Positions 1 to 64,000 of a stretch of 64,000 nucleotides of DNA are shown here, piece after piece. The stretch is from Candidatus Wolfebacteria bacterium GW2011_GWE2_44_13 (lineage in GTDB: Bacteria > Patescibacteriota > Minisyncoccia > UBA6257 > UBA9933): the NCBI GenBank assembly GCA_001000675.1, contig LCHW01000002.1, forward strand, positions 5,310-69,309, in the 5' to 3' direction. A program made the translations under genes and the position numbers. The notes beneath the pieces were generated by a model. The model was not told the origin of the DNA and did not search any database. It saw nothing but the letters and a program-made list of their open reading frames with translations. Each line of letters starts with the position of its first letter. Within the stretch, counting starts at the first letter, position 1.

Positions 1-204
1 GGGCAATATTTCTTAGTACTTTTTTAGAAAAAGTACTGCAAAAATCACGAACCGAAAATATTTCGGGGTCGCCTCCAAAACGGCAGAAACTCGGAACTCG
101 CACGCCAAGGGTAGGCGTGCTCAAACACCGAGCTTCTTCCGATATTTTTCCAGCGCCCTTTATCCGAAATATCTCCATGTTCGTAGATACAAGAGAGTAA
201 TTCT

Positions 205-297
205 GTCATTCCCGCGGAGGCGGGAATCCAGTATTGAATAGATTCCCGCCTCCCTGCTTTCGCATAAAGCTACAGCAAGGCAATGCGCGGGAATGAC
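205..297. repeat. REP/MITE-like palindromic element copy A. The left arm (GTCATTCCCGCGGAGGCGGGAATCCAG) is intact. The right arm (GATTCCCGCCTCC...CGCGGGAATGAC) is interrupted by an insertion of about 32 bp.
   Basis: Shares arms with the full copies at 17887 and 54831. Each arm also contains the nested palindrome CCCGCGGAGGCGGG. Confidence 0.8.
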
Positions 298-408
298 AGA
301 AGGCAATTAAAATCCTTGACTAAATAATAGCTATATTGTTAAATAAAGGCAGAATCTTTTAGAAGAGGAGCGGATGAGCCGTTCCCCACAATCACGAAAG
401 GAAGGAAG

Positions 409-1110
409 ATGATGAAACGAATCAAATGTGTTTTGCTGGTACTGGTGATGGCGTTGAGTTGCTTCGGAATGGCCGTGGCTGCGGAAGAGGCGTGCACCGA
501 AGGCAACTTTGCGGTATCTGAGCTGCCGGTGAATATCCACAGCTATCCGGAGCCGTGCTCAAAGATTATTTTGCCGGCTGACTCCTTGGTCTGGATGAAA
601 GTGCAGCGGCAGCCGCTTACCGCGAAATTCGGCGAGAACAAGGTTATCGTCAAGGAGCGCATGTTCCGCGTCGGCGGAACGCACACTGAGATCATTCTTC
701 GGCCGACAGAAAAGTACGAGTTTTATCTGCGGCCCGAGTACGACATGAAGATTACCGATGTGCCGAAACATCTTAAGGGTGGCGAAAACGCCCTGTGGTA
801 CGAAATCGCCTCGGCGAGCGGGCAAGTGGAATTCTTGAGCGAATTTGCAACGCAGGTCCATGTGCCGCGTGGCTGTAATATCAAGATTATGGCCGATGCT
901 GCCTTCAAGGTGAAGTACGCCGGCGAAGAGCGCGAGTGTGAAGCTGATCAGGTTGTAACGCTGGACGGTAAGGCGGGTGTCGACATCGTCGAAATCTACG
1001 GCATGGATCGCGATGGCGCGGCGGTTGTCGGGGTGAGTGTGCGCAAACCGCTGACGCTGGACAAAGAAAAACCGGCGCCCACGAAACAGCAAAAAAGAAA
1101 GATAGGCTAA
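409..1110 (+). CDS. secreted hypothetical protein (N-terminal signal peptide), GC-rich islet
   Basis: 233-aa ORF starting with tandem ATG ATG after an AGGAAGG RBS. N-terminus MMKRIKCVLLVLVMALSCFGMAVAAEEA looks like a signal peptide. The region is visibly GC-rich relative to its surroundings. Confidence 0.55.
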   Translation: MMKRIKCVLLVLVMALSCFGMAVAAEEACTEGNFAVSELPVNIHSYPEPCSKIILPADSLVWMKVQRQPLTAKFGENKVIVKERMFRVGGTHTEIILRPTEKYEFYLRPEYDMKITDVPKHLKGGENALWYEIASASGQVEFLSEFATQVHVPRGCNIKIMADAAFKVKYAGEERECEADQVVTLDGKAGVDIVEIYGMDRDGAAVVGVSVRKPLTLDKEKPAPTKQQKRKIG

Positions 1111-1144
1111 GCCAGCCAACGGCTGGCAAGTTTACAAGAACAGC

Positions 1145-1172
1145 AAAGCCCCTGATACGTCAGGGGCTTTTT
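1145..1172 (+). terminator. rho-independent terminator (AAAGCCCCTGAcgtCAGGGGCTTTTT)
   Basis: GC stem-loop followed by a T run, directly after the stop of the 409..1110 ORF. Confidence 0.6.
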
Positions 1173-1267
1173 ACTACCGTATATAACCAGTGCAGCTGCT
1201 AAAAAGATTGAGCGATAAAATGTGGAGAAGTAGGAAGACAGGGCGTGAAGGAACGGTATATAAAAAG

Positions 1268-1305
1268 CATATGTCCAAATGTACGGTCGTACATTTGGAC
1301 ATATG
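1268..1305. repeat. 38-bp perfect palindrome CATATGTCCAAATGTACG-GT-CGTACATTTGGACATATG, copy 1
   Basis: Two 18-bp arms are exact reverse complements. A second copy lies at 2038..2075, and the pair flanks the 1387..1977 gene. Confidence 0.85.
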
Positions 1306-1386
1306 TTGTAAGGGGATTGCATGGTATACTATTAAAAGTACGGAGGAGCTCACGAGAAATAAAAAAGAAAAGAGTGACAAGAATAT

Positions 1387-1977
1387 ATGCAATACAATTC
1401 TTCGCAAAAAGTTTTAGAAGCAATCAGCGAGGGGATTATATTTCCCTTGGATCTTTTTGAAGCGATTATCGAAAGCGGGTACGGAGCATCGAGCAGGAAG
1501 ATCGAAAATAGTTTTTATAAGATAAAAAACGGGAGAGCAAGGGAACAATTCAAAAAAGAAGAAGAGAAAAGAAGGAGGAAGGCATATGCCAGTCTTATGT
1601 ATAAATTAAAAAGAGATGGGTTAGTAAAAGAGAGCGGAGAAGGGGAAGAAAAGGAATATGCGCTTACTGTCAAAGGGGAACAAAAGTTAGAGATATTAAA
1701 AAGCAAAGATGGGTTTCCTGACACGTATTACACAAAGGAAAAAAGCAATAAGATTATTATCGTCATGTTCGATATTCCAGAGAAGGATGTGAGAAAGAGA
1801 ACTTGGCTGCGAATGGTATTAAACAATCTAGATTTTAAAATGGCACAAAAAAGTGTGTGGATTGGAAAGACGACAATACCGAAAGAACTGATAGGGGATC
1901 TTATGCGAATGCAGCTAGAAAGTTTCGTGGAAATATTTGAAGTAGGAAATACAGGAAACCTAAAGAATATCTTATAG
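1387..1977 (+). CDS. winged-HTH + Cas2-like (PaaX-like architecture) protein, flanked by palindromes
   Basis: 196 aa. The N-terminal half has a wHTH-like character (KAYASLMYKLKRDGLVKE). The C-terminal segment IIIVMFDIPEKDVRKRTWLRMVLNNLDFKMAQKSVWIG matches the Cas2/PaaX_C core pattern: a hydrophobic beta-strand, then [YF]D, R.R, L, and Q.SV[FW]. No cas1 gene or CRISPR array is nearby. Confidence 0.45.
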   Translation: MQYNSSQKVLEAISEGIIFPLDLFEAIIESGYGASSRKIENSFYKIKNGRAREQFKKEEEKRRRKAYASLMYKLKRDGLVKESGEGEEKEYALTVKGEQKLEILKSKDGFPDTYYTKEKSNKIIIVMFDIPEKDVRKRTWLRMVLNNLDFKMAQKSVWIGKTTIPKELIGDLMRMQLESFVEIFEVGNTGNLKNIL

Positions 1978-2037
1978 AAGGAATTGTGTCGGGAGTATGT
2001 CTATGTATCCGGGATAAGAAAATATACATATGTCCAA

Positions 2038-2075
2038 ATGTACGACCGTACATTTGGACATATAGGTAGGGGAAA
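2038..2075. repeat. 38-bp palindrome copy 2 (centre AC instead of GT, so inverted relative to copy 1)
   Basis: CATATGTCCAAATGTACG-AC-CGTACATTTGGACATAT(a); the arms are identical to copy 1. Confidence 0.85.
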
Positions 2076-2143
2076 AGGAAGATGAGGAACTGATCTGATA
2101 AGAAAAGGGAATTGCACAGCGCGATTCCCTTTTCTTATGTGTG

Positions 2144-2225
2144 TGCCGGGGACAGGACTTGAACCTGCATACCTTGCGGTGCTTGCTCCTAAGGCAAGTG
2201 CGTCTGCCAATTTCGCCACCCCGGC
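2144..2225 (-). tRNA. tRNA-Leu (anticodon TAG), type II with long variable arm
   Basis: The reverse complement reads GCCGGGGTGGCGAAATTGGCAGACGCA-CTTGC CTTAGGA GCAAG-CACCGCAAGGTATG-CAGGTTCAAGTCCTG-TCCCCGGC-A. It has a 7-bp acceptor stem, a D-loop, an anticodon loop CUUAGGA, and a T-loop GGTTCAAGTCC. Confidence 0.8.
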
Positions 2226-2386
2226 ATTTGAAACGTAAGAAAAGTATAAGAGAAACAGGAGAATCTGTACATATTGACAAATATATACAAATATGGTATA
2301 TATTAATACATAAGGTTGAACCTTGAAAACTTCATATAGAGACGAAATAAACCCATTTATTCGCTGAGGCGAGAGGAGAAGAGAGT

Positions 2387-3349
2387 ATGGAAACATTGGT
2401 AACAGCCGGGTTGTGGATGATCGGAGCAGGTTCGCTCACATGGTTTATTGCTCAGGGGATTTGTTCCCCGATTGAACCGGATAAATGTCGCATCATAACG
2501 CGACTCGGAAAGGCTACGGGGGCCGTAAGAGGCCCTGGAGTAACCTGGATTCCCCTTAAAGGAATGTGGTACGATTTTGTCGTACTACCGAGGATTTTTG
2601 AGATTCCGATTAAGGTAGAATTCGCGTTGCCAGATGAAACATATCCCACGATCGCCGAAGACGTAGTCGCACTCGTACGAGTTGCCGACGATGGCGGAGC
2701 GAAACTGCTTATCAACGGCGGGCAGGAAGGTGTTACGAAAAAGGTTTCACGAATTGCCGCCACCGAGATCGAAGAGTTCGCTGCCGATCCTGGTGAAGAA
2801 CCAAAGAATCTGGATCAAGCGAAGCGGATGAAGCCGACCTTCGTCTACCGGGCAGTAAAAGAACTAGTTGACGATGGGGTGCTAGATGCACTTGATGCAC
2901 TTCCGGACACCGAAAAGGCGAAGGCCTTGAAAAAACTGGAAGCCGACCTGTCAGACGACGGGGAAAGCTTCTCTATGTCGGTCTTCGGACTGGAACTCAT
3001 CGGTTTCAGTATGGGACGGCTCGTTGAGCCTCCCGCGATTACTGAAATCGCCATGAAGAAAAAGGTAGCGACGGAAGAGAACCAAATCAAGCAGGAGCAA
3101 GCCGTTGCACTTAATGAGAGGCTAAAAACTGTTGCTGAAGGAATGCCCGGAGCTTCGCTCTCGGACATTTCCAAGGTCATGTTCACGGCCGATGGAACAG
3201 TGAAGCCGATCGTCCATGAAACGGTTGTGCGTATCGAGCGCCCAGCGACGGCAGACGGAGGTCACCTTATGGATGACATACTCGCCGGCTGGGTTGCGGC
3301 GAATGCATCAAAAACTGGAGGAAAAGATGGCGGAAAAGGAAAAAGCTAA
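2387..3349 (+). CDS. SPFH/band-7 (stomatin/prohibitin-like) domain protein
   Basis: 320 aa, N-terminal TM helix (LVTAGLWMIGAGSLTWFIA) then a segment (TGAVRGPGVTWIPLKGMWYDFVVLPRIFEIPIKVEFALPD...AEDVVALVRV) resembling the SPFH fold, and an E/K/A-rich coiled C-terminus. The region is GC-rich. Confidence 0.45.
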   Translation: METLVTAGLWMIGAGSLTWFIAQGICSPIEPDKCRIITRLGKATGAVRGPGVTWIPLKGMWYDFVVLPRIFEIPIKVEFALPDETYPTIAEDVVALVRVADDGGAKLLINGGQEGVTKKVSRIAATEIEEFAADPGEEPKNLDQAKRMKPTFVYRAVKELVDDGVLDALDALPDTEKAKALKKLEADLSDDGESFSMSVFGLELIGFSMGRLVEPPAITEIAMKKKVATEENQIKQEQAVALNERLKTVAEGMPGASLSDISKVMFTADGTVKPIVHETVVRIERPATADGGHLMDDILAGWVAANASKTGGKDGGKGKS

Positions 3350-3887
3350 GCCGGCGACAGCACCCGGCAAGATGGAAAGTCTCGGCGCATCCCTCTTCAA
3401 ATGGGGGGTCGCCATATTGATCATCGTTGGAGGGTGGAACATGCTCTTCGGCGATGAAGCAAAGCCCGCCGCAGGCGTTGCGGTAACTGAGGCGACGCGG
3501 CAATATGCTGCGGCGCACGACTTTTCAAAGGTGGGGGACGATTTCCACAAAGTGTCCTTCACTGTTCCCGCTGGCGATAAATGGGTGTCGGTTGCATTGC
3601 CTGCAGACTATCACGTGGCATTCACGTGGAATGAAGCGGGAGGGATTGATAAAGGCGATGGGAAAGGCCCTCGCTGGTTCAAGAAAGACGAAAAGGTAAA
3701 GTTGGGTACGCTGGGAACGGCGGTCGACTTAACCTTCCCCGCAGGAGACACCGTGGAGGTACGGTTTTACCGACACGGGAAAACCGCACCTTCGCTCAAA
3801 ACCGCTGACACAGGGAAGAAACCAGCGGCAGCAAAAGAGAAGGAGGAGTTGAGGCCGGTTATCGTCGCCGGCTACGAACAGAAGTAA
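3327..3887 (+). CDS. membrane-anchored beta-rich protein, possible NfeD-like partner of the SPFH protein
   Basis: ATG at 3327 follows a GGAGGA RBS and overlaps the upstream stop by 23 nt, which suggests translational coupling. It has one TM helix (WGVAILIIVGGW) and a beta-rich C-terminal domain. Confidence 0.45.
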   Translation: MAEKEKAKPATAPGKMESLGASLFKWGVAILIIVGGWNMLFGDEAKPAAGVAVTEATRQYAAAHDFSKVGDDFHKVSFTVPAGDKWVSVALPADYHVAFTWNEAGGIDKGDGKGPRWFKKDEKVKLGTLGTAVDLTFPAGDTVEVRFYRHGKTAPSLKTADTGKKPAAAKEKEELRPVIVAGYEQK

Positions 3888-3917
3888 ATAGGGAAGTGGC
3901 AACGCTTCCCACGATAG

Positions 3918-3952
3918 CAAAAGCCCCCGAATATCGGGGGCTTTCTTTTTTA
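3918..3952. terminator. bidirectional terminator AAAAGCCCCCGAtatCGGGGGCTTTCTTTTTT between convergent genes
   Basis: GC hairpin flanked by an A run and a T run. Confidence 0.6.
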
Positions 3953-3971
3953 TTAACTAGAATACAGCTAC

Positions 3972-4316
3972 TTAGAGAGCTCCACCTGCGATTGCCTTTG
4001 CAACCTCGATAAGTCCCTTTGTAAGCGCACCAACGACGACTGCTACGAGAGCATAGGTAAGTGCTCTGCGAGCTTCGGTTACCTTTTTCTCGTCTCCTCC
4101 GCCTGTGAGGAACTTGAATGCGGCAAGCAAGATGTATACTGCTGCAACCGCAAGCAAGATAGCAAACATCCAGTTGCCAACTTTGTTAAGAATGGCAACG
4201 ATTGGTTCGACCCCTGTACCTACTGGTGCTGCTCCCCCAGGAAGGTTTTGAGCAAAACCGATAGCTGGCATAGCAAGTGCCACTGCTGTTACTGATGCTA
4301 GTGATATTTTTTTCAT
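3972..4316 (-). CDS. VirB2/TrbC-like small membrane protein (pilin-like) 1 of 3
   Basis: 114 aa: signal peptide, Gly-rich mature N-terminus, hydrophobic helix, a charged loop (TGGGDEKKVTEARRA), and a second hydrophobic helix. This is the T4SS-pilin architecture. Confidence 0.45.
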   Translation of the reverse strand: MKKISLASVTAVALAMPAIGFAQNLPGGAAPVGTGVEPIVAILNKVGNWMFAILLAVAAVYILLAAFKFLTGGGDEKKVTEARRALTYALVAVVVGALTKGLIEVAKAIAGGAL

Positions 4317-4348
4317 ATATATAGTATATCAAATAATACGACCTTTGT

Positions 4349-4726
4349 TCAAGCGCCAAGACCAATAACAAGTCCCTTAAAGATAGCAACCAGCCCGCGC
4401 GCAAGAATGATAATAACTAAACCGCCGAGTGCATAAACAATCGTTTGTCTACCAGTAATTATCTTTTTAGGGTCTCCTTGAGCAGTCATAATCTGAAATG
4501 CACCATAAAGAATCATGATGGCGGCCAACGAAGCTGCAATAGTGATGCCATATTCGATGACGCGATTAAGAACATCGGTAATCGTGGCGTCTCCAAAAGG
4601 ACTTGTAAATTTAACCGAAGATCCAATGGGTGCGTTGGGCGTTGTATCACCTTCAGCGCCGCCTACTGCGAGTACGGTTGACGTGAAAAGCGGAAAAGAA
4701 ATAATTGTTGCAAGTATTTTATACAT
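4349..4726 (-). CDS. VirB2/TrbC-like small membrane protein 2 of 3
   Basis: 125 aa with the same architecture (signal peptide and two hydrophobic helices separated by a QGDPKK loop). Confidence 0.45.
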   Translation of the reverse strand: MYKILATIISFPLFTSTVLAVGGAEGDTTPNAPIGSSVKFTSPFGDATITDVLNRVIEYGITIAASLAAIMILYGAFQIMTAQGDPKKIITGRQTIVYALGGLVIIILARGLVAIFKGLVIGLGA

Positions 4727-4754
4727 AAGAATGAAGTGTAAGGAATTTGCTGGG

Positions 4755-5153
4755 TTACTGGCAGTTTAGGTCTCTCCATGGCACGCCGTAGACGTCTCCG
4801 GTGCCAGTGAGTGCCCGCATGAGGATATCGACGAGAAACCATGCAGCAAGAACAAGAGCAAGTCCCTGGAGGGCTTGGAAAATGTGCGACTTACCTTTTG
4901 CGTACATCCCCGGGTTTGCGCCAGAAATCATCATTTGGTAGCCACCAAACATAATGAAGGCGACGGCAAGTATAATGGCTGCTTGCGATACAAAACTATA
5001 TATCGCCTTAACGGTTTCAAATAATGCGCAAAGAGAGCAGGATGTCGGATTCTGCTCATCGCATTGCACAAGACCAGAGCCAAAAACAGTAGGTGCTGCT
5101 AACAGGAAAACAAACGAGAGGGATAGGAGAGAAGCTAACAGAAGTTTTTTCAT
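4755..5153 (-). CDS. VirB2/TrbC-like small membrane protein 3 of 3 (Cys-containing variant)
   Basis: 132 aa; signal peptide, a Cys-rich segment (CDEQNPTSCSLC), and two hydrophobic helices. Confidence 0.4.
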   Translation of the reverse strand: MKKLLLASLLSLSFVFLLAAPTVFGSGLVQCDEQNPTSCSLCALFETVKAIYSFVSQAAIILAVAFIMFGGYQMMISGANPGMYAKGKSHIFQALQGLALVLAAWFLVDILMRALTGTGDVYGVPWRDLNCQ

Positions 5154-5207
5154 ATTCGTATACTACTAGTATAAACTGACAAATTACTCTTGTCGAACGA
5201 AAATCAA

Positions 5208-6497
5208 TCAGTACTGGCTGTTGATTTCGGCAGCGGCCTTATCAAGGGCTGACTGAGATTGGAACTGTCCAGTAAGGACGGACTCTATTGAGCGGGAAAG
5301 AGCGGTGCGATAACTTACATTATCATACTGGAAGGGTGCGCGAGCGGTAAGTGCTTGGCGGGCAAAGACGCTAATGCTTGGATTGCGAAGCGAATCGTTG
5401 ATAAGAGTGCGAAGTGCTGGAGGGTTGTTTGAACGGGTAGCATAAAGAGTTGCAAGCTTAGGGTCGGTCGTTGCGGCAATAACAAAACGCCATGCTTGCG
5501 CAATGTCTACGCTTTTTGCAGAAACGGCTAAGCCCCAATAATCAGCATAGTTAACTGGATTGGATAGATCGTTTTGGGGCATTGGATAAATGCCGAAGTT
5601 AAGGTAAGGGTTTTTTTGCACAAGCTGTTTTATATCACGTGCGTACCCAAAGGTCATTGCGGTATCTTCAGCACCAAAAGCATTGTCGGCATTTGCAAAG
5701 GCATCACTCCATGTATAGTACGGAGTATTAGGAGTAGAAAATTGCGTATAAAAGTCGAGTGCATTTTTTGCGCTTGCATCAAATGTTGCTCGTTGTCCTG
5801 TAACTTCAAGGCGCTGTGCACCAAACTGAAGCATTAGGAGGGAGAGAATGTCAGGTGCGTGTTCGATTGATTTACCTGATCCGCCAATCGCAATCGCAGA
5901 CTTCTTTAGCTGTTTGCTTGCAGTAAACTCAGTAAAGTAAGGAACAAGTGTTTTTACGTCACCCCATGTTGTAGGGGCAACGGCAACACCCTTGTTGTTA
6001 AAAAGGGTTTTGTTATAGAGCAGTGCTGGTGTGTCGATATAGAGCGGAAGGGCAAAGACATAGTCTAAGTAAACAAAATCTCGGGCAACAACATCAGGGA
6101 ATAGTGCTTTTAGCTCGCTTGGTTGAATTTGTGGATAATCAGCGGCCATAATCTTGTCACTATAACGCTGTACCCAACTGCGATGTACCATTAAGATATC
6201 AGGGCCGGTGTTTGTGGCCATTGCATTAAGAATAGTGCGATCATAGCGGTCTTCGGGCACTTGGGTATAACGAAGAACAACATTTGGATGTTCGAGCGTA
6301 TATTGTGATGTGAGTGTGGAAAAATTGCTTGGGTCCTCGATCCCCCAAATAGTAAGGGTGATTTTTGTAGCAGGCTCTTCGGAGTTTCCCTGTTGAAGAG
6401 AAGGAATAAGGTACACAAAGATGCCAATAAATAGGGCGATAGCAAGTGCTACTCCGCCGAGAATCATGATTTGAGTGCGTGTAAATTGCATATGCAT
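5208..6497 (-). CDS. ABC transporter substrate-binding protein, family 1 (sugar/oligosaccharide type), TM-anchored
   Basis: About 430 aa. The N-terminal TM anchor is followed by TLTIWGIEDP...YTQVPEDRYDRTILNAMATNTGPDILMV, typical of SBP_bac_1. The track start at 6509 is GTG; in-frame ATGs lie at 6497 and 6491. Confidence 0.7.
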   Translation of the reverse strand: MHMQFTRTQIMILGGVALAIALFIGIFVYLIPSLQQGNSEEPATKITLTIWGIEDPSNFSTLTSQYTLEHPNVVLRYTQVPEDRYDRTILNAMATNTGPDILMVHRSWVQRYSDKIMAADYPQIQPSELKALFPDVVARDFVYLDYVFALPLYIDTPALLYNKTLFNNKGVAVAPTTWGDVKTLVPYFTEFTASKQLKKSAIAIGGSGKSIEHAPDILSLLMLQFGAQRLEVTGQRATFDASAKNALDFYTQFSTPNTPYYTWSDAFANADNAFGAEDTAMTFGYARDIKQLVQKNPYLNFGIYPMPQNDLSNPVNYADYWGLAVSAKSVDIAQAWRFVIAATTDPKLATLYATRSNNPPALRTLINDSLRNPSISVFARQALTARAPFQYDNVSYRTALSRSIESVLTGQFQSQSALDKAAAEINSQY

Positions 6498-6549
6498 ATA
6501 GTATATCACGGAAAATAAAAATTTTCGTCATTTTTGGTATACTAACGCT

Positions 6550-7119
6550 ATGCAATATGCTTTATGGATTGGACTACTTTTTGTGCTTACGGGTGTGTGT
6601 ATTGTTATTATATTGAGCGCGTGCACACTCTTTAGGTCCTTATCGGGGATAGTGACTAAAAAGCATATCTCCTTTATTCCTGTGCCAGACGGTGCTCTTC
6701 CCTTATTAAAACGTATCACACCTCCGAGCGCCGGAGCTATTATCTATGACCTTGGATGCGGGGATGGAAAGATAGTGCTTTATTTGGCGACGCTTTTCCC
6801 AGAGGCAACATATATAGGAATAGAATATGATCTACTTCCGTATCTCATCGCAAAGGTAAAAACACGAAAGCATAGCAATATAACAATACGCTTCAAGAAC
6901 ATATTCAAAGAAGACCTAACAAAAGCGGATATCCTTATAGCCTACTTATTCCCTGAGCTATTAGATAAGCTATTGCCGAAACTAGAGAAAGAATTAAAGA
7001 AAGGTGTGTATGTATATTCATTCGATTACGCGTTTAGGAAAAAAGAAGCGCAAACAATTGAATATAATGAAGATGCATCGTTAAAAAGAGGAAAGCGTAT
7101 GCTGGTATACGAATTCTAA
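6550..7119 (+). CDS. class I SAM-dependent methyltransferase
   Basis: Motif I IIYDLGCGDGKIV and an N-terminal TM helix. Confidence 0.65.
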   Translation: MQYALWIGLLFVLTGVCIVIILSACTLFRSLSGIVTKKHISFIPVPDGALPLLKRITPPSAGAIIYDLGCGDGKIVLYLATLFPEATYIGIEYDLLPYLIAKVKTRKHSNITIRFKNIFKEDLTKADILIAYLFPELLDKLLPKLEKELKKGVYVYSFDYAFRKKEAQTIEYNEDASLKRGKRMLVYEF

Positions 7120-7152
7120 CCAAAAAGGAACGTTCTAAGCGTTCCTTTTTGG
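7120..7152. terminator. bidirectional terminator CAAAAAGGAACGTTctaAGCGTTCCTTTTTGG between the MTase (+) and gyrA (-)
   Basis: Perfect hairpin flanked by A and T runs between convergent stops. Confidence 0.65.
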
Positions 7153-7158
7153 TGCAAT

Positions 7159-9621
7159 TTACAGCGCGACCACTCCTGCTAACTTGTCCTTTTCCTTGAG
7201 TGACATTATCTTTACTCCGCTCGTTGCACGACCTGCGGTGCGTACATCCTTAAGGGGGATGCGGATAATCTGTCCTCGGGTTGATACGGCGAGTAGCTCC
7301 TCTTCATCGCGGATTATTTGTCCGCTAATGATGTTTCCTATCTTAGGAGTGACATTCGAAGTTTTAATACCCATACCGCCTCGTGTTTGTGTTTTGTACT
7401 CAGAGATCGGGGTCTGCTTTGCATAACCGTTTTCTGACACTACGAGCAGTGTCTGCTTCTTATGCTCTGCCTTCTGATCGGCGCGGATAATATCAAATCC
7501 AGCTACGCGATCATCCTTTTTCAATTTGATGCCACGCACACCTGCTGCTGCGCGTCCGAGTGGCTTCGCATCAGTTTCGGTAAAGCGAATTGCTTGTCCG
7601 GCATGTGTGGTGATAATGATATCGTCCTTTCCTGCGGAAAGTTTTACACCAATGAGTGAGTCGCCCTTCGCAAGATTGATGGCGATAATGCCGGTCCTGC
7701 GAATGTTTGCAAACTCAGAAAGCGCCGTCTTTTTGATAGTTCCGTCAGCGGTAAGCATAACGAGATAACGACCATCGGTATTGCCATCTGGATAGGCGAT
7801 AACAGCGCTGATGTTTTCTTCCGGCGGAAGGTCAAGGAAGTTCTGCATAAGCTTTCCTTTGGCCGTCCTGCTTCCTTGCGGAACATCGTATACCTTTGTT
7901 TGGAATACGCGTCCCGTGTGGGTGAAGAACAAGATATTATCGTGGGTGTTTCCAGAGATAAAGTTGAGGAGTGTGTCCTCTTCGTTTACATCAGAGCCAA
8001 TCAAGCCTTTACCTCCGCGCTTCTGCGCCTTGTAGGTGTCAGAAGGAATACGTTTGATATAGCCACTCTGAGAAAGTGTAATAATAACATCTTCTTCAGT
8101 AATAAGATCGAGCTCTTTAAACTCACCAATCGGATTGGCGACAACCTTCGTACGACGATCATCCCCAAACTTATCGCGCAAGTCGCGCAATTCGTTAGTG
8201 ATAACACCAAGAATTTTCGCAACACTTGCGAGTAGCGTCTCAAGCTCTTTGATGATGCGCATCTTTTCTTTTAGCTCATCTTCAATCTTCTTGCTTTCCA
8301 ATGCTGCAAGTGTTTGCAAGCGCATTTCAAGAATTGCAGTGGCTTGAATTTCTGTCAGCTTAAACTTTGCAACTAAATTCTTATGGGCGTCGTCTTTGTC
8401 CTTAGACTTCTTAATCGTTGCAATAACTGCATCGATAAATTCAAGCGCTTTTGCCAAACCTTCTAAAATATGGGCACGTTCGCGCGCTTTACGAAGCTCA
8501 AACTCAGCGCGCTTGCGAACAACATCTTTGCGGTGCTCAAGATAGAACTCCAAGATATCTTTCAACGACAAGAGCTGCGGTTGCAAGCCATCTGCGGATG
8601 GAACAAGCGCCGTCATGTTGAAGTTAAAGTTCTTCTGCAAGTCCGTGTGCTTGTAGAGCTGATTGAGAACTTTTTGTGGAGCAGCGTCACTCTTTAGCTC
8701 AACGACAACGCGCAATCCATCGCGGTCAGATTCATCGCGCAAATCTTTGATGCCCTCAATCTTCTTTTCAGTTACAAGCGTCGCCATTTTAACGAGCAAT
8801 TCAGACTTGTTAACCTGATAAGGAATTTGCGTAATAACGATATTAAAGAGGCCACTCTTTCGTTCTTGAATATCAGAAACAGCGCGCATAGTTACGCCAC
8901 CGCGTCCACTGCGATACGCTTCAGAAATAGCGTTCTTATCATAGATAATACCTCCGGTTGGGAAGTCAGGGCCTTTGATAAATTGTGTCAGGTCGTCAGT
9001 CGTTGCGTGTGCATTATCAGCAAGATGTAAAACGGCATCGATAATCTCGCGCAAGTTATGCGGAGGAATATTCGTTGCCATACCGACAGCGATACCCGCA
9101 ACGCCGTTAAGGAGTAATGCTGGAAGGCGAGCAGGAAGCACGAGTGGTTCTTCGGTTGTGCCGTCATAGTTTGGTCCCCAAGCGACGGTATCCTTTTCAA
9201 TATCAAAAAGAAGCTCCTCGGATATTTTCGAGAGGCGACATTCGGTATAACGCATAGCAGCCTGGTTATCTCCATCAATCGAACCCCAGTTTCCCTGACC
9301 GTCGATAAGCGGATAACGGAGTGAGAAATCCTGTGCCATACGAGCCATAGCATCGTACACTGCGGAATCGCCGTGTGGGTGGTAGCTCTTAAGTACTTCT
9401 CCGACAACAGCGGCAGATTTGCGGTACTTAACGCCTGCTTTCAAGCCCGTTTCCCACATAGCCCACATAATGCGGCGTTGTACTGGCTTCATGCCGTCAC
9501 GGACGTCCGGCAAGGCGCGGGAAATAATAACCGACATTGCGTAGTCGAGATAACATTCTTGCAGTTCGTCCCCGATTTCTCGCTTAAGGACTTTATCTGT
9601 TTGTTCGATGTGTTCTTCCAT
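7159..9621 (-). CDS. gyrA: DNA gyrase subunit A
   Basis: 820 aa. The N-terminus ([21 protein letters not shown]), the AAMRYTE motif and the C-terminal beta-pinwheel repeats all match GyrA. Confidence 0.93.
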
Positions 9622-9772
9622 AATAGGTAATTGCTAATGCGTAATTTAGTAAAAATGTATTTGTTTGGAGGCAGTGCGAGGCGCGGGGAATTTGACGAGA
9701 GAGGCGTGCTGATTGTACGTCGACCGAGGCAATGGGGCCCCGCAACGACGCAATGCGCCAAACAAACATTTT

Positions 9773-10072
9773 TTAGTCAGGGTTTTGGATAGTAGAAGTC
9801 CTTCTTCCAAACTGTGGCATTCCAGAGAGCATCGTTTCGAATCCTCGTCCGATAGATGAACCGGTGATAGTGAGCCCATTCTTCAATACTGGCCAGAAAC
9901 CGATACGAACCTCCTCAGTTGAATTTTCTCGGGTATTTGTAAATACAAATGCTCGCATATACAGGACCCAAACAATAACGACGATTAGTGTGGCGGTGAC
10001 GCTTAATCCGATAAGCCACCTAAATCGCGTTTTCTCATCAGATTGGCGAATGGTATGTAGATAGCGCTTCAT
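9773..10072 (-). CDS. small membrane protein, hypothetical
   Basis: 99 aa with one TM helix (LIGLSVTATLIVVIVWVLYM). Confidence 0.4.
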   Translation of the reverse strand: MKRYLHTIRQSDEKTRFRWLIGLSVTATLIVVIVWVLYMRAFVFTNTRENSTEEVRIGFWPVLKNGLTITGSSIGRGFETMLSGMPQFGRRTSTIQNPD

Positions 10073-10084
10073 ACGAGTGGTGAC

Positions 10085-10708
10085 TTATGGTTTTAAAATG
10101 ATTACCTGTCCTGGCTTAATGACAGAAAGATCCTTTTTCTTAATAGTAAGCTTGTCCTGCGATTCAACAGCCTTTTGATCGAGTTCCTCCAGAAATGTTT
10201 TGAGATCTTCCGATGTGCGCTTTAATCCTGCGATCTTGAATGCGGTTGGGATAACGATTTTTGGTTGGAGCTGTTTGATAAGCTTCGCAACTTTCTTTTG
10301 GTCGATATACGGTGTGCCACCTCCAGGGATGAAGAGAATATCGATATCCTCAAGGTGCTCCATAACAGACGGGGAAGGAATTTCAGCAAGGTGTCCGAGG
10401 AAACAGAGCCGGATATCTTCGAGTGTGACGAGATAGACGGTTTTGAGTATTTTGTCGGTCACTTCGTTTTCTGAAAGATATCCGAGTATCGTTGCTCCAT
10501 CCACATTGTATTCCCCTGGGCCGTAGATAGCGACTCCTTGCTCGGAAGGTGCTTCCTGCGGAGGAAACGAGATGAGCGTCTTAAGAAGAATATCGTATTT
10601 GAAGCGAGGAGGGGTCAATCCACTCGAGGCATCGACAGGGTCGGTAAGGATTGTGAACTCACCGCTTTGTATTTTGAAACTATTTTCTCCGTAAAAAGAA
10701 ATAACCAT
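10085..10708 (-). CDS. MBL-fold metal-dependent hydrolase
   Basis: Starting at the internal ATG (10708) gives MVISFYGENSFKIQSGEFTILTDP..., a typical MBL beta-strand start. HxHxD-like residues follow. Confidence 0.5.
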   Translation of the reverse strand: MVISFYGENSFKIQSGEFTILTDPVDASSGLTPPRFKYDILLKTLISFPPQEAPSEQGVAIYGPGEYNVDGATILGYLSENEVTDKILKTVYLVTLEDIRLCFLGHLAEIPSPSVMEHLEDIDILFIPGGGTPYIDQKKVAKLIKQLQPKIVIPTAFKIAGLKRTSEDLKTFLEELDQKAVESQDKLTIKKKDLSVIKPGQVIILKP

Positions 10709-10844
10709 AGGTAGTATTGAATGTAAAATGAGGCGAAAGACACGGAAAATACGGGATTTGGTTCCCGCCATGTCACTCGTTATGTGGCTATTGTACAACA
10801 AAAGGGCTTGATTTTCAAATAGTTTTTCCGTATGATGTGGGTCT

Positions 10845-12011
10845 ATGGTCACTAATATTAATGCAGAAATAAAAAACTCATCCGCAATGAATCAATTGAC
10901 GAAGGCGGATGCGAACATCATCTCATTCCTCAAGGAGGGAGACTTGGTCGAGGCGAAGTTGCTTGCGAAGACAAAGCGCGGCGTACACTTCGATCTCGGT
11001 AAGTACGGTACCGGTATTGTATACGGTATCGAACTCATCAATTCTCGCGACATTGTGAAAGGAATGAACGCGGGTGATACCGTGAGTGCGAAGATAATCA
11101 TGCTCGAGAATAACGAAGGATATGTAGAATTATCCCTCATTAATGCTCAGGAGCAGAAGAATTGGCAGGGACTCAAGGAGCTAAAGGATGGCGACGAGCC
11201 GTTTGGAGTCAAAATCAAGGGAGCCAATAGTGGAGGGCTTGTAGCAGACATTCATGGAACAAAGGCATTCTTGCCAGTATCCCAGTTGTCGAGCGAGCAC
11301 TATCCGCGCATTGAGAAGGGTGACCAAACTCGAATTCTCGAAGAATTGAAGAAATTCGTTGGTGAAGAGTTGATGGTAAAGATCATCGACCTTAACCCAC
11401 GCGCAAACAAGCTCATAATCTCTGAAAAGGAGGCTGTTGAGGAAAATGTACGTGAATTGCTGGGTAAATACGCAGTTGGTGATGTTATCACTGGCGTCGT
11501 ATCAGGAATCGCTGACTTCGGAGCATTTGTCCGATTCATCGATAATCCAGGAATTGAAGGATTGATCCACATCTCTGAACTCGACTATCGTTTGATCGAT
11601 ACACCGAAAGAAGTAGTAAAGATCGACGAAGAGATCAAGGTAAAGATCATTGAAATCAAAGACGATAAGGTATTTCTTTCATTGAAGGCATTAAAGCCAA
11701 ATCCATGGGAGACAGTATCTGATAAGTTTAAAGAAGGACAGGAAGTGGAAGGAAAGGTGTATAAGGTCAACCCGTTTGGCGCATACATCGATCTTGGTCA
11801 GGACCTGTACGGTCTTATCCATGTTTCCGAATTCGGTTCTCCAGATGAATTGAAAAAGAACATGGAGCCAGGCAAGACGCACACATTTACTGTGGAAGCG
11901 ATCAAGCCAGAAGAAAAGCGCATTATCTTGAAGCTCAAGGGCCACAAGAAGGCGGCAAAGAAAGAAAAAGAAGTAGAAAAAGAAGAGGTTGTGGAAACGC
12001 CAGAGGCATAA
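10845..12011 (+). CDS. rpsA: 30S ribosomal protein S1 (four S1 domains, short form)
   Basis: 388 aa with repeated S1-domain signatures (GDLVEAKLL..., GVVSGIADFGAFVRF, VEGKVYKVNPFGAYIDL). Confidence 0.85.
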   Translation: MVTNINAEIKNSSAMNQLTKADANIISFLKEGDLVEAKLLAKTKRGVHFDLGKYGTGIVYGIELINSRDIVKGMNAGDTVSAKIIMLENNEGYVELSLINAQEQKNWQGLKELKDGDEPFGVKIKGANSGGLVADIHGTKAFLPVSQLSSEHYPRIEKGDQTRILEELKKFVGEELMVKIIDLNPRANKLIISEKEAVEENVRELLGKYAVGDVITGVVSGIADFGAFVRFIDNPGIEGLIHISELDYRLIDTPKEVVKIDEEIKVKIIEIKDDKVFLSLKALKPNPWETVSDKFKEGQEVEGKVYKVNPFGAYIDLGQDLYGLIHVSEFGSPDELKKNMEPGKTHTFTVEAIKPEEKRIILKLKGHKKAAKKEKEVEKEEVVETPEA

Positions 12012-12025
12012 TAGCCAAAAGCAAG

Positions 12026-12058
12026 CAAAAACCCCGCAGAAATGCGGGGTTTTTGTTT
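12026..12058 (+). terminator. terminator AAAAACCCCGCAgaaaTGCGGGGTTTTTGTTT after rpsA
   Basis: Classic GC hairpin followed by a T run. Confidence 0.7.
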
Positions 12059-12100
12059 AAAATACGTGCTAAAAGAGGGGAAATATGTAAAATAATGGGA

Positions 12101-12140
12101 AAATGACAGTGGTGGACGACCGTCCACCGCTGTCATTTTT
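12101..12140. repeat. 16-bp-stem hairpin AAAATGACAGTGGTGGACG/CGTCCACCGCTGTCATTTTT
   Basis: Long near-perfect inverted repeat flanked by A and T runs. It may be a second (bidirectional) terminator or a structured element. Confidence 0.5.
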
Positions 12141-12274
12141 ATGGAGGAGGGCGATAAAATAGCAGATTGACACAGAGATAGACTACGTGCATACTAGGGC
12201 CTGGACATTTCAAGGAGTGATTAGGAAAAATGCATAGGGTAATTACCTAATACGCTAGCAAGGAGCTATAATCG

Positions 12275-12685
12275 ATGTTGAAAAATGAACAACGGACCAG
12301 AGGCGGAAAGCTTATTTGTACCTGTTGCAATGGCGCAGTAGAGGCAGTAGAAGCGAGAAGAGTGATTGATGGGCACGAGCTGCACAAGAACTGCGGGGAG
12401 AAGTTCTCTTTGCTGGAATCGGTGCGGCTGGATTTGCAGCCCGTTATATCGACATTGCCTGAGAACTTTTTCTCAAGAGGAGCTGTCTTGCTGACGCTGA
12501 GCAAAGCTTACACAGTGAGCCAGTTTAAACTCGCACTTTTTATCTTTTGCGAGCACCTCGCGGAAGGGCGGCAGTGGTTGGGGTCGCAATTTCAAACCAT
12601 TGTCTCTAAAGTCAGGTGCATTATCGAGCAAAGCGCAATGCGTAATGCGCTTCTGCCGGCAATCGCTCCGGTTATGGTGGCGTAA
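12275..12685 (+). CDS. Cys-motif (putative Zn-binding) hypothetical protein, paralog A, GC-rich islet
   Basis: 136 aa with the motif ICTCCNGAVEAVEARRVIDGHELHKNCGEKF. Confidence 0.45.
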   Translation: MLKNEQRTRGGKLICTCCNGAVEAVEARRVIDGHELHKNCGEKFSLLESVRLDLQPVISTLPENFFSRGAVLLTLSKAYTVSQFKLALFIFCEHLAEGRQWLGSQFQTIVSKVRCIIEQSAMRNALLPAIAPVMVA

Positions 12686-12855
12686 ATCAGTACCTAACCA
12701 AACATGCAAGGGCCACTTCGAAAGAAGTGGCCTATTTTTATAAAACGGGGTTGACAAATAAGAGATTTGTGGCAATACTAGACCCAGATCATCTGCAATG
12801 CAATAAAGAAAGTGTGGTACAACTAATAACCCCCAACCTGAAATTGGAGGCCACG

Positions 12856-13290
12856 ATGGCGAAAGAATTTAAGTTTCCTGGACAGCAGAGAATGTCTGGG
12901 ACGAACCCCGTGTGCGGGTGCTGTAATGTCACGATAACACCAGGACAGAAGCGCTGCGAACGCGGAGGGCATTTAGTTCATGGCACTAGCACCGAAGGCT
13001 GTGCCGCATCCTTTGACCGAGCGGAGGAAGTTCGGGAGAGTATCGATAAGGCCTTCAGTGGAATGCCGGCAGACTTCTTCTCCGAAGGCGATTTGCGTAG
13101 TCGACTCAATGCCGCCTGTACGGTGCAATCGGCGCAAGGAATCCTACTGGACTTCGTCCGCCTGTTGAGCGAGCAGCGCGATCGTCTGGTGCAATGTGCC
13201 GAGATTGCCTTCAACGAGGCCGTTCGCCTCGCAAAAGAAGTCGGTAGAATGCTGCGCGTCGAGGGACGCGTAGCAGCATATAACCTATAA
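12856..13290 (+). CDS. Cys-motif hypothetical protein, paralog B
   Basis: ATG at 12856 follows a GGAGG RBS. Motif VCGCCNVTITPGQKRCERGGHLVHGTSTEGC parallels paralog A. Confidence 0.45.
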   Translation: MAKEFKFPGQQRMSGTNPVCGCCNVTITPGQKRCERGGHLVHGTSTEGCAASFDRAEEVRESIDKAFSGMPADFFSEGDLRSRLNAACTVQSAQGILLDFVRLLSEQRDRLVQCAEIAFNEAVRLAKEVGRMLRVEGRVAAYNL

Positions 13291-13398
13291 AACCACCGCC
13301 ACACCTCTTGTGTGCAATTGGAGCTGACCCTTCGCGAGGGCAGCTCCACTTTTTTTCATATTGCAATTACAGACAAATTAGTAGATAGTACAACATAC

Positions 13399-14163
13399 AT
13401 GGAACGTAAGGATATAACAGTTATATATGAAGACGAAAATGTGGTGGCTATCAATAAGCCAGCGCATCTTTTAGTCCATCCCTACGCAGATAATAAGGAT
13501 TATGCGCTAACCACGTGGCTATTAAAGCATTATCCAGGAGTTAAGACAGTCGGGGATGATCCAGAGCAGCGTCCTGGAATTGTACATCGTCTCGATAAAG
13601 ATACATCGGGAGTAATCTTAGTTCCGCGGAGCCACGAATATTTTAGGTATTTGAAGGAACTGTTTCAATCGCATGGTATTAAAAAATCATACCTCGCATT
13701 AGTATGGGGAAAGGTACAGGAAAAGAAAGGAACGATTAATAAGCCAATCAGCCTAAAGGGAGGAACGACAAAGCGAACGGTGCATGATGGTAAAATGACC
13801 AAAGAAGCATTGACCGATTATGAGGTAGTAAAGCGGTTCACGTTCGACGATCCAGACACAGAAACAAGAAAAATATACGATTTTACCTTAGTTCGCGCAT
13901 GGCCTAAAACAGGACGAACGCACCAAATTCGCGTGCATTTGGCATCAATTGGGTTCGCAATCGTAGGAGATACGATGTACGGAGCAAAAAAGAACCCCCT
14001 TGCACTTGATCGACAATTCCTACACGCAGAATCTATTGAATTTCTCGCAGCAGAAGGACATAAGTTAAATATAGAAGCGGAACTTCCAGCAGATCTCAAA
14101 AAGGTATTGGTACGACTAGAAGAATACGATGTTTCCGCACCTCCATTAAATGAGCGGGCATAA
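13399..14163 (+). CDS. RluA-family pseudouridine synthase
   Basis: NVVAINKPAHLLVHP ... HRLDKDTSGVILV catalytic motif; there is no N-terminal S4 domain. Confidence 0.8.
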   Translation: MERKDITVIYEDENVVAINKPAHLLVHPYADNKDYALTTWLLKHYPGVKTVGDDPEQRPGIVHRLDKDTSGVILVPRSHEYFRYLKELFQSHGIKKSYLALVWGKVQEKKGTINKPISLKGGTTKRTVHDGKMTKEALTDYEVVKRFTFDDPDTETRKIYDFTLVRAWPKTGRTHQIRVHLASIGFAIVGDTMYGAKKNPLALDRQFLHAESIEFLAAEGHKLNIEAELPADLKKVLVRLEEYDVSAPPLNERA

Positions 14164-14205
14164 AAAGGAGAAACATAAAATAAAAATGGCGATCATTCGC
14201 CATTT

Positions 14206-14766
14206 TTATTTGTGTGAAATGCGTTGAAAAGGAATACGTTGTTGCGCTGCTTGGGATATTTCATATCCAGTATCAAACGATCGCACTGCAACGGTCGATA
14301 ATATGTGAGCGCCAACATGGGAAGCCTCAAATGTAGTATGAGGAATACCTGCGTGCACAAAGGCATTAACAATCACTGAAGAACAATATCCTTTAGACGC
14401 ATGAGCCTTGAGAGATTCTTCTAGTGCATTGATTGCGGCTTCGACAACTAAAGCGTCTTCGGTAATGCGAGCAAAAGAGAGCAGCTTTGGATGGCTAGTA
14501 AAAAAATTGCGCCAAGAAAGGTTGTCAAAAAGATGTTCCTTGTGAATAACTCCTTTTTGATCGGGGTAGGGGTTAAGAAGCATGCCGTCGCCCAGATAGA
14601 GCATCGCGTGCTCAAAATTTCCGGGCATTATCCAATTAATAAGGCGGTCGAGGAGTGTATCAACGAGAATAGGTCGTAAAATAACATCCCCGCGCTTCAC
14701 CGCCCTGGCAACATACCCATTAAAATAGATATTTTCGAAAAACCCTTCTTTTTCAATACGGTTCAT
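14206..14766 (-). CDS. hypothetical protein, possible permuted papain-fold (NlpC/P60-superfamily) hydrolase
   Basis: 186 aa with a His-containing segment (HAMLYLGDG) that precedes a Cys segment (GYCSSVIVNAF). The assignment is weak. Confidence 0.3.
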   Translation of the reverse strand: MNRIEKEGFFENIYFNGYVARAVKRGDVILRPILVDTLLDRLINWIMPGNFEHAMLYLGDGMLLNPYPDQKGVIHKEHLFDNLSWRNFFTSHPKLLSFARITEDALVVEAAINALEESLKAHASKGYCSSVIVNAFVHAGIPHTTFEASHVGAHILSTVAVRSFDTGYEISQAAQQRIPFQRISHK

Positions 14767-14855
14767 ATATAGAGTATACTACGAAACCGAAGGAGAGCTC
14801 TAGGGGAGGGGGATGAGTTGACTAAATGGAAATTATCTACTAATATAAGCAAACT

Positions 14856-15179
14856 ATGGATAAAGAACTCATGGCACAAATAAAGCCGGGAGCAAGCGTC
14901 CGCGTATGGGAGCGTATTAAGGATGGAGAGAAAGAGCGCATCAGCAAATTCCAGGGAATCATCATTGCGACCAAGCACGGAAAGGAAATCGGATCAACAT
15001 TTACAGTACGATCGATCATTAGCGAAATTGGCGTTGAAAAGGTATATCCGTTCAACACCCCGTTAATCTCGAAAGTAGAAATATTGACCGCTCCAAAGAA
15101 AGTGCGACGCGCAAAATTGTACTTCGTTCGAAGCCTTTCGAAAAAGAAGACACGCGAAAAAATCGGTATTGCCGCTTAA
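14856..15179 (+). CDS. rplS: 50S ribosomal protein L19
   Basis: 107 aa (KPGASVRVWERIKDGEKERISKFQGIII...). Confidence 0.9.
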   Translation: MDKELMAQIKPGASVRVWERIKDGEKERISKFQGIIIATKHGKEIGSTFTVRSIISEIGVEKVYPFNTPLISKVEILTAPKKVRRAKLYFVRSLSKKKTREKIGIAA

Positions 15180-15180
15180 T

Positions 15181-15210
15181 AAAAAAATCCGCTTCGGCGG
15201 ATTTTTTGTT
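15181..15210 (+). terminator. terminator AAAAAAATCCGCttcgGCGGATTTTTTGTT after rplS
   Basis: Hairpin followed by a T run. It belongs to the same motif family as the terminators inside the SBP array. Confidence 0.7.
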
Positions 15211-15213
15211 CTT

Positions 15214-15240
15214 GTCATTCCCGCAAAAGCGGGAATCCAG
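15214..15240. repeat. REP-like element half copy B (GTCATTCCCGCAAAAGCGGGAATCCAG)
   Basis: Matches the left arm of the 60-bp element; the right arm is absent. Confidence 0.7.
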
Positions 15241-15297
15241 AATTTATGGAGACGTAGTTTGGTAGACGCTATTACCTTGAGGCGGTATAATGAATAT

Positions 15298-15942
15298 ATG
15301 AAGCCGCTTGGAAAAGTAAAGTTAGAATGGTCTTCCGAATTCGCATACGCGATTGGATTAATTGTGAGCGACGGGAGTTTGTCGAAAGATGGGCGGCACA
15401 TCACACTTGTTTCGAAGGATAATGAGATGATAGATAATTTTAGAAAATGTCTAGGCATTTCCAATAAGACGGAGAGCCATACTAGTGGGCATACTGAAAA
15501 GAAAAATTTTAGAATTCAGGTAGGGGACAGAATATTCTACGATTTTTTAGTGGAAATAGGATTGATGGCGAATAAGACAAAAATTTTAAAAGAAATAAGT
15601 ATTCCTAAAAAATATTTTGCCGATTTTTTGCGTGGGCATTTTGATGGTGATGGAACATTTTATTCGTATTGGGATCCGAGGTGGAAGTCGAGCTTTATGT
15701 ATTACACCGGGTTTGTTTCTGCAAGCCGTAATCATATTGAGTGGCTACGAGGAGAGCTAAACATACTATGTGGAGTAAAAGGGCATTGCGCAGAGAAACC
15801 AAGTGGTTCGGTCTATCAATTAAGATACGCAAAGAGCGAATCGAATAAGTTGATCAAATTCATGTACTATTCGGACAATGTGGTTTGTTTATCGCGGAAG
15901 CACTTGAAAATAAGAAAGGTTTTAGATAGTATAGGTGAGTAG
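15298..15942 (+). CDS. free-standing LAGLIDADG homing endonuclease (two-motif)
   Basis: Two LAGLIDADG-type motifs, IGLIVSDGSL and LRGHFDGDGTF. It lies between rplS and tRNA-Leu. Confidence 0.75.
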   Translation: MKPLGKVKLEWSSEFAYAIGLIVSDGSLSKDGRHITLVSKDNEMIDNFRKCLGISNKTESHTSGHTEKKNFRIQVGDRIFYDFLVEIGLMANKTKILKEISIPKKYFADFLRGHFDGDGTFYSYWDPRWKSSFMYYTGFVSASRNHIEWLRGELNILCGVKGHCAEKPSGSVYQLRYAKSESNKLIKFMYYSDNVVCLSRKHLKIRKVLDSIGE

Positions 15943-15950
15943 TAATACAT

Positions 15951-16032
15951 GCGCGGGTGGCGGAATTGGTATACGCGTACGATTGAGGTTCGTATGGAGC
16001 AATCCATGGAGGTTCAAGTCCTCTCTCGCGCA
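15951..16032 (+). tRNA. tRNA-Leu (anticodon GAG), type II
   Basis: GCGCGGG-TG-GCGGAATTGGTATACGC-G-TACGA TTGAGGT TCGTA-TGGAGCAATCCATG-GGAGGTTCAAGTCCTCT-CTCGCGC-A. Acceptor and T arms pair cleanly, and the variable arm is long. Confidence 0.75.
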
Positions 16033-16040
16033 CATATATA

Positions 16041-16105
16041 AAAAACGGCTTTAGCCGTTTTTTTGAAAATAAAAAAGTGCGCAGCCGAAGCTGCGCACAG
16101 AGAAA
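16041..16105. terminator. two adjacent hairpin terminators (AAAAACGGCTttaGCCGTTTTTTT and AAAAAGTGCGCAGCcgaaGCTGCGCAC) between tRNA-Leu (+) and the OMP-like gene (-)
   Basis: GC hairpins with flanking A/T runs. Confidence 0.55.
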
Positions 16106-16120
16106 CTTGGTTGGGCACAA

Positions 16121-16906
16121 CTAGAAGCTGTACCCGATTTTCAACCAGCCGGTCGAGGTGCTCGACTTTGGCTGCCAAAAGGTGCCTTTGGAGCCTGTGT
16201 CGGACACCAGTACCACGGGGTCGGACTTTGCAAAATCGATCCGTTCATAGGAAAGGGCACAGCTCCAGCGAGTGCCTTTAACCCCCATTTCCCCGAACGC
16301 GCCAGGGCGCGCTTTAGGACGAAGAACTACATCGGGGAAGTCGGTAAAGTCTGAGGTCGCCCAATGATTTTTGGTATAGAGAGGAAGCGCGGCGCCTCCT
16401 TCAATATACACGGTCGTCTTCGGGGTAACATGGGCGATTCTTGCGCCCACACGAGTGAAGGCCATGTCCCAGACCTCATCCTCGACTTCGCGGCTCCACC
16501 ACTTGTGCTCGAGCCCAACAAACGGGCTAAAGCGAACACTTCGGATGGGGATTTCTGCGGTAGCGCGAACTTCTTCGCGCATACCGATGTAGGTGTTGTC
16601 GTTGCGACGAAACGATTCGCCCGTGGCGATGACTTCTCCGTCGTACACGACATCCCCTCCCCAGACCTCAATAGTTTCACTAAGGATGAGGTGTTTGAGG
16701 AATCGGTCGGTACGAGTGACGCCGACGGCATAGAGCACTCCGTCGTCTCGAATGTATTCATCCCCATTGTCACGCCACTCCATCCAGGAGAAGTACCCGA
16801 CCTTTCCATAGGTCGTCCAATGCTTTTCCGGCAAAGAATCAGCGGCAAACACCGGAGAAAGAGTAAGGGAAAACAGGGTGATTACCAACAAAGCGATCGT
16901 TCTCAT
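16121..16906 (-). CDS. secreted OMP-like beta-barrel protein (C-terminal ...GWLKIGYSF), GC-rich islet
   Basis: Signal peptide MRTIALLVITLFSLTLSPVFA. The body has alternating hydrophobic/polar patterning and ends in an aromatic residue (F), as in outer-membrane beta-barrels. GC content is well above the genome background. Confidence 0.5.
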   Translation of the reverse strand: MRTIALLVITLFSLTLSPVFAADSLPEKHWTTYGKVGYFSWMEWRDNGDEYIRDDGVLYAVGVTRTDRFLKHLILSETIEVWGGDVVYDGEVIATGESFRRNDNTYIGMREEVRATAEIPIRSVRFSPFVGLEHKWWSREVEDEVWDMAFTRVGARIAHVTPKTTVYIEGGAALPLYTKNHWATSDFTDFPDVVLRPKARPGAFGEMGVKGTRWSCALSYERIDFAKSDPVVLVSDTGSKGTFWQPKSSTSTGWLKIGYSF

Positions 16907-16996
16907 ACGAACCTCCTTGGGTGTGTGATATTGTAAAAGTGAGCATCGAGAGAATCTCGATAAAGGCTGATAATATAATAACCTGTTTATAGAAAT

Positions 16997-17353
16997 ATGT
17001 CAATGTCATACAATACTCTTGTCATTGTGTCGGTTTTAGAAGGGGATGCTATACTTATACATATGGAACACATGGAAAGCATCAACGGCAGCAGGCCCGC
17101 TTCATTCGAAGCAACCCAAAGAGAGAGGGTAACACGTGTAGAAGAAAAAATATGCGCACATATGGAGGCGGAGCTTGGAGAAATACGAAAAGAAGTAGAG
17201 CTTATTAAGAAATTAAAATTGACGGAGCACATAACGGTAAAGCGAAATATCGAGAAGGCAAACGAAGCCTTAGAGAAGGAAAATGAAATTCTACGCGATA
17301 TGTCTGCGCGTTTGCGTAAGCTAAATGAAACACTAATGAAAGAGGCGGCATGA
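16997..17353 (+). CDS. coiled-coil hypothetical protein
   Basis: 118 aa with a charged heptad-like C-terminus. Its stop overlaps the cobO start (ATGA). Confidence 0.4.
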   Translation: MSMSYNTLVIVSVLEGDAILIHMEHMESINGSRPASFEATQRERVTRVEEKICAHMEAELGEIRKEVELIKKLKLTEHITVKRNIEKANEALEKENEILRDMSARLRKLNETLMKEAA

Positions 17354-17877
17354 TTTTAATAAACACCGGCAATGGAAAGGGGAAAACAACCGCAGCATTG
17401 GGGGTTGCATTGCGCGCACTGGGCTACGGGAAGCGCGTTGCGATGATCCAGTTTATTAAAGGGACATGGGAAAGTGGAGAAGATATTTTTGGAAAAGAGT
17501 GTGACATAAAAAGCGATAATTTTTTAGTTATCAAAACAGGAAAAGGATTTGTGGGGTTGCCTGGGGACATACTTCCATTCGAAGAACATAAAAAAGCAGC
17601 GGAAGAAGGATTACGAAAGGCAGAAGAATTGCTGATGTCAAAAAAATACGATCTCGTTATCCTTGATGAAATAAATAACACAGTAGATTTAAAATTGATT
17701 ACCGAAAAAAGTGTAATCGATATACTTGAGAAACTGCCGGAAGATATTGATGTGATTCTAACGGGTCGCAACGCGCCAGAAAGTTTTATTACGCTTGCCG
17801 ATACAGTGACGGAAATGGAAGAAGTGAAGCACGCTTTTGCGAAAGGGATAAAAGCAAAAAAAGGGATAGATTTTTAA
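17350..17877 (+). CDS. cobO: cob(I)yrinic acid a,c-diamide adenosyltransferase
   Basis: [38 protein letters not shown] P-loop start, characteristic of CobA/CobO/BtuR. Confidence 0.85.
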   Translation: [175 protein letters not shown]

Positions 17878-17886
17878 ATGAGAATT

Positions 17887-17946
17887 GTCATTCCCGCGGA
17901 GGCGGGAATCCAGAACTTTATAGATTCCCGCCTCCGCGGGAATGAC
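17887..17946. repeat. REP/MITE-like palindromic element copy C (full, 60 bp)
   Basis: GTCATTCCCGCGGAGGCGGGAATCCAG-aactttata-GATTCCCGCCTCCGCGGGAATGAC. Arms are perfectly complementary. Confidence 0.9.
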
Positions 17947-17993
17947 AGATATAGTTATGTTTTTTACTTTAGTAACCACATCTCGCATCTAAT

Positions 17994-19484
17994 ATGCGTA
18001 TCCACGAATCCGTATTCTGGGGAATCGTGTTTTTTCTTGTTGGTACTTTTCTTGCACCCTCAATGCGGCTTATCGGAATAACTATTTTAGTGGGAGTCTT
18101 CGCGCTTGCGCTAGGATTATTTGCATATCGAAAAAAGAATAAGCGCATGCTGTGGTTCGCGATACTTGCAACGGGCACTATTTTCGGTGCAATGTATTGG
18201 ACTGGGTTTAATGTATATCAAAAAAATAAAATAATTGAGTTGATTGGGGATAAAGGCGCAATAGAGGGGCATGTAAAATCGGTAAAGCGAAATGAAAAAA
18301 GCCAACAGCTTATTATAAGCATCGACGCACAAAACAACGGAAAAGTTTCAGTCACCGCTCGGCCATATCCAGTGTTGCGCTACGGAGATGCAGTACGTGT
18401 TAACGGAATAGTAAAAAGGCCGAGCGAAAAAGAGAAAATGTATGCATTGAAAAACGGAGTGTTTGCGACGATGCAATTTCCCGAAGTGCAGATACTAAAG
18501 CAGGGTGATGGCAATGCAATAATGATGTGGCTATTGGGCGTAAAACAAAAAGCAGTTACAACATACGGGCGACTATTGCCCACAAAAGAAGCTGCGCTGT
18601 TGGCAGGTATTACGCTTGGCGAGCGCGCAGAGTTTAGTGTGGAGTTTAAACAGCAGATGGCAAATAGCGGAACAACGCACCTTGTCGCACTGTCGGGATA
18701 TAACATAAGTGTGGTTGCAGGAGCGGTATTGCTCATATGTGGGCTTATATTGCGCCGCAGGGCGGCGTTTTATGCAACATTGGTAGTAGTTGTGGCTTTT
18801 GTCGTTATGGCGGGCGCTGAAGCGTCTGTGGTCCGTGCAGCAATTATGGGAAGTATTGTGTTGTTAGCTGGATATATCGGACAGGCGCACAGCATGCGAA
18901 ATGCAATTGCGGTAAGCGCCTGCGCGATGGTGCTGTGGAATCCGAATGTCTTGCGGTATGATCTTGGGTTTCAACTTTCCTTTCTCGCACTTTTGGGAAT
19001 TGTATATCTAAAGCCACATCTCGATGCAATTATTAAAAATAAAAAAGCTGGCATTCTTGAATGGCGTGAAAATCTTTCAGGGACATTGTCCGCGCAGATA
19101 ATGGTGTTTCCAATATTAATGCATGCAATTGGATCGTTCTCACTTGTATCGCTACTTTCTAATATAGTAATCCTCGCCTTTATTCCTGTGACAATGGGGC
19201 TCGGATTTGCAATCGCAGGGCTCGGATTTTTTGCGAGTTCATTAGCATTTATTCCCGCATGGATTGTTTCGTTATTATTGCAGTATGAGATTGCGGTGAT
19301 AGAACTATTCGGAAATTATGAGGGCTTATCAATACCCATGAATCCGATTTGGATATTTGTATACTATATAATGGTTGGAGGAATACTATCCTATTTGCAG
19401 AAGCGGAAAAAGGAGGTAGCGCTATGTCATTCCCGCGGAGGCGGGAATCCAGTACAACCGTCTGCCGAAGGCGGTATAAAATGA
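17994..19484 (+). CDS. comEC: ComEC/Rec2 competence channel domain (N-terminal part of a split comEC)
   Basis: 496 aa polytopic membrane protein with ComEC competence-domain signatures (TTHLVALSGYNISVVAGAVLL...). The last about 20 codons are encoded by a REP half copy. Confidence 0.8.
   Translation: MRIHESVFWGIVFFLVGTFLAPSMRLIGITILVGVFALALGLFAYRKKNKRMLWFAILATGTIFGAMYWTGFNVYQKNKIIELIGDKGAIEGHVKSVKRNEKSQQLIISIDAQNNGKVSVTARPYPVLRYGDAVRVNGIVKRPSEKEKMYALKNGVFATMQFPEVQILKQGDGNAIMMWLLGVKQKAVTTYGRLLPTKEAALLAGITLGERAEFSVEFKQQMANSGTTHLVALSGYNISVVAGAVLLICGLILRRRAAFYATLVVVVAFVVMAGAEASVVRAAIMGSIVLLAGYIGQAHSMRNAIAVSACAMVLWNPNVLRYDLGFQLSFLALLGIVYLKPHLDAIIKNKKAGILEWRENLSGTLSAQIMVFPILMHAIGSFSLVSLLSNIVILAFIPVTMGLGFAIAGLGFFASSLAFIPAWIVSLLLQYEIAVIELFGNYEGLSIPMNPIWIFVYYIMVGGILSYLQKRKKEVALCHSRGGGNPVQPSAEGGIK
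19426..19452. repeat. REP-like element half copy D, inside the 3' end of the comEC N-part
   Basis: GTCATTCCCGCGGAGGCGGGAATCCAG, left arm only. Confidence 0.75.
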
Positions 19485-19485
19485 T

Positions 19486-20337
19486 ATGAAAAAACATTTC
19501 ACGATAATAATCTTCATACTCGTTGTCCTCGACCTCGTCGCCTGGGGGAGTATTTTATTCGACGAATTCGGCAAACAACTTGAACTCTATTTTTTTGATG
19601 TCGGGCAAGGAGATAGCGAAATGATTGTTATGCCAGGGAATGTAAAGTTGCTTATGGATGGAGGGCCGGATAATAGCAAGGCAGTGCAGCAACTAGACGC
19701 AGTTGTCCCGTGGCACGATCGATATATCGATATGGTTATGATTTCACATGCAGAGCTCGATCATTTTGGCGGGCTACTTGATGTACTTGAGCGATATGAA
19801 GTCGGAGTATTTATATACAATGGTGAAGGAAGCGATTCGGAAAGTTTTAAGGAGCTAGCGCGAGTCATAAAGGAACAAAAAATTCCCGTAGTTATTATGG
19901 AAGAGGGCGATAGTATTAGTTATTCGAACAACATACTTAAAATACTTTCGGAGAATAGTGATGCAAATAAAGGTGATAAAAATGAATCAGCAATCGTGGC
20001 AAAGTTTGAGGGTGGGGGAATATCGACCCTATTTACAGGAGACATAGGGAAGCCTACTGAACAATGGCTTACGCAAAATAAAAACATCCAAGCGGATATT
20101 ATAAAGATCCCACATCACGGATCAAAATTTTCCTCGACGCAAGAATTTTTAAAAGCAGTGCGCCCAAAGGTGGCTGTTATAGAAGTAGGTAAGAATTCGT
20201 ATGGGCACCCAACAAAAGACGTACTCGACCGCATTAAGAATGCGGGCGCACAGCTTTTCCGCACCGACACTGACGGCATGGTAAGGTTGGTAATAGAAAA
20301 CGGAATAATTAAGCAGTACAAGGAGAGGGAGAAGTAA
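19486..20337 (+). CDS. comEC: ComEC C-terminal metallo-beta-lactamase domain, encoded as a separate ORF
   Basis: TM anchor followed by LYFFDVGQGDSEMIV...MISHAELDHFGG...IPHHGS, the ComEC MBL-domain motifs. It starts 2 nt after the upstream stop. Confidence 0.8.
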   Translation: MKKHFTIIIFILVVLDLVAWGSILFDEFGKQLELYFFDVGQGDSEMIVMPGNVKLLMDGGPDNSKAVQQLDAVVPWHDRYIDMVMISHAELDHFGGLLDVLERYEVGVFIYNGEGSDSESFKELARVIKEQKIPVVIMEEGDSISYSNNILKILSENSDANKGDKNESAIVAKFEGGGISTLFTGDIGKPTEQWLTQNKNIQADIIKIPHHGSKFSSTQEFLKAVRPKVAVIEVGKNSYGHPTKDVLDRIKNAGAQLFRTDTDGMVRLVIENGIIKQYKEREK

Positions 20338-20418
20338 AGAGGTTGACAAATAGGGATAATGTGGTATCGTATGTTCAGCAACTATCAACAGGGAGCTACG
20401 AGCTCCCATGGAGGAAAA

Positions 20419-20823
20419 ATGAAAAAGGAACAGCTGGAAAAGATTCTGGTCGCACTGGTTGCGGCACTCATCGCAAACGGCTACATTCGCGTCGACGGCT
20501 TGTGGTGCAAACCGGTTGGGGGTGCTGAGCATATCATCGCCAAGGCGCAGGGCGGCGAGCTCAGGAACCAAAGTAATAACGGCTGGGAGGCATTCGAGCT
20601 CCCCGACGGCAGTGTTTGGCTGCGGGTGGAAGATGTGGGAACGGCACATGCGCACCTGAGTGTACGTGCAGCTGCCGGTCCGCTGGGATTGGCTGGGGGC
20701 TGTCACGTCCCCCTTTCCAACGGCGAGCAGGTGTCGGCGCGGGACATCTTCCGGCGGGTCGTGAATCCTTCGTGGGTTCCCGAGTATCTTATGACGGAGG
20801 CAGCGCGCGCTGCCGGATTCTAA
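20419..20823 (+). CDS. hypothetical protein, GC-rich islet
   Basis: ATG at 20419 follows a GGAGGA RBS. 134 aa with no recognisable domain. GC is about 58%. Confidence 0.4.
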   Translation: MKKEQLEKILVALVAALIANGYIRVDGLWCKPVGGAEHIIAKAQGGELRNQSNNGWEAFELPDGSVWLRVEDVGTAHAHLSVRAAAGPLGLAGGCHVPLSNGEQVSARDIFRRVVNPSWVPEYLMTEAARAAGF

Positions 20824-20876
20824 CGAACACTATTCCTTAAAGAACTGGGCCCAGATTTATCTGGGCTCATTTTTTA

Positions 20877-20942
20877 TCCCCAATGTAACGTCTTGCTTGC
20901 CTTGTCGAAGTTTTTAACGAAGACAGGCGATGTCGCTACATT
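20877..20942 (+). repeat. 65-bp repeat copy 1 (TCCCCAATGTAACGTCTTGCTTGCCTTGTCGAAGTTTTTAACGAAGACAGGCGATGTCGCTACATT), candidate small structured RNA
   Basis: More than 95% identical to the copy at 25943..26007. It has an internal inverted repeat (AATGTAACGTC/GACGTTACATT). A hairpin-T lies immediately upstream (20845..20876) and another downstream (20952..20982). Confidence 0.7.
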
Positions 20943-20951
20943 AGAGTAAAT

Positions 20952-20982
20952 AAAAGTGCCCGTCGTACGACGGGCACTTTTT
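20952..20982. terminator. bidirectional terminator AAAAGTGCCCGTCGtaCGACGGGCACTTTTT (overlaps the trmB1 stop)
   Basis: Perfect GC hairpin flanked by A and T runs. A near-identical hairpin occurs at 25201..25230. Confidence 0.7.
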
Positions 20983-21718
20983 AGTTTGCATCAGGTAAGC
21001 CATCCCACATGATCGAAAAGACCATTTTCATCATAGCGCTAATAGTTTGGCTCTCAATAACTACAGCCCAATGCTCTTTTTCGAATGAAACAATTAATAT
21101 TTTGTCGCCATAGATCTCAATATCGGTAACAAAATGTTTGCCCGATGGGAGTAGTTTAGTTTGGCGCAGAGATGTAGCATCGGAAGAGGTTATCTCCGAA
21201 GAAGATAATGCATTGCTGATAATAGCTCGATTCGCGATGCCTTTTTCAACTCTCTTACGTATATAGTTCACTATCCATTCGCGGCCTAAAAATAGCGATC
21301 CGCTTTCGTAAGAGGCAATACTCAGAATTTCCTTATGCGTCCCTTCGATTGTACTGCTATATACACTACGCACCTCCTCGAGCGTTTCATAGAAGCGAAT
21401 TTTTGGTTTACCAAGTTCCGCATTAGATATACCGCGCAACTCGGGCAATATCTTCTCTAAGAGTGTTCGTTGGCGTTCAATAAGAGATCCAAGCGTCTCG
21501 GGGCTTGCTGCTATAAAAAGGCGCTTCTTTCCCTTTACGGTTTCCGTAAAAAGGTTTCGGGTTTTAAGATCCGAAATAATGCCATAAATAGTGCTGCGCT
21601 TGATGCCGGATTTTTTTGCAATATCTTGAATAGCGCAAGGGCCGAGTTCAAGGGAAGCTAGGTAAATACTGGCTTCTTTGTCATCCAAGCCGAGTTGTAA
21701 TAAGGATTCTTTAAGCAT
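20981..21718 (-). CDS. TrmB-family transcriptional regulator 1
   Basis: N-terminal wHTH LLQLGLDDKEASIYLASLELGPCAIQDIAKKSGIKRSTIYGIISDL plus a TrmB-like C-terminal domain. It is divergent from SBP1. Confidence 0.75.
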   Translation of the reverse strand: MLKESLLQLGLDDKEASIYLASLELGPCAIQDIAKKSGIKRSTIYGIISDLKTRNLFTETVKGKKRLFIAASPETLGSLIERQRTLLEKILPELRGISNAELGKPKIRFYETLEEVRSVYSSTIEGTHKEILSIASYESGSLFLGREWIVNYIRKRVEKGIANRAIISNALSSSEITSSDATSLRQTKLLPSGKHFVTDIEIYGDKILIVSFEKEHWAVVIESQTISAMMKMVFSIMWDGLPDAN

Positions 21719-21728
21719 ATGTATAAAA

Positions 21729-21745
21729 TGTCGATGTTTTCGACA
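21729..21745. promoter_or_regulatory. candidate TrmB1 operator TGTCGA-N6-CGACA, 10 bp upstream of the trmB1 start codon
   Basis: Inverted repeat embedded in AAATGT...ACATTT. Analogous palindromes with different core bases precede the other trmB genes. Confidence 0.45.
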
Positions 21746-21814
21746 ACATTTATATCATAATGTATCAGTGTTATAAAGTCAATATAGAAATAATATAAAA
21801 TTATGCCGAAACTA

Positions 21815-21842
21815 TTGACAAACATAAAACATATGCTACTAT
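21815..21842 (+). promoter_or_regulatory. putative sigma70-like promoter for SBP1 (TTGACA-16-TACTAT)
   Basis: A conserved AAACTATTGACAAA motif recurs upstream of several SBP genes (23907, about 36165). Confidence 0.45.
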
Positions 21843-21896
21843 GCAATTAAAGTAAAAAGTAGTCAATTTTTACAAAAATAAAGCAATATAAAAACA

Positions 21897-23021
21897 GTGA
21901 ATAAAATAACAAAAATAGTTTTAGTAGTTGGGGTAGTCGTTCTCGCGGTTGTCGGAGGATATACCGTGTATAATAAGCAGGGCGGAAGTGGTGAGCAAGG
22001 AATAATTATTGGCTCGGTACTGCCATTAACTGGGGATCTTGCTGCATACGGGGAGGGTTCGAGGAATGCTGCCATAATGGCAATAGAAGACGCAGGCATG
22101 AAGGAGAGGGTTAGGTTTATCGTAGAAGATGATAAAGGGTGCGACCCAGTGCTTGGAGTCGGAGCAGTGCAAAAATTAATTACTATAGACAAGGTGAGTG
22201 CGATATATGGACCGCTTTGCTCATCAGAAGCCCTTTCGGTGCTACCAATAACTGAAGCGGCCGGGATACCCGTTGTTTTATCGGGAGCCTCGTCAAAGAC
22301 ATTGACGGGGGCGGGTAACTACGTATTTAGGACTATAGCGTCTGATTCGGTGCGCGCCTACGCAGTTGCTAATTATGCATATGTAAAAGGGTTTAGAAAG
22401 GCGGCGTTCGTATTCGATAATAGTCAGGATGCAATAATTCAAGGGAAGAATGATGCCCAAGAAACCTTCGTGGGGGCAGGAGGAGAATCAGTGTCAGAAG
22501 AATCATTTGGAGGAAAGGATGTTGATTTCAAAGCACAGCTAAGCAAGATAAAGAGCTCGGGCGCAGATGTAGTGTTCGTTGGCGCTTTTCCTAAAACGTT
22601 GGCGCTTATCATAAAACAAGCGCGCGAGATGAAAATGAGCACACAATTTATCTCATTCGATGCGTCTGTGGATGTAAAAGAATTTTTCGTAATCGGAGGA
22701 AGCAATGTCGAGGGCGTTATTGCTCCTGCAATGGTAAAGCCGAATACGGAAGAAGCAAAGTCATTTGAAACGCGGTATAAAGCACGCTTCGGGGTAGATG
22801 CAACTATTTATGCAGCAGAGGGATATGATGCCATGGCGCTATTGCTCAAGGCAATCCAAAAGGAAGGATTGAGGGGTGATCAAATTAAAGCAGGATTACT
22901 AAAAATTGGTAATAATTACCAAGGAGCAAGCGGAATCATTACTTTTGACAGCAAAGGGGATGTTGTAAAACCGGCAGTTGTGAAGGTTGTAAAGAACGGA
23001 GTATTTGAAGAAGTAAAATAA
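21897..23021 (+). CDS. LivK-type (Peripla_BP_6) ABC substrate-binding protein 1, TM-anchored
   Basis: GTG start. TM anchor followed by GIIIGSVLPLTGDLAAYGEGSRNAAIMAIED...KGCDP...YGPLCSSEA. About 80% identical to SBP4. Confidence 0.85.
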   Translation: MNKITKIVLVVGVVVLAVVGGYTVYNKQGGSGEQGIIIGSVLPLTGDLAAYGEGSRNAAIMAIEDAGMKERVRFIVEDDKGCDPVLGVGAVQKLITIDKVSAIYGPLCSSEALSVLPITEAAGIPVVLSGASSKTLTGAGNYVFRTIASDSVRAYAVANYAYVKGFRKAAFVFDNSQDAIIQGKNDAQETFVGAGGESVSEESFGGKDVDFKAQLSKIKSSGADVVFVGAFPKTLALIIKQAREMKMSTQFISFDASVDVKEFFVIGGSNVEGVIAPAMVKPNTEEAKSFETRYKARFGVDATIYAAEGYDAMALLLKAIQKEGLRGDQIKAGLLKIGNNYQGASGIITFDSKGDVVKPAVVKVVKNGVFEEVK

Positions 23022-23026
23022 AATCT

Positions 23027-23077
23027 AAAACACCCCTGTTCGTCCGCCGATTGGCGGACGAACAGGGGTGTTTTTTT
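23027..23077. terminator. bidirectional terminator AAAACACCCCTGTTCGTCCGCCGAttGGCGGACGAACAGGGGTGTTTTTTT
   Basis: A 20-bp stem between the convergent SBP1 and trmB2 stops. Confidence 0.75.
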
Positions 23078-23810
23078 AATCTAACCGTTCCCACATAAAA
23101 TTGAAAAATATTTTAAGAGTGCTGATAATTGTCTCACTCTCGATAACAAGCGCCCATTTTTCTTTTTTCAATGATGTGATGAAGATTTTATTCGTACTAG
23201 GGTAGATCTCGATATTTGCCCAAAAAGGATTTTCTCCGGGGAAGATTCGCATTTCTCGGAACTCTTCCTTGTTTCTGGAATACACATCGCGAGAGGAGGC
23301 ATGTTCGTTCGCGATAACTTTGATAGGAATTTTTTTAGAGAGCCTTTTGGAAACGTATTCTTGTGTCCAGTCCCAGCCCATTACCTGAGTGAATTCATCG
23401 ATGTCGAGGAAGGCAAATATTTCTTTTGGGCCTTCATCAAGCAAGGAAAGGTGAATTTGTTTAATTTCTGGAAGTGTCTCAAAAAATCGTATCTTCGGCC
23501 TACCTGCTTCAATGTTAAACAAACCCTTTAGCTCCGGCATAATCTTGTCTAAGGCAGCCTGTTGGCGGACAAGAAGTCCCTTAAGCTCTTCCGGATCAGT
23601 AGCTACAAAAAGACGCTTTCGGCCACTAATAGTTTCTGAGATAAGGTTTTTGGATTTTAACTCGGAAAGGAACGTGTAGATAGTGCTTCTATTTACCCCT
23701 GACTTTTTGGAAATGTTTTGAATAGAAGAAGGGCCGAGCGACAAAGCGGCGAGGTAAATACTCGCTTCTTTTTCGTCGAGGCCTAATTGTAATAAGGTTT
23801 TTTCGAGCAT
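23076..23810 (-). CDS. TrmB-family transcriptional regulator 2
   Basis: MLEKTLLQLGLDEKEASIYLAALSLGPSSIQNISKKSGVNRSTIY...; about 55% identical to TrmB1. Confidence 0.75.
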   Translation of the reverse strand: MLEKTLLQLGLDEKEASIYLAALSLGPSSIQNISKKSGVNRSTIYTFLSELKSKNLISETISGRKRLFVATDPEELKGLLVRQQAALDKIMPELKGLFNIEAGRPKIRFFETLPEIKQIHLSLLDEGPKEIFAFLDIDEFTQVMGWDWTQEYVSKRLSKKIPIKVIANEHASSRDVYSRNKEEFREMRIFPGENPFWANIEIYPSTNKIFITSLKKEKWALVIESETIISTLKIFFNFMWERLD

Positions 23811-23820
23811 AGGTATAAAA

Positions 23821-23840
23821 TGTTGATATTTATAACAACA
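23821..23840. promoter_or_regulatory. candidate TrmB2 operator TGTTGATA-N4-TAACAACA
   Basis: Imperfect palindrome immediately upstream of the trmB2 start. It shares the TATAAAATGTYGAT context with the trmB1 site. Confidence 0.4.
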
Positions 23841-23975
23841 ATTTAAGTATACATAAGTATATATAGAGCTGTCAATACGTATCTAAAAATAAAACTGTTG
23901 AAACTATTGACAAATATAGAAACAGGGGATAAAATGACATAAAAATCAAAAGTCGTCAAAAAAGAGGACGAGCAA

Positions 23976-25169
23976 ATGGAATATGTATATGGGTGGCTGG
24001 TTAAATTGCAATCAACGAAGCCGCTCACATATTGGTCCAGTTCACTATGTCCTCCTAATGTGCATACTACAATAAAAAATATAATAGGTATAGGTATTGT
24101 CGTTGGGGTTGTTTTGGGCGGTATTGGTTTGTATAAAAACAGCCAAGGAAATTCAGGAGAGGTGGTTAAAATCGGGGTAGCGCTTCCATTAACCGGAGAA
24201 AACAGTATCTACGGAGAATCGGGAAAACGAGGAGCTGAGCTTGCGGCTGAAAAGGCAAATAAGGAAAATAGCACAAAGATTGAGCTTGTGTTTGAGGACG
24301 ATCAAATGGACCCAAAACGAACGGTCTCTGTGGTGCAAAAAATGCTAACAGTCGATAAGGTGAGCGGGCTTGTTTCGATGAGTAGCGGCCAAGCATTGGC
24401 AGCTTGTCCTTTAGCAGAGCAGGCTAAAGTAATCGCTGTGACTACAGGAAGTGCTCCGTCCATTTCGAATTGCGGAGAATACACATTTCGCATGTTTCCT
24501 TCTGATATAAATCAGGCAAAAGAAATGGCTAAGCTTCTCACGGGGAAAGGATTTAAACGGGTTGCTGTCATCTATATCAATAATGATTACGGGAAAGGTC
24601 TTGTCGAGGAGTTTAAAAAAGAATTCCAAGGAGACATTGTGGCAATCGAATCTCATGGTGCTAAAGAATCAAATTTCAGAAGTCAGCTGGCAAAAATAAA
24701 AGGAGCAAATCCTGATGTAATAGTTGCCTTCTCGTATATTCCCGAAGGGTACAGCTTGTTGAAGCAAAAAATAGAGATGCGCATGGCTCAGCCAATATTT
24801 ACTTCCGAAGGATTTAAAGACGAGAGCTTATTTGCAAATGTGGCGACAAAAGCACTGGAAAGTCTGCGTATTATTTTTGTAGCGCAGTTTAGCGGAAAGG
24901 AAACGCAAACGTATAAAGCGCGGCATGTAGAAAAATACGGGCAAGACCCGGGGATCTATTCCGATTTTATATACGATGGCGTTTTAGCAATAGCCGCTGC
25001 TATGCAAGAGTGTGCGAGCGATGATCGCGGGTGTATAAAAGATGCAATGTATCGAACAAATTTTGAAGGAGCTACTGGAATAATTAGTTTCGATGCGAAC
25101 GGCGATATAAAAGATAAGCCCTACCAGCTATATAAAGTTGAAAATGGAAAATTTGTAGAGGCTCAATAA
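23976..25169 (+). CDS. LivK-type substrate-binding protein 2
   Basis: ATG after an AAGAGGA RBS. TM anchor followed by VKIGVALPLTGENSIYGESGKRGAELAAE... (Peripla_BP_6). Confidence 0.85.
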   Translation: MEYVYGWLVKLQSTKPLTYWSSSLCPPNVHTTIKNIIGIGIVVGVVLGGIGLYKNSQGNSGEVVKIGVALPLTGENSIYGESGKRGAELAAEKANKENSTKIELVFEDDQMDPKRTVSVVQKMLTVDKVSGLVSMSSGQALAACPLAEQAKVIAVTTGSAPSISNCGEYTFRMFPSDINQAKEMAKLLTGKGFKRVAVIYINNDYGKGLVEEFKKEFQGDIVAIESHGAKESNFRSQLAKIKGANPDVIVAFSYIPEGYSLLKQKIEMRMAQPIFTSEGFKDESLFANVATKALESLRIIFVAQFSGKETQTYKARHVEKYGQDPGIYSDFIYDGVLAIAAAMQECASDDRGCIKDAMYRTNFEGATGIISFDANGDIKDKPYQLYKVENGKFVEAQ

Positions 25170-25200
25170 CTCATATAACAATTTGCGATGTTGTTGTAAT

Positions 25201-25230
25201 AAAAGTGCCCGTCGAACGACGGGCATTTTG
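25201..25230. terminator. terminator AAAAGTGCCCGTCGaaCGACGGGCATTTTG
   Basis: Near-duplicate of the hairpin at 20952. Confidence 0.65.
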
Positions 25231-25235
25231 CACAA

Positions 25236-25823
25236 TCAGGATAGCTCGATGCGAAACATCAGAGCGAGTAATATACCGACAAGGATGCATGCACGTATTG
25301 CATAAACAGGTGCAAGCGGGTCTACTCGCCGGTTTCTCCACGACATACAGAGAGCGATAGACGATGTTACGAGGGCAGTCCCCCACAGGACAAAGGACTC
25401 AGAATTCTGCGTAGCGGACCACAAAGACCTGATCATCGGAAAGTATCCTACAATCATAAGCCCTTGTAGAAGTAGGTTTGCCGTAGTGTGACCAGCAAAC
25501 ATCCAAATAACGACGATACCGCCAGCTGAGAAAAGGCAGTATTGGTCGAACGTGCTAAGCTCGAGTCGACTTCCTTGGAGTGTAAGTACGACGATGACAG
25601 CAAGGGTTGCAAGCACATCGGCAATATTTGCCAAGTTATTGGTTGCGTTATGTTTGCCGGCCGAGGCGAAGTACGACACAAGACTCAGGATTGATCCAAT
25701 AAGGAAGATTACCCATGAAGCAAGTCTTGGCTGCACGACGCCAGATAGCACTTGCTGGCAGTAGATAAACATTGTTACTGCGGACAAGGCAGTAAATAGT
25801 ACGACTAACAAAGCGCGCCGCAT
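25236..25823 (-). CDS. polytopic membrane protein, hypothetical (moderately GC-rich)
   Basis: 195 aa with about 6 predicted TM helices. No family assignment. Confidence 0.45.
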   Translation of the reverse strand: MRRALLVVLFTALSAVTMFIYCQQVLSGVVQPRLASWVIFLIGSILSLVSYFASAGKHNATNNLANIADVLATLAVIVVLTLQGSRLELSTFDQYCLFSAGGIVVIWMFAGHTTANLLLQGLMIVGYFPMIRSLWSATQNSESFVLWGTALVTSSIALCMSWRNRRVDPLAPVYAIRACILVGILLALMFRIELS

Positions 25824-25942
25824 GGGGCCTCCTTTTGCGAGAGTAAGATAGTAAGAACTGAATGTAATATGAAATATTTTTTAACAAGTGTCAAATAAAT
25901 TAATAAAAATAAGCCTCGATGCAATCGGGGCTTATTTTTTAT

Positions 25943-26007
25943 TCCCAATGTAACGTCTTGCTTGCCTTGTCGAAGTTTTTAACGAAGACAGGCGATGACG
26001 TTACATT
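25943..26007 (+). repeat. 65-bp repeat copy 2, candidate sRNA or leader element 82 bp upstream of SBP3
   Basis: 63 of 65 positions identical to copy 1. The internal 11-bp inverted repeat is perfect here. Flanked by hairpin-T structures at 25903..25940 and 26018..26052. Confidence 0.7.
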
Positions 26008-26109
26008 CTCTGTATTTCAAGGGCAGTATCCGCACTGCCCTTGTGTTTTTTTGCCAGAACTTTACAATTAAGCTAATTAATTAAGATATTGCAAAACAGT
26101 ATTTATTGT

Positions 26110-27252
26110 ATGGATACACAGCAAGCAGCGGGAATAGGTGGAAAGAAAATCGCATTGTGGGCGGTGATTGCATTAGTGGTAATCGGAGGCGGTTGGATGG
26201 TAATAAAAAAGCCATCGCAGGTAAACGCAGAACCAATTAAAATAGGGTTCATCGCGCCGCTGACGGGAGATGCTGGCAGCTACGGCGTAAATGCCAAGGC
26301 AGCGGCAGAACTTGCAGTAGAAGAAATAAATAGTATGGGAGGAATTAACGGAAGGACTATTCAGCTAATTGCAGAAGATGGAAAGTGTACCGGAAAAGAC
26401 GCAAGCTCCGCGGCAAATAAATTGATAAATATCGACAAGGTAACGGCCATTGTCGGAGGGTTTTGCTCAGGCGAAACAATGGCATTTACTGACCTAGCAG
26501 AACAGACAAAAACCATCGTAATTTCCGAAGCTTCGTCAAACCCGGCAATTACAAATGCCGGAGACTATATATTTAGAGACTATGCATCTGATACGGCACA
26601 GGGAAAAGCTGCAGCAGAATTTATCTATAACAAGCTAGGTAAAAAGAAGGTTGCTGTGTTGTACGTAAATATCGATTGGGGCAAAGGGGTAAAGGATGTA
26701 TTTATCAGTGAGTATAAGAAGCTAGGAGGGGAAATAGTTATAGAAGAAAGTTATACGCAGGGAAGCAGGGATATGCGGTCGCAACTCGCTAAAGTTAAGC
26801 AGTCTAACCCTGATGTTTTGTATTTCCTGAGCTTTACGGATGATGCGGTTATTGGGCTAAAGCAGGCAAAGACCCTCGGCCTAAATCTTCCTATTGTCGG
26901 AGGAGATGCGTTTGATGGGCCTCAGTTTTATTCAGATCCAATAGCGGATGGAATTATGTACGTGGCATCCCTCGTACCCTCAAATGAAGCTTTTGAAGCA
27001 AAAATGGCTACCAAAACGGGGAGTGATGTGATAAATGCCGGCGCTCCTCAGGCATACGACGCAGTCAAGATACTGGGTGATGTTATGCGAAAGGTAGGAA
27101 CAAATACAGAGCTAATAAAAAATGCCTTGTACGAAGTGAAGGATTATCAAGGGGTTTCGGGTACTATCGGGTTTGATAGTAATGGAGACCTTGCAACGCC
27201 AAACTTAATTATTAAATTGATTAAGGATGGAAAAGCAGAACAATTGAAATAA
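26110..27252 (+). CDS. LivK-type substrate-binding protein 3 (no paired TrmB)
   Basis: IKIGFIAPLTGDAGSYGVNAKAAAELAVEEINSMGGINGRTIQLIAEDGKCTG... The track start at 26089 is TTG; the in-frame ATG is at 26110. Confidence 0.85.
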   Translation: MDTQQAAGIGGKKIALWAVIALVVIGGGWMVIKKPSQVNAEPIKIGFIAPLTGDAGSYGVNAKAAAELAVEEINSMGGINGRTIQLIAEDGKCTGKDASSAANKLINIDKVTAIVGGFCSGETMAFTDLAEQTKTIVISEASSNPAITNAGDYIFRDYASDTAQGKAAAEFIYNKLGKKKVAVLYVNIDWGKGVKDVFISEYKKLGGEIVIEESYTQGSRDMRSQLAKVKQSNPDVLYFLSFTDDAVIGLKQAKTLGLNLPIVGGDAFDGPQFYSDPIADGIMYVASLVPSNEAFEAKMATKTGSDVINAGAPQAYDAVKILGDVMRKVGTNTELIKNALYEVKDYQGVSGTIGFDSNGDLATPNLIIKLIKDGKAEQLK

Positions 27253-27258
27253 ACCCTT

Positions 27259-27300
27259 TAAAACCACCCGTTCGCCATCTGGCGAACGGGTGGTTTTTTA
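27259..27300. terminator. bidirectional terminator AAAACCACCCGTTCGCCAtctGGCGAACGGGTGGTTTTTT
   Basis: Identical core to the terminator at 29352. Confidence 0.75.
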
Positions 27301-27311
27301 ATTGAGCCGCT

Positions 27312-28055
27312 TCATTTCAAAAACTTCCACAGCAATTCAAACGACATACGGTGGAGCTGGTGGATCTCGGGGCTTTCGATAATAACCCCCATGAAGTTTT
27401 CCTTGAACGAAATAAGAGCGACCTTATTCGCATAAATTTCGGCATCTGCAATAAAAGGGAAATCTTTACCGGGTACGATCTTTATCTCGCGGAGTTCTTT
27501 TACGTCATTTTTTTGCCACTCACGCGCAAGGGGGGAGTCGGGAGCGATAACTTTGATTCGAATTTTCTTTGCGACACGTTGACGGATATAATCGTTCGAA
27601 AATTCTTCAGGGACTAATTTGTCGAAATCGGTGAGACCGGCATAGTCGAGTATGGTATCCCCTGAATTACACGAAGTGAGCGTATCGGCAAATAGTTCCC
27701 TTGCACCACCGAGACCCTCAAAGTAGGTAATTTTAGGCTTGCTAGGGAGAATGCTTTGGAGTGCTGCAAATTGTGGTAGAGCGCGTTCGAGGCGCTGGAT
27801 CTTCATATCAAGCCCCGTCTTAAGAGATCGGGGGTCGTCAATATAAAAAAAGCGCTTCGATTTTCTGCTTCCAGCCTGGACAACGCCATCCGCCATAAGC
27901 TCGGGGATAAGATTGTATACTGTGGTTCGCTTAATGCCGGTTTTACGGGAAATATCCAGTATAGAGGCTTCTCCGAGTTCTAAAATAGCCAAGTAAATCT
28001 TGGATTTTTTAGGGCTGTAGCCAATGTTTTCGAGGAGATCTTCTAGTCTATTCAT
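27312..28055 (-). CDS. TrmB-family transcriptional regulator 3
   Basis: LLENIGYSPKKSKIYLAILELGEASILDISRKTGIKRTTVYNLI... Confidence 0.75.
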   Translation of the reverse strand: MNRLEDLLENIGYSPKKSKIYLAILELGEASILDISRKTGIKRTTVYNLIPELMADGVVQAGSRKSKRFFYIDDPRSLKTGLDMKIQRLERALPQFAALQSILPSKPKITYFEGLGGARELFADTLTSCNSGDTILDYAGLTDFDKLVPEEFSNDYIRQRVAKKIRIKVIAPDSPLAREWQKNDVKELREIKIVPGKDFPFIADAEIYANKVALISFKENFMGVIIESPEIHQLHRMSFELLWKFLK

Positions 28056-28058
28056 AAT

Positions 28059-28078
28059 ATGTCTACCATTTTAGACAT
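28059..28078. promoter_or_regulatory. candidate TrmB3 operator ATGTCTA-N6-TAGACAT (perfect 7-bp arms)
   Basis: Lies 4 bp upstream of the trmB3 start codon, in the region divergent from SBP4. Confidence 0.45.
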
Positions 28079-28221
28079 CAAAATTATAGCAAAAATAGTG
28101 CAATATAGTCAATTTTAAAGGCATTTTTGCATAAGTTGACAGAAGTAGTATAACATTGTCTGACACAAGTTTTAAAATGTGGCATTGTGAGGTTAATAAA
28201 TTAATCAATCAATTTGTAACC

Positions 28222-29346
28222 ATGCAAAAAAAAATAAAAACAGTTTTATCAATCATCGTGGTGGCATTGGTCCTGTGGGGCGGATATGCTATGGCCACAA
28301 ACCAAAAAGGTCTCGGAAATCAAACAATCACAATCGGCGCTGTGTTGCCACTTAGCGGTGATCTCGCGGTATATGGGGAAGGTGCAAAGAATGCCGCCAT
28401 CATGGCAATTGAGGACGCGGGTATGAAGGATAGTGTAAAGTTCATTGTAGAAGACGATAAAGGATGTGCACCGGTTGGAGGCGTGAGTGCGGCCCAAAAG
28501 TTATTAAATGTAGATAAGGTAAATGCTATCTATGGGCCAATGTGTTCATCTGAGGCGCTTTCGGTAGCACCGCTCACTGAGCCATTAAAGATCCCGATGG
28601 TCATCGGTGCTGCGACATCAAAAACATTGAGCGGTGCGGGGAACTATATATTTAGGACTATCGCATCAGACTCAGTGCGCGCATATGCAGTTGCAAATTA
28701 TGCGTACGCGAAAGGATTCAAAAAAGCTGCGTTCATATTTGATAGCAGTCAGGACGCATTGATTCAAGAAAAGAACGATGCAAAAGAAGCATTCATGAAA
28801 GCGGGCGGAGAGACAGTTTTAGAGGAATCATTCGGAGCGAAGGATGTTGATTTCAAAACTCAACTCAGTAAAATAAAAAATTCGGGTGCGGACGTAATAT
28901 TTGTAGGTGCGTTCTACAAACCGACAGCACTGATCATCAAACAGGCACGCCAGATGAATATCAATGTGCAGTTTGTAGGAACGGACGAATCAGTGGATGT
29001 GAAGGAATTCTTTGCAGTTGGAGGGAACTATCTTGAAGGAGTTATCGCTCCTGCAATGGTGAAGCCAGACACGGAAGAAGCGAAGTCATTTAAAGCGCGA
29101 TACAAGGCGCGCTTTGGAATCGACGCGACCATTTATACCGCTGAAGGATATGATGCAATGGCGTTATTACTTAAAGCAATTAAGACGGAGGGGTTAGGAG
29201 GCGACCAAATCAAGGCAGGATTGCTCAAGGTGGGCAACAATTACCCAGGAGCAAGCGGAATCATAACCTTTAACAGTAAAGGTGACGTAGAAAAGCCCGC
29301 AGTCGTGAAGGCTGTAAAAAGCGGAGTATTTGAAGAAGTAAAGTAA
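28222..29346 (+). CDS. LivK-type substrate-binding protein 4 (recent duplicate of SBP1)
   Basis: ATG at 28222 gives MQKKIKTVLSIIVVALVLWGG.... About 80% identical to SBP1. Confidence 0.85.
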   Translation: MQKKIKTVLSIIVVALVLWGGYAMATNQKGLGNQTITIGAVLPLSGDLAVYGEGAKNAAIMAIEDAGMKDSVKFIVEDDKGCAPVGGVSAAQKLLNVDKVNAIYGPMCSSEALSVAPLTEPLKIPMVIGAATSKTLSGAGNYIFRTIASDSVRAYAVANYAYAKGFKKAAFIFDSSQDALIQEKNDAKEAFMKAGGETVLEESFGAKDVDFKTQLSKIKNSGADVIFVGAFYKPTALIIKQARQMNINVQFVGTDESVDVKEFFAVGGNYLEGVIAPAMVKPDTEEAKSFKARYKARFGIDATIYTAEGYDAMALLLKAIKTEGLGGDQIKAGLLKVGNNYPGASGIITFNSKGDVEKPAVVKAVKSGVFEEVK

Positions 29347-29351
29347 ACCCT

Positions 29352-29390
29352 AAAACCACCCGTTCGCCATCTGGCGAACGGGTGGTTTTT
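29352..29390 (+). terminator. intra-operon terminator/attenuator between SBP4 and livH
   Basis: AAAACCACCCGTTCGCCAtctGGCGAACGGGTGGTTTTT. livH starts 34 nt downstream on the same strand. Confidence 0.65.
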
Positions 29391-29423
29391 AGTTCAAAGC
29401 GAAAACCTGTATAATTAAACGCA

Positions 29424-30293
29424 ATGGGTATTATTCCACAAATCATCGCCAATAGTATTATCGCTGGAGCAATCTATGCGCTTGTGGCACTTGGCTTTAA
29501 TCTTATTTATCGCGCGACAAACTTTTTTAACCTCGCACACGGAGCCGTTTCGGTGGTGGGTGGATATATCGTGTTTGGGTTATATCGATTGTTAGGATTG
29601 CCATTATGGATCGCAATCATTTGTGGGGTGCTTGGTTCGGGAGTTGTGGGCTATGTATTAGAAAAAATACTATTTCTCCCATTGCGCAAAAGGAAGTCTT
29701 CACAGATGGTCCTTATTGTTGCCTCGCTCGGCGCATTCACGATTATTCAGGCGGTTATCGCGATTATCTTTTCAAGTCAATTCCAAACGCTGTTTGATAG
29801 CAGTATGGAGACAAAACTCTATCAGATCGGGGGAGGCATTATCACGCAGGTGCAGCTGATTATATTGATAGCAGCATTGCTTATTATGGGGACGCTTGCG
29901 TGGGTAAAGGAGCGAACCATGTTCGGGAAAATGGTGAGCGCGATTAGCGACGACGCAGTTGTTGCGCGCATTGTGGGCATCAACACAAATAAATTAATAG
30001 GACGCGTATTCTTCATCGGTTCGGCAATCGCAGGGTTTGCGGGGATTATGATCGGATTCGACACAGGACTCGAGCCGACCATGGGAATGTCATTATTAAT
30101 GAAAGGCGTTATCGCGGCAATCGTAGGAGGGGTGGGTAATATTTACGGAGGTGTGCTCGGTGCATTTCTCCTTGGGTTTGCAGAAAACTTTGGCGTGTGG
30201 CAGGTCTCGGGCGAATGGAAGGATGCGATTGCATTTGCAATCTTAATCCTCTTTTTAATATTTAGGCCGAAGGGTATTCTTGGGAAAAAATAA
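29424..30293 (+). CDS. livH: branched-chain amino acid ABC transporter permease LivH
   Basis: 289 aa with about 8 TM helices; the N-terminus IIANSIIAGAIYALVALGFNLIYRAT is typical of LivH. Confidence 0.85.
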   Translation: MGIIPQIIANSIIAGAIYALVALGFNLIYRATNFFNLAHGAVSVVGGYIVFGLYRLLGLPLWIAIICGVLGSGVVGYVLEKILFLPLRKRKSSQMVLIVASLGAFTIIQAVIAIIFSSQFQTLFDSSMETKLYQIGGGIITQVQLIILIAALLIMGTLAWVKERTMFGKMVSAISDDAVVARIVGINTNKLIGRVFFIGSAIAGFAGIMIGFDTGLEPTMGMSLLMKGVIAAIVGGVGNIYGGVLGAFLLGFAENFGVWQVSGEWKDAIAFAILILFLIFRPKGILGKK

Positions 30294-30295
30294 GT

Positions 30296-31165
30296 ATGGA
30301 ATATATCATCCACCTCATAATTTTATTCGGTATCTATGGCATCCTTGCATTAAGCTTGGATCTTATCGTTGGGTTTACCGGATTGCTCTCGTTGTCACAC
30401 GCGGCATTCTATGGCATCGGTGCATATGCTGTTGCGGTACTAAGTACCACCTATGGTATGAACTTTTTTGTTGCCGCGTTGATTGGTATGAGCGTTGCGG
30501 CTGTTGTCGCACTGATGATTGGTTTTGTGTTAAGAAAATTCAAAGATGATTACTATGCGCTCGCATCGTTTGGATTTAACGTAATCGCAGTGAGCATCTT
30601 TTTAAACTGGGAATCAATAACAAAAGGCCCGCTCGGTATTCCAGGGATTAAGCGACCGGAACTGTTTGGATTTGTATTTTCGACGAACACGCTCTATATG
30701 ATTTTGACGCTAGCACTCTTTGCATTGACTGCGCTATTTGTGTGGCATATAACGAAGTCTTCATTTGGACGAGTGTTGCGAGCGATTCGAGAAGATGAAA
30801 AAGCACTGGAAGTATTTGGATATCGCATTACGCGGTATAAGCTTGCCATTTATGTCATTAGCGGGGCTCTAGCTGCCCTTGCGGGGGCGCTATACGCCTC
30901 GTATATCACGTACGTAGATCCATCTACCTTTACGGCGAATGAGTCCATCGTAATCCTTTCCATGATTATTTTAGGAGGGCTGGCGAGTTTGCGCGGGGCA
31001 ATCGTAGGGGCTGCAATTTTAATCGCCCTCCCCGAGGCGCTTCGGTTTGTGGGACTTCCAATGGACGTTGCCGCGCAACTTCGACAGGTAATTTATGGCC
31101 TTATTCTCGCCCTCCTCATGCTCTACCGCCCAAAGGGAATGTACGGGGAATATGAGATGAAATAA
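30296..31165 (+). CDS. livM: branched-chain amino acid ABC transporter permease LivM
   Basis: 289 aa; ILALSLDLIVGFTGLLSLSHAAFYGIGAY matches the LivM family. Confidence 0.85.
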   Translation: MEYIIHLIILFGIYGILALSLDLIVGFTGLLSLSHAAFYGIGAYAVAVLSTTYGMNFFVAALIGMSVAAVVALMIGFVLRKFKDDYYALASFGFNVIAVSIFLNWESITKGPLGIPGIKRPELFGFVFSTNTLYMILTLALFALTALFVWHITKSSFGRVLRAIREDEKALEVFGYRITRYKLAIYVISGALAALAGALYASYITYVDPSTFTANESIVILSMIILGGLASLRGAIVGAAILIALPEALRFVGLPMDVAAQLRQVIYGLILALLMLYRPKGMYGEYEMK

Positions 31166-31229
31166 AGGAGTTGTAAATATTATTTACAAATATATTGACA
31201 ATATATTTTACATGCAGTAATATAGGTGC

Positions 31230-32000
31230 ATGATTAAGAATCTTCAGGAGCTGCGAAAGAAAAACGAAGTATCTCAAGAGTATCTGGCAAGCTACCTCGG
31301 TATTTCGCGGCCCACGGTAGAGAAAATAGAAAAAGGCGAGAAGGACATCACCGTTTCGCAAGCAAAAAAACTGGCAAAATTATTCGAGCTCTCTCTGGAC
31401 GAGCTTATTAGTGGAAAAGTGAAAAGAACTATAGAAGTAACAATAGAGAAGGCAGTGGCAGCGGAACAAAAAGAAGCAATGGAAATCAGGATAAGCGTGC
31501 CACAAAAAAAGCTTAAAAAATTTAAGGAGGTATTGTTGTATATTTTGGAGCGGGTGGGAAGTAAGCCAAACGTAGGGATGACAGTAATCTACAAGCTACT
31601 TTACTTTATTGATTTCGATTATTATGAAAAATTCGAAGAGCAGCTTATCGGAGCTACGTATATTAAAAACCATTTTGGGCCAACCCCCGTGGAGTTTAAA
31701 AAAATAGTGGAGGCAATGGAGGAGCGCAAAGAGCTCGAATCTATTAAAAGTAAATACTTTGAGAAGGATCAAAAGAAATATCTCCCTTTGAGAAGGGCCG
31801 ATATCAGTGCGTTCTCGGGAGAAGAAATAAAACACATCGACGATATATTAAATAAGCTTGCCGACAAGTCGGCTAAGGAGCTTAGTGACTACTCGCATAA
31901 GGATGTTCCGTGGATAGCGGCTGAGGATGGAGAGCCAATTGATTACGAGTCAGTATTTTATAGAACTAAAGAAACCTCCGTTCGTGAGTATGAAAATTAA
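31230..32000 (+). CDS. HTH-XRE + Panacea (DUF4065/SocA-like) domain antitoxin
   Basis: N-terminal XRE HTH (LRKKNEVSQEYLASYLGISRPTVEKIEKGEKD) fused to a C-terminal domain (YKLLYFIDFDYYEKFEEQLIGATYIKNHFGPTP) typical of DUF4065. Confidence 0.6.
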   Translation: MIKNLQELRKKNEVSQEYLASYLGISRPTVEKIEKGEKDITVSQAKKLAKLFELSLDELISGKVKRTIEVTIEKAVAAEQKEAMEIRISVPQKKLKKFKEVLLYILERVGSKPNVGMTVIYKLLYFIDFDYYEKFEEQLIGATYIKNHFGPTPVEFKKIVEAMEERKELESIKSKYFEKDQKKYLPLRRADISAFSGEEIKHIDDILNKLADKSAKELSDYSHKDVPWIAAEDGEPIDYESVFYRTKETSVREYEN

Positions 32001-32364
32001 ATATCGAGAAACTGATGCGTTTTACAAGGATCTAAAAAAGCTTCTAAAGAAATTTGTAACATTGGAGGCTGATTTACGTGTTGCAAAAACCAACGCCATA
32101 GAAATGTATCATATAAAAAATGTTGATAACGAATCGGTATTTGCGTTGCAACATTTCTGCAGTGAAAATGTGCGGGTGTATAAACTAAAGAAATTTGCTT
32201 GCAAGTGCCTAAAGGGAAGAGGGATGAAAAGCGGAATACGAGTAATATATGCGTATTACCCTAAGGATTATGTTGTTGAGTTTGTCGAGATATATTTTAA
32301 AGGAGTGAAGGAAAATGAAGACAAGGAAAGAATAAAGGAGTATATAAAAGCGATTATAGAATAG
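31990..32364 (+). CDS. RelE/ParE-superfamily toxin-like protein
   Basis: ATG overlaps the upstream stop by 11 nt. FYKDLKKLLKKF...GIRVIYAYYPKDYVVEFVEIYFKG fits the RelE/ParE pattern. Confidence 0.5.
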   Translation: MKIKYRETDAFYKDLKKLLKKFVTLEADLRVAKTNAIEMYHIKNVDNESVFALQHFCSENVRVYKLKKFACKCLKGRGMKSGIRVIYAYYPKDYVVEFVEIYFKGVKENEDKERIKEYIKAIIE

Positions 32365-32384
32365 AAAATGCTTGAAAGGGCGTT

Positions 32385-33140
32385 CTATACCGGTTTCGAA
32401 TCGAACGATGGCGCCATCATCCATGAACTTTGAAAAATAAGCTTCATAATTTGGGCGAGCTCCTTACTTTCAATAATAAAGCCAAAGCTTTCTTGGCGGG
32501 ATGAGATATAGGCAACCTTATTATCAAAAATACATAGCACACCGCTGAATACGTATTCTTTTGGAAGCCACTTTATTTCTCGAAGGACTTTCTTATTTGA
32601 TTGTAGATAATATTCAGGTATCTTGCTTTGGTTTGTTAAAAGCACCCGCGAGATGACTTCTCGTTTTACTCTTCGTTTTACCCAGCGTTCCATGTAGATA
32701 TTTCCAAATAAATCAATCAAATCGCTCATTGAGCTCCAGAAAAATTGCTCTTTTTGCTCGACAAGCAAAAGCTCTTCCATAATCGCCTTTGCTCCGACAA
32801 ACCCATCATAAAAGCGGATGGCGGGTTTGGGGGTGCTCTGGTTTCTTATTTCTGTTAGAAACGGCAAGAGCTCCTTAAAGGAGGAGAGCCTATCTTCATT
32901 TTTTGAGAGAAGGGTGCTTGGATCTTCTGCAATAAATAATCTCCGTTTTCCTTTTTTCGATTCGGTTATATAGCCCATCTGCAAAAGATCTAAAACGATG
33001 TCATAAACAGTTGTTCGCTTAATCCCCGTCTTATGCGCAATGTCTATGGTGGTTGCTCTGCCCAATTCCAGTATGGCCAAATACACTTCAGATTTTCTTG
33101 CACTCAATCCCTGTCTTACGAGTTCTTTTATGATGTCCAT
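32385..33140 (-). CDS. TrmB-family transcriptional regulator 4
   Basis: ELVRQGLSARKSEVYLAILELGRATTIDIAHKTGIKRTTVYDIV... Confidence 0.75.
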   Translation of the reverse strand: MDIIKELVRQGLSARKSEVYLAILELGRATTIDIAHKTGIKRTTVYDIVLDLLQMGYITESKKGKRRLFIAEDPSTLLSKNEDRLSSFKELLPFLTEIRNQSTPKPAIRFYDGFVGAKAIMEELLLVEQKEQFFWSSMSDLIDLFGNIYMERWVKRRVKREVISRVLLTNQSKIPEYYLQSNKKVLREIKWLPKEYVFSGVLCIFDNKVAYISSRQESFGFIIESKELAQIMKLIFQSSWMMAPSFDSKPV

Positions 33141-33151
33141 AGTTATTTAAA

Positions 33152-33169
33152 TGACGATAAAAACCGTCA
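33152..33169. promoter_or_regulatory. candidate TrmB4 operator TGACG-N8-CGTCA
   Basis: Perfect 5-bp inverted repeat inside AAATGACG...CGTCAAATTT, 12 bp upstream of the trmB4 start. Confidence 0.45.
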
Positions 33170-33252
33170 AATTTATATATTGATTATCAGTTAAGTAAAG
33201 GGTTATTGTCAAGATAACCTAATTCATAAATCAATAAAAAGGTTTAAATGTT

Positions 33253-34386
33253 ATGCATAAAATAATAAAAATAGCGCTCATCCTAGGAATTTGCACAGCA
33301 GTAATTGGAAGCGGGTACTTTTTTACTAAAAGCACTAAAGGAGGCACAATTGATGTCGGCGCTATAGTTCCTTTTACGGGAAGTTCCGCAGTAGTGGGAG
33401 AATTGATAAAAAATGGGTTAGAAATTGCAGCGGAGGAAATTAATAGTAAGGGTGGGGTGAATGGGAAGGTAATTAAACTTATGTTCGAGGACAACCAAAC
33501 CAAGACGGAAGTAGGGCTGTCTGCCTTTATGAAATTGAAAGACATTAATAAAGTTAAGTATGTGATTACGAGTGTGAGCGGGGTTGCTCTGGCAATCTCT
33601 CCTGTTGCTAACGAAAACAAGATAGTTCAAATGGATGTAGTTGCCGCTACTCCTAAATATTCGACGCCAGACGACTTTACGTTTAGAACAGGGGTGAGCT
33701 CGTATTTTTTCGCACGAGAGATGGCAAAGTTAATGATAGATAGAAATATAAAAGATGCTGGCATTCTCTTCGTGAATACTGAGTACGGGCAAGGGTTTAA
33801 GGATGTTTTTCAAAATGAATATACCGAAAGAGGAGGGGTAATATCCGTTGCAGAAGGATACGGGCAAGAGGATAAAGATTTTAGAACGCAATTAACAAAA
33901 ATAAAAAGTAGAAATCCTGAGGCACTACTATTAGTATCACTGCAAAAGGAAGCATCCACAATTCTTAAACAGATGGGCGAGCTAAAAATGGACACGCCTA
34001 TCTATTCGGATGTGTATGCAATGGAGCAAGAGAGTAATTTAAAACTGGCGGAGAATTTAAAAATTTACTATTTTAAACCGACAGTAGATTATATAAGTAG
34101 TGACGCGGCAACAACATTTGAAAATGCATATAAAAATAAATATGGAAAAGAGCCGGATTTTATAGCAGCGCAAGCATATGATGGGATAAACCTATTGGTG
34201 GCTGCAATACAAAAATGTAATGATTATAAAAATACCGTTTGTGTAAAAGATGCATTATATGCGTTAAGGGATGTTAAGGGGGTAATATCGGAGCATATGG
34301 ATTTTGATGTAAATGGAGACATAATGAATAGGCCGCTAGAATTACGAACAATTATTGGCGGAAAATTTGTTGGGATAAAAACTTAG
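33253..34386 (+). CDS. LivK-type substrate-binding protein 5
   Basis: TM anchor followed by IDVGAIVPFTGSSAVVGELIKNGLEIAAEEINSKGGVNGK... Confidence 0.85.
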   Translation: MHKIIKIALILGICTAVIGSGYFFTKSTKGGTIDVGAIVPFTGSSAVVGELIKNGLEIAAEEINSKGGVNGKVIKLMFEDNQTKTEVGLSAFMKLKDINKVKYVITSVSGVALAISPVANENKIVQMDVVAATPKYSTPDDFTFRTGVSSYFFAREMAKLMIDRNIKDAGILFVNTEYGQGFKDVFQNEYTERGGVISVAEGYGQEDKDFRTQLTKIKSRNPEALLLVSLQKEASTILKQMGELKMDTPIYSDVYAMEQESNLKLAENLKIYYFKPTVDYISSDAATTFENAYKNKYGKEPDFIAAQAYDGINLLVAAIQKCNDYKNTVCVKDALYALRDVKGVISEHMDFDVNGDIMNRPLELRTIIGGKFVGIKT

Positions 34387-34484
34387 TAATGGCTATCAGA
34401 CAAACTGCCCTTGTAGGGGCATTTTGTTATGGTAAACTGTTACCATGGTTATGGTAAATAGACACCATAAAATGTATTTCGATT

Positions 34485-35219
34485 ATGGACGCACTACGCA
34501 TTAAAAATATTAAAAAACGATATCAAGAAGTGGTTGCAATCGATGACCTCTCTATTGTGATAGAGAAAGGAATTGTAACCGGTATTGTTGGTCCGAATGG
34601 CTCGGGCAAGTCAACTGCAATGAATATCATTAGCGGGATGATTTCTATGGACGATGGTGCATTAGTTATTGGAGAAAAAGAAACGCTAAAACGTATGTTG
34701 CCGTACGAAGCACCGGTCTATGGTATTACACGAACATTTCAGGAGGTGCGCCTGTGGGAACAGATGTCGGTGCTCGACAATCTTCTCGTTGTACTTACTG
34801 ATCGTGATTTACTGGATGCATTTTTTGAACGACATGGTGCATTTCATTTAGAACAGGCAGAAGTAATTTTGAAGCGCGTAGATATGTGGGGGAAAAAAGA
34901 TGCGCTTGTTGCAAATCTTTCGTATGGGCAACGAAAATTAATTGAAATAGCACGCGCGCTTGCAATGGGTGCGAACATCTATTTGTTTGACGAGCCATTT
35001 GCAGGATTGTTCCCAGAAATGCGCAAGATAGTAACTGCGGTTATTAAAGAATTGAAGCAGGAAGGAAAGACGGTGATTTTAATTGAACATAACATGGGGC
35101 TTATTCGAGAGCTTTGCGACCATCTAATTGTAATGGATAGTGGAAAACTGCTCGCCGAAGGCAAGCCCGAAGAGGTGCTTGCGCGGAGAGATGTTGTGGA
35201 GGCGTATTTGGGGGAATGA
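34485..35219 (+). CDS. livG: branched-chain amino acid ABC transporter ATP-binding protein LivG
   Basis: Walker A GPNGSGKST, signature SYGQRKLIEIARAL, Walker B IYLFDEPFAG. Length and the missing C-terminal extension fit LivG. Confidence 0.8.
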   Translation: MDALRIKNIKKRYQEVVAIDDLSIVIEKGIVTGIVGPNGSGKSTAMNIISGMISMDDGALVIGEKETLKRMLPYEAPVYGITRTFQEVRLWEQMSVLDNLLVVLTDRDLLDAFFERHGAFHLEQAEVILKRVDMWGKKDALVANLSYGQRKLIEIARALAMGANIYLFDEPFAGLFPEMRKIVTAVIKELKQEGKTVILIEHNMGLIRELCDHLIVMDSGKLLAEGKPEEVLARRDVVEAYLGE

Positions 35220-35256
35220 GATGATAAATGTTTAATTACTAATTTCTAATAACTAA

Positions 35257-35293
35257 TAAAAAATCCTCCGTCATTTGGCGGAGGATTTTTTTA
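35257..35293. terminator. bidirectional terminator AAAAAATCCTCCGtcatttggCGGAGGATTTTTTT
   Basis: Hairpin between the convergent livG and trmB5 ends. Confidence 0.6.
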
Positions 35294-36050
35294 CAGATTT
35301 TTTAACCACGGTGGCTGGAGTTGATATTTGCCACAGCGCTTTAAATAAAAATTGCAGCGTATTTCTAAAATCGGCGTTGTCTACGATAAATCCAAAGCTA
35401 TCTTGTTGCGCAGAAATAACAGCGACTTTTGTGCCATAGAGAGCAATCGTATGGGGGAGTTCAAAGCCGAGCGGTGCGAAGCGGATATCGCGAAGATGAT
35501 GTGCATCTTTTGCATAGAGTGTATCGTTAATCTCTGAGTGTTCTGTGCGTATGCCAGTCGCATGGATACCAAGATCGATTCGCTTGCGCACCCATTGCGC
35601 CATAAAGTCTTCGCCCGCAGTCTTTGCAAGATCCGCAGAGGAGCCAATATAGAAATATTCCTTAACACCAGACGAAAGAATATCATCATAGATAGAATGA
35701 ATACCTGTTTTGCCAGAATAGAATTTTATGGTAGGTTGAGCGCCAGTTGATTTTTGGATGGTAAAAAGATCGGGAAGCATTTGCTTGACCGTCTGCATGT
35801 GCTCTTCTGCTCGAGCAAAGAGAATATTAGGGGACTCAGCGGTATACGTAAGCTTGTCCTTCTGGGGAACGATAGCGACTAAGCCACGTTTTGCGAGCTC
35901 CTCGAGAATGAGATAGCAAGTAGGGCGCTTAAGGCCAGTTTTCTTTGCGATATCGGAAACAGCGAAACTTCCCAAGCTGAGGGATTGTAGATATACGGCA
36001 GCTTCTTTGTCGGAGAGGCCGATGGATTGTAGCTGTTCAGATAGGCTCAT
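35271..36050 (-). CDS. TrmB-family transcriptional regulator 5
   Basis: The internal ATG (36050) gives MSLSEQLQSIGLSDKEAAVYLQSLSLGSFAVSDIAKKTGLKRPTCY, aligned with the other TrmB N-termini. Confidence 0.7.
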   Translation of the reverse strand: MSLSEQLQSIGLSDKEAAVYLQSLSLGSFAVSDIAKKTGLKRPTCYLILEELAKRGLVAIVPQKDKLTYTAESPNILFARAEEHMQTVKQMLPDLFTIQKSTGAQPTIKFYSGKTGIHSIYDDILSSGVKEYFYIGSSADLAKTAGEDFMAQWVRKRIDLGIHATGIRTEHSEINDTLYAKDAHHLRDIRFAPLGFELPHTIALYGTKVAVISAQQDSFGFIVDNADFRNTLQFLFKALWQISTPATVVKKSVKKSSAK

Positions 36051-36079
36051 GTATAAAGAATAGAGGTATATCGCAAGCA

Positions 36080-36096
36080 TGTCAAGTTTTCTGACA
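36080..36096. promoter_or_regulatory. candidate TrmB5 operator ATGTCA-N6-TGACA
   Basis: Inverted repeat 30 bp upstream of the trmB5 start. Confidence 0.4.
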
Positions 36097-36223
36097 ACAC
36101 AATATAGAAAATAGTGCATTATATATGCCTATAAATCAAGTAAATAAAAAGTGACAGAAACTATTGACAAAAGCAACTGCGTGTGCTAGTATATCGACAT
36201 AGTCATTAATAACAACTCATAGC

Positions 36224-37363
36224 ATGACAAAAACATCAAAACTAATAGTAGGGCTCGTAGGGATAGCGCTGGTCATCGGAGCAATATTTCTTACACAAAG
36301 GAATACGGAGGGTGAAAAAGTGGTCATTGGTGCATCTTTTGCACTTACGGGTAAATACGCCTATCTTGGAGAAGCTGAGCGCAACGGAAGTATGATGGCA
36401 GTCGAAGAGATTAACAAAAAGGGAGGAATTAACGGAACAAAGATCGAATTTATCGCTGAAGATAACGGAGGAGATGCAAAGTTGGCGGTAACAGGAGTAT
36501 CTAAGTTACTAGAGGTGAATAATGCAGACATCATACTATCTTCGTTTACACATATAACGAGCGCAATCAAAGGGTTGGTCGCAGAAAAAGGAAAGGTTAT
36601 GATCTACGCAGCAACCGTGCGAGATATTGCACAGAGCAACGACCTATTCTTTAGAGATTATTACGACGCAGAGGACAATGGTGCAGCAACGGCGAGACTT
36701 GTTGCAAAGAGTGGGTACAAAAACGTCGCATTCTTAAGTGAAAAGAGCCCGCAATGTGCGGAATTTGAAAAAGGATTTGAAGCAGAGGCAAAAGGAGCTG
36801 TGCTGATGACGACTAAGGAGTTGTATAGTGCTGAAGCTACTGATGTTCGTGTAAACCTCACGAAGATCAAAGGTGCTAAATCTGAAGCGATTGTGGTGTG
36901 TGGATGGCGACATGAGCACCTTATCATGAAGGAGATGAAGGAGTTGGGGATGATTGGAACACAGACCTTTCACTGGGTTGCTCCATTTCTCCCAGTTGCC
37001 AATACAGACGACATGAAGAAATTGTTCGAAGAAAATAAAGCAATTAGCACCTGGTATGGAGTGGCGGAAGAAAACAATACTGCAGAGCAGAAAGAGTTTA
37101 TCGAAAAATATCAAAAAGCATTCGGTATGAAACCAACGGGCGAGGCAGTGTATGCATATGATGATATCTACATACTCGCAAATGCTATTAAAGCTTGTGA
37201 TAAAGCGGGGAAGGCGAAGGACAGTCAGTGTATCGCACAGGAGCTCGGAAAGACAAATTACGATGGAGTCGGAGGAAAAGTATCATTTAATGACAGACTC
37301 TCTAATCGTGAAATAACAGCGATTCAGGTAGTGGGCGGTGTTTGGAGGAATATAATGCAATAA
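36224..37363 (+). CDS. LivK-type substrate-binding protein 6
   Basis: TM anchor followed by VVIGASFALTGKYAYLGEAERNGSMMAVEEINKKGGINGTKIEFIAEDNGGD... Confidence 0.8.
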   Translation: MTKTSKLIVGLVGIALVIGAIFLTQRNTEGEKVVIGASFALTGKYAYLGEAERNGSMMAVEEINKKGGINGTKIEFIAEDNGGDAKLAVTGVSKLLEVNNADIILSSFTHITSAIKGLVAEKGKVMIYAATVRDIAQSNDLFFRDYYDAEDNGAATARLVAKSGYKNVAFLSEKSPQCAEFEKGFEAEAKGAVLMTTKELYSAEATDVRVNLTKIKGAKSEAIVVCGWRHEHLIMKEMKELGMIGTQTFHWVAPFLPVANTDDMKKLFEENKAISTWYGVAEENNTAEQKEFIEKYQKAFGMKPTGEAVYAYDDIYILANAIKACDKAGKAKDSQCIAQELGKTNYDGVGGKVSFNDRLSNREITAIQVVGGVWRNIMQ

Positions 37364-37367
37364 AAAC

Positions 37368-37400
37368 ACTAAAAAATCCGCTTCGGCGGATTTTTTAGTG
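37368..37400. terminator. bidirectional terminator CACTAAAAAATCCGCttcgGCGGATTTTTTAGTG (family member 1 of 4)
   Basis: Extended 14-bp palindrome including the A/T runs, between the convergent SBP6 and Lrp-type regulator. Confidence 0.75.
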
Positions 37401-37409
37401 CGTAGAAGA

Positions 37410-38432
37410 TTAAGAATATGTGCCTCGTGTATACGCTTGTGAAGGCGGTATCAAATCAGGGTACTCCATCGCCATTTGTGTAAATTTATCTACTTGGTAG
37501 ATTTCATTTATTTCAACCTGTTGGAAAATGTCTTTGAATTGATTCTTCATGTCACGGATAAGATTGCGCAAGGCATCTCGGTCTTCTATTTCAATATCTA
37601 GGAGCAATTCCCAGCTCCCCATGCCTTTTACATAGTTGATGATGTTGGGATGTAACGAGCAGAATGCATATAAATCGTCGATGCGCTTCTGATCGAATTG
37701 CATAATTTTAAAACAAACGCGGTAGAGCAGTAGACCTATTTTTTGATAATCAATGGAAAAAGATATTTTAGTAATAACCCCAGCTGCAACGAGCTTTGCG
37801 TAGTGTTTATGTACTAAGCCAACGGAAACCCCCAGAACAGAAGCAATTTTAGTAAATTCCATTCTGCCATCAATAAGGAGGAGGGATATCATCTTGCGAT
37901 CAAGCTCAGTTAACTTGGCTTTTTCAGTCGTTCCTCCTGACAAAGCGTTTTCTCGTGGATGGTTTTCCTCGCCGATTAAATAGGTGCGCGGAAATTGTAT
38001 AAAGCCTAGGCCGACAAAAATATCCGAAGAAGCAACGTACTCACCGTAGCGGGTGAAAAACTTTTGCAGCATTTCGTTGTAGCTAAAAATATCTTTACTG
38101 ATGAAGCAAAGGAAAACATCTGCATATCCGTCTGAGCGCATGACAATCGGAGTATAAGCATCAGCATTAAGATATGCGTATATTTCCTGCTCCTTCTCTT
38201 TTGAAAGGCCGGCAAATTTAAGCCAATAGCCCCAGAAAAATGAATAGTCAGCCTTATCATAGTCAATAAAGGCCCAAAAGTGCTTTATAACACCTCGTTC
38301 CATGAGCTGCTCATAGTGGTATTTAACAACCTGAGGGGACGTGCCGATAGCGCGGGCAATCTCGGAGAAGCTTGCGCGGCCATTTTGGTCAAGCTGAAAA
38401 AGTATCTTTTTGTCAAGTTCTGTGACGTTCAT
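37410..38432 (-). CDS. tandem-duplicated Lrp/AsnC-family regulator (two HTH + RAM-like modules)
   Basis: 340 aa. Two HTH_AsnC-like segments (LDKKILFQLDQNGRASFSEIARAIGTSPQVVKYHYEQL and LDRKMISLLLIDGRMEFTKIASVLGVSVGLVHKHYAKL), each followed by a domain of about 100 aa. Confidence 0.65.
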   Translation of the reverse strand: MNVTELDKKILFQLDQNGRASFSEIARAIGTSPQVVKYHYEQLMERGVIKHFWAFIDYDKADYSFFWGYWLKFAGLSKEKEQEIYAYLNADAYTPIVMRSDGYADVFLCFISKDIFSYNEMLQKFFTRYGEYVASSDIFVGLGFIQFPRTYLIGEENHPRENALSGGTTEKAKLTELDRKMISLLLIDGRMEFTKIASVLGVSVGLVHKHYAKLVAAGVITKISFSIDYQKIGLLLYRVCFKIMQFDQKRIDDLYAFCSLHPNIINYVKGMGSWELLLDIEIEDRDALRNLIRDMKNQFKDIFQQVEINEIYQVDKFTQMAMEYPDLIPPSQAYTRGTYS

Positions 38433-38619
38433 TTTTAAAAAAATATAATAATACTCTAATTTTAGAGTATTATTTAAAAAAATACAAGAAATCTATTGTA
38501 GATATATCATTTAATGTCATAATAATGTCATAAGATGCATAGAAAGGAACTATGTTATCCCAAACCTTGCAAGGGTTAGAAAGAGAGAAGTTTATAAATT
38601 AATTAAAAATAAAATATAT

Positions 38620-39762
38620 ATGGATAAAAATACAAAAATGATCGTCGGTGCTGTTATAGCTATTGTGGTGCTATGGGGAGGATATGCGCTTATGGGGAAG
38701 CAAAGCGTGCCGGCAACGAATGAACCGATAAAAATCGGCGTTGCAACATTCTTGAGTGGAGATCTCGCGGCATTAGGGGAGAACATCGTAAATACTGCAC
38801 AGTTGGCAGTGGACGATATAAATGCAAAGGGAGGTATTAACGGGCGACAGGTGCAAATAATCGCCGAAGATGCAAAGTGCGATAGCAAAACAGGATTGTC
38901 GGCTGTATCTAAGCTGGTAAACACTGACAATGTTAAGTATATCGTTGGCGGTATGTGTAGCAATGGCACTATAGCAGCAGCACCTGTTGCGAATGAACAT
39001 AACGTCGTCCTGATGACACCGGTCACTGGCGGGCGAAATGTAGACGAAGCAGGAGAATACATCTTCAGAACAGCAAACTCAGACCTTTTGGCGGGACGCA
39101 ACATTGCAGAAGCAATGGCAAAAAAAGGATATAAGAAGGTGGGCGTGATTGCTGAAACAACCGAATATACAATCGATATAAAGAAGAGCTTTGAGCAACG
39201 GGCAAATGAATTAGGGCTAACAGTTGCGGTTGCCGAAGAATTCCAGCCAAATACGACGGACTTTAGAACAATTGCAGCAAAGATAAAGGGTGAGAATTTG
39301 GAAGCAGTGTTGGTTGCGTCGCAGACAGGCATTAGTGGAGGCAACTTGATCAAGCAGATGAAGAGCCTTGGTATAAATGCTCCTGTATTCTCAGACTTCC
39401 TCTTGGTGTTGAATGGGGATGTTAAAAAGATTCTCGGCTCGTTTGAAGGAATCTATTTCGCTGATCCTTCTTATAACGCGGACAATGCAGGGCTTAAGAA
39501 CTTCTTCGCAGCATACAAAGCAAAGTACGGAAAAGATCCAGTAGCGCCATTCCACAGCGCAGCAACGTACGATGATGTACAGCTACTCGCTACTGCAATA
39601 AAAGCTGTAGGTGACGACAGTGTGAAAGTACACGATTGGTTAACGGCAAACGTAAAGAGTTACAAAGGATTTATGGGAACCTACTCCATTGACCAGAACG
39701 GAAATTCAGATCTCGGATTTACGGTAAAGGTCGTAAAGGATGGAGTGCCAACAGATATGTAA
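38620..39762 (+). CDS. LivK-type substrate-binding protein 7
   Basis: IKIGVATFLSGDLAALGENIVNTAQLAVDDINAKGGINGRQVQIIAEDAKCD... Confidence 0.85.
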   Translation: MDKNTKMIVGAVIAIVVLWGGYALMGKQSVPATNEPIKIGVATFLSGDLAALGENIVNTAQLAVDDINAKGGINGRQVQIIAEDAKCDSKTGLSAVSKLVNTDNVKYIVGGMCSNGTIAAAPVANEHNVVLMTPVTGGRNVDEAGEYIFRTANSDLLAGRNIAEAMAKKGYKKVGVIAETTEYTIDIKKSFEQRANELGLTVAVAEEFQPNTTDFRTIAAKIKGENLEAVLVASQTGISGGNLIKQMKSLGINAPVFSDFLLVLNGDVKKILGSFEGIYFADPSYNADNAGLKNFFAAYKAKYGKDPVAPFHSAATYDDVQLLATAIKAVGDDSVKVHDWLTANVKSYKGFMGTYSIDQNGNSDLGFTVKVVKDGVPTDM

Positions 39763-39767
39763 ATGAA

Positions 39768-39800
39768 ACTAAAAAATCCGCCTCGGCGGATTTTTTAGTG
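39768..39800. terminator. bidirectional terminator AACTAAAAAATCCGCCtcgGCGGATTTTTTAGTGG (family member 2)
   Basis: Near-identical to the terminators at 37368, 41836 and 43991. Confidence 0.75.
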
Positions 39801-39804
39801 GATG

Positions 39805-40596
39805 CTATGCTTTTCCCATTTCCCAAAGCATTTCAAAAAATGCGCGGTAGTTGCTTGCAACTCGTTCTGATTTAACGATGTACACAAGGGGTGGTGTGAG
39901 AAATGTATAAAAAGAAACACTATCCTTTCTAATAATCATATGTGTCTCACCCTTAGGAAGACTACTCATAAAGCGGTACTCCTGATGGGCAAGTGTGCCG
40001 ACGTACTTCTGATAAAGCGGTCGCTCGTCAGCAGTCCCGAGATATTTTATCCGCGCCTTTTTTCTTGCGCGTATTGCGAGGTACGGAGCGAGTGTATCTC
40101 CCATAAGTTCGCTAAACGCTGCTGTTGCACCGCCGATAATATATTCCTCCGCCCCCTCTTCTTCGGACTGCGCGCGTAAAAGCTCGTATTCCTGTATTGC
40201 TCGCGTGCCTTGGATAACCTCAAAGTCTTGCTCGTTGCCAATAGCACTTATCTGGTTAAGCGATCGGGCAAGATCGCTAGCGGCGAGCGCTTTTTTCCTG
40301 CCAATAGTCTCGATTATTTGAGGAGAGTGTGCTTTATATTTTGTCTGCTTCCCGCGGAGTACTTCCTCGATAAGACCCTCACGAATAAGCGCGGGGAGGG
40401 CGGTATAAACGTACTGCCGATGTAGCGATGTTATTGAAGCTATTTGCGATACACCAGCTTCAGAGCCACTTTGAAGAAGATGGAGATAAATAAGCGCTTC
40501 GTTACGGGAAAACCCAAGCGTAACAAGCTCAGCAATAAGGGCGTTTGCGTGCTCTTCGCTGATAAGCGATTTTTGAGATGGGTTTCTAAGTGTCAT
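39805..40596 (-). CDS. TrmB-family transcriptional regulator 6 (divergent, longer N-terminus)
   Basis: ALIYLHLLQSGSEAGVSQIASITSLHRQYVYTALPALIREGLI wHTH plus a TrmB-like C-terminal region. Confidence 0.6.
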   Translation of the reverse strand: MTLRNPSQKSLISEEHANALIAELVTLGFSRNEALIYLHLLQSGSEAGVSQIASITSLHRQYVYTALPALIREGLIEEVLRGKQTKYKAHSPQIIETIGRKKALAASDLARSLNQISAIGNEQDFEVIQGTRAIQEYELLRAQSEEEGAEEYIIGGATAAFSELMGDTLAPYLAIRARKKARIKYLGTADERPLYQKYVGTLAHQEYRFMSSLPKGETHMIIRKDSVSFYTFLTPPLVYIVKSERVASNYRAFFEMLWEMGKA

Positions 40597-40741
40597 AAAT
40601 TATATAACACTATACAATAAAACATAGTATTTTGCAACACATTTTGGTATAAAAATATGACATAAAATAGTTGACAAATAAGGATATTTGTGAGAATATA
40701 CTACTATAATCAAGATAAGCAAAACATCTTATAAACAGTAT

Positions 40742-41830
40742 ATGAATAATAAAAAATTAGTAATTGCATTGATGGCCATCGTAGTTGTTGGCATAGCAGG
40801 TACGTATTTCTTCAAGGGGAATGGCGCGGCTACGGAAAATGAGGCAGGTGACGTAATAAACATCGGAGCAATTCTATCCCTTACGTCATACGGCGCGAGT
40901 GATGGAGAAAGTATCAAGAATGGACTTGAACTAGCAAGAAAAGATTTAATAAAGGAGAACATAATTGTAAATATAGATTATTTCGACGACGGCACTGATC
41001 CAAAGCAAGTTGTATCAGGAGTGCAGTATATGAAGTCAAAAAATATAGACATCGTGTTTGGTCCAATTTGGAGCTATCTCGGAGATGCGGCGCTTGCCGT
41101 AGTGGGAGGGTCAAATATAACATTGCTCGCCCCTTCATTAACAAGCGAAGTAGTGCAGCAGGCTTCATCGCAAATAGTATTTGGTCAAGCAAAGAACGCA
41201 GAAAAATTACCAGCGACAACCGCTTGGATGCAAGAGAACAATATTAAGAAGCCGGCAATCATCGTAAATCAGATAGCATGGGGGAATGTACATGCTACTA
41301 TGTTTGCCGAGGCAGTTAAAAATGCGGGCGGTATTGTGGTGTTAAATGAAGAGATCGGGTTTGGAAAAGAAAAAGAAACGTTGCCAGGGCTTATTGTAAA
41401 GGCAAAGTTTTTGGGAGCTGACGCAATATTGTGGGCAGGGTCAAACGACGGAGAGGTGATTATCATAAGCGAAATGCAAAAGCTTGGTATGAAGATGCCA
41501 CTCTTCGCGGACGAGGGCGTGATGACAGCGTTTAACAGTGGGCTTATTTCAAAAGATATAACAGTACCGGTGTATACGTGGAACAAGGCAATGCACCCCG
41601 AGTTCGTTGCTAAATTTAAGGCTGAATATAATAAAGAGCCAGATCATTATGCAGATGCAGCATATGATATGTTAATTGCGGCAGCAAAAACAGTGAGTAA
41701 AAATGGAACGAGTAATCTCAAGGCAAACCTAAACAGCCTTAACTATACTGGCTATGCAGGGACATATCAGTTTGATGAAAAGGGCGATATTAAGGGAGGA
41801 GATTGGAAGGTTGTAAAAATAACAAAATAA
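40742..41830 (+). CDS. LivK-type substrate-binding protein 8 (most divergent)
   Basis: TM anchor followed by INIGAILSLTSYGASDGESIKNGLELARKDL.... Shorter than the others (362 aa). Confidence 0.7.
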   Translation: MNNKKLVIALMAIVVVGIAGTYFFKGNGAATENEAGDVINIGAILSLTSYGASDGESIKNGLELARKDLIKENIIVNIDYFDDGTDPKQVVSGVQYMKSKNIDIVFGPIWSYLGDAALAVVGGSNITLLAPSLTSEVVQQASSQIVFGQAKNAEKLPATTAWMQENNIKKPAIIVNQIAWGNVHATMFAEAVKNAGGIVVLNEEIGFGKEKETLPGLIVKAKFLGADAILWAGSNDGEVIIISEMQKLGMKMPLFADEGVMTAFNSGLISKDITVPVYTWNKAMHPEFVAKFKAEYNKEPDHYADAAYDMLIAAAKTVSKNGTSNLKANLNSLNYTGYAGTYQFDEKGDIKGGDWKVVKITK

Positions 41831-41835
41831 TAATC

Positions 41836-41870
41836 CACTAAAAAATCCGCCGAGGCGGATTTTTTAGTGG
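41836..41870. terminator. bidirectional terminator CACTAAAAAATCCGCCgaGGCGGATTTTTTAGTGG (family member 3)
   Basis: Same motif as the other family members. Confidence 0.75.
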
Positions 41871-41878
41871 TGATTAAA

Positions 41879-42613
41879 TTATTTAAGCAAATTCCACATA
41901 GTTTCGAAGATGGCTTTGAGGCCGTCATAAATTTTCTTACTTTCGATAATTAAACCCAAATCTTCTTTATAGGAAATGATGCCCACTTTATTGTCTCCAT
42001 AGATCTTTATCTCAATATCAAAAATCTTGAAAGCGGCATCGGAGACGAACTTCGTTGTTGTAATAGCGTTTTCGCGCTGATGTTTTGAAAACTCTCTATT
42101 TGCAGCGGTATCAGGGACAATAGCCCGAGCCCATATTTTGCGCTTAACGCGTTCGGGTAAATAATAGCCTTCGAAATAATCTTCACTCAAGTTGATGTAC
42201 GGGTAGGGGAATAGCGTGAGTATTTCTTGGTCAGGATACTGGAGTGTATCTTCGAAAACTTCCTTTACCCCCTCGAGCCCCTCAAAGTATTTGATCTTAG
42301 GCTTTTTATCCAACAGGTTCATGAGCGAAAGGAGCTCGGGCATGGCCTCTTCTATTGATTGCTTCTTCGCCTCGAGTGCCTCGGGGATTTTTTTAGGACT
42401 CTCAGCATAAAAAACAGTGCGCTTCTTAAGGCGGCCTTGGCTCACGAGTCCGCGCCGTTTAAGGAGCTCTATTGTTTCATAGACAGTGGAGCGTTTAATG
42501 CCCGTCTTTTTTACAAGTTGAGCAATCGTTGCTTCGCTCAATTCTAAAAGGGCTAAATAAATATCAGCTTCTTTTTTAGATAGGCCCGCAGCCTGTAATT
42601 TCTTTGAAATCAT
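41879..42613 (-). CDS. TrmB-family transcriptional regulator 7
   Basis: KKLQAAGLSKKEADIYLALLELSEATIAQLVKKTGIKRSTVYETIELLKRRGLV... Confidence 0.75.
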   Translation of the reverse strand: MISKKLQAAGLSKKEADIYLALLELSEATIAQLVKKTGIKRSTVYETIELLKRRGLVSQGRLKKRTVFYAESPKKIPEALEAKKQSIEEAMPELLSLMNLLDKKPKIKYFEGLEGVKEVFEDTLQYPDQEILTLFPYPYINLSEDYFEGYYLPERVKRKIWARAIVPDTAANREFSKHQRENAITTTKFVSDAAFKIFDIEIKIYGDNKVGIISYKEDLGLIIESKKIYDGLKAIFETMWNLLK

Positions 42614-42628
42614 ATATTTGATGTAAAA

Positions 42629-42647
42629 GTGACGATAATTCCGTCAC
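42629..42647. promoter_or_regulatory. candidate TrmB7 operator GTGACG-N7-CGTCAC (perfect 6-bp arms)
   Basis: 16 bp upstream of the trmB7 start codon. Confidence 0.45.
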
Positions 42648-42810
42648 TACTTTAAATATACAATAAGTGACAAAAAAGTCAATGTTTAAGGCATAAAAGC
42701 GATATGCTTATAATAATTATTTTTTAAATTAAATACATAAATTGACCAATTGACACAATATTGATAACGTGTTGTTGTAAGGTTTAAATAACAAAAATAA
42801 TAAAAAATAT

Positions 42811-43962
42811 ATGAACAAAAACAAAAACATCGTTATCGCATTCGTAGTTGTTCTCGTGGTGTTGGTCGCAGGGTATGTGCTCAACAGCAATCAGCAGGTT
42901 GCGCAAACAAATGAGCCGTATAAGATAGGCTATATAGGACCTATGACAGGGGGCGTGGCGATATTAGGAGAAGAGGCTTCTAAGTCAATCCAAATTGCGG
43001 TTGATGAAGCAAATGCAAATGGAGGAATAAACGGACGACAGATCGAGTTTATCGTAGAAGATGACCAGTACGATACAGCGAAGTCAATCAGCGCATACGA
43101 AAAATTGGTAAACAGTGATGGTGTTGATACGATTGTCATGTCTACCTACGGAGGCGTTATGGCCTTGGCAGAGCGGGCAAAGAACGACAATGTGATGATT
43201 GTTGATTCCTTGGATTGTGATCAGGCACTCGCCAATCTTCCAGAGAACATTTTCTGTATTGCTAAGGAAACAAATGACTTGGCAGATGTAATCGCTGACT
43301 ATGCAAAGGAACAGGGATATAAGAATATCGGAATCTTGCATTCTACAGTTGATAACTTCATGCAGTCTGTTTCTGATGAATTCGTAGTACGCGTAGGTGA
43401 TAAGGCTTCTGTGCAGGTAGAGAGCTACCAGCCAGGAACAACCGACTTCAAGACATCATTGCTTAAGTTCAAGGATAAGGATGCAATCGTATTTCTTGGA
43501 TATGATGAAGTCGGAATTGCTATCAAAGAAGCAAAGAGCTTGAATGTAGGTAAGAATTACTTGACGATTCCTACTGTTGCAACTACGCCTTCTATACAGG
43601 CAGCTGCAGGAAAGGCAATCGATGGTATTCACTTCTCATTCTATGCTCCGCTTGAAGCAAACCCAGTTGCTACAAAGTTCTATAGCGACTTCAAGGCAAA
43701 GTATGAAAGAACTCCTTACGTTTTTGTCGCAAGCGACCAGGCATATGACGCAGCAAAGATCTTGATTACCGAGGTATTGCCAAAGGTTACTGCTGATACA
43801 AAGGCAGAGCAGTTGAGCCAGAAGATTACCGCCATGGAAAAGGTAAAGAACTTTAAGGGGGTAACAGGGACACTTACTATGAAGGCTGATGGCCGAATAA
43901 GTGGAATCCTTGTACGCTTGTTCAAGCTAGAGAACATGATGCCAGTGTTTGTTGGAAAATAA
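42811..43962 (+). CDS. LivK-type substrate-binding protein 9
   Basis: YKIGYIGPMTGGVAILGEEASKSIQIAVDEANANGGINGRQIEFIVEDDQYD... Confidence 0.85.
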   Translation: MNKNKNIVIAFVVVLVVLVAGYVLNSNQQVAQTNEPYKIGYIGPMTGGVAILGEEASKSIQIAVDEANANGGINGRQIEFIVEDDQYDTAKSISAYEKLVNSDGVDTIVMSTYGGVMALAERAKNDNVMIVDSLDCDQALANLPENIFCIAKETNDLADVIADYAKEQGYKNIGILHSTVDNFMQSVSDEFVVRVGDKASVQVESYQPGTTDFKTSLLKFKDKDAIVFLGYDEVGIAIKEAKSLNVGKNYLTIPTVATTPSIQAAAGKAIDGIHFSFYAPLEANPVATKFYSDFKAKYERTPYVFVASDQAYDAAKILITEVLPKVTADTKAEQLSQKITAMEKVKNFKGVTGTLTMKADGRISGILVRLFKLENMMPVFVGK

Positions 43963-43990
43963 CACCGGAGTACATGACAGTTAAATAAGC

Positions 43991-44026
43991 AACTAAAAAA
44001 TCCGCCTCGGTGGATTTTTTAGTGGG
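43991..44026. terminator. terminator AACTAAAAAATCCGCCtcgGTGGATTTTTTAGTGGG (family member 4)
   Basis: Same motif with a G-T wobble in the stem. Confidence 0.7.
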
Positions 44027-44032
44027 ACACTC

Positions 44033-44072
44033 TTTTCCGAGCACCCACATGGATTCGAAGATGGCTTTGAGG
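44033..44072 (-). pseudogene. relic of a trmB 3' end (encodes ...IYLKAIFESMWVLGK, matching the TrmB7 C-terminus ...IYDGLKAIFETMWNLLK)
   Basis: The DNA CCACATGGATTCGAAGATGGCTTTGAGG parallels CCACATAGTTTCGAAGATGGCTTTGAGG at the 3' end of trmB7. No upstream ORF is attached. Confidence 0.6.
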
Positions 44073-44109
44073 TAGATATAGGGGTAGTAAATTATGTATA
44101 GTGTGTTAA

Positions 44110-44127
44110 TATGACGGCATAAAGCGT
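44110..44127. promoter_or_regulatory. candidate TrmB8 operator TGACG-N8-CGTCA, about 110 bp upstream of trmB8
   Basis: Same half-site class as the trmB4 site. Confidence 0.35.
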
Positions 44128-44235
44128 CATTTTTCGAGATAGATAAAACATAGGGAATAAAAGGGTGGAGTGCTCGCTTGGTTTAAAAATGGCGAAGTGG
44201 GGTGAACAAAATTAAGGATTAATGGTACAAACAAT

Positions 44236-45015
44236 ATGTTAAGTAAAAAGCAATTCGAAGAGATACGGGCAGGCCTTTTACAATTGGAATTTACCGATAA
44301 TGAAATTGCAGTCTATGTATCTATATTACAAGATAGGGGTTCAAGTATCCCGTCCGTTGCAAAAGAAACTGAGCTGAGTAGAGGGACTGTATATGACGTT
44401 GTGGAAAAGCTAAAAGGCAAAGGGTTTATAGCGGAGGCGAAAAAAGGTAAAAAAAGAAAATTCGTTGCTGAAAATCCGAATAATAAGTTGTATCTCTTGC
44501 TCGATGAAAAACATCGAGACTTGCAGCGGTCTAAGCAGATAGTAGAGCAGATTTTGCCTATCTTGAATGTGTTCACTGAGCAGGATGCTTTCCGGCCACA
44601 AGTGAGGGTATATGAAGGCGAGAAAGGATTTAGGCAGATATGGGATGAAGTTTTTTCCTATGAAGGGAAAAACTTTCTGAGCATTACTAGAGTTGAGACA
44701 TTTTTAACATTTATGGGACAGGAGTTTCTTGATGAGTTGCAGGAGCGAAAAGCAAAACTCGGGATTACGAGCCGAGCCATTAATGAGGATTCAGCGGCTG
44801 GGCATCGTACGCAAGATAGCGATAAAAAATATTTGCGGGAAACAAGATTGGCACCGAAAGAATTTCAGTTCCCCTCGTCCGAAATAATTTTTGGAGACAA
44901 TATAGCAATGTTCTCTACACGAAAAGAAAATATTATTGTTGTGATTGAGAGTAAGGATCTTGCGGAAGCACATAGAACATATTTTGAAATGATGTGGCAA
45001 TTTATCGGTAGGTAA
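44236..45015 (+). CDS. TrmB-family transcriptional regulator 8 (co-directional with its SBP)
   Basis: LLQLEFTDNEIAVYVSILQDRGSSIPSVAKETELSRGTVYDVVEKLKGKGFI... Confidence 0.7.
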   Translation: MLSKKQFEEIRAGLLQLEFTDNEIAVYVSILQDRGSSIPSVAKETELSRGTVYDVVEKLKGKGFIAEAKKGKKRKFVAENPNNKLYLLLDEKHRDLQRSKQIVEQILPILNVFTEQDAFRPQVRVYEGEKGFRQIWDEVFSYEGKNFLSITRVETFLTFMGQEFLDELQERKAKLGITSRAINEDSAAGHRTQDSDKKYLRETRLAPKEFQFPSSEIIFGDNIAMFSTRKENIIVVIESKDLAEAHRTYFEMMWQFIGR

Positions 45016-45039
45016 ATTCTAAAAGGGTGTACGGTCTCT

Positions 45040-46161
45040 TTGAAAAATTATGTGGATAAAAAAAGAAAAAATATACTAAGGGTAGGCGTTATTATTATTA
45101 TTGTGATTGTAGGGCTGTATGTATTTGTGCAAAAGGGTGTAGTAGGTGAAGTATCAATAGGGGTTATATTACCGTCAACGGGCAAGGCGGCAAATATAGC
45201 AGAGGATGTAAGGAATGGCTTGGAAATGGCGAAGGGAGAGTTAACTGGCGGAAAGAAAATAAAATTAGTGTATCAGGATGATGGATGTGACCCGAAAAAG
45301 GCGATTTCTGCGTATCAGTTTTTACATGAAGTTGAAAAGGTGAATATTGTCATTGGGCCACTTTGCTCGACTGCTGCTTTGGTAGTAGCTCCGTTAGCGC
45401 AAAAGGATGGGGTCGTCATGATAACGCCTGCTTCTGCGACTGATAAGCTGAGTTCGATAGGAGATTTTATATTTAGAAATCATACACACGATAAGGCGGA
45501 GTTAGAGGCTATAGCACCGTATATAAAAGAGCGATATAAAAAAATTGCAGTTATATACGATAAAACAAATGATGCGTATGTTGAATATGATACATTTTTT
45601 AAGACTAATTTAGGCGAAAGCAACGTTGTGAGTGTGCCAGTGACCGGAGGCATGGGGGATTATAAAACAGACTTGTTAAAAATAAAGGCCCAGCTAAAAG
45701 ATATTGATGCAGTATTTGTTGGGGTACTCTCTAAGGACGCGGTTACTCTTGTGAACGAAATGAATCAATTGGGAATTAAAAAACAAATACTGGGTTCAAA
45801 GTTATTAGGAACATCGGATTTTGTAAACGGGGTAGGGGTTGAGACGGCAGAGGGAATAGTATATATGGAGGCAGATTATGATAAAAATACTGAACCGAAT
45901 TTTTGGAATAAATATAATGAGAAATTCGGGAAAATTCCTCCTACATGGGTGCCACAGGCATATGACACAGTAAAGATTTTAGATCTGGCGATTGCGAGTT
46001 GCGGTTCGGACAAGTCCGTGTGCATAAAAGATTATCTGCACAATCTCAAGGACTATCCCGGGGCGGCGGGAAAGTTAACGTTTGCCGCGAATGGTGATGC
46101 CATTAAGAAAATTGCAATTAAACAAGTGCAAAACGGACAATTCATAAAAATAAGTGAATAA
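45040..46161 (+). CDS. LivK-type substrate-binding protein 10
   Basis: TTG start 10 nt after an AAAAGGGTG RBS. TM anchor followed by VSIGVILPSTGKAANIAEDVRNGLEMAKGEL...YQDDGCDP. Confidence 0.75.
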   Translation: MKNYVDKKRKNILRVGVIIIIVIVGLYVFVQKGVVGEVSIGVILPSTGKAANIAEDVRNGLEMAKGELTGGKKIKLVYQDDGCDPKKAISAYQFLHEVEKVNIVIGPLCSTAALVVAPLAQKDGVVMITPASATDKLSSIGDFIFRNHTHDKAELEAIAPYIKERYKKIAVIYDKTNDAYVEYDTFFKTNLGESNVVSVPVTGGMGDYKTDLLKIKAQLKDIDAVFVGVLSKDAVTLVNEMNQLGIKKQILGSKLLGTSDFVNGVGVETAEGIVYMEADYDKNTEPNFWNKYNEKFGKIPPTWVPQAYDTVKILDLAIASCGSDKSVCIKDYLHNLKDYPGAAGKLTFAANGDAIKKIAIKQVQNGQFIKISE

Positions 46162-46165
46162 ACAT

Positions 46166-46194
46166 AAAACCAGCCCTCAACGGGGCTGGTTTTA
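46166..46194 (+). terminator. terminator AAAACCAGCCCcaacGGGGCTGGTTTTAT
   Basis: GC hairpin followed by a T run, after SBP10. Confidence 0.65.
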
Positions 46195-46266
46195 TATGGT
46201 AGAATAAACCATTCATGCAAAAGGATTTTCGATTAGGGATTATAGTGAACGTGCTAGTATAAAAAT

Positions 46267-46812
46267 ATGAGCGAGCAAAAGGAAAAGAAAAATTACGCAT
46301 TTGTAGATGGGCAAAATCTATTTATGGGCACAGCTAAGCGAGCGGTTGATCCATGGACGATAAGCCTCGCCCGTTTTCGCGTGTATCTCGAACAAAAATA
46401 TAATGTCGTCAACGCTTACTATTTTTTAGGATTTGTGCAGGAAACTAATCAGGAGCTCTACGAAGAAATACAAAAGGCTGGTTTTGTGCTTATATTTAGA
46501 GAGCATAATCCAGCGATGATTGGGAAGAAAAAAGGGAATGTTGATACCGATATCATTTTTCACATTATGAAAAAGATGTATAAAAAAGAAGAGTTTGACA
46601 ATATCATCCTTGTGTCTGGGGATGGGGATTATAAGCTCGTCGTCGATTTTCTCATTGAAGAGAATCGGTTCGAGAAAATACTTTTTCCATATAAAAAGTT
46701 TGCGTCTTCGTTGTATAAAAAACTAGGCTCCAAGTATTTTGATTATCTTGAAAATGGAGATATTAAAAACAAGATAGAAGTAAAAAAAGAAAAGGGCTCC
46801 TTAGGTAATTAA
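46267..46812 (+). CDS. NYN/LabA-like domain protein (paralog 1)
   Basis: YAFVDGQNLFMG...NVDTDIIFHIMK...ILVSGDGDYKLVVDFL, the acidic motifs of the NYN nuclease fold. Confidence 0.65.
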   Translation: MSEQKEKKNYAFVDGQNLFMGTAKRAVDPWTISLARFRVYLEQKYNVVNAYYFLGFVQETNQELYEEIQKAGFVLIFREHNPAMIGKKKGNVDTDIIFHIMKKMYKKEEFDNIILVSGDGDYKLVVDFLIEENRFEKILFPYKKFASSLYKKLGSKYFDYLENGDIKNKIEVKKEKGSLGN

Positions 46813-46866
46813 CCGTTCGGATCCCTTTTCGTCTGAATACCTGTATTATCAGCAAATTGACAGAAA

Positions 46867-47634
46867 ATGTCAAGAAAATGCGGAACTATGCACCAAAACT
46901 CTCTCATACAACTAAAAAATGCATCCGTGCGATACGGAGGCGTGCATGCGCTCGAAGATGTCGACGTGCATATTAATGCCGGAGAGGTTGTTGTAGTTAT
47001 GGGTCCGAACGGTGCAGGGAAATCTACCGTGCTAAAGGCGCTCTATGGCATAGAACCACTCACTAAAGGATCTGTAATCTACGAGGGCACACAGATACAG
47101 CCAAAACCGCATGAAATGATAAAGCGAGGGGTGGTGTTTGTTCCGCAAGGGCGGCGGGTATTTCCAAGCCTCACGGTAAGGGAAAATATAGAAATCGGTG
47201 GCGTGGTTGCAGGTAAAAAAGGATTGGAGTTGGAAAAGAAAATTGATGAGGTAGTGGATTTATTTCCCGCATTGAAAAATAAGCTCAAACGATCGTCGGG
47301 AATATTATCGGGAGGGGAGCAGCAGATGGTCGCGTTAGCGCGAGGGCTAATGGCTGACCCTAAAATACTTCTCCTCGACGAGCCTTCACTCGGGCTTGCG
47401 CCAAAGATAGTAAAGGAAGTATTTGAAAAAATAGCTGAGATCAATAAAACAAAAGGACTTGCAGTAGTTATCGTTGAACATAATATTAAATCGATATTAG
47501 CGGTTGCGCATAGGGCATACGTCCTCGACAAAGGAAGGGTTGCGGCAGAGGGAGATGCAAAAGAAATAGCCGGGAGTGATATTCTAGAGCGAGTATTTTT
47601 GGGAAAAGAGGCGAAAGAAGAGCACACTGCTTGA
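46867..47634 (+). CDS. livF: branched-chain amino acid ABC transporter ATP-binding protein LivF
   Basis: Walker A GPNGAGKST, signature LSGGEQQMVALARGL, Walker B ILLLDEPSLGLAP. The size fits LivF. An alternative in-frame ATG lies at 46888. Confidence 0.8.
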   Translation: MSRKCGTMHQNSLIQLKNASVRYGGVHALEDVDVHINAGEVVVVMGPNGAGKSTVLKALYGIEPLTKGSVIYEGTQIQPKPHEMIKRGVVFVPQGRRVFPSLTVRENIEIGGVVAGKKGLELEKKIDEVVDLFPALKNKLKRSSGILSGGEQQMVALARGLMADPKILLLDEPSLGLAPKIVKEVFEKIAEINKTKGLAVVIVEHNIKSILAVAHRAYVLDKGRVAAEGDAKEIAGSDILERVFLGKEAKEEHTA

Positions 47635-47732
47635 CTGAATAATATAATAATAGTTTAATAACTATTAGAATCTTCATATGGCGACAGATATTCTGTCTTT
47701 CGGCACATAACCTCTCAGGAAGGAAGGTTTCT

Positions 47733-48062
47733 ATGAAACAGATCGTGGTGTTGTTGGTGCTGGTGTTCGGGTTGGTATCGGTTGCATGCGCTCAGGAAGG
47801 CGAGATTCCCGAGCTGGATAACCCGAACAATGCTCAAAAAAGGGAAAAGGCGTGGGCGCCGCTCATCCGGGCACAGTCCATTGTTGTGAAAAATTTCCCG
47901 ACCGCTTACCCCGCCAACAATTCCTGGACCATAGGGTCCGGGGGGTATGAGCAAAAATTCTGGAAGGAGGAGGGGAGAGGTCGCACAGAGCTCTACGTAC
48001 TCCTCTCGTTCGAAGGAAGGCTGTTCTACTGGGTGAATGACAAGCTCAGAGAGATCAAGTAA
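47733..48062 (+). CDS. small secreted hypothetical protein, GC-rich islet
   Basis: Signal peptide MKQIVVLLVLVFGLVSVACA. 109 aa with no domain call. Confidence 0.45.
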   Translation: MKQIVVLLVLVFGLVSVACAQEGEIPELDNPNNAQKREKAWAPLIRAQSIVVKNFPTAYPANNSWTIGSGGYEQKFWKEEGRGRTELYVLLSFEGRLFYWVNDKLREIK

Positions 48063-48082
48063 TCGGCAGCCCTTCATGAAGT

Positions 48083-48113
48083 AAGGCCCGCGGTTTATCC
48101 GCGGGCTTTTTTG
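48083..48113 (+). terminator. terminator AAGGCCCGCGGtttatCCGCGGGCTTTTTTG
   Basis: GC hairpin followed by a T run. Confidence 0.7.
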
Positions 48114-48223
48114 CCCCGTAGTGAATTTTGGCATATTTACTGGAGGTAAATAGCGAATGCGTGCCAAAATCTACTACAGGGTTTGTTGCGAATGTACTAT
48201 AAAAATGATAGTGTAAATGCACT

Positions 48224-49621
48224 ATGAGAACGCTAATTAGAGAAATAATTACAAAAGAGGGGGAGACCGTAGTCCTTGAAGGATGGGTACGAAACCGCCG
48301 AGACCATGGAAAGCTTATCTTTATTGATATTAAAGACCGAAGCGGCATGGCGCAGGTTGTTTTCTTGCCAAAGCCAGAAGAGGTACATGAGGCGGCAACT
48401 GAATTGCGCAGTGAATGGGTTGTGCGATTAACAGGAAAAGTAAACAAGCGACCAGAAAATATGGTAAACGCCGATCAGGAATTTGGCGCATATGAAATCG
48501 TGGCTGAAGGATTGGAAATTTTAAACAAAGCAGAAGATCTTCCGATTCCAATTGATACCGATGGACGAGAGATTAGCGAAGAAGCGCGTATGAAATATCG
48601 CGCATTCGATCTCCGTAGAGAGCGGATGGAAAAGAACATGAAGATGCGCGCAAAGGTAGTGCACTTCTTTAGGAGCTTTTTGTCTGACCTCGACTTCATC
48701 GAAGTAGAAACGCCAATCCTTGGAAAGGCAACGCCAGAGGGATCACGCGATTATCTCGTGCCATCTCGCATCTATCCAGGAAAGTGCTATGCACTTCCAC
48801 AGTCACCACAGCAGTATAAGCAGCTGTTGATGGTTGCTGGTTTAGAACGCTATTTCCAAATTGCTCGTTGTTTCCGTGATGAAGATACACGTGGAGATAG
48901 ACAGCCTGAGTTTACGCAGCTCGATATGGAAATGAGCTTTGTAAAGCGAGAGGATGTTATGAAAGTTGTTGAGGATATGTTGATCAAGCTTGTGCAGACG
49001 CATTATCCTGAAAAGCGCATTCAGCAGATTCCATTTCCGCATATCACGTATAAGGAGTCGATGGAAAAATATGGAAACGACAGGCCGGATATTCGTGAAG
49101 ACAAAAACGATCCGAACTTGTTGGCATTCTGTTGGGTTCTCGATTTCCCATTCTTTGAAAAAGATGAGGAAGATGGAGGATGGACCTTTACACACAATCC
49201 ATTCTCAGCACCGCAGCCTGAGTTCATGGAGTCCTTGATGAATAAAGAGAATATTGCTGATATCTTAACCACGCAGTATGACATCGTATTGAATGGATAT
49301 GAAATCGGCGGAGGAAGTATCCGCAACCATCGTCCAGAAGCATTGCGAAAGGTTTTGGAGATCATGGGATTTTCAGATGAAAAGATTCAGAGCGACTACG
49401 GACACATGCTCGACGCATTCAAGTTGGGAGCACCGCCACACGGAGGGATTGCTCCGGGAGTTGACCGTATTGTTATGATTTTGCAGGGAGAGCCGAATAT
49501 CCGCGAGGTCATCGCATTCCCGAAGACAGGGGATGGACGCGACCTTATGATGGAAGCACCTACTGAGTTTACCGAAAAGCAGCTGAGCGAATTGCAAATA
49601 AAAATAGATAAGAAGAAATAA
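48224..49621 (+). CDS. aspS: aspartyl-tRNA synthetase, short (archaeal/non-discriminating-like) form
   Basis: 465 aa with an N-terminal OB fold, class II motifs (FRDE, QLDMEM, GGGSIR) and no GAD insertion domain. Confidence 0.85.
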   Translation: MRTLIREIITKEGETVVLEGWVRNRRDHGKLIFIDIKDRSGMAQVVFLPKPEEVHEAATELRSEWVVRLTGKVNKRPENMVNADQEFGAYEIVAEGLEILNKAEDLPIPIDTDGREISEEARMKYRAFDLRRERMEKNMKMRAKVVHFFRSFLSDLDFIEVETPILGKATPEGSRDYLVPSRIYPGKCYALPQSPQQYKQLLMVAGLERYFQIARCFRDEDTRGDRQPEFTQLDMEMSFVKREDVMKVVEDMLIKLVQTHYPEKRIQQIPFPHITYKESMEKYGNDRPDIREDKNDPNLLAFCWVLDFPFFEKDEEDGGWTFTHNPFSAPQPEFMESLMNKENIADILTTQYDIVLNGYEIGGGSIRNHRPEALRKVLEIMGFSDEKIQSDYGHMLDAFKLGAPPHGGIAPGVDRIVMILQGEPNIREVIAFPKTGDGRDLMMEAPTEFTEKQLSELQIKIDKKK

Positions 49622-49625
49622 AAAT

Positions 49626-50222
49626 ATGACAAAAGAAAGAACATTAGTTGTTGTAAAGCCGGACGGAGTGCAGCGATCACTTATCGGAGAAATAACAGGA
49701 AGGCTTGAGCGCGTCGGTCTTAAGCTCGTTGGAATAAAAATGATTGTTCCCACTCCTGAATTTATCGAAACGCACTACACGATTGACCCTGAGTGGCGTC
49801 GCATCACAGGAGAAAAAACTATCAAGAGTTATAAGGAAAAAGGGCAGATTCCTCCTTCGGAAGATCCGCTTGAGATAACTGGTGTTATTTTGAAAAACTT
49901 AATGACCTTCATGACTTCAGGTCCGGTAGTTGCGATGGTATGGGAAGGTGTGCATGCGGTAAAAATTGTGCGCAAATTAGTAGGAAGCACTGAACCGCTA
50001 TCTTCTGACGTTGGAACGATTCGAGGGGATTATGTTCTTGATTCATATCAGCTGTCCGATAAAGATGGCCGCGCGATTCGTAACTTGGCACACGCATCCG
50101 GAACGGTAGATGAAGCAACTAAAGAAATTGACCTTTGGTTCGAGAAAGATGAGTTGATTGATTATCGCCTTGTACAAGATGCTATTTTGTATGATGTGAA
50201 TATGGATGGAATACTTGAATAA
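49626..50222 (+). CDS. ndk: nucleoside diphosphate kinase (long form with insert)
   Basis: ERTLVVVKPDGVQRSLIGEI...NLAHASGTVDEA, with the active-site His context. Confidence 0.8.
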   Translation: MTKERTLVVVKPDGVQRSLIGEITGRLERVGLKLVGIKMIVPTPEFIETHYTIDPEWRRITGEKTIKSYKEKGQIPPSEDPLEITGVILKNLMTFMTSGPVVAMVWEGVHAVKIVRKLVGSTEPLSSDVGTIRGDYVLDSYQLSDKDGRAIRNLAHASGTVDEATKEIDLWFEKDELIDYRLVQDAILYDVNMDGILE

Positions 50223-50466
50223 GAATTTGAAAATGCCCGAAAGGGCATTTTCTTTTTTACAGGGAGGTGGTATACTGAAATCAGAATAACGGTAATGATT
50301 CTCGAGTTAACCTTGTTGATTTGGGAGGGTAATAGTACATCACCCCTTGGGGCAATGTTGCACCCACCCACCTGACTTTTAGTCGGGATATCACAGGCCG
50401 GTATTCCCCTGTAACCCCCGAGAGGGGGTTTACAAGTGGAAAAAAATAGTGTAATTTAAGGAAACT

Positions 50467-50667
50467 ATGAGACAGTGCCAAATTTGCGGAAAAGGTTCAA
50501 TGATGCACGGCGCTCGCAAAAAGCTCCGCGGTAACTACAACCCAACCGTCCGAACAAGACGTTATCCAAATCTTCAGAAGTTGACCGTTATGGAAGGTCT
50601 GCGTGTTAATGCATGCACACAATGCATTCGAACAGTCAAAAAGAAAGAAGCTGAGGCTGCGGCATAA
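50467..50667 (+). CDS. rpmB: 50S ribosomal protein L28
   Basis: 66 aa: MRQCQICGKGSMMHGARKKLRGNYNPTVRTRRYPNLQ... Confidence 0.85.
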   Translation: MRQCQICGKGSMMHGARKKLRGNYNPTVRTRRYPNLQKLTVMEGLRVNACTQCIRTVKKKEAEAAA

Positions 50668-50700
50668 TTAAAAACCGACCATTTGGTCGGTTTTTAATTA
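50668..50700 (+). terminator. terminator AAAAACCGACCAtttGGTCGGTTTTTAATT after rpmB
   Basis: Perfect hairpin followed by a T run. Confidence 0.7.
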
Positions 50701-50909
50701 TGTATGGAAAAATCAGCGCATGTTGATAAAATAGAAGCGTAGCAGGCTGTCGTATAGTGGTAGTATTCAAGGCTGGGGGTCTTGCGGTCCGGGTTTCGAC
50801 TTTGGCGTTGCCCACGAGCGAAGCGAGTGTCGCAACGAGCCGGAGTGTCGGTGGAGTATCAATTCTTACACGGAGCCGACGATTCCCGGCAGCCTGACAT
50901 AATTCATAT

Positions 50910-51503
50910 ATGGAACTTACGAAAGACAAAATAGACCGACTGGAAGAGATGCTAAAACAGAACAAGACCCTGCAAATAATCTTGCAACGGGCTGATTCTT
51001 TGCATATGTCTAATTGGTATCTTGGGGCCGGATGCATTTCGCAGACTGTCTGGAATATTTTACATGGGTTCGATCCAGAGCAGAATATTAAAGACTACGA
51101 CCTAGTCTATTATGACGCAGAGGATATTACAAAGGAGAGCGAACTCGCATTTATGCAAAAGGCAGCTGATATGTTTAAGGACATTCCCGTAGTGCTTGAT
51201 ATCGTAAACGAGGCACGGGTGCATCTATGGGTAGAAGAAGAATTCGGATACGCAATCGATCAGTACTCGAGCGTGGAAGAAGCGATTAGTACCTGGCCAA
51301 CGACAATAACGTGCGTTGGCGTTACGCGCAGGGAGGGAATGATACACGTATATGCAGCATTCGGATTGGACGATGTGTTTGGTATGGTGCTGCGGCCGAA
51401 CAAGAAGCTGATCACGGAAGAGGTGTATATGAATAAGGTTAAAAAGTGGACCGCACTCTGGCCCAAGCTTACGGCAGTAGGCTGGAATGAGAGGTGTGAG
51501 TAA
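50910..51503 (+). CDS. nucleotidyltransferase-family protein (NTP_transf_6-like), hypothetical
   Basis: 197 aa; NWYLGAGCISQTVWN...YDLVYYDAEDI resembles the DUF/NTase family with a GxGC motif. The call is weak. Confidence 0.35.
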   Translation: MELTKDKIDRLEEMLKQNKTLQIILQRADSLHMSNWYLGAGCISQTVWNILHGFDPEQNIKDYDLVYYDAEDITKESELAFMQKAADMFKDIPVVLDIVNEARVHLWVEEEFGYAIDQYSSVEEAISTWPTTITCVGVTRREGMIHVYAAFGLDDVFGMVLRPNKKLITEEVYMNKVKKWTALWPKLTAVGWNERCE

Positions 51504-51550
51504 AAAGTACTCAGTTTGAAATAAAGTCAAGCACGGCGTACAATAAACCC

Positions 51551-52564
51551 ATGGAATGGAAGTTAGAAATAACATGGGGATCATTATGGAGAATCGTTAT
51601 TATGCTCACCGGCATAACGATGCTGTATTATATGCGCCACGTGGTTGCGCTCCTTTTTTTGGCAATTGTTATTTCTTCCGCACTGGACGCTCCATTAAAT
51701 TGGCTGGAAAAGCGTAAGATTCCACGTATTATGGGTATTCTATTTATACTCGCAGCAGGATTTTCTAGCTTTGCCTTGTTGTTGTATACGGTTGTGCCGA
51801 TTATGATCATCGAAATAAAGGACCTAGCCGATAATATCGGATTGCTTGAAGCGTCACTCGGTAGTCTCGTGGGGATTTCAAGCATGTCGGGTACATTAAG
51901 CTCGGGGCTAAGCGGGGCAAGTGAAACATTGGCGACGAGTGGATTTTCCATGGCAAAGCTCATACCGCAGTTATTTGAGAATGCGGTAATGGTTGTCACG
52001 GTAATGGTTATTTCTATTTACCTTGCGTGGTATCGAGATGGAATCGAAGGATTTTTGCGAGCAGTGCTTCCTATAGAATACGAGCAATATGCTATCGGTG
52101 TAATGCATCGGGCAAGAAAGAAAATAGGCAAGTGGCTTGAGGGGCAAATATTGTTAAGCCTTATTGTTGCAATAACGGCATTTATCGGATTAAAATTGCT
52201 TGGAGTAAATTATGCATTAGTACTCGCGTTATTGGCGGGAGCACTGGAACTTATTCCGTTTGTGGGCCCTATCGTTGCCGGAGCGATTGCCTTTCTTGTG
52301 GCAGTTTCACAGTCAACAACGATTGCGGTTGCGACGCTTGTTCTCTTCTTTGTGATCCATCAGCTTGAAGCACATGTTGTATTACCATTGGTAATGCGTA
52401 AAACAACGGGTATTCATCCGGTGATCGTGGCGCTTTCTATTGTGGCAGGATATCAGCTCTATGGATTTATTGGCATTATCCTTGCGATTCCATTTGTTGT
52501 GGTTATTCAAGAATTGGTGGATGATTATAGCGAAAGAAAGCATAGGCAACCAGCACTGAATTAA
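51551..52564 (+). CDS. AI-2E family transporter (PerM/UPF0118)
   Basis: 337 aa with 7-8 TM helices and a LELIPFVGPIVAGAIAFLVA motif. Confidence 0.7.
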   Translation: MEWKLEITWGSLWRIVIMLTGITMLYYMRHVVALLFLAIVISSALDAPLNWLEKRKIPRIMGILFILAAGFSSFALLLYTVVPIMIIEIKDLADNIGLLEASLGSLVGISSMSGTLSSGLSGASETLATSGFSMAKLIPQLFENAVMVVTVMVISIYLAWYRDGIEGFLRAVLPIEYEQYAIGVMHRARKKIGKWLEGQILLSLIVAITAFIGLKLLGVNYALVLALLAGALELIPFVGPIVAGAIAFLVAVSQSTTIAVATLVLFFVIHQLEAHVVLPLVMRKTTGIHPVIVALSIVAGYQLYGFIGIILAIPFVVVIQELVDDYSERKHRQPALN

Positions 52565-52572
52565 ATAAAAAC

Positions 52573-54051
52573 ATGAAGAAATTTTATATCACAACATCAA
52601 TTGCATATACGAATGCTGCGCCGCATATTGGCTTCGCACTGGAGAGTATACAAGCAGATGTGCTTGCTCGGTACTATCGTGCACAAGGAGTGGACGTGTA
52701 TTTTTTAACAGGTACCGATGAGCATGGCAGTAAAATCGCACAGGCTGCGGAGGCAAAAGGGAAAACGGAAAAAGAGTTCGTCGACGAGATAGCGGAGGAA
52801 TTTAAGGATCTAAAAAAAGCACTCAACCTTTCTTGGGATGATTTTATCCGCACATCGGATAAAAAGAAGCACTGGCCTGCTGTAAATGCAATTTGGGAAA
52901 AGCTGGCAGCGCAGGGAGATATTTATAAAAAGACATACGAAGGGCTGTACTGTACAGGGTGTGAAGCTTTTTATACGGAAAAGGAATTGGAAGAGGGGAG
53001 TTGCCCAATTCATCGCAAGCCCGCAGAGCAGGTAAAAGAAGAAAATTATTTTTTCAAGCTATCTAAATATTCAAAGGAAATAGAGGAGCGAATCAAAAGC
53101 GGAGAATTGCGCATTGTTCCAGAATCGCGCAAGAACGAAATACTTTCATTGTTGAAAGAGGGGCTTACTGATATTAGCGTATCTCGCCCAGCCGATAAGG
53201 TGCATTGGGGTATTCCTGTCCCAGGTGATGCAAGTCAGTTGATTTATGTATGGATCGATGCGCTTACGAACTATATTTCAGGTATTGGGTATGGCCGAGA
53301 AGATAAAAAAGATGAGGAGCTGTATAACACGTATTGGCCGGCAGATGTGCATTTAATCGGGAAAGATATCCTGCGATTTCATGCAGGCATTTGGCCAGGG
53401 ATATTATTAGCAGCAGGACTACCGATTCCAAAGAGCGTCTATGTGCACGGATATATCTTGCATGATGGGCAGAAGATGTCGAAGTCAGTGGGAAATGTTG
53501 TTTCCCCCGTGGAGTTGGTTGAAAAATATGGCGCGGATGCTGTGCGATACTTCTTACTACGAGAAATTGCATCAACCGAAGACGGAGATTATACGGAGCA
53601 AAAGTTTCGTGACCGCTATAACGGAGAGCTTGCAAACGGACTAGGGAATTTCTCTGCGCGCGTGCTAACGCTCGCAAGCGGGGAAGATGTTGTAATGACC
53701 GAAGACGAATATGAAGCGTTTGTTGATGAATCCGTAAAACATCGCATTAAAGATGCAGAGCGCACAATAAAAGAAAAAGTAGATGCATTTCGACTGCACG
53801 AAGCAGTGGGCGCGTTATGGGAAGTAATTACCTTTGGAGATTTGTATGTGAACGAAATGAAGCCGTGGAAGCTGGAGGGTGAAGAAAAAAAGAAAGTCAT
53901 GGCAAATTTACTTTATATTTTGGAAGCAATCACAAACATGCTCGCACCATTTTTGCCAGAGACCGCAGAAAAGATCGCAAAGAATATACAGCACCACGGT
54001 AAGAAAATGGAAATAACAAAAGGAGAAAATTTGTTTCCACGATTACAATGA
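52573..54051 (+). CDS. metG: methionyl-tRNA synthetase, short form
   Basis: HIGH-like AAPHIGF, Zn knuckle CTGCEAFYTEKELEEGSCPIH, KMSKS. 492 aa with no C-terminal tRNA-binding domain. Confidence 0.9.
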   Translation: MKKFYITTSIAYTNAAPHIGFALESIQADVLARYYRAQGVDVYFLTGTDEHGSKIAQAAEAKGKTEKEFVDEIAEEFKDLKKALNLSWDDFIRTSDKKKHWPAVNAIWEKLAAQGDIYKKTYEGLYCTGCEAFYTEKELEEGSCPIHRKPAEQVKEENYFFKLSKYSKEIEERIKSGELRIVPESRKNEILSLLKEGLTDISVSRPADKVHWGIPVPGDASQLIYVWIDALTNYISGIGYGREDKKDEELYNTYWPADVHLIGKDILRFHAGIWPGILLAAGLPIPKSVYVHGYILHDGQKMSKSVGNVVSPVELVEKYGADAVRYFLLREIASTEDGDYTEQKFRDRYNGELANGLGNFSARVLTLASGEDVVMTEDEYEAFVDESVKHRIKDAERTIKEKVDAFRLHEAVGALWEVITFGDLYVNEMKPWKLEGEEKKKVMANLLYILEAITNMLAPFLPETAEKIAKNIQHHGKKMEITKGENLFPRLQ

Positions 54052-54824
54052 AACTGATCGATTCGCACACACACGTGCAGCTAAAACAATTTAACGCAGA
54101 CCGAGACGAGGTTATTAAACGCGCACTGGAGAACGAAATCTGGATGATCAATGTTGGAACAAACAGAAAAGATTCCCAGTTGGCCGTAGATATTTGTGAT
54201 GCGTATACCGAGGGGGTATTTGCGACGATTGGACAGCACCCTGACGAACGGGAGGTGTTTGATTATGATTGGTATGTAAAGCGGGGGCAACACGCAAAAG
54301 TAGTTGCAATTGGTGAATGCGGGCTGGATTATCATCGCGTAGAGCCGCACTTATTTGGAGAAGAGCGTGAGCGACAAATAGAGCTGTTTCAGCAACATAT
54401 CGAGTTGGCAAAAGAATTAGAGAAGCCCCTCATGATTCATTGTCGAGAAGCATTCTCTGATGTGAAGAGTGTTATTAAGAAAGAGATTGCCGATATGCCA
54501 ACGGAAGTTCCGGGGATACTCCACTTTTTCACGGGCACAAAAGAAGATGCAAAGACGTTTCTTGATTTTGGATTTATGTTTACCTTTGGCGGACTCATCA
54601 CATTCAACCGCGAGTTTGATGAAGTGCTGCGATATATTCCAAAAGAACGAATTTTGATTGAAACAGATGCGCCATTTGTTGCGCCAGACCCCTATCGCGG
54701 AAAGCGAAACGAGCCATCGTATGTAATGGAAGTTGCGAGGGCGCTCGCCGAAGTGCGCAAAGCGCCGATTGGAGAAGTGTGCCGACAGACAACACAAAAC
54801 GCAAAAAGCGCATTTGGAATTTAA
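54048..54824 (+). CDS. tatD: TatD-family metal-dependent DNase/hydrolase
   Basis: MKLIDSHTHVQL..., with conserved His/Glu/Asp positions. Overlaps the metG stop (ATGA). Confidence 0.8.
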   Translation: MKLIDSHTHVQLKQFNADRDEVIKRALENEIWMINVGTNRKDSQLAVDICDAYTEGVFATIGQHPDEREVFDYDWYVKRGQHAKVVAIGECGLDYHRVEPHLFGEERERQIELFQQHIELAKELEKPLMIHCREAFSDVKSVIKKEIADMPTEVPGILHFFTGTKEDAKTFLDFGFMFTFGGLITFNREFDEVLRYIPKERILIETDAPFVAPDPYRGKRNEPSYVMEVARALAEVRKAPIGEVCRQTTQNAKSAFGI

Positions 54825-54830
54825 CGCATT

Positions 54831-54890
54831 GTCATTCCCGCGGAGGCGGGAATCCAGTATTAAATAGATTCCCGCCTCCGCGGGAATGAC
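54831..54890. repeat. REP/MITE-like palindromic element copy E (full, 60 bp) between tatD and uppP
   Basis: GTCATTCCCGCGGAGGCGGGAATCCAG-tattaaata-GATTCCCGCCTCCGCGGGAATGAC. Confidence 0.9.
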
Positions 54891-54899
54891 ACAGGAACA

Positions 54900-55670
54900 A
54901 TGACAATATTACAATCAATTATATTTGGAGTTGTTGAAGGTGTTACGGAATTTTTGCCGATATCTTCAACCGGACACATGATTTTGACGGCGAAGCTCCT
55001 TGGGCTTACGCAGACTAACTTTATGAAGTCATTCGAAATCGCCATCCAGTTAGGCGCTATTTTGTCTGTGGTTGTGTTGTATTGGAAATCATTATTTGTG
55101 AATCGTGCAATAATGAAGCGCATTGCAATCGCGTTTATTCCAACGGGTATCTTAGGGCTCATATTCCACGGACTGGTGAAGGAATATTTATTAGGAAGTA
55201 ATATGACGGTCGTGTTGGCGCTATTAATTGGAGGTATACTGCTTATCGCATTTGAATGGACGCATAACGAAAAAGAAGATGCGCTGGAAGACGTGGCGCA
55301 TTTATCATATTGGCGCGCAGCATTAATCGGTGTAGCCCAGTCAGTTGCGATGATCCCAGGGGTATCGCGATCGGCGGCAACGATTGTGGGTGGTATGTTG
55401 GCGGGGCTAAAACGAAAAACTATTGTGGAGTTCTCATTTCTGCTTGCAGTACCGACCATGTTAGCTGCGACAATCCTCGATTTATCCAAAAGCTACAAAG
55501 ATTTTTCCGCCGACCAGTTTGACGTGCTTGCGGTTGGATTTATCGCCTCATTTTTTGTGGCGCTAGCGAGCATTAAGTTCTTACTCCGCTTCGTGAAAAC
55601 AAACACCTTTGTCTCATTTGGCGTATATCGCATTGCGGTGGCGGTGCTATTCCTCCTGTTTGTGTTGTGA
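54900..55670 (+). CDS. uppP: undecaprenyl-diphosphate phosphatase
   Basis: 256 aa. GVVEGVTEFLPISSTGHMIL...PGVSRSAATIVGGML, the BacA/UppP motifs. Confidence 0.85.
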   Translation: MTILQSIIFGVVEGVTEFLPISSTGHMILTAKLLGLTQTNFMKSFEIAIQLGAILSVVVLYWKSLFVNRAIMKRIAIAFIPTGILGLIFHGLVKEYLLGSNMTVVLALLIGGILLIAFEWTHNEKEDALEDVAHLSYWRAALIGVAQSVAMIPGVSRSAATIVGGMLAGLKRKTIVEFSFLLAVPTMLAATILDLSKSYKDFSADQFDVLAVGFIASFFVALASIKFLLRFVKTNTFVSFGVYRIAVAVLFLLFVL

Positions 55671-55795
55671 ATAGAATTAGGTTGACGGGGTGTTATTGAG
55701 GTGCTATACAGAAGGCAGTAGTTTAACAGTGTCATGTGCTATTTCGCATAGGGTGAAATGGTGCTGCGGCGCATAACAATGAGAGGAGGTTCGTT

Positions 55796-56425
55796 ATGGC
55801 GCAATGTGTCACAAGCGAACAGTATTTCGATTTGGATGGGAAGTTGACGGAGATTAAACGACAGCTTCGGCAGAAAAGCGGTTACCCATTTGATCTAGTG
55901 CAGTTAGAGAATCATCTGCAGGCTGCAATCGAAGGGAAGTTTGGGGTGGTGGAGCCGGGAGAGAAATTTAAACTGTTCGCCGACCTTGGCTTTATTACGG
56001 TGCCGGATGACTACGTCTGCAATACAGTGTTTAACCACGTGGATTTCTCGAATCCGAGCGTGATACTAAGGCCCGGCGACAATTTTGCTGTGCGGGTGTA
56101 CAAGATACTGTATGAAACGGTGACCTCGGAAGAATGTTTGAAATTTCTCGAAGGAAGAGATGAGGGAAATATTTTTCTTGGCGCGCAGGGTATCTCAGTT
56201 ATATGCGAGGCGAAGGATCTTAAATTACCACAAGGGTTCTCGTGTGTAGCGTTTGATCGGAAGGAGAACCTTCCATTTGTGAGGGGCTCGCATTATGTTC
56301 CGGCTGTGCGAGTGGAGAGTGACGGGAGCTATTACCGTCACTTGGGCTCTTTTGAGCGCAGGTGGCTTGGTCAATGCGACGTCCTGCTCGGTTTTAGCTA
56401 TCCGAAACCGATTCGGATATTTTAA
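55796..56425 (+). CDS. hypothetical protein
   Basis: 209 aa, cytoplasmic-looking, no domain recognised. Confidence 0.4.
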   Translation: MAQCVTSEQYFDLDGKLTEIKRQLRQKSGYPFDLVQLENHLQAAIEGKFGVVEPGEKFKLFADLGFITVPDDYVCNTVFNHVDFSNPSVILRPGDNFAVRVYKILYETVTSEECLKFLEGRDEGNIFLGAQGISVICEAKDLKLPQGFSCVAFDRKENLPFVRGSHYVPAVRVESDGSYYRHLGSFERRWLGQCDVLLGFSYPKPIRIF

Positions 56426-56439
56426 AACGGTTAGGAGAT

Positions 56440-56473
56440 AACAACCCCCTGCGAAAGCAGGGGACTTTTTTAT
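56440..56473 (+). terminator. terminator AACAACCCCCTGCgaaaGCAGGGGACTTTTTTA
   Basis: GC hairpin followed by a T run. Confidence 0.65.
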
Positions 56474-56516
56474 CCAATAAAGTTGCATCCGTGGGTAAAT
56501 CGTATAGAATAGGAAC

Positions 56517-56828
56517 ATGACCCATATTACTGAAGAGACCTTGGAATACCTAGCAAAGCTGGCGCGTATGGATTTGGCCGATAGTGAAAAAGCGAAGCTT
56601 GCAGGAGATTTGGAGGAGATATTGAACCATTTTGAAGAATTAAACGAAGTAGATACAACAAACGTAGAACCGATGACCGGAGGTACTGCTCAGCGGAATG
56701 TTTTTCGTGAAGATGAAGCAGAAACAAGAAAAGAAATGAACGGCTCTGCAGACGATATTATTGCCGCATTCCCAAGTCATGAACGCGGGTATTTGAAAGT
56801 GCCTGCTGTATTCGGGGAGCAGGAGTAA
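56517..56828 (+). CDS. gatC: Asp/Glu-tRNA amidotransferase subunit C
   Basis: 103 aa; ITEETLEYLAKLARMDLADSEKAKLAGDLEEILNHFEEL. Confidence 0.8.
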   Translation: MTHITEETLEYLAKLARMDLADSEKAKLAGDLEEILNHFEELNEVDTTNVEPMTGGTAQRNVFREDEAETRKEMNGSADDIIAAFPSHERGYLKVPAVFGEQE

Positions 56829-56838
56829 ACAAATTATT

Positions 56839-58296
56839 ATGACTTTACTAAAAGATCTTACAATAAAAAAGATTCACGATGGACTCGTGAATAAAGAATT
56901 TACTGCGTTCGAATTAACGAAAGAATTTTTTGATTATATTGAAACAAGAGATGCCGAAGTGCAGGCATATTTAAGCTTGGATAAAGTTGGCGCGCTAGCT
57001 GCAGCTGAACAAGTTGATATTGCGATTGCAAAAGGAGAAGAAATCGGAATGTTGGCGGGCGTACCAATGGCAATCAAGGATAACTTGCTCGTAAAGGGGT
57101 TGCCGGCAACTGCAGCATCAAAGATGCTAGAAAATTATACAGCCGCATATGACGCGACAGTAATTAAAAAGCTTAAAGAAGCAGGGGCCATCTTTTTGGG
57201 AAAGGCAAACATGGACGAATTTGCCATGGGCTCTTCAACGGAGAACTCAGCATTCAAAGCGACAAAGAATCCACACGATCTCGAGCGCGTTCCGGGAGGT
57301 TCTTCAGGAGGATCTGCTGCGGCAGTGGCAGCACATATGGCAGTTGCTGCATTAGGAACTGATACCGGAGGGTCAATTCGTCAGCCGGCAAGTTTGTGTG
57401 GAGTTGTCGGATTAAAGCCGACGTATGGTGCAGTATCTCGTTCGGGGGCTATTGCGATGGCCTCGAGCCTTGACCAAATTGGACCGCTTACAAAAACCGT
57501 AGAAGATGCGGCGATTGTGTTTAGCGTTATCAAAGGAAAAGATCCACTTGATGCAACGAGCGTTGATGTTGTATATGGTGATGAACTGCTCAACCCAAAG
57601 TTGGAGGATATAAAAAAGTTGCGCATAGGGCTTCCTAAAGAATACTTCATCGAAGGAATGGATGATTATACAAAGGGAGAAATAAATAAGGCAATCGAAA
57701 AGATAAAGAGCCTCGGAATCGAAGTGAAGGAAATTAGTTTGCCGAACACGAAACATGCGTTGTCGTGCTATTACATTATTATGCCTGCAGAAGTAAGTTC
57801 GAACATGGCGCGCTTTGATGGTATTCGCTATAGCCGATTAGATGCGTTACAGGAAAACGAGCCAAAGACCTTATTGGGGATTTATCATGAACAGCGCGGG
57901 CAAGGATTTGGAAAAGAAGTGCGTCGCCGTATTATGTTAGGGACCTATGTGTTGTCGTCTGGATATTACGATGCCTATTATGCAAAAGCACAAAAGGTGC
58001 GTAAGTTAATTAAAGAAGATTTTGACAATGCATTCAAGGAAGTTGATGTTATTTTGACGCCGGTATCACCGACCGCTGCATTTAAAATTGGAGAAAAGAC
58101 GAGTGACCCGTTGCAAATGTATCTCTCTGATATTTTCACACTCACGCTTAACCTTGCTGGGTTGCCAGGGATTTCGATTCCGGTAAAACAGTATGAGGGT
58201 ACTAGTGAGTTGCCGGTAGGATTTCAACTTGTAGGAAAGGCATTCCGTGAAGCAGACATTCTTGGTATTGGACAATTCTATGAACGAATTCGTTGA
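56839..58296 (+). CDS. gatA: Asp/Glu-tRNA amidotransferase subunit A
   Basis: 485 aa with the amidase signature GGSSGGSAAAVAA, Ser-cisSer-Lys triad context. Confidence 0.9.
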   Translation: MTLLKDLTIKKIHDGLVNKEFTAFELTKEFFDYIETRDAEVQAYLSLDKVGALAAAEQVDIAIAKGEEIGMLAGVPMAIKDNLLVKGLPATAASKMLENYTAAYDATVIKKLKEAGAIFLGKANMDEFAMGSSTENSAFKATKNPHDLERVPGGSSGGSAAAVAAHMAVAALGTDTGGSIRQPASLCGVVGLKPTYGAVSRSGAIAMASSLDQIGPLTKTVEDAAIVFSVIKGKDPLDATSVDVVYGDELLNPKLEDIKKLRIGLPKEYFIEGMDDYTKGEINKAIEKIKSLGIEVKEISLPNTKHALSCYYIIMPAEVSSNMARFDGIRYSRLDALQENEPKTLLGIYHEQRGQGFGKEVRRRIMLGTYVLSSGYYDAYYAKAQKVRKLIKEDFDNAFKEVDVILTPVSPTAAFKIGEKTSDPLQMYLSDIFTLTLNLAGLPGISIPVKQYEGTSELPVGFQLVGKAFREADILGIGQFYERIR

Positions 58297-58807
58297 AGGA
58301 AGTAATAAAATAATACAATACTTATTTGATAAGTATGTAGCGACGCTTCCTGCGTTGCAGACTTTTGCGCTGGTAGTTTCTGGCGTGCTTCTTTTCTTTG
58401 TCGTTATGATGATGACGAAAGCAAATGTGGTTGGGGGCAAGCGAGATAAATTTATTGATAAATGGGGGCTTGCCGATATGGGAAAAGTAAAAATTGGACG
58501 CGCATGGAAAGAGCTTTTAGTAAGTGTCAGCACAGGGGACAGCGCAAAGATGAAAAAGGCGATTGGTGATGCGGATAAGATTCTTGATGAAGCATTGAAG
58601 ACGTTAGGATTTGTAGGGAAGAATATGAACGAACGGTTGAATACTGTAGATGCAGTGCGACTGCCGAATATAAAAGAAGTACAAGAAGCACATCGCATAT
58701 CGGAACGCATAAAAAAAGAACCAACATTTTCACTGACGCAACAAGAAGTATGGAACATTGTCGGTATCTATGAGAAGGCGTTTAAAGAATTTGGATTATT
58801 TAAATAA
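58280..58807 (+). CDS. membrane-anchored hypothetical protein
   Basis: ATG at 58280 overlaps the gatA stop by 17 nt. One TM helix (ALVVSGVLLFFVVMMMT). Confidence 0.4.
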   Translation: MNEFVEGSNKIIQYLFDKYVATLPALQTFALVVSGVLLFFVVMMMTKANVVGGKRDKFIDKWGLADMGKVKIGRAWKELLVSVSTGDSAKMKKAIGDADKILDEALKTLGFVGKNMNERLNTVDAVRLPNIKEVQEAHRISERIKKEPTFSLTQQEVWNIVGIYEKAFKEFGLFK

Positions 58808-58812
58808 TCTGT

Positions 58813-59094
58813 ATGAAAAAACATCCAGTCATAATCGAAGGATATGATGGCACGTTTGAAGAGCTCGGAAGAAAAGTAGGTGAATTACGATACGATAAAC
58901 TTGCTGAGTTTCTTTTGCATCTGGAAAATGAACTTGCTCGTCAAGCGATTGCCGATAAAAAGCGTGGGCGTCCTAAACTTGCAAACCTAATTGAAGGCGT
59001 AGAATTGACGGTAAAAGACGGGAAAATAAAAACAGAGCGCCTCTTTGAATTCTGCAAAGCATTTATGCAGGAAGAACTAAATAACGATAAATAA
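58813..59094 (+). CDS. small hypothetical protein
   Basis: 93 aa, charged, no domain. Confidence 0.35.
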   Translation: MKKHPVIIEGYDGTFEELGRKVGELRYDKLAEFLLHLENELARQAIADKKRGRPKLANLIEGVELTVKDGKIKTERLFEFCKAFMQEELNNDK

Positions 59095-59122
59095 AAATAT
59101 CGCCGAGGCGGTATTTTTATTT
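59093..59122. terminator. terminator AAAAATATCGCCgagGCGGTATTTTTATTT
   Basis: Hairpin between convergent genes, of the same motif class as the array terminators. Confidence 0.55.
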
Positions 59123-59959
59123 AAAACAACTATCAACGAGCGCTGTTTCGTAATCAAGCTTGCCGGACTTCACGAGGATGTCATAATCGGCCAGCATGCG
59201 CACAGTCGCTAAGTCGATGTATTGATTTTTTGCAAAAATATTGAATATCTTTGCAGGCTCTTCTTGATTAATAAACAATCGTTCGAGCGGGGCAAGACGA
59301 CTTGCTATCGGGCCTTGTTTTGAAACCGCATTGGTAAAGGCGAATATATCGGGGGACTCAAGATAGTCTATAAGGAGTTCAACGTCTTGTCGTGAAAGTT
59401 CACGCTTTGCATCATTAAAATAGAGTGCAACCTTTTCGAGCTCGTTCATAATAAGTTGCGTATCGCGGCGGAGCGCAAATACAAGGAAGTCCGCTGCTTC
59501 AGGAGAAATAAGGATTGAACGCTTCTTTGCTTCGGTCGCAATAAAAAAGGCAAGCTTCGCATCAGAAAGCGGATCAAATGTTTCAGCCATCGCAGGCTTA
59601 TTAAGAAGAAATAATAAATCTCTTGGAACGGTTACACGATCGCGCGGCCGCGAATTAGTTTCGTCGGTAAATTCAGAAATAAAAACGATAACACTTTCGT
59701 TGGCTAGTGCGGATTTGAGAATATGCTGTGCAGTATCGTCGCCTTTAATAGAAAAGGCATTGTCGATAAGTGCAAGCTTTTTATTCTCAAACATTGTTTG
59801 CTGTGAGCAAAAATCTTTAAAACGAAGCACTTCACTCTCGTCATCGAAATCAAAAGGATTGATCGAAAAAACAGCATATTTTTTCTGGTATGCCTTGGTG
59901 AGCTCGCGGAGACGTTGTTCGCGGCGATAGGTGTCAGCGCCGTGAAGGAAGGTAATCAT
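59117..59959 (-). CDS. holA: DNA polymerase III delta subunit
   Basis: The internal ATG (59959) gives MITFLHGADTYRREQRL..., typical of HolA. About 280 aa. Confidence 0.6.
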   Translation of the reverse strand: MITFLHGADTYRREQRLRELTKAYQKKYAVFSINPFDFDDESEVLRFKDFCSQQTMFENKKLALIDNAFSIKGDDTAQHILKSALANESVIVFISEFTDETNSRPRDRVTVPRDLLFLLNKPAMAETFDPLSDAKLAFFIATEAKKRSILISPEAADFLVFALRRDTQLIMNELEKVALYFNDAKRELSRQDVELLIDYLESPDIFAFTNAVSKQGPIASRLAPLERLFINQEEPAKIFNIFAKNQYIDLATVRMLADYDILVKSGKLDYETALVDSCFK

Positions 59960-60107
59960 TTTGCGTGAATAATGGAAAATGAAACACGAAACGTGGAATG
60001 GGTTGCTACCATCGGCGTTATCGTATACCTTTATAATATCGATAAACGGGACGATTGCAATAAGGCGGGTTCCCACCATTCGTTTTTCAGCTTTCATTTT
60101 TCGTGCT

Positions 60108-60785
60108 ATGCGTTTCGACATTATTACAATTTTCCCAAACATCTTTGACTCTTACTTCAATGAGTCTATTTTGAAGCGAGCAAAAGAAAAGAAGTTGTTA
60201 CAGATATATGTACATGATTTGCGCGCATACGCCACGGACAAGCACCACAAAACAGACGACCGCCCATTTGGAGGGGGTCCTGGAATGGTTATGAAAGTTG
60301 AGCCGCTCGTAAAAGCAATCACAGCGGTAGCGAAGAAGACAAAAAAGTTTGAAAAAGAAACGCGCATTATATTCTTTGCCCCAGGAGGCAAGTTGATTGA
60401 TGACGAATATGCAAATAAGACAGCAAAAAAAGTAAAAAGACTTATTTTGATATGTGCGCATTATGAAGGAATGGACGACCGTGTGAAAAAAATAGTGAAG
60501 GATCTCGGCTTTAAAAGCGAAGAGCTATCCATCGGGCCGTATGTATTAACCGGAGGAGAGCTGCCGGCTATGGTGATGGTGGATGCACTTGCGCGAAAAT
60601 TAGAAGGTGTATTGGGGAAAGGAGAATCACTTGAAGAATTACGCCATGGAGTGGGCGTGCCAGCTTTTACAAGACCAAGTGAGTTCGTGCACAAAGGGAA
60701 AAAATACAAAGTGCCGCCAATATTGTTGTCTGGAGATCACAAAAAAATAGACGAGTGGCGTGCACAGTATGGGAAAAAGTCGTAG
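60108..60785 (+). CDS. trmD: tRNA (guanine37-N1)-methyltransferase
   Basis: MRFDIITIFPNIFDSYFNESILKRA...DDRPFGGGPGMVMKVEPL...YEGMDDRV. Confidence 0.9.
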   Translation: MRFDIITIFPNIFDSYFNESILKRAKEKKLLQIYVHDLRAYATDKHHKTDDRPFGGGPGMVMKVEPLVKAITAVAKKTKKFEKETRIIFFAPGGKLIDDEYANKTAKKVKRLILICAHYEGMDDRVKKIVKDLGFKSEELSIGPYVLTGGELPAMVMVDALARKLEGVLGKGESLEELRHGVGVPAFTRPSEFVHKGKKYKVPPILLSGDHKKIDEWRAQYGKKS

Positions 60786-60894
60786 CAATGCATCGCCAAA
60801 ACAAAAGCACCACGTTGGTGCTTTTGTTTTAGTGAAAGGTAATATGATACTATATACGCAATAGCCACGCGTATGTGGTAACGATAAAAATTAT

Positions 60895-61755
60895 ATGCAT
60901 AAATCAAAATTCGTAACATATATAACAGCAGTCGTATTGACGGTTGGTATCGGTGCCGGACTTTCTGTCGCGGCAGATTGGGCTCCTCCTGTGCAGGAAG
61001 CTCCAGCAAGCAACGCCCCTGCGCCAATTAACGTGGGAGCAAATGCACAAACAAAAGATGGCCCAATAACGTTTCGAGGAATTATCGAGACAACCTTAGG
61101 AGGGATTAAATTTCCCGATGGAACAATACAAACAACAGCAAATACTGCAGGGGCCCCGGGTGCGCCGTATAACCTTGTCTTAAAGCAGACAGCATGTCAG
61201 TGGATTAGTCCGGCGGCGTCGGGGAAAGCAGTATGTCCAGCAGGGCAATACATGGCAGGGCAAATCACCGACGGAAGAAGCTATTGCTGTAATCCAACGG
61301 ATTCATTAAGTGAGGTTTGGGACGTTGTCGCAAGGGCGGATAAACCAGTACAAGATCTTTCTAATTGGTCAAACGAGAAGACGGTTACATGGGTTGCTGA
61401 TGCGCCAATAAACGGAGTGCGTGTTTCGGGGGATTCTAACGATGGAGGGTATTGCTATGCATCATGGGGTACGGGTCACGTTGCAACATACCTGCATGAC
61501 GGGAGATATGGGTACTACAACGTAAACAGACAGTCGTATAGCATATTTAGTTCGGGCTGTCCTACATATCCACCCTCATTCTCAAATGACGGGGTAGCGA
61601 AAATTTGCCAAGCATGGAGGCCACGAGGAACGCTCCCTACGAGAAAGACCGAAGTTGATATTCCAGCAGGAACGGTGATTACATTAAAATCAAACTTTAT
61701 GGATGGGGTAGATAGCGGACTCATTAATTGTAAGATGGAAGTAAAGCGACAGTAA
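60895..61755 (+). CDS. secreted/TM-anchored Cys-rich hypothetical protein
   Basis: 286 aa with a TM anchor, a PAPINVGANAQTKDGPITFRGIIETTLGGIKFPDGTIQTTA segment, and multiple Cys residues. Confidence 0.45.
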   Translation: MHKSKFVTYITAVVLTVGIGAGLSVAADWAPPVQEAPASNAPAPINVGANAQTKDGPITFRGIIETTLGGIKFPDGTIQTTANTAGAPGAPYNLVLKQTACQWISPAASGKAVCPAGQYMAGQITDGRSYCCNPTDSLSEVWDVVARADKPVQDLSNWSNEKTVTWVADAPINGVRVSGDSNDGGYCYASWGTGHVATYLHDGRYGYYNVNRQSYSIFSSGCPTYPPSFSNDGVAKICQAWRPRGTLPTRKTEVDIPAGTVITLKSNFMDGVDSGLINCKMEVKRQ

Positions 61756-61778
61756 TTAATAAACTATTCATTTACGCT

Positions 61779-62312
61779 ATGGAATCAAAAAACCTACAAA
61801 AATTAATTATTGGTTTCGCAGTTGCTGCACTTGTAATCTCTATTGGTGCGTTCGGTTTTGCGATGCGTGTATATCAAAATACTGGAGCGCAGAAGGAGAT
61901 GGTTGCAACAGAAGAGTCGGAGGGTATCGCTTCAGAAACGAGTGAGATATCCATAATACGCAATGGTTTTATCGGAGTGCCAAAGACAACAGCAATCCGA
62001 AATGAGGGGGATGTAAAGGTCCTCACGCTTCGAGGGCATGAAATCCAGGCAGGAGGGTTTGTTGCTGGGTATGAGCCTGTTCTTGCGTCCGACAACACAA
62101 TTCGCGAGATTCGTATCAGTAGCGAGACAGCAATAACCAAGCTTTCGTTTTCAAAAAGTAGCGAATCTCCTAAGATAGTGCAAATTGCATTTAAGGACCT
62201 GACTGAACTTATTGCAAAAGGGACATACTTAGCTAACTTTGAAGTTGAGGGAGCAACGCCTGCGAGTTTAGACCAAATAGCTCCTGCGTTGGATATTTAC
62301 GTTGAAGAATGA
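61779..62312 (+). CDS. TM-anchored hypothetical protein
   Basis: 177 aa with one TM helix, directly downstream of the previous gene. Confidence 0.4.
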   Translation: MESKNLQKLIIGFAVAALVISIGAFGFAMRVYQNTGAQKEMVATEESEGIASETSEISIIRNGFIGVPKTTAIRNEGDVKVLTLRGHEIQAGGFVAGYEPVLASDNTIREIRISSETAITKLSFSKSSESPKIVQIAFKDLTELIAKGTYLANFEVEGATPASLDQIAPALDIYVEE

Positions 62313-62414
62313 AAGGAATAAGCCTGAGAAACGTAGATGTAAGGGCGTTTTCGCTTACGGGAAGGAAAAATTAAGGAATAAGCAGTGGCCCTTGCCCCGA
62401 AAAGGTAAGGGCCT

Positions 62415-62442
62415 TGCATTTTTAGGGGTATTCTGCTATAGT
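62415..62442 (+). promoter_or_regulatory. putative rpsO promoter (TTGCAT-16-TATAGT), implying a very short or absent leader
   Basis: The -10 hexamer ends about 8 nt before the rpsO ATG. A GC hairpin with T run lies just upstream. Confidence 0.3.
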
Positions 62443-62449
62443 AAATCCG

Positions 62450-62716
62450 ATGCTTACAAAACGAACAAAAGCAACAATCATAAAGGAGCACAAAACAAGT
62501 GATGCCGATACCGGCTCAGCTGATGTGCAAATCGCGATGCTCACCAAGCAGATCGCCGAACTTACTGATCACTTAAAGTTAAATCCGAAGGATAATCATT
62601 CCCGACGAGGCCTTTTGAAGATGGTAGGAAAGAGAAAGAGGCTTTTAGCTTATCTCTCACGGACTGACGTGGCTGGCTACGAAAAGATTCTCAAAAAGCT
62701 TAATCTTAAAAAATAA
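62450..62716 (+). CDS. rpsO: 30S ribosomal protein S15
   Basis: 88 aa; ...[50 protein letters not shown]. Confidence 0.9.
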
Positions 62717-62747
62717 GGAATTTTTCAAATTCCTTATTTTTTTAAGT
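62717..62747 (+). terminator. terminator AAGGAATTTttcAAATTCCTTATTTTTTT after rpsO
   Basis: Hairpin followed by a T run. Confidence 0.6.
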
Positions 62748-62810
62748 TTCGGCACTCGCTTCAGACGAAATCAATTTTTTGTCTGAGGGCTCGCTAGGAA
62801 TTATAAGAAC

Positions 62811-63344
62811 ATGAGACACAGAGAACAACGAGTCGGAATATTTATCGACGTTCAAAATCTCTATCATTCGGCAAAAAATCTATACCAGTGTCGTATTAAC
62901 TATCAAGAACTGATGAAGAGCTTGGTGGGGGATCGAAAACTTATCCGAGCACTCGGATATGTGGTAAAGAGCGAATCACAAAACGAAGAACTCACTGCCG
63001 AGGCTTCGTTTTTTGATGCGTTGGTAAAAGAAGGCATCGATTTGCGTATGAAAGACTTGCAGGTGTATGCAGGCGGAATGAAAAAGGCAGATTGGGATGT
63101 AGGAATGGCGGTTGACGCTATCCGCATGTCAGATTCGCTCGATGTTGTTATTTTAGTGACGGGAGATGGTGATTTTATTCCACTAGTCGAATATCTGAAA
63201 TGGGGCAAAGGAAAATTGGTTGAAGTGGCTGGGTTTGGAAGAACAACGAGCCTTAAGCTAAAAGAAGCGACCGATTTATACATTGACCTTAAGGAAGTTC
63301 CTAGGATATTATTAAAAACAAGGGTAAGCAGAAGGTCTCGCTGA
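62811..63344 (+). CDS. NYN/LabA-like domain protein (paralog 2) between rpsO and pnp
   Basis: VGIFIDVQNLYHS...DVGMAVDAIRMS...VILVTGDGDFIPLVEYL. Confidence 0.65.
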   Translation: MRHREQRVGIFIDVQNLYHSAKNLYQCRINYQELMKSLVGDRKLIRALGYVVKSESQNEELTAEASFFDALVKEGIDLRMKDLQVYAGGMKKADWDVGMAVDAIRMSDSLDVVILVTGDGDFIPLVEYLKWGKGKLVEVAGFGRTTSLKLKEATDLYIDLKEVPRILLKTRVSRRSR

Positions 63345-63449
63345 ACCGTATATGAAATAGCGGACAGAACACAATTTCTTTGCGATTTGCAAAGTGATTG
63401 AAATGTGTCCGGTACTTCACTATCGGGAAGCAAAGAGACTTACAATTAC

Positions 63450-64000
63450 ATGCAGTTAACGAAACAGGAGTTTGTCCTCGACGTTGCAGGAAAGCCATTC
63501 ACATTGACGGTGTCAGATTTGGCTAACCAAGCAAATGCTTCGGCTATCGGATCATATGGCGACACAGTCGTGCTTGTTACCGCGGTTATCGGTTCACAAG
63601 ACCGACCAACAGATTTTTTCCCACTCACTGTTGATTACGAGGAGCGGTTTTATGCTGCAGGAAAGATTCTTGGCAGCCGATTTATGCGCCGCGAAGGAAG
63701 GCCGTCCGATGAAGCAGTTCTTTCTGGACGCTTAATCGACCGCGCTATCCGACCGTTGTTTAATCATGACTTACGCCGCGATGTGCAGATTGTTATTACA
63801 ATTTTGTCTTATGACGGAGAGAACGATCCAGACTTCGTTGCATTTTTGACCGCATCGTCTGTATTGATGATGTCTGATATTCCGTGGAACGGACCTATCG
63901 GGGGTGTGCGATTGGCAAAGACAAAAGATGGCGAGTTTATCTTGAATCCAGAGAATTCAAAAGTAGAAGATAAAACAAAGCTTGCATACGAAGCGTTTAT
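63450..64000 (+). CDS. pnp: polynucleotide phosphorylase, 5' partial (continues beyond the window)
   Basis: The open frame from ATG 63450 reads MQLTKQEFVLDVAGKPFTLTVSDLANQANASAIGSYGDTVVLVTAV...DFFPLTVDYEERFYAAGKILGSRFMRREGRPSDEAVLSGRLIDRAIRPLF, the PNPase N-terminal RNase PH domain. Confidence 0.85.
   Translation, partial: MQLTKQEFVLDVAGKPFTLTVSDLANQANASAIGSYGDTVVLVTAVIGSQDRPTDFFPLTVDYEERFYAAGKILGSRFMRREGRPSDEAVLSGRLIDRAIRPLFNHDLRRDVQIVITILSYDGENDPDFVAFLTASSVLMMSDIPWNGPIGGVRLAKTKDGEFILNPENSKVEDKTKLAYEAF

Follow-up and report, generated by a model that had tools for sequence, protein, structure and literature searches.

Two overlapping genes on the forward strand, panA (ORF1) and panT (ORF2), lie inside a liv transporter array of the analysed window, the whole 64,000-nucleotide stretch of DNA, and are preceded by a sigma-70-type promoter and two operator-like boxes. 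The features of the cassette, all on the + strand, are the following:

31171..31189, operator-like box 1, a perfect 9+9 dyad, TTGTAAATA-T-TATTTACAA
31195..31212, operator-like box 2, TTGACAATATATTTTACA, overlapping the -35 element, within a perfect 10+10 palindrome (31188-31208)
31195..31223, sigma-70-type promoter, with -35 TTGACA (31195-31200), a 17-nt spacer and -10 TAATAT (31218-31223)
31230..32000, panA (ORF1), 256 aa, candidate antitoxin and autoregulator, an XRE HTH fused to Panacea
31242..31406, XRE/Cro-C1-type HTH domain of PanA, residues 5-59 (PF01381)
31512..31991, Panacea module of PanA, residues 95-254, of which residues 121-228 match PF13274; the module takes in a C-terminal tail, DYESVFYRTKETSVREY (residues 238-254), that is very conserved
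31990..32000, overlap of the panA stop and the panT start, 11 nt, with the panA TAA (31998-32000) inside ORF2
31990..32364, panT (ORF2), 124 aa, candidate RelE/HigB2-like toxin, with start ATG at 31990 and stop codon at 32362-32364
32239-32241, 32293-32295 and 32299-32301, proposed active site of PanT: Arg84, Tyr102 and Lys104, respectively
Residues 72-82 of PanT, Lys/Gly-rich loop

The product of panA had been described in the first-pass annotation as an N-terminal XRE-type HTH joined to a DUF4065/Panacea-like domain, and Pfam recovers both halves above their gathering cut-offs. HTH_3 (PF01381) covers residues 5-59 (E 1.3e-14; 54 bits against a cut-off of 23) and SocA_Panacea (PF13274) covers residues 121-228 (E 2.9e-18; 67.3 bits, well above the gathering score of 25.7). 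PanA is 100% identical to ACD_81C00076G0008, and its relatives carry the source names 'DUF4065 / antitoxin SocA domain-containing protein'. In the alignment, the string YKLLYFIDFDYY falls within the most conserved part of the Panacea domain, and tail residues 238-254 are almost invariant (alignment A3). The AlphaFold model of PanA is confident for the HTH alone (pLDDT 81-86) and otherwise poor (pLDDT 54), because the underlying alignment is too shallow (64-85% identity). Profile searches of PDB sequences with PanA matched the HTH to CylR2, C.BclI, HipB and SinR and detected no relative of the Panacea domain.

The promoter scan scored the panA promoter at 10 of 12 matches, and only 6 nt separate the -10 element from the panA ATG, which would make the mRNA leaderless or nearly leaderless from its predicted transcription start. 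The two boxes are direct copies placed 24 bp apart, and box 2 lies over the -35 element, as would suit a repressor that occludes the promoter. Across both boxes (31171-31212) there are only two base differences from the Wolfebacteria locus L009, while the intergenic DNA beside the boxes carries a 16-bp indel relative to the same locus. Similar elements recur among homologous modules: the dyad TGTmwA-N3-7-TnnACA is found in 46 of 78 distinct upstream regions (0.6 expected from shuffles), and 54 of the 78 have a consensus TTGACA 28-60 nt upstream of the ATG (0.74 expected); in 26 of these 54 the -35 element starts 34-36 nt ahead of the ATG. A Cro/C1-type HTH encoded behind palindromic operator-like boxes at its own promoter is the sequence pattern of an XRE autoregulator. 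From this pattern we infer that the HTH of PanA binds the boxes, and panA-panT is probably a leaderless, self-repressed operon.

The 11-nt overlap between the stop codon of ORF1 and the ATG of ORF2, reported previously from the sequence, is exact in its coordinates and suggests translational coupling; overlaps of 11-29 nt are also present in eight homologous loci. Pairing across genomes was assessed at the 79 genome loci with readable upstream DNA, using alignment A1 for the scan since the diverse alignment A2 was too variable. A full-length HTH-Panacea homologue (47-84% identity) adjoins the toxin gene in 79 of 79 other genomes, with the antitoxin gene upstream of the toxin gene here and at all of these loci. 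This recurrence is far beyond chance. Distant relatives of the toxin likewise lie next to Panacea genes (5 of 5). The genes flanking the pair vary among loci, with the exception of a Wolfebacteria genome that shares the livM/livG site, and the pair is scattered over unrelated genomic contexts and phyla. Patescibacteria (CPR) are where the PanT family is concentrated. An antitoxin gene kept next to a small partner gene while the genomic context changes is the pattern by which FlaGs-type analysis recognises PanATs. No second copy of panA or panT was found in the window, and no relative was found in INPHARED phages or PLSDB plasmids by tblastn or in a scan of IMG/VR viral contigs, so that these searches gave no sign of carriage by phages or plasmids.

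The pair is indeed embedded in the transporter array, as first described: it is preceded by the livH and livM permease genes (BPD_transp_2), and on its downstream side come genes for a TrmB-like regulator, a Peripla_BP_6 binding protein and a LivG-type ATPase. No terminator-like site was found on the + strand between livM and the pair. The host is an ultra-small groundwater bacterium. Patescibacterial genomes measure about 1 Mb, and the accessory modules that they keep are informative. The suggestion that the pair might be the residue of a mobile element is not supported. Both genes are intact, and between the two genomes with a common insertion site PanA (84%) and the toxin (72%) are better conserved than LivH, LivM and LivG (62-64%), which led us to reject a decaying remnant as an explanation of the locus. 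Furthermore, the annotated neighbouring genes include no integrase or transposase.

A longer, 145-aa reading of ORF2 from an ATG at 31927 is present, but the family alignments start at MKIKY. Searches of Pfam and NCBIfam (at E values up to 1) and of PADLOC gave no match of ORF2 to a curated family, and none was obtained at threshold for ParE_toxin (PF05016), RelE (PF06296), Gp49 (PF05973), YafQ (PF15738) or the NCBIfam RelE/ParE models. The Gp49/HigB family reading, also proposed in the first-pass annotation, was rejected, no match having been found. The best PHROGs match is an unnamed family at E 0.007, and a single-sequence search of PDB sequences returned only noise. When 61 family members were compared with Pfam, 6 touched PF06296, more than touched any other family, and 2 touched PF05016, all below threshold (best ParE_toxin E 0.011). 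Thus, judging from these searches, the PanT family is effectively outside every Pfam model.

The AlphaFold model of PanT (pLDDT 89.6, pTM 0.85) has a beta-alpha-alpha-beta4-alpha topology in which the N-terminal helices pack on an antiparallel beta-sheet, as in the RelE fold. In a Foldseek search of the PDB, nearly all of the best-ranked neighbours were RelE-superfamily toxins (mRNases): the matches included aRelE 1wmi (the best; E 1e-3, probability 1.0), HigB2, HP0892, RelE, YoeB, YafQ and HigB1, with marginal E values (1e-3 to 1e-1) and moderate TM-scores (0.5-0.7). A structure search of BFVD, the viral structure library, gave no meaningful match.

Profile comparison points to a particular member of the superfamily. 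A PanT family profile matched V. cholerae HigB-2 at E 0.007 when built from 49 close members and at 2.5e-4 when built from 61 diverse members, and by this measure HigB-2 is the nearest characterised relative of PanT. Mutagenesis has identified Arg51, Arg64, Tyr82 and Lys84 as the HigB2 residues needed for activity (Hadzi et al. 2017, PMC5416850). The last three align without gaps to Arg84, Tyr102 and Lys104 of PanT, among which Lys104 is invariant across members that are 30-56% identical, with conservation of 90% or more at Arg84 and at Tyr102. The equivalent of Arg51 falls outside the HMM alignment; an ungapped extension would place Cys71 there, and Lys65, Lys67 and Lys68 are candidates for its counterpart on the same strand. 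A Lys/Gly-rich loop preceding the catalytic Arg is common to the two proteins, and in PanT it is the stretch of lowest confidence in the AlphaFold model, as a disordered loop would be. Hence, of the earlier description of ORF2 as RelE/ParE-like, the superfamily fold stands, supported by the model and by the HigB-2 profile match, but the named Pfam families are not reached. We still place ORF2 in the RelE superfamily on the strength of its predicted fold, the HigB-2 match and the three aligned catalytic residues.

RelE and ParE toxins have one fold, and PanT might instead be a ParE-type gyrase poison, that is, a protein of RelE fold with another target. ParE domains are among the Panacea partners described by Kurata et al. 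(PMC8832971), 2 of the 61 family members have the weak ParE_toxin matches noted above, and the Foldseek matches at ranks 8-14 include PfiT, which comes from a ParE-type pair. The best sequence and structure matches, however, are ribosome-dependent mRNases, and a gyrase inhibitor would leave unexplained both the retained HigB2/RelE-type Arg/Tyr/Lys set and the basic, ribosome-contacting loop. We consider a gyrase target very unlikely. PanT is more probably an mRNase, because HigB-2 is its nearest characterised relative and the Arg/Tyr/Lys positions are kept.

It is also conceivable that the locus encodes no poison-antidote pair at all and that a transcription factor is accompanied by a small, non-toxic accessory protein or co-regulator in which the RelE fold is harmlessly re-used. 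The pair has been kept at one site, in very small genomes, over long divergence, and eight of the PanTs assayed by Kurata et al. were non-toxic in E. coli, a set of assays that, as described, lies outside cluster T14 (PMC8832971). Such a reading is hard to reconcile with the strong purifying selection on the catalytic residues and with the overlap, the autoregulatory architecture and the scatter over unrelated contexts and phyla, which are typical of a TA module. Moreover, a PanT-like domain, 39% identical to PanT, makes up the last 115 residues of a haemagglutinin-repeat protein of 3334 aa. This is the layout of secreted polymorphic toxins and, by analogy, would be an independent hint that the PanT family is toxic. 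A harmless partner thus seems to us most improbable.

How PanA would restrain the toxin is a separate question. Stand-alone PanAs of 180 aa partner distant PanT relatives, and residues 95-254 of PanA, tail included, are 36-43% identical to them. That the Panacea module and tail, and not the HTH, co-vary with the toxin could favour a type VI, SocAB-like arrangement, with PanA as a proteolytic adaptor delivering the toxin to ClpXP and the toxin as the unstable partner; SocA, the founding Panacea protein, is described as acting in this way (PMC8832971). Against it, the NCBIfam SocA_antitoxin model (NF047745) gives PanA only 14.3 bits, far from the cut-off of 190 for the SocA equivalog, the fold of PanT is unrelated to that of SocB, and in gene order and overlap the pair looks like a classical type II module. 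In addition, the PanATs assayed by Kurata et al. are reported to have formed stable complexes, which indicates direct neutralisation (PMC8832971). Proteolytic delivery accordingly appears very unlikely to us, and we favour direct neutralisation of PanT by PanA.

Taken together, we think it very probable that the locus is an autoregulated two-gene TA operon of the PanAT type, with the Panacea antitoxin gene first and the predicted toxin gene second. In the proposed mechanism, the sigma-70-type promoter, overlapped by the two copies of the 18-bp dyad box, would yield a leaderless bicistronic mRNA, and PanA, seated on the boxes through its N-terminal XRE HTH, would repress its own operon. The Panacea module and the conserved C-terminal tail would keep PanT inactive, probably through direct contact between the two proteins, the mode published for Panacea antitoxins of the stand-alone kind; for multidomain PanAs, it has been argued that Panacea may be a sensor and not a neutraliser (Ernits et al. 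2023, PMC10440598). Once freed, PanT would most likely enter the ribosomal A site and cleave translating mRNA, so that growth stops, the chemistry being provided by Arg84, Tyr102 and Lys104 together with the Lys/Gly-rich loop. We infer from the computational evidence set out above that PanT is toxic, that PanA neutralises it and binds DNA, that the mRNA starts without a leader and that RNA is the target. The pair could serve its own selfish persistence, defend against phages or stabilise the locus. More speculatively, and in our view improbably, PanT might belong to a small set of abortive-infection or stress switches that the episymbiotic Patescibacteria have at their disposal, in which Panacea would sense a phage or host-derived cue and release a ribosome-dependent mRNase, and the conserved position in the liv operon could also tie toxin:antitoxin dosage to the transcription of amino-acid uptake genes.

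PanAT systems, in which a Panacea/DUF4065 antitoxin is paired with various toxins, have been described before (Kurata et al. 2022, PMC8832971; Ernits et al. 2023, PMC10440598). Both the fusion of an HTH to Panacea and Panacea partners that resemble HigB2 are already published (Kurata et al. 2022); PanAs often have an N-terminal HTH, recorded for 343 of them (PMC8832971). No concept is changed by the present cassette, which is a clean but fairly ordinary example of a catalogued TA type. It adds to the PanAT catalogue a well-delimited example, with about 700 clusters at 50% identity, and provides a family annotated only as 'hypothetical protein' with a function that can be tested and three residues as targets for mutation. 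CPR genetics could also make use of the promoter-operator set, which is compact and conserved and has leaderless spacing.

The cassette resembles E. coli RelBE and archaeal aRelBE (PDB 4fxe, 1wmi) in the RelE fold, the antitoxin-first operon and presumed autoregulation, but RelB belongs to the ribbon-helix-helix proteins and neutralises through a disordered tail, and HMMER detected no sequence similarity between PanT and RelE. With SocAB, the type VI TA system of Caulobacter, it has in common an antitoxin carrying a Panacea domain, whereas SocB, which binds DnaN, is an unrelated toxin and SocA serves as a ClpXP adaptor, unlike the RelE-fold PanT and its partner. As to V. cholerae HigB2-HigA2 (PDB 5ja8, 5jaa, 8a0x; PMC5416850), PanT is predicted to have the fold of HigB2 (TM up to 0.67), with the same Arg/Tyr/Lys positions, Lys/Gly-rich loop before the catalytic Arg and C-terminal helix, and PanA, like HigA2, has an XRE-type HTH. 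However, only the C-terminal ~45 residues of the two toxins align in sequence (E 2.5e-4), and PanT is below the PF06296 threshold. The toxin gene comes first in higBA2, and the antitoxin-first order of panA-panT is not the reversed order of classical HigBA. HigA2 has an N-terminal disordered neutralising segment, a C-terminal HTH and no Panacea, whereas PanA has an N-terminal HTH and a C-terminal Panacea domain. Among the Panacea partner clusters described by Kurata et al., T14 is HigB-2-like (pT15; HHpred top match HigB-2, 99.7%) and T28 is YoeB/ParE-like (PMC8832971). By its table rows and description, rather than by sequence, T14 is the nearest entry to the cassette. The four T14 rows considered are from Methanobacteriales, with PanAs labelled 'noNTD' (lacking an HTH), whereas PanA here bears an HTH and its clade is mostly patescibacterial; what the two have in common is a Panacea antitoxin, the antitoxin-then-toxin gene order, overlapping genes (-8 and -17 nt in T14, -11 nt in panA/panT) and a RelE-fold toxin closest to HigB-2.

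The two genes are supported as a module of the already known PanAT type (Panacea antitoxin PanA with partner toxin PanT), and the interpretation of the first-pass annotation holds with refinements. The features of the locus are as follows.

30296-31165, livM-type permease gene, upstream of the pair
31171-31189, operator-like box 1, a perfect 9+9 dyad
31195-31212, operator-like box 2, a second 18-bp copy 24 bp downstream, within a perfect 10+10 palindrome
31195-31200, predicted promoter -35, TTGACA, then a 17-nt spacer
31218-31223, predicted promoter -10, TAATAT, 6 nt before the ATG
31230-32000, ORF1 (panA), same strand as ORF2, 256 aa
31990 (ATG) to 32364, ORF2 (panT), same strand as ORF1, 124 aa
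32385-33140, minus strand, TrmB-like regulator gene, convergent to the pair

The ORF1 stop codon (TAA, 31998-32000) lies inside ORF2, in agreement with the 11-nt overlap reported earlier. From an alternative in-frame ATG upstream, at 31927, ORF2 would be 145 aa long; the start at 31990 is supported because homologues begin at the MKIKY position. ORF1 and ORF2 are each 100% identical to 'uncultured bacterium' ACD_81C00076 records (genes G0008 and G0007, respectively), and the nearest genome is that of Candidatus Wolfebacteria GW2011_GWB1_47_1, which places the window in the Patescibacteria (CPR).

ORF1 had been described as a fusion of an XRE-type HTH with a Panacea/DUF4065 domain, and both Pfam models matched far over their gathering scores: HTH_3 (PF01381) at residues 5-59 (E 1.3e-14) and SocA_Panacea (PF13274) at residues 121-228 (E 2.9e-18). 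The NCBIfam HTH antitoxin models gave sub-threshold matches only, and the SocA equivalog model reached 14 bits where 190 are required; ORF1 therefore belongs with the Panacea proteins without being SocA itself. Close homologues hardly differ in the Panacea part and the C-terminal tail DYESVFYRTKETSVREY (residues 238-254), and differ more in the HTH and linker (residues ~63-90). The AlphaFold model of ORF1 was set aside: its overall pLDDT was 54, with the HTH the only confident part, because the alignment was too shallow.

The Pfam search suggested in the first-pass annotation thus succeeded for ORF1 (PF13274) and failed for ORF2, which matched no curated family in Pfam, NCBIfam or PADLOC. ORF2 is a member of a sizeable family without a Pfam model: a word-indexed search returned >520 clusters at 90% identity, and an exhaustive search 727 clusters at 50% identity with E ≤ 1e-3. 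None of the 120 relatives listed carries a precomputed Pfam domain, and some JGI records name relatives 'RelE'. The RelE/ParE-like pattern first noticed in ORF2 was borne out by fold and profile comparisons. The AlphaFold model, built from a 49-sequence alignment, is confident (pLDDT 89.6, pTM 0.85) and has a beta-alpha-alpha-beta4-alpha topology. RelE-superfamily toxins account for 36 of its 37 best PDB matches in Foldseek, including archaeal RelE (1wmi), Vibrio cholerae HigB2, Helicobacter pylori HP0892/HP0894, Escherichia coli RelE, YoeB, YafQ, Mycobacterium tuberculosis RelE and HigB1, PfiT and Shigella HigB; the remaining match is Cami1 (8phj). These matches have marginal E-values (1e-3 to 3e-1), probabilities between 0.6 and 1.0, and TM-scores (target length) between 0.5 and 0.7. 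Searched against the PDB, the ORF2 family profile also matched HigB-2 (E 0.007), and the match improved to 2.5e-4 with a profile of 61 members just 30-56% identical to ORF2; the commonest weak Pfam match was PF06296 (RelE), in 6 of these 61 members, all below threshold.

In HigB2, alanine substitution showed that activity needs Arg51, Arg64, Tyr82 and Lys84, and the Lys/Gly-rich beta2-beta3 loop also matters (Hadzi et al., PMC5416850). The HMM alignment, ungapped, places Arg64, Tyr82 and Lys84 on ORF2 Arg84, Tyr102 and Lys104, and the loop ASKGKGKRGGS on CLKGRGMKSGI; the equivalent of Arg51 lies outside the aligned region, so three of the four residues are placed. Across a diverse alignment of the ORF2 family, Lys104 never varies, and conservation reaches 90% or more at Arg84, Tyr102 and Gly78. 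Confidence in the ORF2 model is lowest in the loop (pLDDT 65, residues 71-80), which fits a disordered loop. Based on the fold, the HigB-2 profile match and the catalytic-residue alignment, we consider a ribosome-dependent mRNase of the RelE/HigB2 type more likely than a gyrase inhibitor of the ParE type.

Relatives turned up in 320 genomes when loci were scanned in one genome per species, and the best 80 were kept. In all 79 kept loci with upstream DNA, a full-length ORF1 homologue (47-84% identity, tblastn) ends at or overlaps the toxin start. The neighbours of the pair are unrelated between loci (for example, amino-acid permease and DUF2188; methyltransferase and ResIII helicase; uvrC/ddl and a tRNA-Ala gene). 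About two-thirds of these best 80 of 320 records bear CPR names; the others are spread over Nitrospinota, Terriglobia, Spirochaetota, Pseudomonadota, Bacilli and further groups, in part perhaps through binning errors. A Panacea gene also adjoins the toxin gene for all five distant toxin relatives checked (31-39% identical), with four toxins downstream (8-29-nt overlaps) and one convergent. Two of the Panacea partners are complete, stand-alone proteins of 180 aa without an HTH, the other three being cut by contig ends. Both match ORF1 residues 95-254 at 36-43% identity, C-terminal tail included, so what is conserved as a unit is the Panacea module with its tail, plus the toxin. By this comparison, the HTH is an addition in the clade of the window's module, and we infer from this that it is not what neutralises the toxin.

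Relatives also occur in other settings. P0205, a 3334-aa protein (L096:1753-11757) with haemagglutinin repeats (Fil_haemagg_2), has an ORF2-like C-terminal domain (residues 3220-3329, 39% identical, E 2e-23). Its layout resembles a CdiA-type polymorphic toxin; it is known from a single contig, possibly as a gene-call or assembly artefact, and the contig ends 77 nt past the gene, short of any immunity-gene position. At L090:2501-4182 (also L091), the convergent pair of distant toxin relative and stand-alone Panacea partner, a layout atypical for a TA pair, adjoins an IS (DDE_Tnp_1) and a Vsr endonuclease gene. Homologous modules lie beside N6_N4_Mtase and ResIII/SNF2 helicase genes (L004:1-3008) and a type I Methylase_S subunit gene (L093:732-1658), hinting at a defence-island context. 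In a record labelled 'archaeon', 74 bp separate the end of a tRNA-Ala(TGC) gene (L006:3083-3158) from the start of panA, and four further tRNA genes follow 2-3 kb downstream; the site may be an integration hotspot.

The intergenic region upstream of panA spans 64 bp. The gap between the -10 and the ATG is so short that the panA transcript should be leaderless or nearly so. Consensus TTGACA occurs 28-60 nt before the ATG in 54 of 78 distinct upstream regions (0.74 expected from shuffles) and the dyad motif in 46 of 78 (0.6 expected); in 26 of the 54 TTGACA-bearing regions the -35 starts 34-36 nt from the ATG, the leaderless spacing of the window. Compared with the complete Wolfebacteria genome that carries the pair, the boxes differ by two bases, a 16-bp indel lies directly past the livM stop, and similarity ends at the toxin stop codon. 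This conservation looks like the signature of an autoregulated operon, with PanA predicted to bind. Homologous modules have two operator types (upstream regions of L004, L006, L033, L034, L044 and others): the window's arrangement of two tandem TGTAAA-N5-TTTACA boxes, or a GTCAAAnTTATCCACA box with a 17-bp palindrome, TGTCAATTATATTGACA, covering the -35. In the cases checked, the latter accompanies PanAs with a longer MIKHTF N-terminus, and the HTH is more variable than the Panacea domain. In one lineage (L001:2993-4375), a DUF2188 gene (76 aa) lies 2 nt upstream of panA, where it takes the place of the usual promoter-operator region and may form a three-gene operon.

As first noted, the pair sits within a transporter array, with livH and livM (BPD_transp_2) on one side and the gene for the LivG-type ATPase on the other, amid a long run of Peripla_BP_6 binding-protein and TrmB-like regulator genes. 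In the complete Wolfebacteria genome the pair occupies the same position (gene order livH, extra 127-aa ORF, livM, panA, panT, livG), with identities to the window of 62-64% for LivH, LivM and LivG, 84% for PanA and 72% for the toxin. It follows that the pair was inserted long ago, has been inherited since and is under purifying selection. The earlier suggestion of a mobile-element residue finds no support in this evidence: with a shared site and conservation above that of the liv genes, the pair is not a decaying remnant. The annotated neighbour genes include no integrase or transposase, no relatives were found in phage, plasmid and viral-contig collections, and both tRNA genes found in the window (2143-2225 and 15951-16033) lie >15 kb from the pair. 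G+C is 0.35-0.40 in the module and 0.42-0.49 in livHM, and is likewise low in the cassette after the module. The extra ORF (L009:857-1240) is absent from the window, where the livH-livM gap is 2 nt. The array (window ~20900-46200) comprises paralogous plus-strand Peripla_BP_6 (LivJ/K-like) genes, mostly alternating with minus-strand TrmB-like or AsnC/MarR-like regulator genes; it surrounds a single livH-livM-livG set and has eight or more ORFs of binding-protein size (360-400 aa), an expansion unusual for a ~1 Mb CPR genome.

The analysis adds a predicted function for a toxin family outside all Pfam models and concentrated in CPR, three candidate catalytic residues in ORF2, a conserved predicted leaderless promoter-operator and a conserved position within the liv operon. 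The module fits the PanAT framework, in which Panacea was defined as a hyperpromiscuous antitoxin domain; 343 PanAs have HTH N-terminal domains, and RelE-superfamily partners comprise MqsR-like and ParE domains and clusters T28 and T14, assigned by HHpred to YoeB/ParE and, at 99.7%, HigB-2, respectively (Kurata et al. 2022, PMC8832971). In the T14 rows examined from that study, all from Methanobacteriales, the antitoxin gene precedes the toxin gene with recorded overlaps of -8 and -17 nt, the PanAs lack an N-terminal domain, and the toxins were not assayed there; by its description, T14 is the nearest published cluster and may be the same family as ORF2. Stand-alone Panacea is a direct neutraliser, and in multidomain PanAs other domains neutralise, with Panacea perhaps a sensor (Ernits et al. 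2023, PMC10440598). Relative to HigBA2 proper, the present module has another gene order and a differently built antitoxin; SocAB differs from it in its toxin and probably in its mechanism.

Follow-up and report, generated by a model that had tools for sequence, protein, structure and literature searches.

A single-chain, two-module Lrp/AsnC-type protein encoded opposite a LivK-like SBP gene belongs to a strongly conserved CPR family

In the window, the whole stretch of 64,000 nucleotides of Candidatus Wolfebacteria DNA analysed here, an array of cassettes pairs genes for SBPs mostly with genes for TrmB-type regulators. The divergent partner of the SBP gene of cassette 7 is a protein of 340 residues that resembles two Lrp/AsnC regulators joined in tandem, termed here the double Lrp. 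This arrangement raises the question of whether the cassette exchanged its regulator or whether the SBP gene came to lie beside a regulator that was already in place.

The structural elements of the double-Lrp gene are as follows:

37410..38432 including the stop codon, minus strand: double-Lrp gene, 340-aa two-module Lrp/AsnC-type protein (ORF list, Pfam, homologs, AF2 model)
38283..38432, minus strand: module 1 winged HTH, residues 1-50 (HTH_24 at residues 5-50; model helices H5-16, H22-29 and H33-45)
37983..38282, minus strand: module 1 linking strand and RAM-like β-α-β-β-α-β domain, residues 51-150 (model, PH0140 alignment, invariant columns)
37917..37982, minus strand: inter-module linker, residues 151-172 (S165-G166 invariant in the alignment; lowest conservation, 0.64)
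37767..37916, minus strand: module 2 winged HTH, residues 173-222 (Pfam on half 2; model helices H176-187, H193-200 and H204-216)
37413..37766, minus strand: module 2 RAM and C-terminal tail NEIY-DKFTQMA-EYP, residues 223-340 (FL11/PH1519 alignment, weak PF01037, model)

In the ORF list the reading frame starts at an ATG and continues to its end uninterrupted by stop codons. This continuity, together with abundant full-length orthologs (326-370 aa) and hundreds that match it in length, rules out two genes joined through a missed stop or a frameshift. When the halves were scanned separately, a winged HTH was found in each above the Pfam cutoffs of 21.9 bits for HTH_24 (PF13412) and 27 bits for HTH_AsnC-type (PF13404); half 1 scored 50.2 and 37.0 bits and half 2 31.3 and 29.5 bits, respectively. 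Aligned with one another, the two halves prove homologous, 31% of 88 residues being identical (E 5e-12). PF01037, the RAM model, matched half 2 weakly, at residues 248-295 (15.1 bits, the cutoff being 25), and was undetected in the scan of half 1 alone; Pfam thus recovered the HTH from both halves and the RAM above its cutoff from neither. The RAM domains were recognised by fold and by a PDB sequence search, in which residues 3-115 of half 1 aligned with PH0140 (E 5e-7) and residues 158-292 of half 2 with PH1519/FL11 (E 9e-10), in both cases across HTH and RAM. In the family alignment, the RAM-like domain of module 1 carries the signature FWAFIDYDKADYSFFWGYWLKF and an invariant R-DGYAD (G-x-x-D) motif, of which G102 is invariant and D105 nearly so, distant superfamily members included. 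The protein does not belong to the TrmB family: the TrmB HTH model PF01978 gave 23.7 bits, under its cutoff of 25.6 and consistent with a generic winged-HTH cross-match, while an HMM derived from the TrmBs of the array matched no double-Lrp gene in any locus at E<=1e-5.

The AlphaFold model of the double Lrp (pLDDT 89.7, pTM 0.87) displays, twice, three HTH helices, one strand and a β-α-β-β-α-β unit. On solved Lrp/FFRP regulators, the two halves superpose individually at 2.2-2.8 Å, with 18-26% identity and TM-scores of 0.73-0.80 normalised to the target. Pfam, PDB sequence matches, model and superpositions therefore agree with the sequence-only reading that the protein comprises two Lrp/AsnC HTH + RAM-like modules; its second half is Lrp-like, with HTH scores above the cutoffs and a RAM fold in the model, and belongs to the same gene as the first. 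Foldseek searches retrieved the fused NirDL over the full length and also duplicated ferredoxin-like α+β barrel proteins, the latter being expected if two RAM domains pack together. Judging from the pTM and these fold matches, the two HTH + RAM halves most likely pack as an intramolecular pseudo-dimer. The RAM sequences are so remote from the Pfam model that the capacity to bind an effector may have changed or disappeared.

The similarity to NirDL would suggest a different function, that of a siroheme-decarboxylase-like enzyme (AhbA/B, NirDL). NirDL (PDB codes 4ch7 and 4czc; E 7e-14, TM-score of 0.58-0.62) is the best full-length structural match, has the same length and two-module layout and, like the double Lrp, combines two Lrp-like modules in one unit. 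However, identity to NirDL is just 12% with an rmsd of 7.8 Å, and each half lies nearer to the regulators, at the values given above. The double Lrp reached 24.6 bits with the NCBIfam model for AhbB, whose cutoff is 125, and 18.3 bits with that for AhbA, whose cutoff is 140. The catalytic HXYXR motif, which in siroheme decarboxylase is conserved and faces the central cavity (PMC4145669), occurs in 0 of 34 family members, and no tetrapyrrole genes adjoin the gene in any locus examined. The enzymatic reading was rejected on these grounds and is scarcely credible.

The double Lrp of the window represents, at this locus, a strongly conserved family of ultra-small CPR bacteria (Patescibacteria) with relatives in DPANN archaea. 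The family occurs in Wolfe-, Moran-, Kaiser-, Magasanik- and Uhrbacteria (55-98% identity); among its 171 close homologs (326-370 aa, 54-98% identity) all named ones are CPR, and the 36 loci found in species-representative genomes correspond to essentially one copy per genome. Mean column identity in the family alignment is 66%. Column conservation is 0.73-0.78 in both HTHs and both RAM modules (0.76 in HTH 1, 0.75 in HTH 2) and 0.85 in the tail, and the equal conservation of HTHs and RAM modules indicates that both modules are under selection. The wider two-module superfamily, clustered at 50% identity, includes at least 662 clusters at E<=1e-30, nearly all of 310-350 aa and with both modules covered; its named distant members, whose taxonomy was taken from the profile search, are DPANN, namely Woese-, Pace-, Nano- and Micrarchaeota. 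The view of single-chain double Lrps as uncommon is thus valid for characterised proteins and invalid for metagenomic sequence space. No description of the family was found in the literature on Lrp/AsnC in CPR/DPANN, on tandem or pseudo-dimer Lrp and on TrmB/SBP in CPR, and fused modules are unmentioned in a 2010 review of archaeal Lrp (PMC2995911).

A divergent upstream partner was observed in all 36 species-representative loci, compared with a baseline of 30% for other plus-strand genes of the same loci, and in 3/3 DPANN loci. This invariant divergence across a short common control region suggests that the neighbour is functionally coupled to the double-Lrp gene, whatever its identity. The partner itself varies by lineage and includes receiver-like proteins, AsnB, an NMT1-type SBP and unknown proteins; a receiver-like HMM matches only 9 of the 36, which rules out a single family for all partners. 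A LivK-like SBP is the divergent partner in the Wolfebacteria lineage of the window only. Within 6 kb, no LivK-type SBP sequence was found in 34 of the 36 loci, the exceptions being the Wolfebacteria locus L011 and a truncated SBP7-like remnant in L036. An amino-acid theme recurs among the neighbours elsewhere, with AsnB in four loci, the SBP7-like remnant and an amino-acid permease in L036 and the NMT1-type SBP in L033. The neighbourhoods are mostly housekeeping (IF-2, RbfA, DHH, AP endonuclease, UDG and CCA-adding enzyme).

The DNA separating regulator and SBP7 in the window contains the following features:

38433..38619, no strand: common control region of 187 bp between regulator and SBP7 (sequence)
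38459..38487, minus strand: putative regulator promoter, -35 TTGTAT at 38482-38487, 17-nt spacer, -10 TAAAAT at 38459-38464 (family block)
38447..38474, no strand: perfect AT-rich palindrome, 13+2+13, centred on the regulator -10 (sequence)
38496..38523, plus strand: putative SBP7-facing promoter, -35 TTGTAG at 38496-38501, extended -10 TGTCATAAT at 38515-38523 (ortholog block)

CPR loci share a conserved control region whose register relative to the start codon is fixed, a pattern to which the window conforms. Over the ~75 nt closest to the regulator, the alignment with 20 orthologous upstream regions is free of gaps, and the block CAATAGATTTCTTGTATTTTTTTAAAT is 100% identical in a ~80% relative (L008). 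The putative regulator promoter lies in register with a family-wide cTTGATA-N17-TGnTAAAAT block. The putative SBP7-facing promoter corresponds to the TTGAAA-N18-TGnTATACT/TATAAT block on the opposite strand of the orthologs and falls inside a direct repeat of two copies of TAATGTCATAA (38512-38533). A generic sigma-70 promoter scan yielded 6 sites where 6.8 were expected, no better than chance, so that both promoters are assigned from cross-species conservation only. The palindrome over the -10 is probably not the double-Lrp operator, since it is replaced by a different perfect palindrome in 98% relatives (L006, L007) although their HTHs are identical, and is absent in the ~80% relative. No candidate operator could be defined in the shared region, and an Rfam scan of the region gave nothing above the gathering score, its weak matches falling on terminators.

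On the far side of this region, the SBP7 gene and the terminators that flank the pair were located:

38620..39762, plus strand: SBP7, LivJ/LivK-like type I SBP of 380 aa, the divergent partner (Peripla_BP_6, E 8e-63)
37366..37401, no strand: bidirectional hairpin terminator between the regulator 3' end and the preceding SBP6 (terminator scan)
39768..39799, no strand: hairpin terminator after SBP7, common with the next TrmB gene (terminator scan)

Among solved structures, SBP7 is closest to branched-chain amino-acid binding proteins, LivJ/LivK among them (E 1e-30 to 1e-28). These matches, the Peripla_BP_6 assignment and the 187-bp intergenic region confirm that the regulator is divergent from a LivK-like SBP. 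The pair is kept in relatives with 98% and ~80% identical regulators, where the adjoining SBP7 orthologs are 97% (L006) and 80.5% (L008) identical, while the surrounding TrmB/SBP cassettes differ. Cassettes and mobile/defence genes are gained and lost between close relatives, revealing an array in flux. The shared 187-bp region and the retention of the pair make a regulatory link from the double Lrp to SBP7 plausible.

A protein conserved at 54-98% identity across class-level CPR lineages, at about one copy per genome and in mostly housekeeping neighbourhoods, could also serve CPR cells as a housekeeping regulator, chromosome-organising or global, like the Lrp of enterobacteria. The array would then have grown around a conserved gene, and the adjacency of SBP7 would have no specific regulatory meaning. 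The lack of a conserved divergent partner and the flux of the array between close relatives point the same way. Very high conservation fits a global or architectural role better than a local one, and a partner that differs by lineage fits a dedicated local regulator poorly. Against such a role, the divergent arrangement with its short shared control region is invariant (36/36 against 30%), and the SBP7-regulator pair is the stable unit of a changing array, keeping its back-to-back promoter blocks. We consider this account unlikely, although a protein with a global role could at the same time control its divergent neighbour locally.

The sequence-only reading held instead that cassette 7 had exchanged TrmB for an Lrp-type amino-acid sensor, regulator modules being interchangeable and each sensing the substrate of its own cassette. 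Consistent with this proposal, TrmB and SBP are paired in 7 of the 9 divergent cassettes, a tenth pair being co-directional, and the Lrp of cassette 7 occupies the same relative position, divergent from a Peripla_BP_6 SBP gene. The terminator type is common to cassettes 6-9, with near-identical copies after SBP7, SBP8 and SBP9. Moreover, SBP7 is LivJ/LivK-like, and E. coli Lrp controls livJ/livK (livJ, livKHMGF). TrmB is nevertheless the usual and not the sole partner in the array, because the cassette 3 partner (25236..25823, 195 aa) matches nothing in Pfam and shares only 11-16% identity with the TrmBs; the description of this position as otherwise held by TrmB is therefore accurate for the seven cassettes and not for cassette 3. 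Other observations oppose an exchange. The regulator predates the array and is independent of it, as documented by the 34 loci devoid of a nearby LivK-type SBP, and its gene comes with a promoter region of its own that is conserved throughout the family. The GC-containing palindrome that adjoins the regulator start in TrmB-type cassettes is missing from cassette 7, and the AACTATTGACA box located upstream of other SBPs is represented only by the degenerate GGAACTATGTTATCC; the promoter blocks of the double-Lrp family are found in place of these cassette-type signals. The SBP paralogs of the array display 20-34% identity and are hence ancient, so that no recent swap is visible. Repeated pairing of the same double-Lrp family with different SBP paralogs in other arrays was the opposite of what the 36-locus survey revealed. 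An exchange of TrmB is thus decidedly unlikely. Since the partner changes while the regulator persists, it is SBP7 that fills the divergent slot of the regulator and not an Lrp that fills a TrmB slot; the notion of exchangeable regulator modules is not supported. Cassette 7 consequently cannot serve as evidence for what TrmBs sense, contrary to the claim that an Lrp at this position supports substrate sensing by the array regulators, and little is learned from it about TrmB. The picture of the array is corrected accordingly: the Lrp-type gene was resident first, and the SBP7 gene is the newcomer.

Autoregulation and control of divergent genes are typical of Lrp/AsnC regulators. From the architecture, fold, family conservation, invariable divergence and conserved upstream DNA of the double Lrp, we consider it rather probable that the protein is a resident, effector-responsive, pseudo-dimeric Lrp regulator that controls itself and the gene in its divergent slot, here SBP7. 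Its oligomeric state, DNA binding, target gene and effector would be the following. The chain would be the equivalent of the ordinary 15-kDa Lrp homodimer and would bind the 187-bp region through two conserved, non-identical recognition helices, for which reason the operator should be asymmetric. Bound there, it would regulate its own gene and control the divergent SBP7 gene. It would respond to a small molecule bound at its RAM domains, which retain the G-x-x-D/E motif; an amino acid is the probable effector. The gene travels with its own conserved bidirectional control region. A broader proposal, possible and offered tentatively, is that two-module Lrps represent an uncharacterised single-chain pseudo-dimer regulator class common to CPR and DPANN, the two radiations of ultra-small episymbionts, and possibly exchanged between them, in which a conserved bidirectional promoter "socket" would repeatedly take lineage-specific genes (receivers, asparagine synthase, SBPs such as SBP7) for uptake or signalling under a nutrient-state master switch acting via an asymmetric operator.

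To our knowledge, CPR and DPANN have very few transcription factors, and we know of nearly nothing on how they regulate nutrient uptake from hosts. The double Lrp ranks with the more strongly conserved proteins in several CPR classes and is a good experimental entry point, being a small soluble protein with a defined 187-bp candidate target and a testable ligand panel. Fusion of the two modules would fix the dimer and allow asymmetric DNA recognition.

In comparison with known systems, each half of the double Lrp has the same HTH, linking strand and RAM fold as the FFRP regulators (Pyrococcus FL11/PH1519, PH0140 and PH0061, Haloferax Lrp, E. coli Lrp, AsnC). The G-x-x-D/E motif of the RAM loop is retained, and many FFRP genes are likewise divergent from a neighbour. 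In contrast with ordinary Lrp, a ~15-kDa monomer that assembles into homodimers and octamers (PMC2995911), the double Lrp holds two modules with two differing recognition helices in one 340-aa chain. Its RAM sequences are too divergent for the Pfam cutoff, and two features set it apart from the classical proteins, a signature rich in aromatic residues (FWAFIDYD...FFWGYW) and the conserved tail at its C-terminus. The sole solved two-Lrp-module units are NirDL and AhbA-AhbB (PDB codes 4ch7, 4czc and 4czd), the modules being fused in NirDL. The resemblance to the E. coli Lrp-liv system lies in the presence of an Lrp-family protein beside a Leu/Ile/Val-type SBP gene; however, the Lrp of E. coli has one module, regulates globally and is unlinked to liv, whereas the genes described here form a lineage-specific divergent pair. 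AsnC and asnA constitute a divergent pair in E. coli, and some double-Lrp orthologs similarly adjoin an asparagine synthase gene, although of the AsnB and not the AsnA type.

The regulator and its divergent partner, the substrate-binding protein SBP7, are separated by a spacer of 187 bp.

37410-38432, minus strand: double-Lrp gene, a single uninterrupted ORF of 340 aa
38620-39762, plus strand: SBP7 gene, 380 aa, divergent from the double-Lrp gene

Two AsnC-type winged HTH domains were identified in the double Lrp (residues 5-50 and ~174-223; Pfam), and each half, scanned separately, scores above the curated HTH cutoffs. The RAM domain is faint by sequence in half 2 (PF01037, 15.1 bits vs a cutoff of 25) and the Pfam scan of half 1 returned no PF01037 match. 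Among the sequences of solved structures, half 1 (residues 3-115) matches PH0140 (E 5e-7) and half 2 (residues 158-292) matches PH1519/FL11 (E 9e-10), both through HTH and RAM, and half 1 is itself a homolog of half 2 (31% identity over 88 residues, E 5e-12). An AlphaFold model made from 34 homologs has high confidence (pLDDT 89.7, pTM 0.87) and displays the same order of elements twice, three helices, a strand and a β-α-β-β-α-β unit, with each half superposing on feast/famine-type Lrp (Lrp/FFRP) regulators at 2.2-2.8 Å and 18-26% identity. The sequence-only reading of one gene encoding two Lrp-like modules is thus borne out by the uninterrupted ORF and by the HTH, structural match and fold of the second half. 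Matches of the model to NirDL, a fused siroheme decarboxylase, and to duplicated ferredoxin-like barrels indicate that in the model the RAM domains pack together within the chain, probably as an intramolecular pseudo-dimer. SBP7 is a Peripla_BP_6 protein (Pfam); among solved structures it is closest to binding proteins for branched-chain amino acids, LivJ and LivK among them (E 1e-30 to 1e-28), which confirms its proposed LivK-like identity.

A search of 5.8 billion proteins retrieved 171 homologs of the double Lrp (326-370 aa, 54-98% identity); those with named sources all belong to Patescibacteria (CPR), namely Wolfe-, Moran- and Kaiserbacteria and the Parcubacteria group. Alignment of 34 sequences gives a mean column identity of 66% and reveals the family signatures FWAFIDYDKADYSFFWGYWLKF, R-DGYAD, an invariant SGG linker and a C-terminal NEIY-DKFTQMA-EYP. 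Conservation is equal for the two HTHs and the two RAM modules (0.73-0.78), which argues that both halves are functional. When the family profile was searched against 1.84 billion cluster representatives, at least 662 proteins matched at the threshold of E ≤ 1e-30, and nearly all of the best 150 of these at least 662 are 310-350 aa long with one match stretch over both modules. The distant members that were sampled share 22-48% identity with the window protein and have retained both modules; G102, G272 and R190 are invariant among them, and D105 and R149 near-invariant. Proteins retrieved with a profile of the distant members come, where their source is named, from Woese-, Pace-, Nano- and Micrarchaeota, plus a weak tail from Thorarchaeota. 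Literature searches found no published description of a two-module Lrp family, and a 2010 review of archaeal Lrp proteins covers single modules of ~15 kDa only (PMC2995911). Given the at least 662 two-module relatives in sequence databases, the single-chain double Lrp, regarded earlier as uncommon, is so solely among studied proteins.

Scanning 185,579 species-representative genomes located 36 double-Lrp loci, about one per genome. The nearest upstream ORF lies on the opposite strand in 36/36, at 100-240 bp in nearly all, the baseline for a divergent layout being 30% (44/147) of the other plus-strand genes of the same loci. The divergent partner is a stand-alone receiver-like protein in nine loci, asparagine synthase in L035, an NMT1-type binding protein (NMT1 part alone) in L033, a DUF3147 membrane protein in L017 and unrelated small proteins in the remaining loci; in L015, L017 and L027 the next gene beyond the partner encodes AsnB or an AsnB-NMT1 fusion. 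DPANN (archaeal) homologs also have the divergent layout (3/3), with unrelated partners. The double Lrp represents an uncharacterised, conserved two-module Lrp family common to CPR and DPANN, whose partner is variable and invariably divergent.

The receiver-like protein, the commonest partner (L012, L022, L024, L025, L027, L031, L040, L042), is small, with a conserved HH motif and without an output domain (PF00072, 32.6 bits in L024), and constitutes an orphan response-regulator-like family of CPR. In the fusions of L015 (20-3112, minus strand) and L027 (1800-4886, minus strand), which come from Moranbacteria-type genomes and are encoded immediately upstream of the double Lrp, the asparagine synthase is of AsnB type and is joined with an NMT1/THI5-like binding domain in a protein of ~1030 aa. 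A TrmB-family gene occurs within 6 kb of the double-Lrp gene in 19/36 loci, on either side of it and at distances that vary; synteny shared by related genomes may account for this, or else a functional association. The contigs of L026, L033, L038, L043 and L046 are labelled as 'uncultured Bdellovibrionales', 'Gammaproteobacteria' or 'Saccharibacteria' MAGs, labels that look doubtful given their gene content.

The DNA upstream of the double Lrp stays conserved between genera irrespective of which gene is the neighbour, and its last ~75 nt before the gene align without gaps in 21 sequences. The conserved blocks are probably back-to-back promoters, with cTTGATA-N17-TGnTAAAAT predicted for the regulator and TTGAAA-N18-TGnTATACT, on the opposite strand, for the partner; the matches of a generic promoter scan were no more than chance. 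In the window the corresponding elements lie in the family register.

38482-38487, minus strand: predicted regulator -35, TTGTAT
38459-38464, minus strand: predicted regulator -10, TAAAAT
38496-38501, plus strand: predicted SBP7-facing element, TTGTAG
38515-38523, plus strand: predicted SBP7-facing element, TGTCATAAT

Since the window intergenic region fits this register, SBP7 occupies the conserved divergent-partner slot of the family. A 27-nt core of the control region is identical as far as the ~80% relative (L008). Compared with the 98% relatives (L006/L007), the window intergenic region differs by two SNPs and one ~30-nt patch, which contains a perfect palindrome in the window (38447-38474; AATAATACTCTAA-TT-TTAGAGTATTATT, plus strand) and a different perfect palindrome in L006/L007 (AATAATCTATTATTAC-C-GTAATAATAGATTATT). 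Both overlie the regulator -10 and 5' UTR, and the ~80% relative has no palindrome at the equivalent position; the difference may reflect a quasi-palindrome template-switch mutation or hairpin selection.

HMMs of the SBPs and TrmBs encoded in the window, searched against the 36 loci, found full SBP genes beside the regulator in the Wolfebacteria locus only. Within the window's lineage the SBP7-regulator pair is kept, with identities of 97% and 98% for L006/L007 and of 80.5% and 78% for L008, and around it the cassettes and insertions differ (DUF3800, AbiEii, methyltransferase, extra SBPs). The regulator is thus a conserved resident and not a cassette part. The proposed tie between regulator and SBP7 remains plausible, the pair being kept in relatives, but the notion of regulators exchanged within a cassette framework is not supported, and the double Lrp does not inform on sensing by TrmB regulators. 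A truncated N-terminal SBP remnant in L036 (Magasanikbacteria), with SBP7 as best match (E 2e-11), hints that the link is possibly older than the Wolfebacteria lineage. This remnant (5160-5414, minus strand) is divergent to the double-Lrp ortholog, ~590 bp upstream, and an APC-family amino-acid permease (2715-4124, minus strand) lies 1.9 kb away.

The surrounding array comprises nine cassettes in which regulator and SBP genes diverge, spread over 21-44 kb, and one TrmB+SBP pair that is co-directional (44.2-46.2 kb), interspersed with a livHM permease pair, an ABC ATPase and a SocA/Panacea HTH gene. TrmB is the regulator in 7/9 divergent cassettes and the double Lrp in cassette 7. Cassette 3, a second non-TrmB cassette absent from the sequence-only reading, has in the regulator position a 195-aa protein (25236-25823, minus strand) with 11-16% identity to TrmBs and no Pfam match, and its 265-bp intergenic region (25824-26088) carries additional GC-rich hairpins. 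At 20-34% identity, except one pair at 74%, the SBP paralogs are old. Most TrmB cassettes have their own version of a short GC-containing palindrome by the TrmB start, located within ~30 nt (21719-21760, 23811-23840, 28056-28085, 33141-33170, 42614-42645); these palindromes (TGTCGA-N5-TCGACA, TGTTG-N10-CAACA, TGTCTA-N6-TAGACA, TGACG-N8-CGTCA, GTGACG-N7-CGTCAC) look like candidate cassette-specific operators that diverged with the TrmB paralogs. In several TrmB cassettes the SBP gene is preceded by a common AACTATTGACA box. The cassette 7 intergenic region contains no TrmB-type GC palindrome and no AACTATTGACA, only a degenerate GGAACTATGTTATCC. Cassettes 6-9 have near-identical hairpin terminators, bidirectional elements (ACTAAAAAATCCGCcTCGGCGGATTTTTTAGT) following SBP6, SBP7, SBP8 and SBP9 (37366-37401, 39768-39799, 41831-41878 and ~43990-44025); despite this, the four SBP genes are only 20-31% identical, suggesting that the terminator was homogenised or spread among them. 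The site by the permease/ATPase genes holds the SocA/Panacea antitoxin with HTH in the window (31230-32000, plus strand), DUF3800 in L006 (14192-14851) and AbiEii alongside two unknown genes in L008 (9192-11379), and looks like an insertion hotspot for mobile/defence-type genes.

The recognition helices of the double Lrp (PQVVKYHYEQL and VGLVHKHYAKL) are each conserved and unlike one another, so that an asymmetric operator is predicted. The RAM-loop motif G-x-x-D/E, which in classical Lrp contacts the amino-acid effector, is invariant in module 1 (GYAD) and present in module 2 (GSWE); its retention suggests, by analogy, that the double Lrp responds to a small-molecule effector. Most likely, we infer, the double Lrp would autoregulate its own gene and control the divergent gene, here SBP7, on a nutrient signal. 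That it serves as a global regulator or an architectural protein is a serious alternative, favoured by the extreme conservation of the protein and by the change of divergent partner between loci, although such a role is compatible with local control of the divergent gene and does not exclude it.

The top full-length structural match of the double Lrp is NirDL (TM ~0.6). A siroheme decarboxylase function was rejected, as identity to NirDL is only 12% and AhbA/AhbB NCBIfam scores are far under cutoff. The catalytic motif of these enzymes, HXYXR (PMC4145669), occurs in 0/34 family members, and no tetrapyrrole genes lie near the double-Lrp gene in any locus examined. The double Lrp resembles NirDL in its duplicated Lrp-like layout and full-length fold, and differs from it in the HXYXR motif and in sequence, while the FWAFIDYDKADYSFFWGYWLKF, R-DGYAD, SGG-linker and C-terminal signatures set it apart from classical Lrp.
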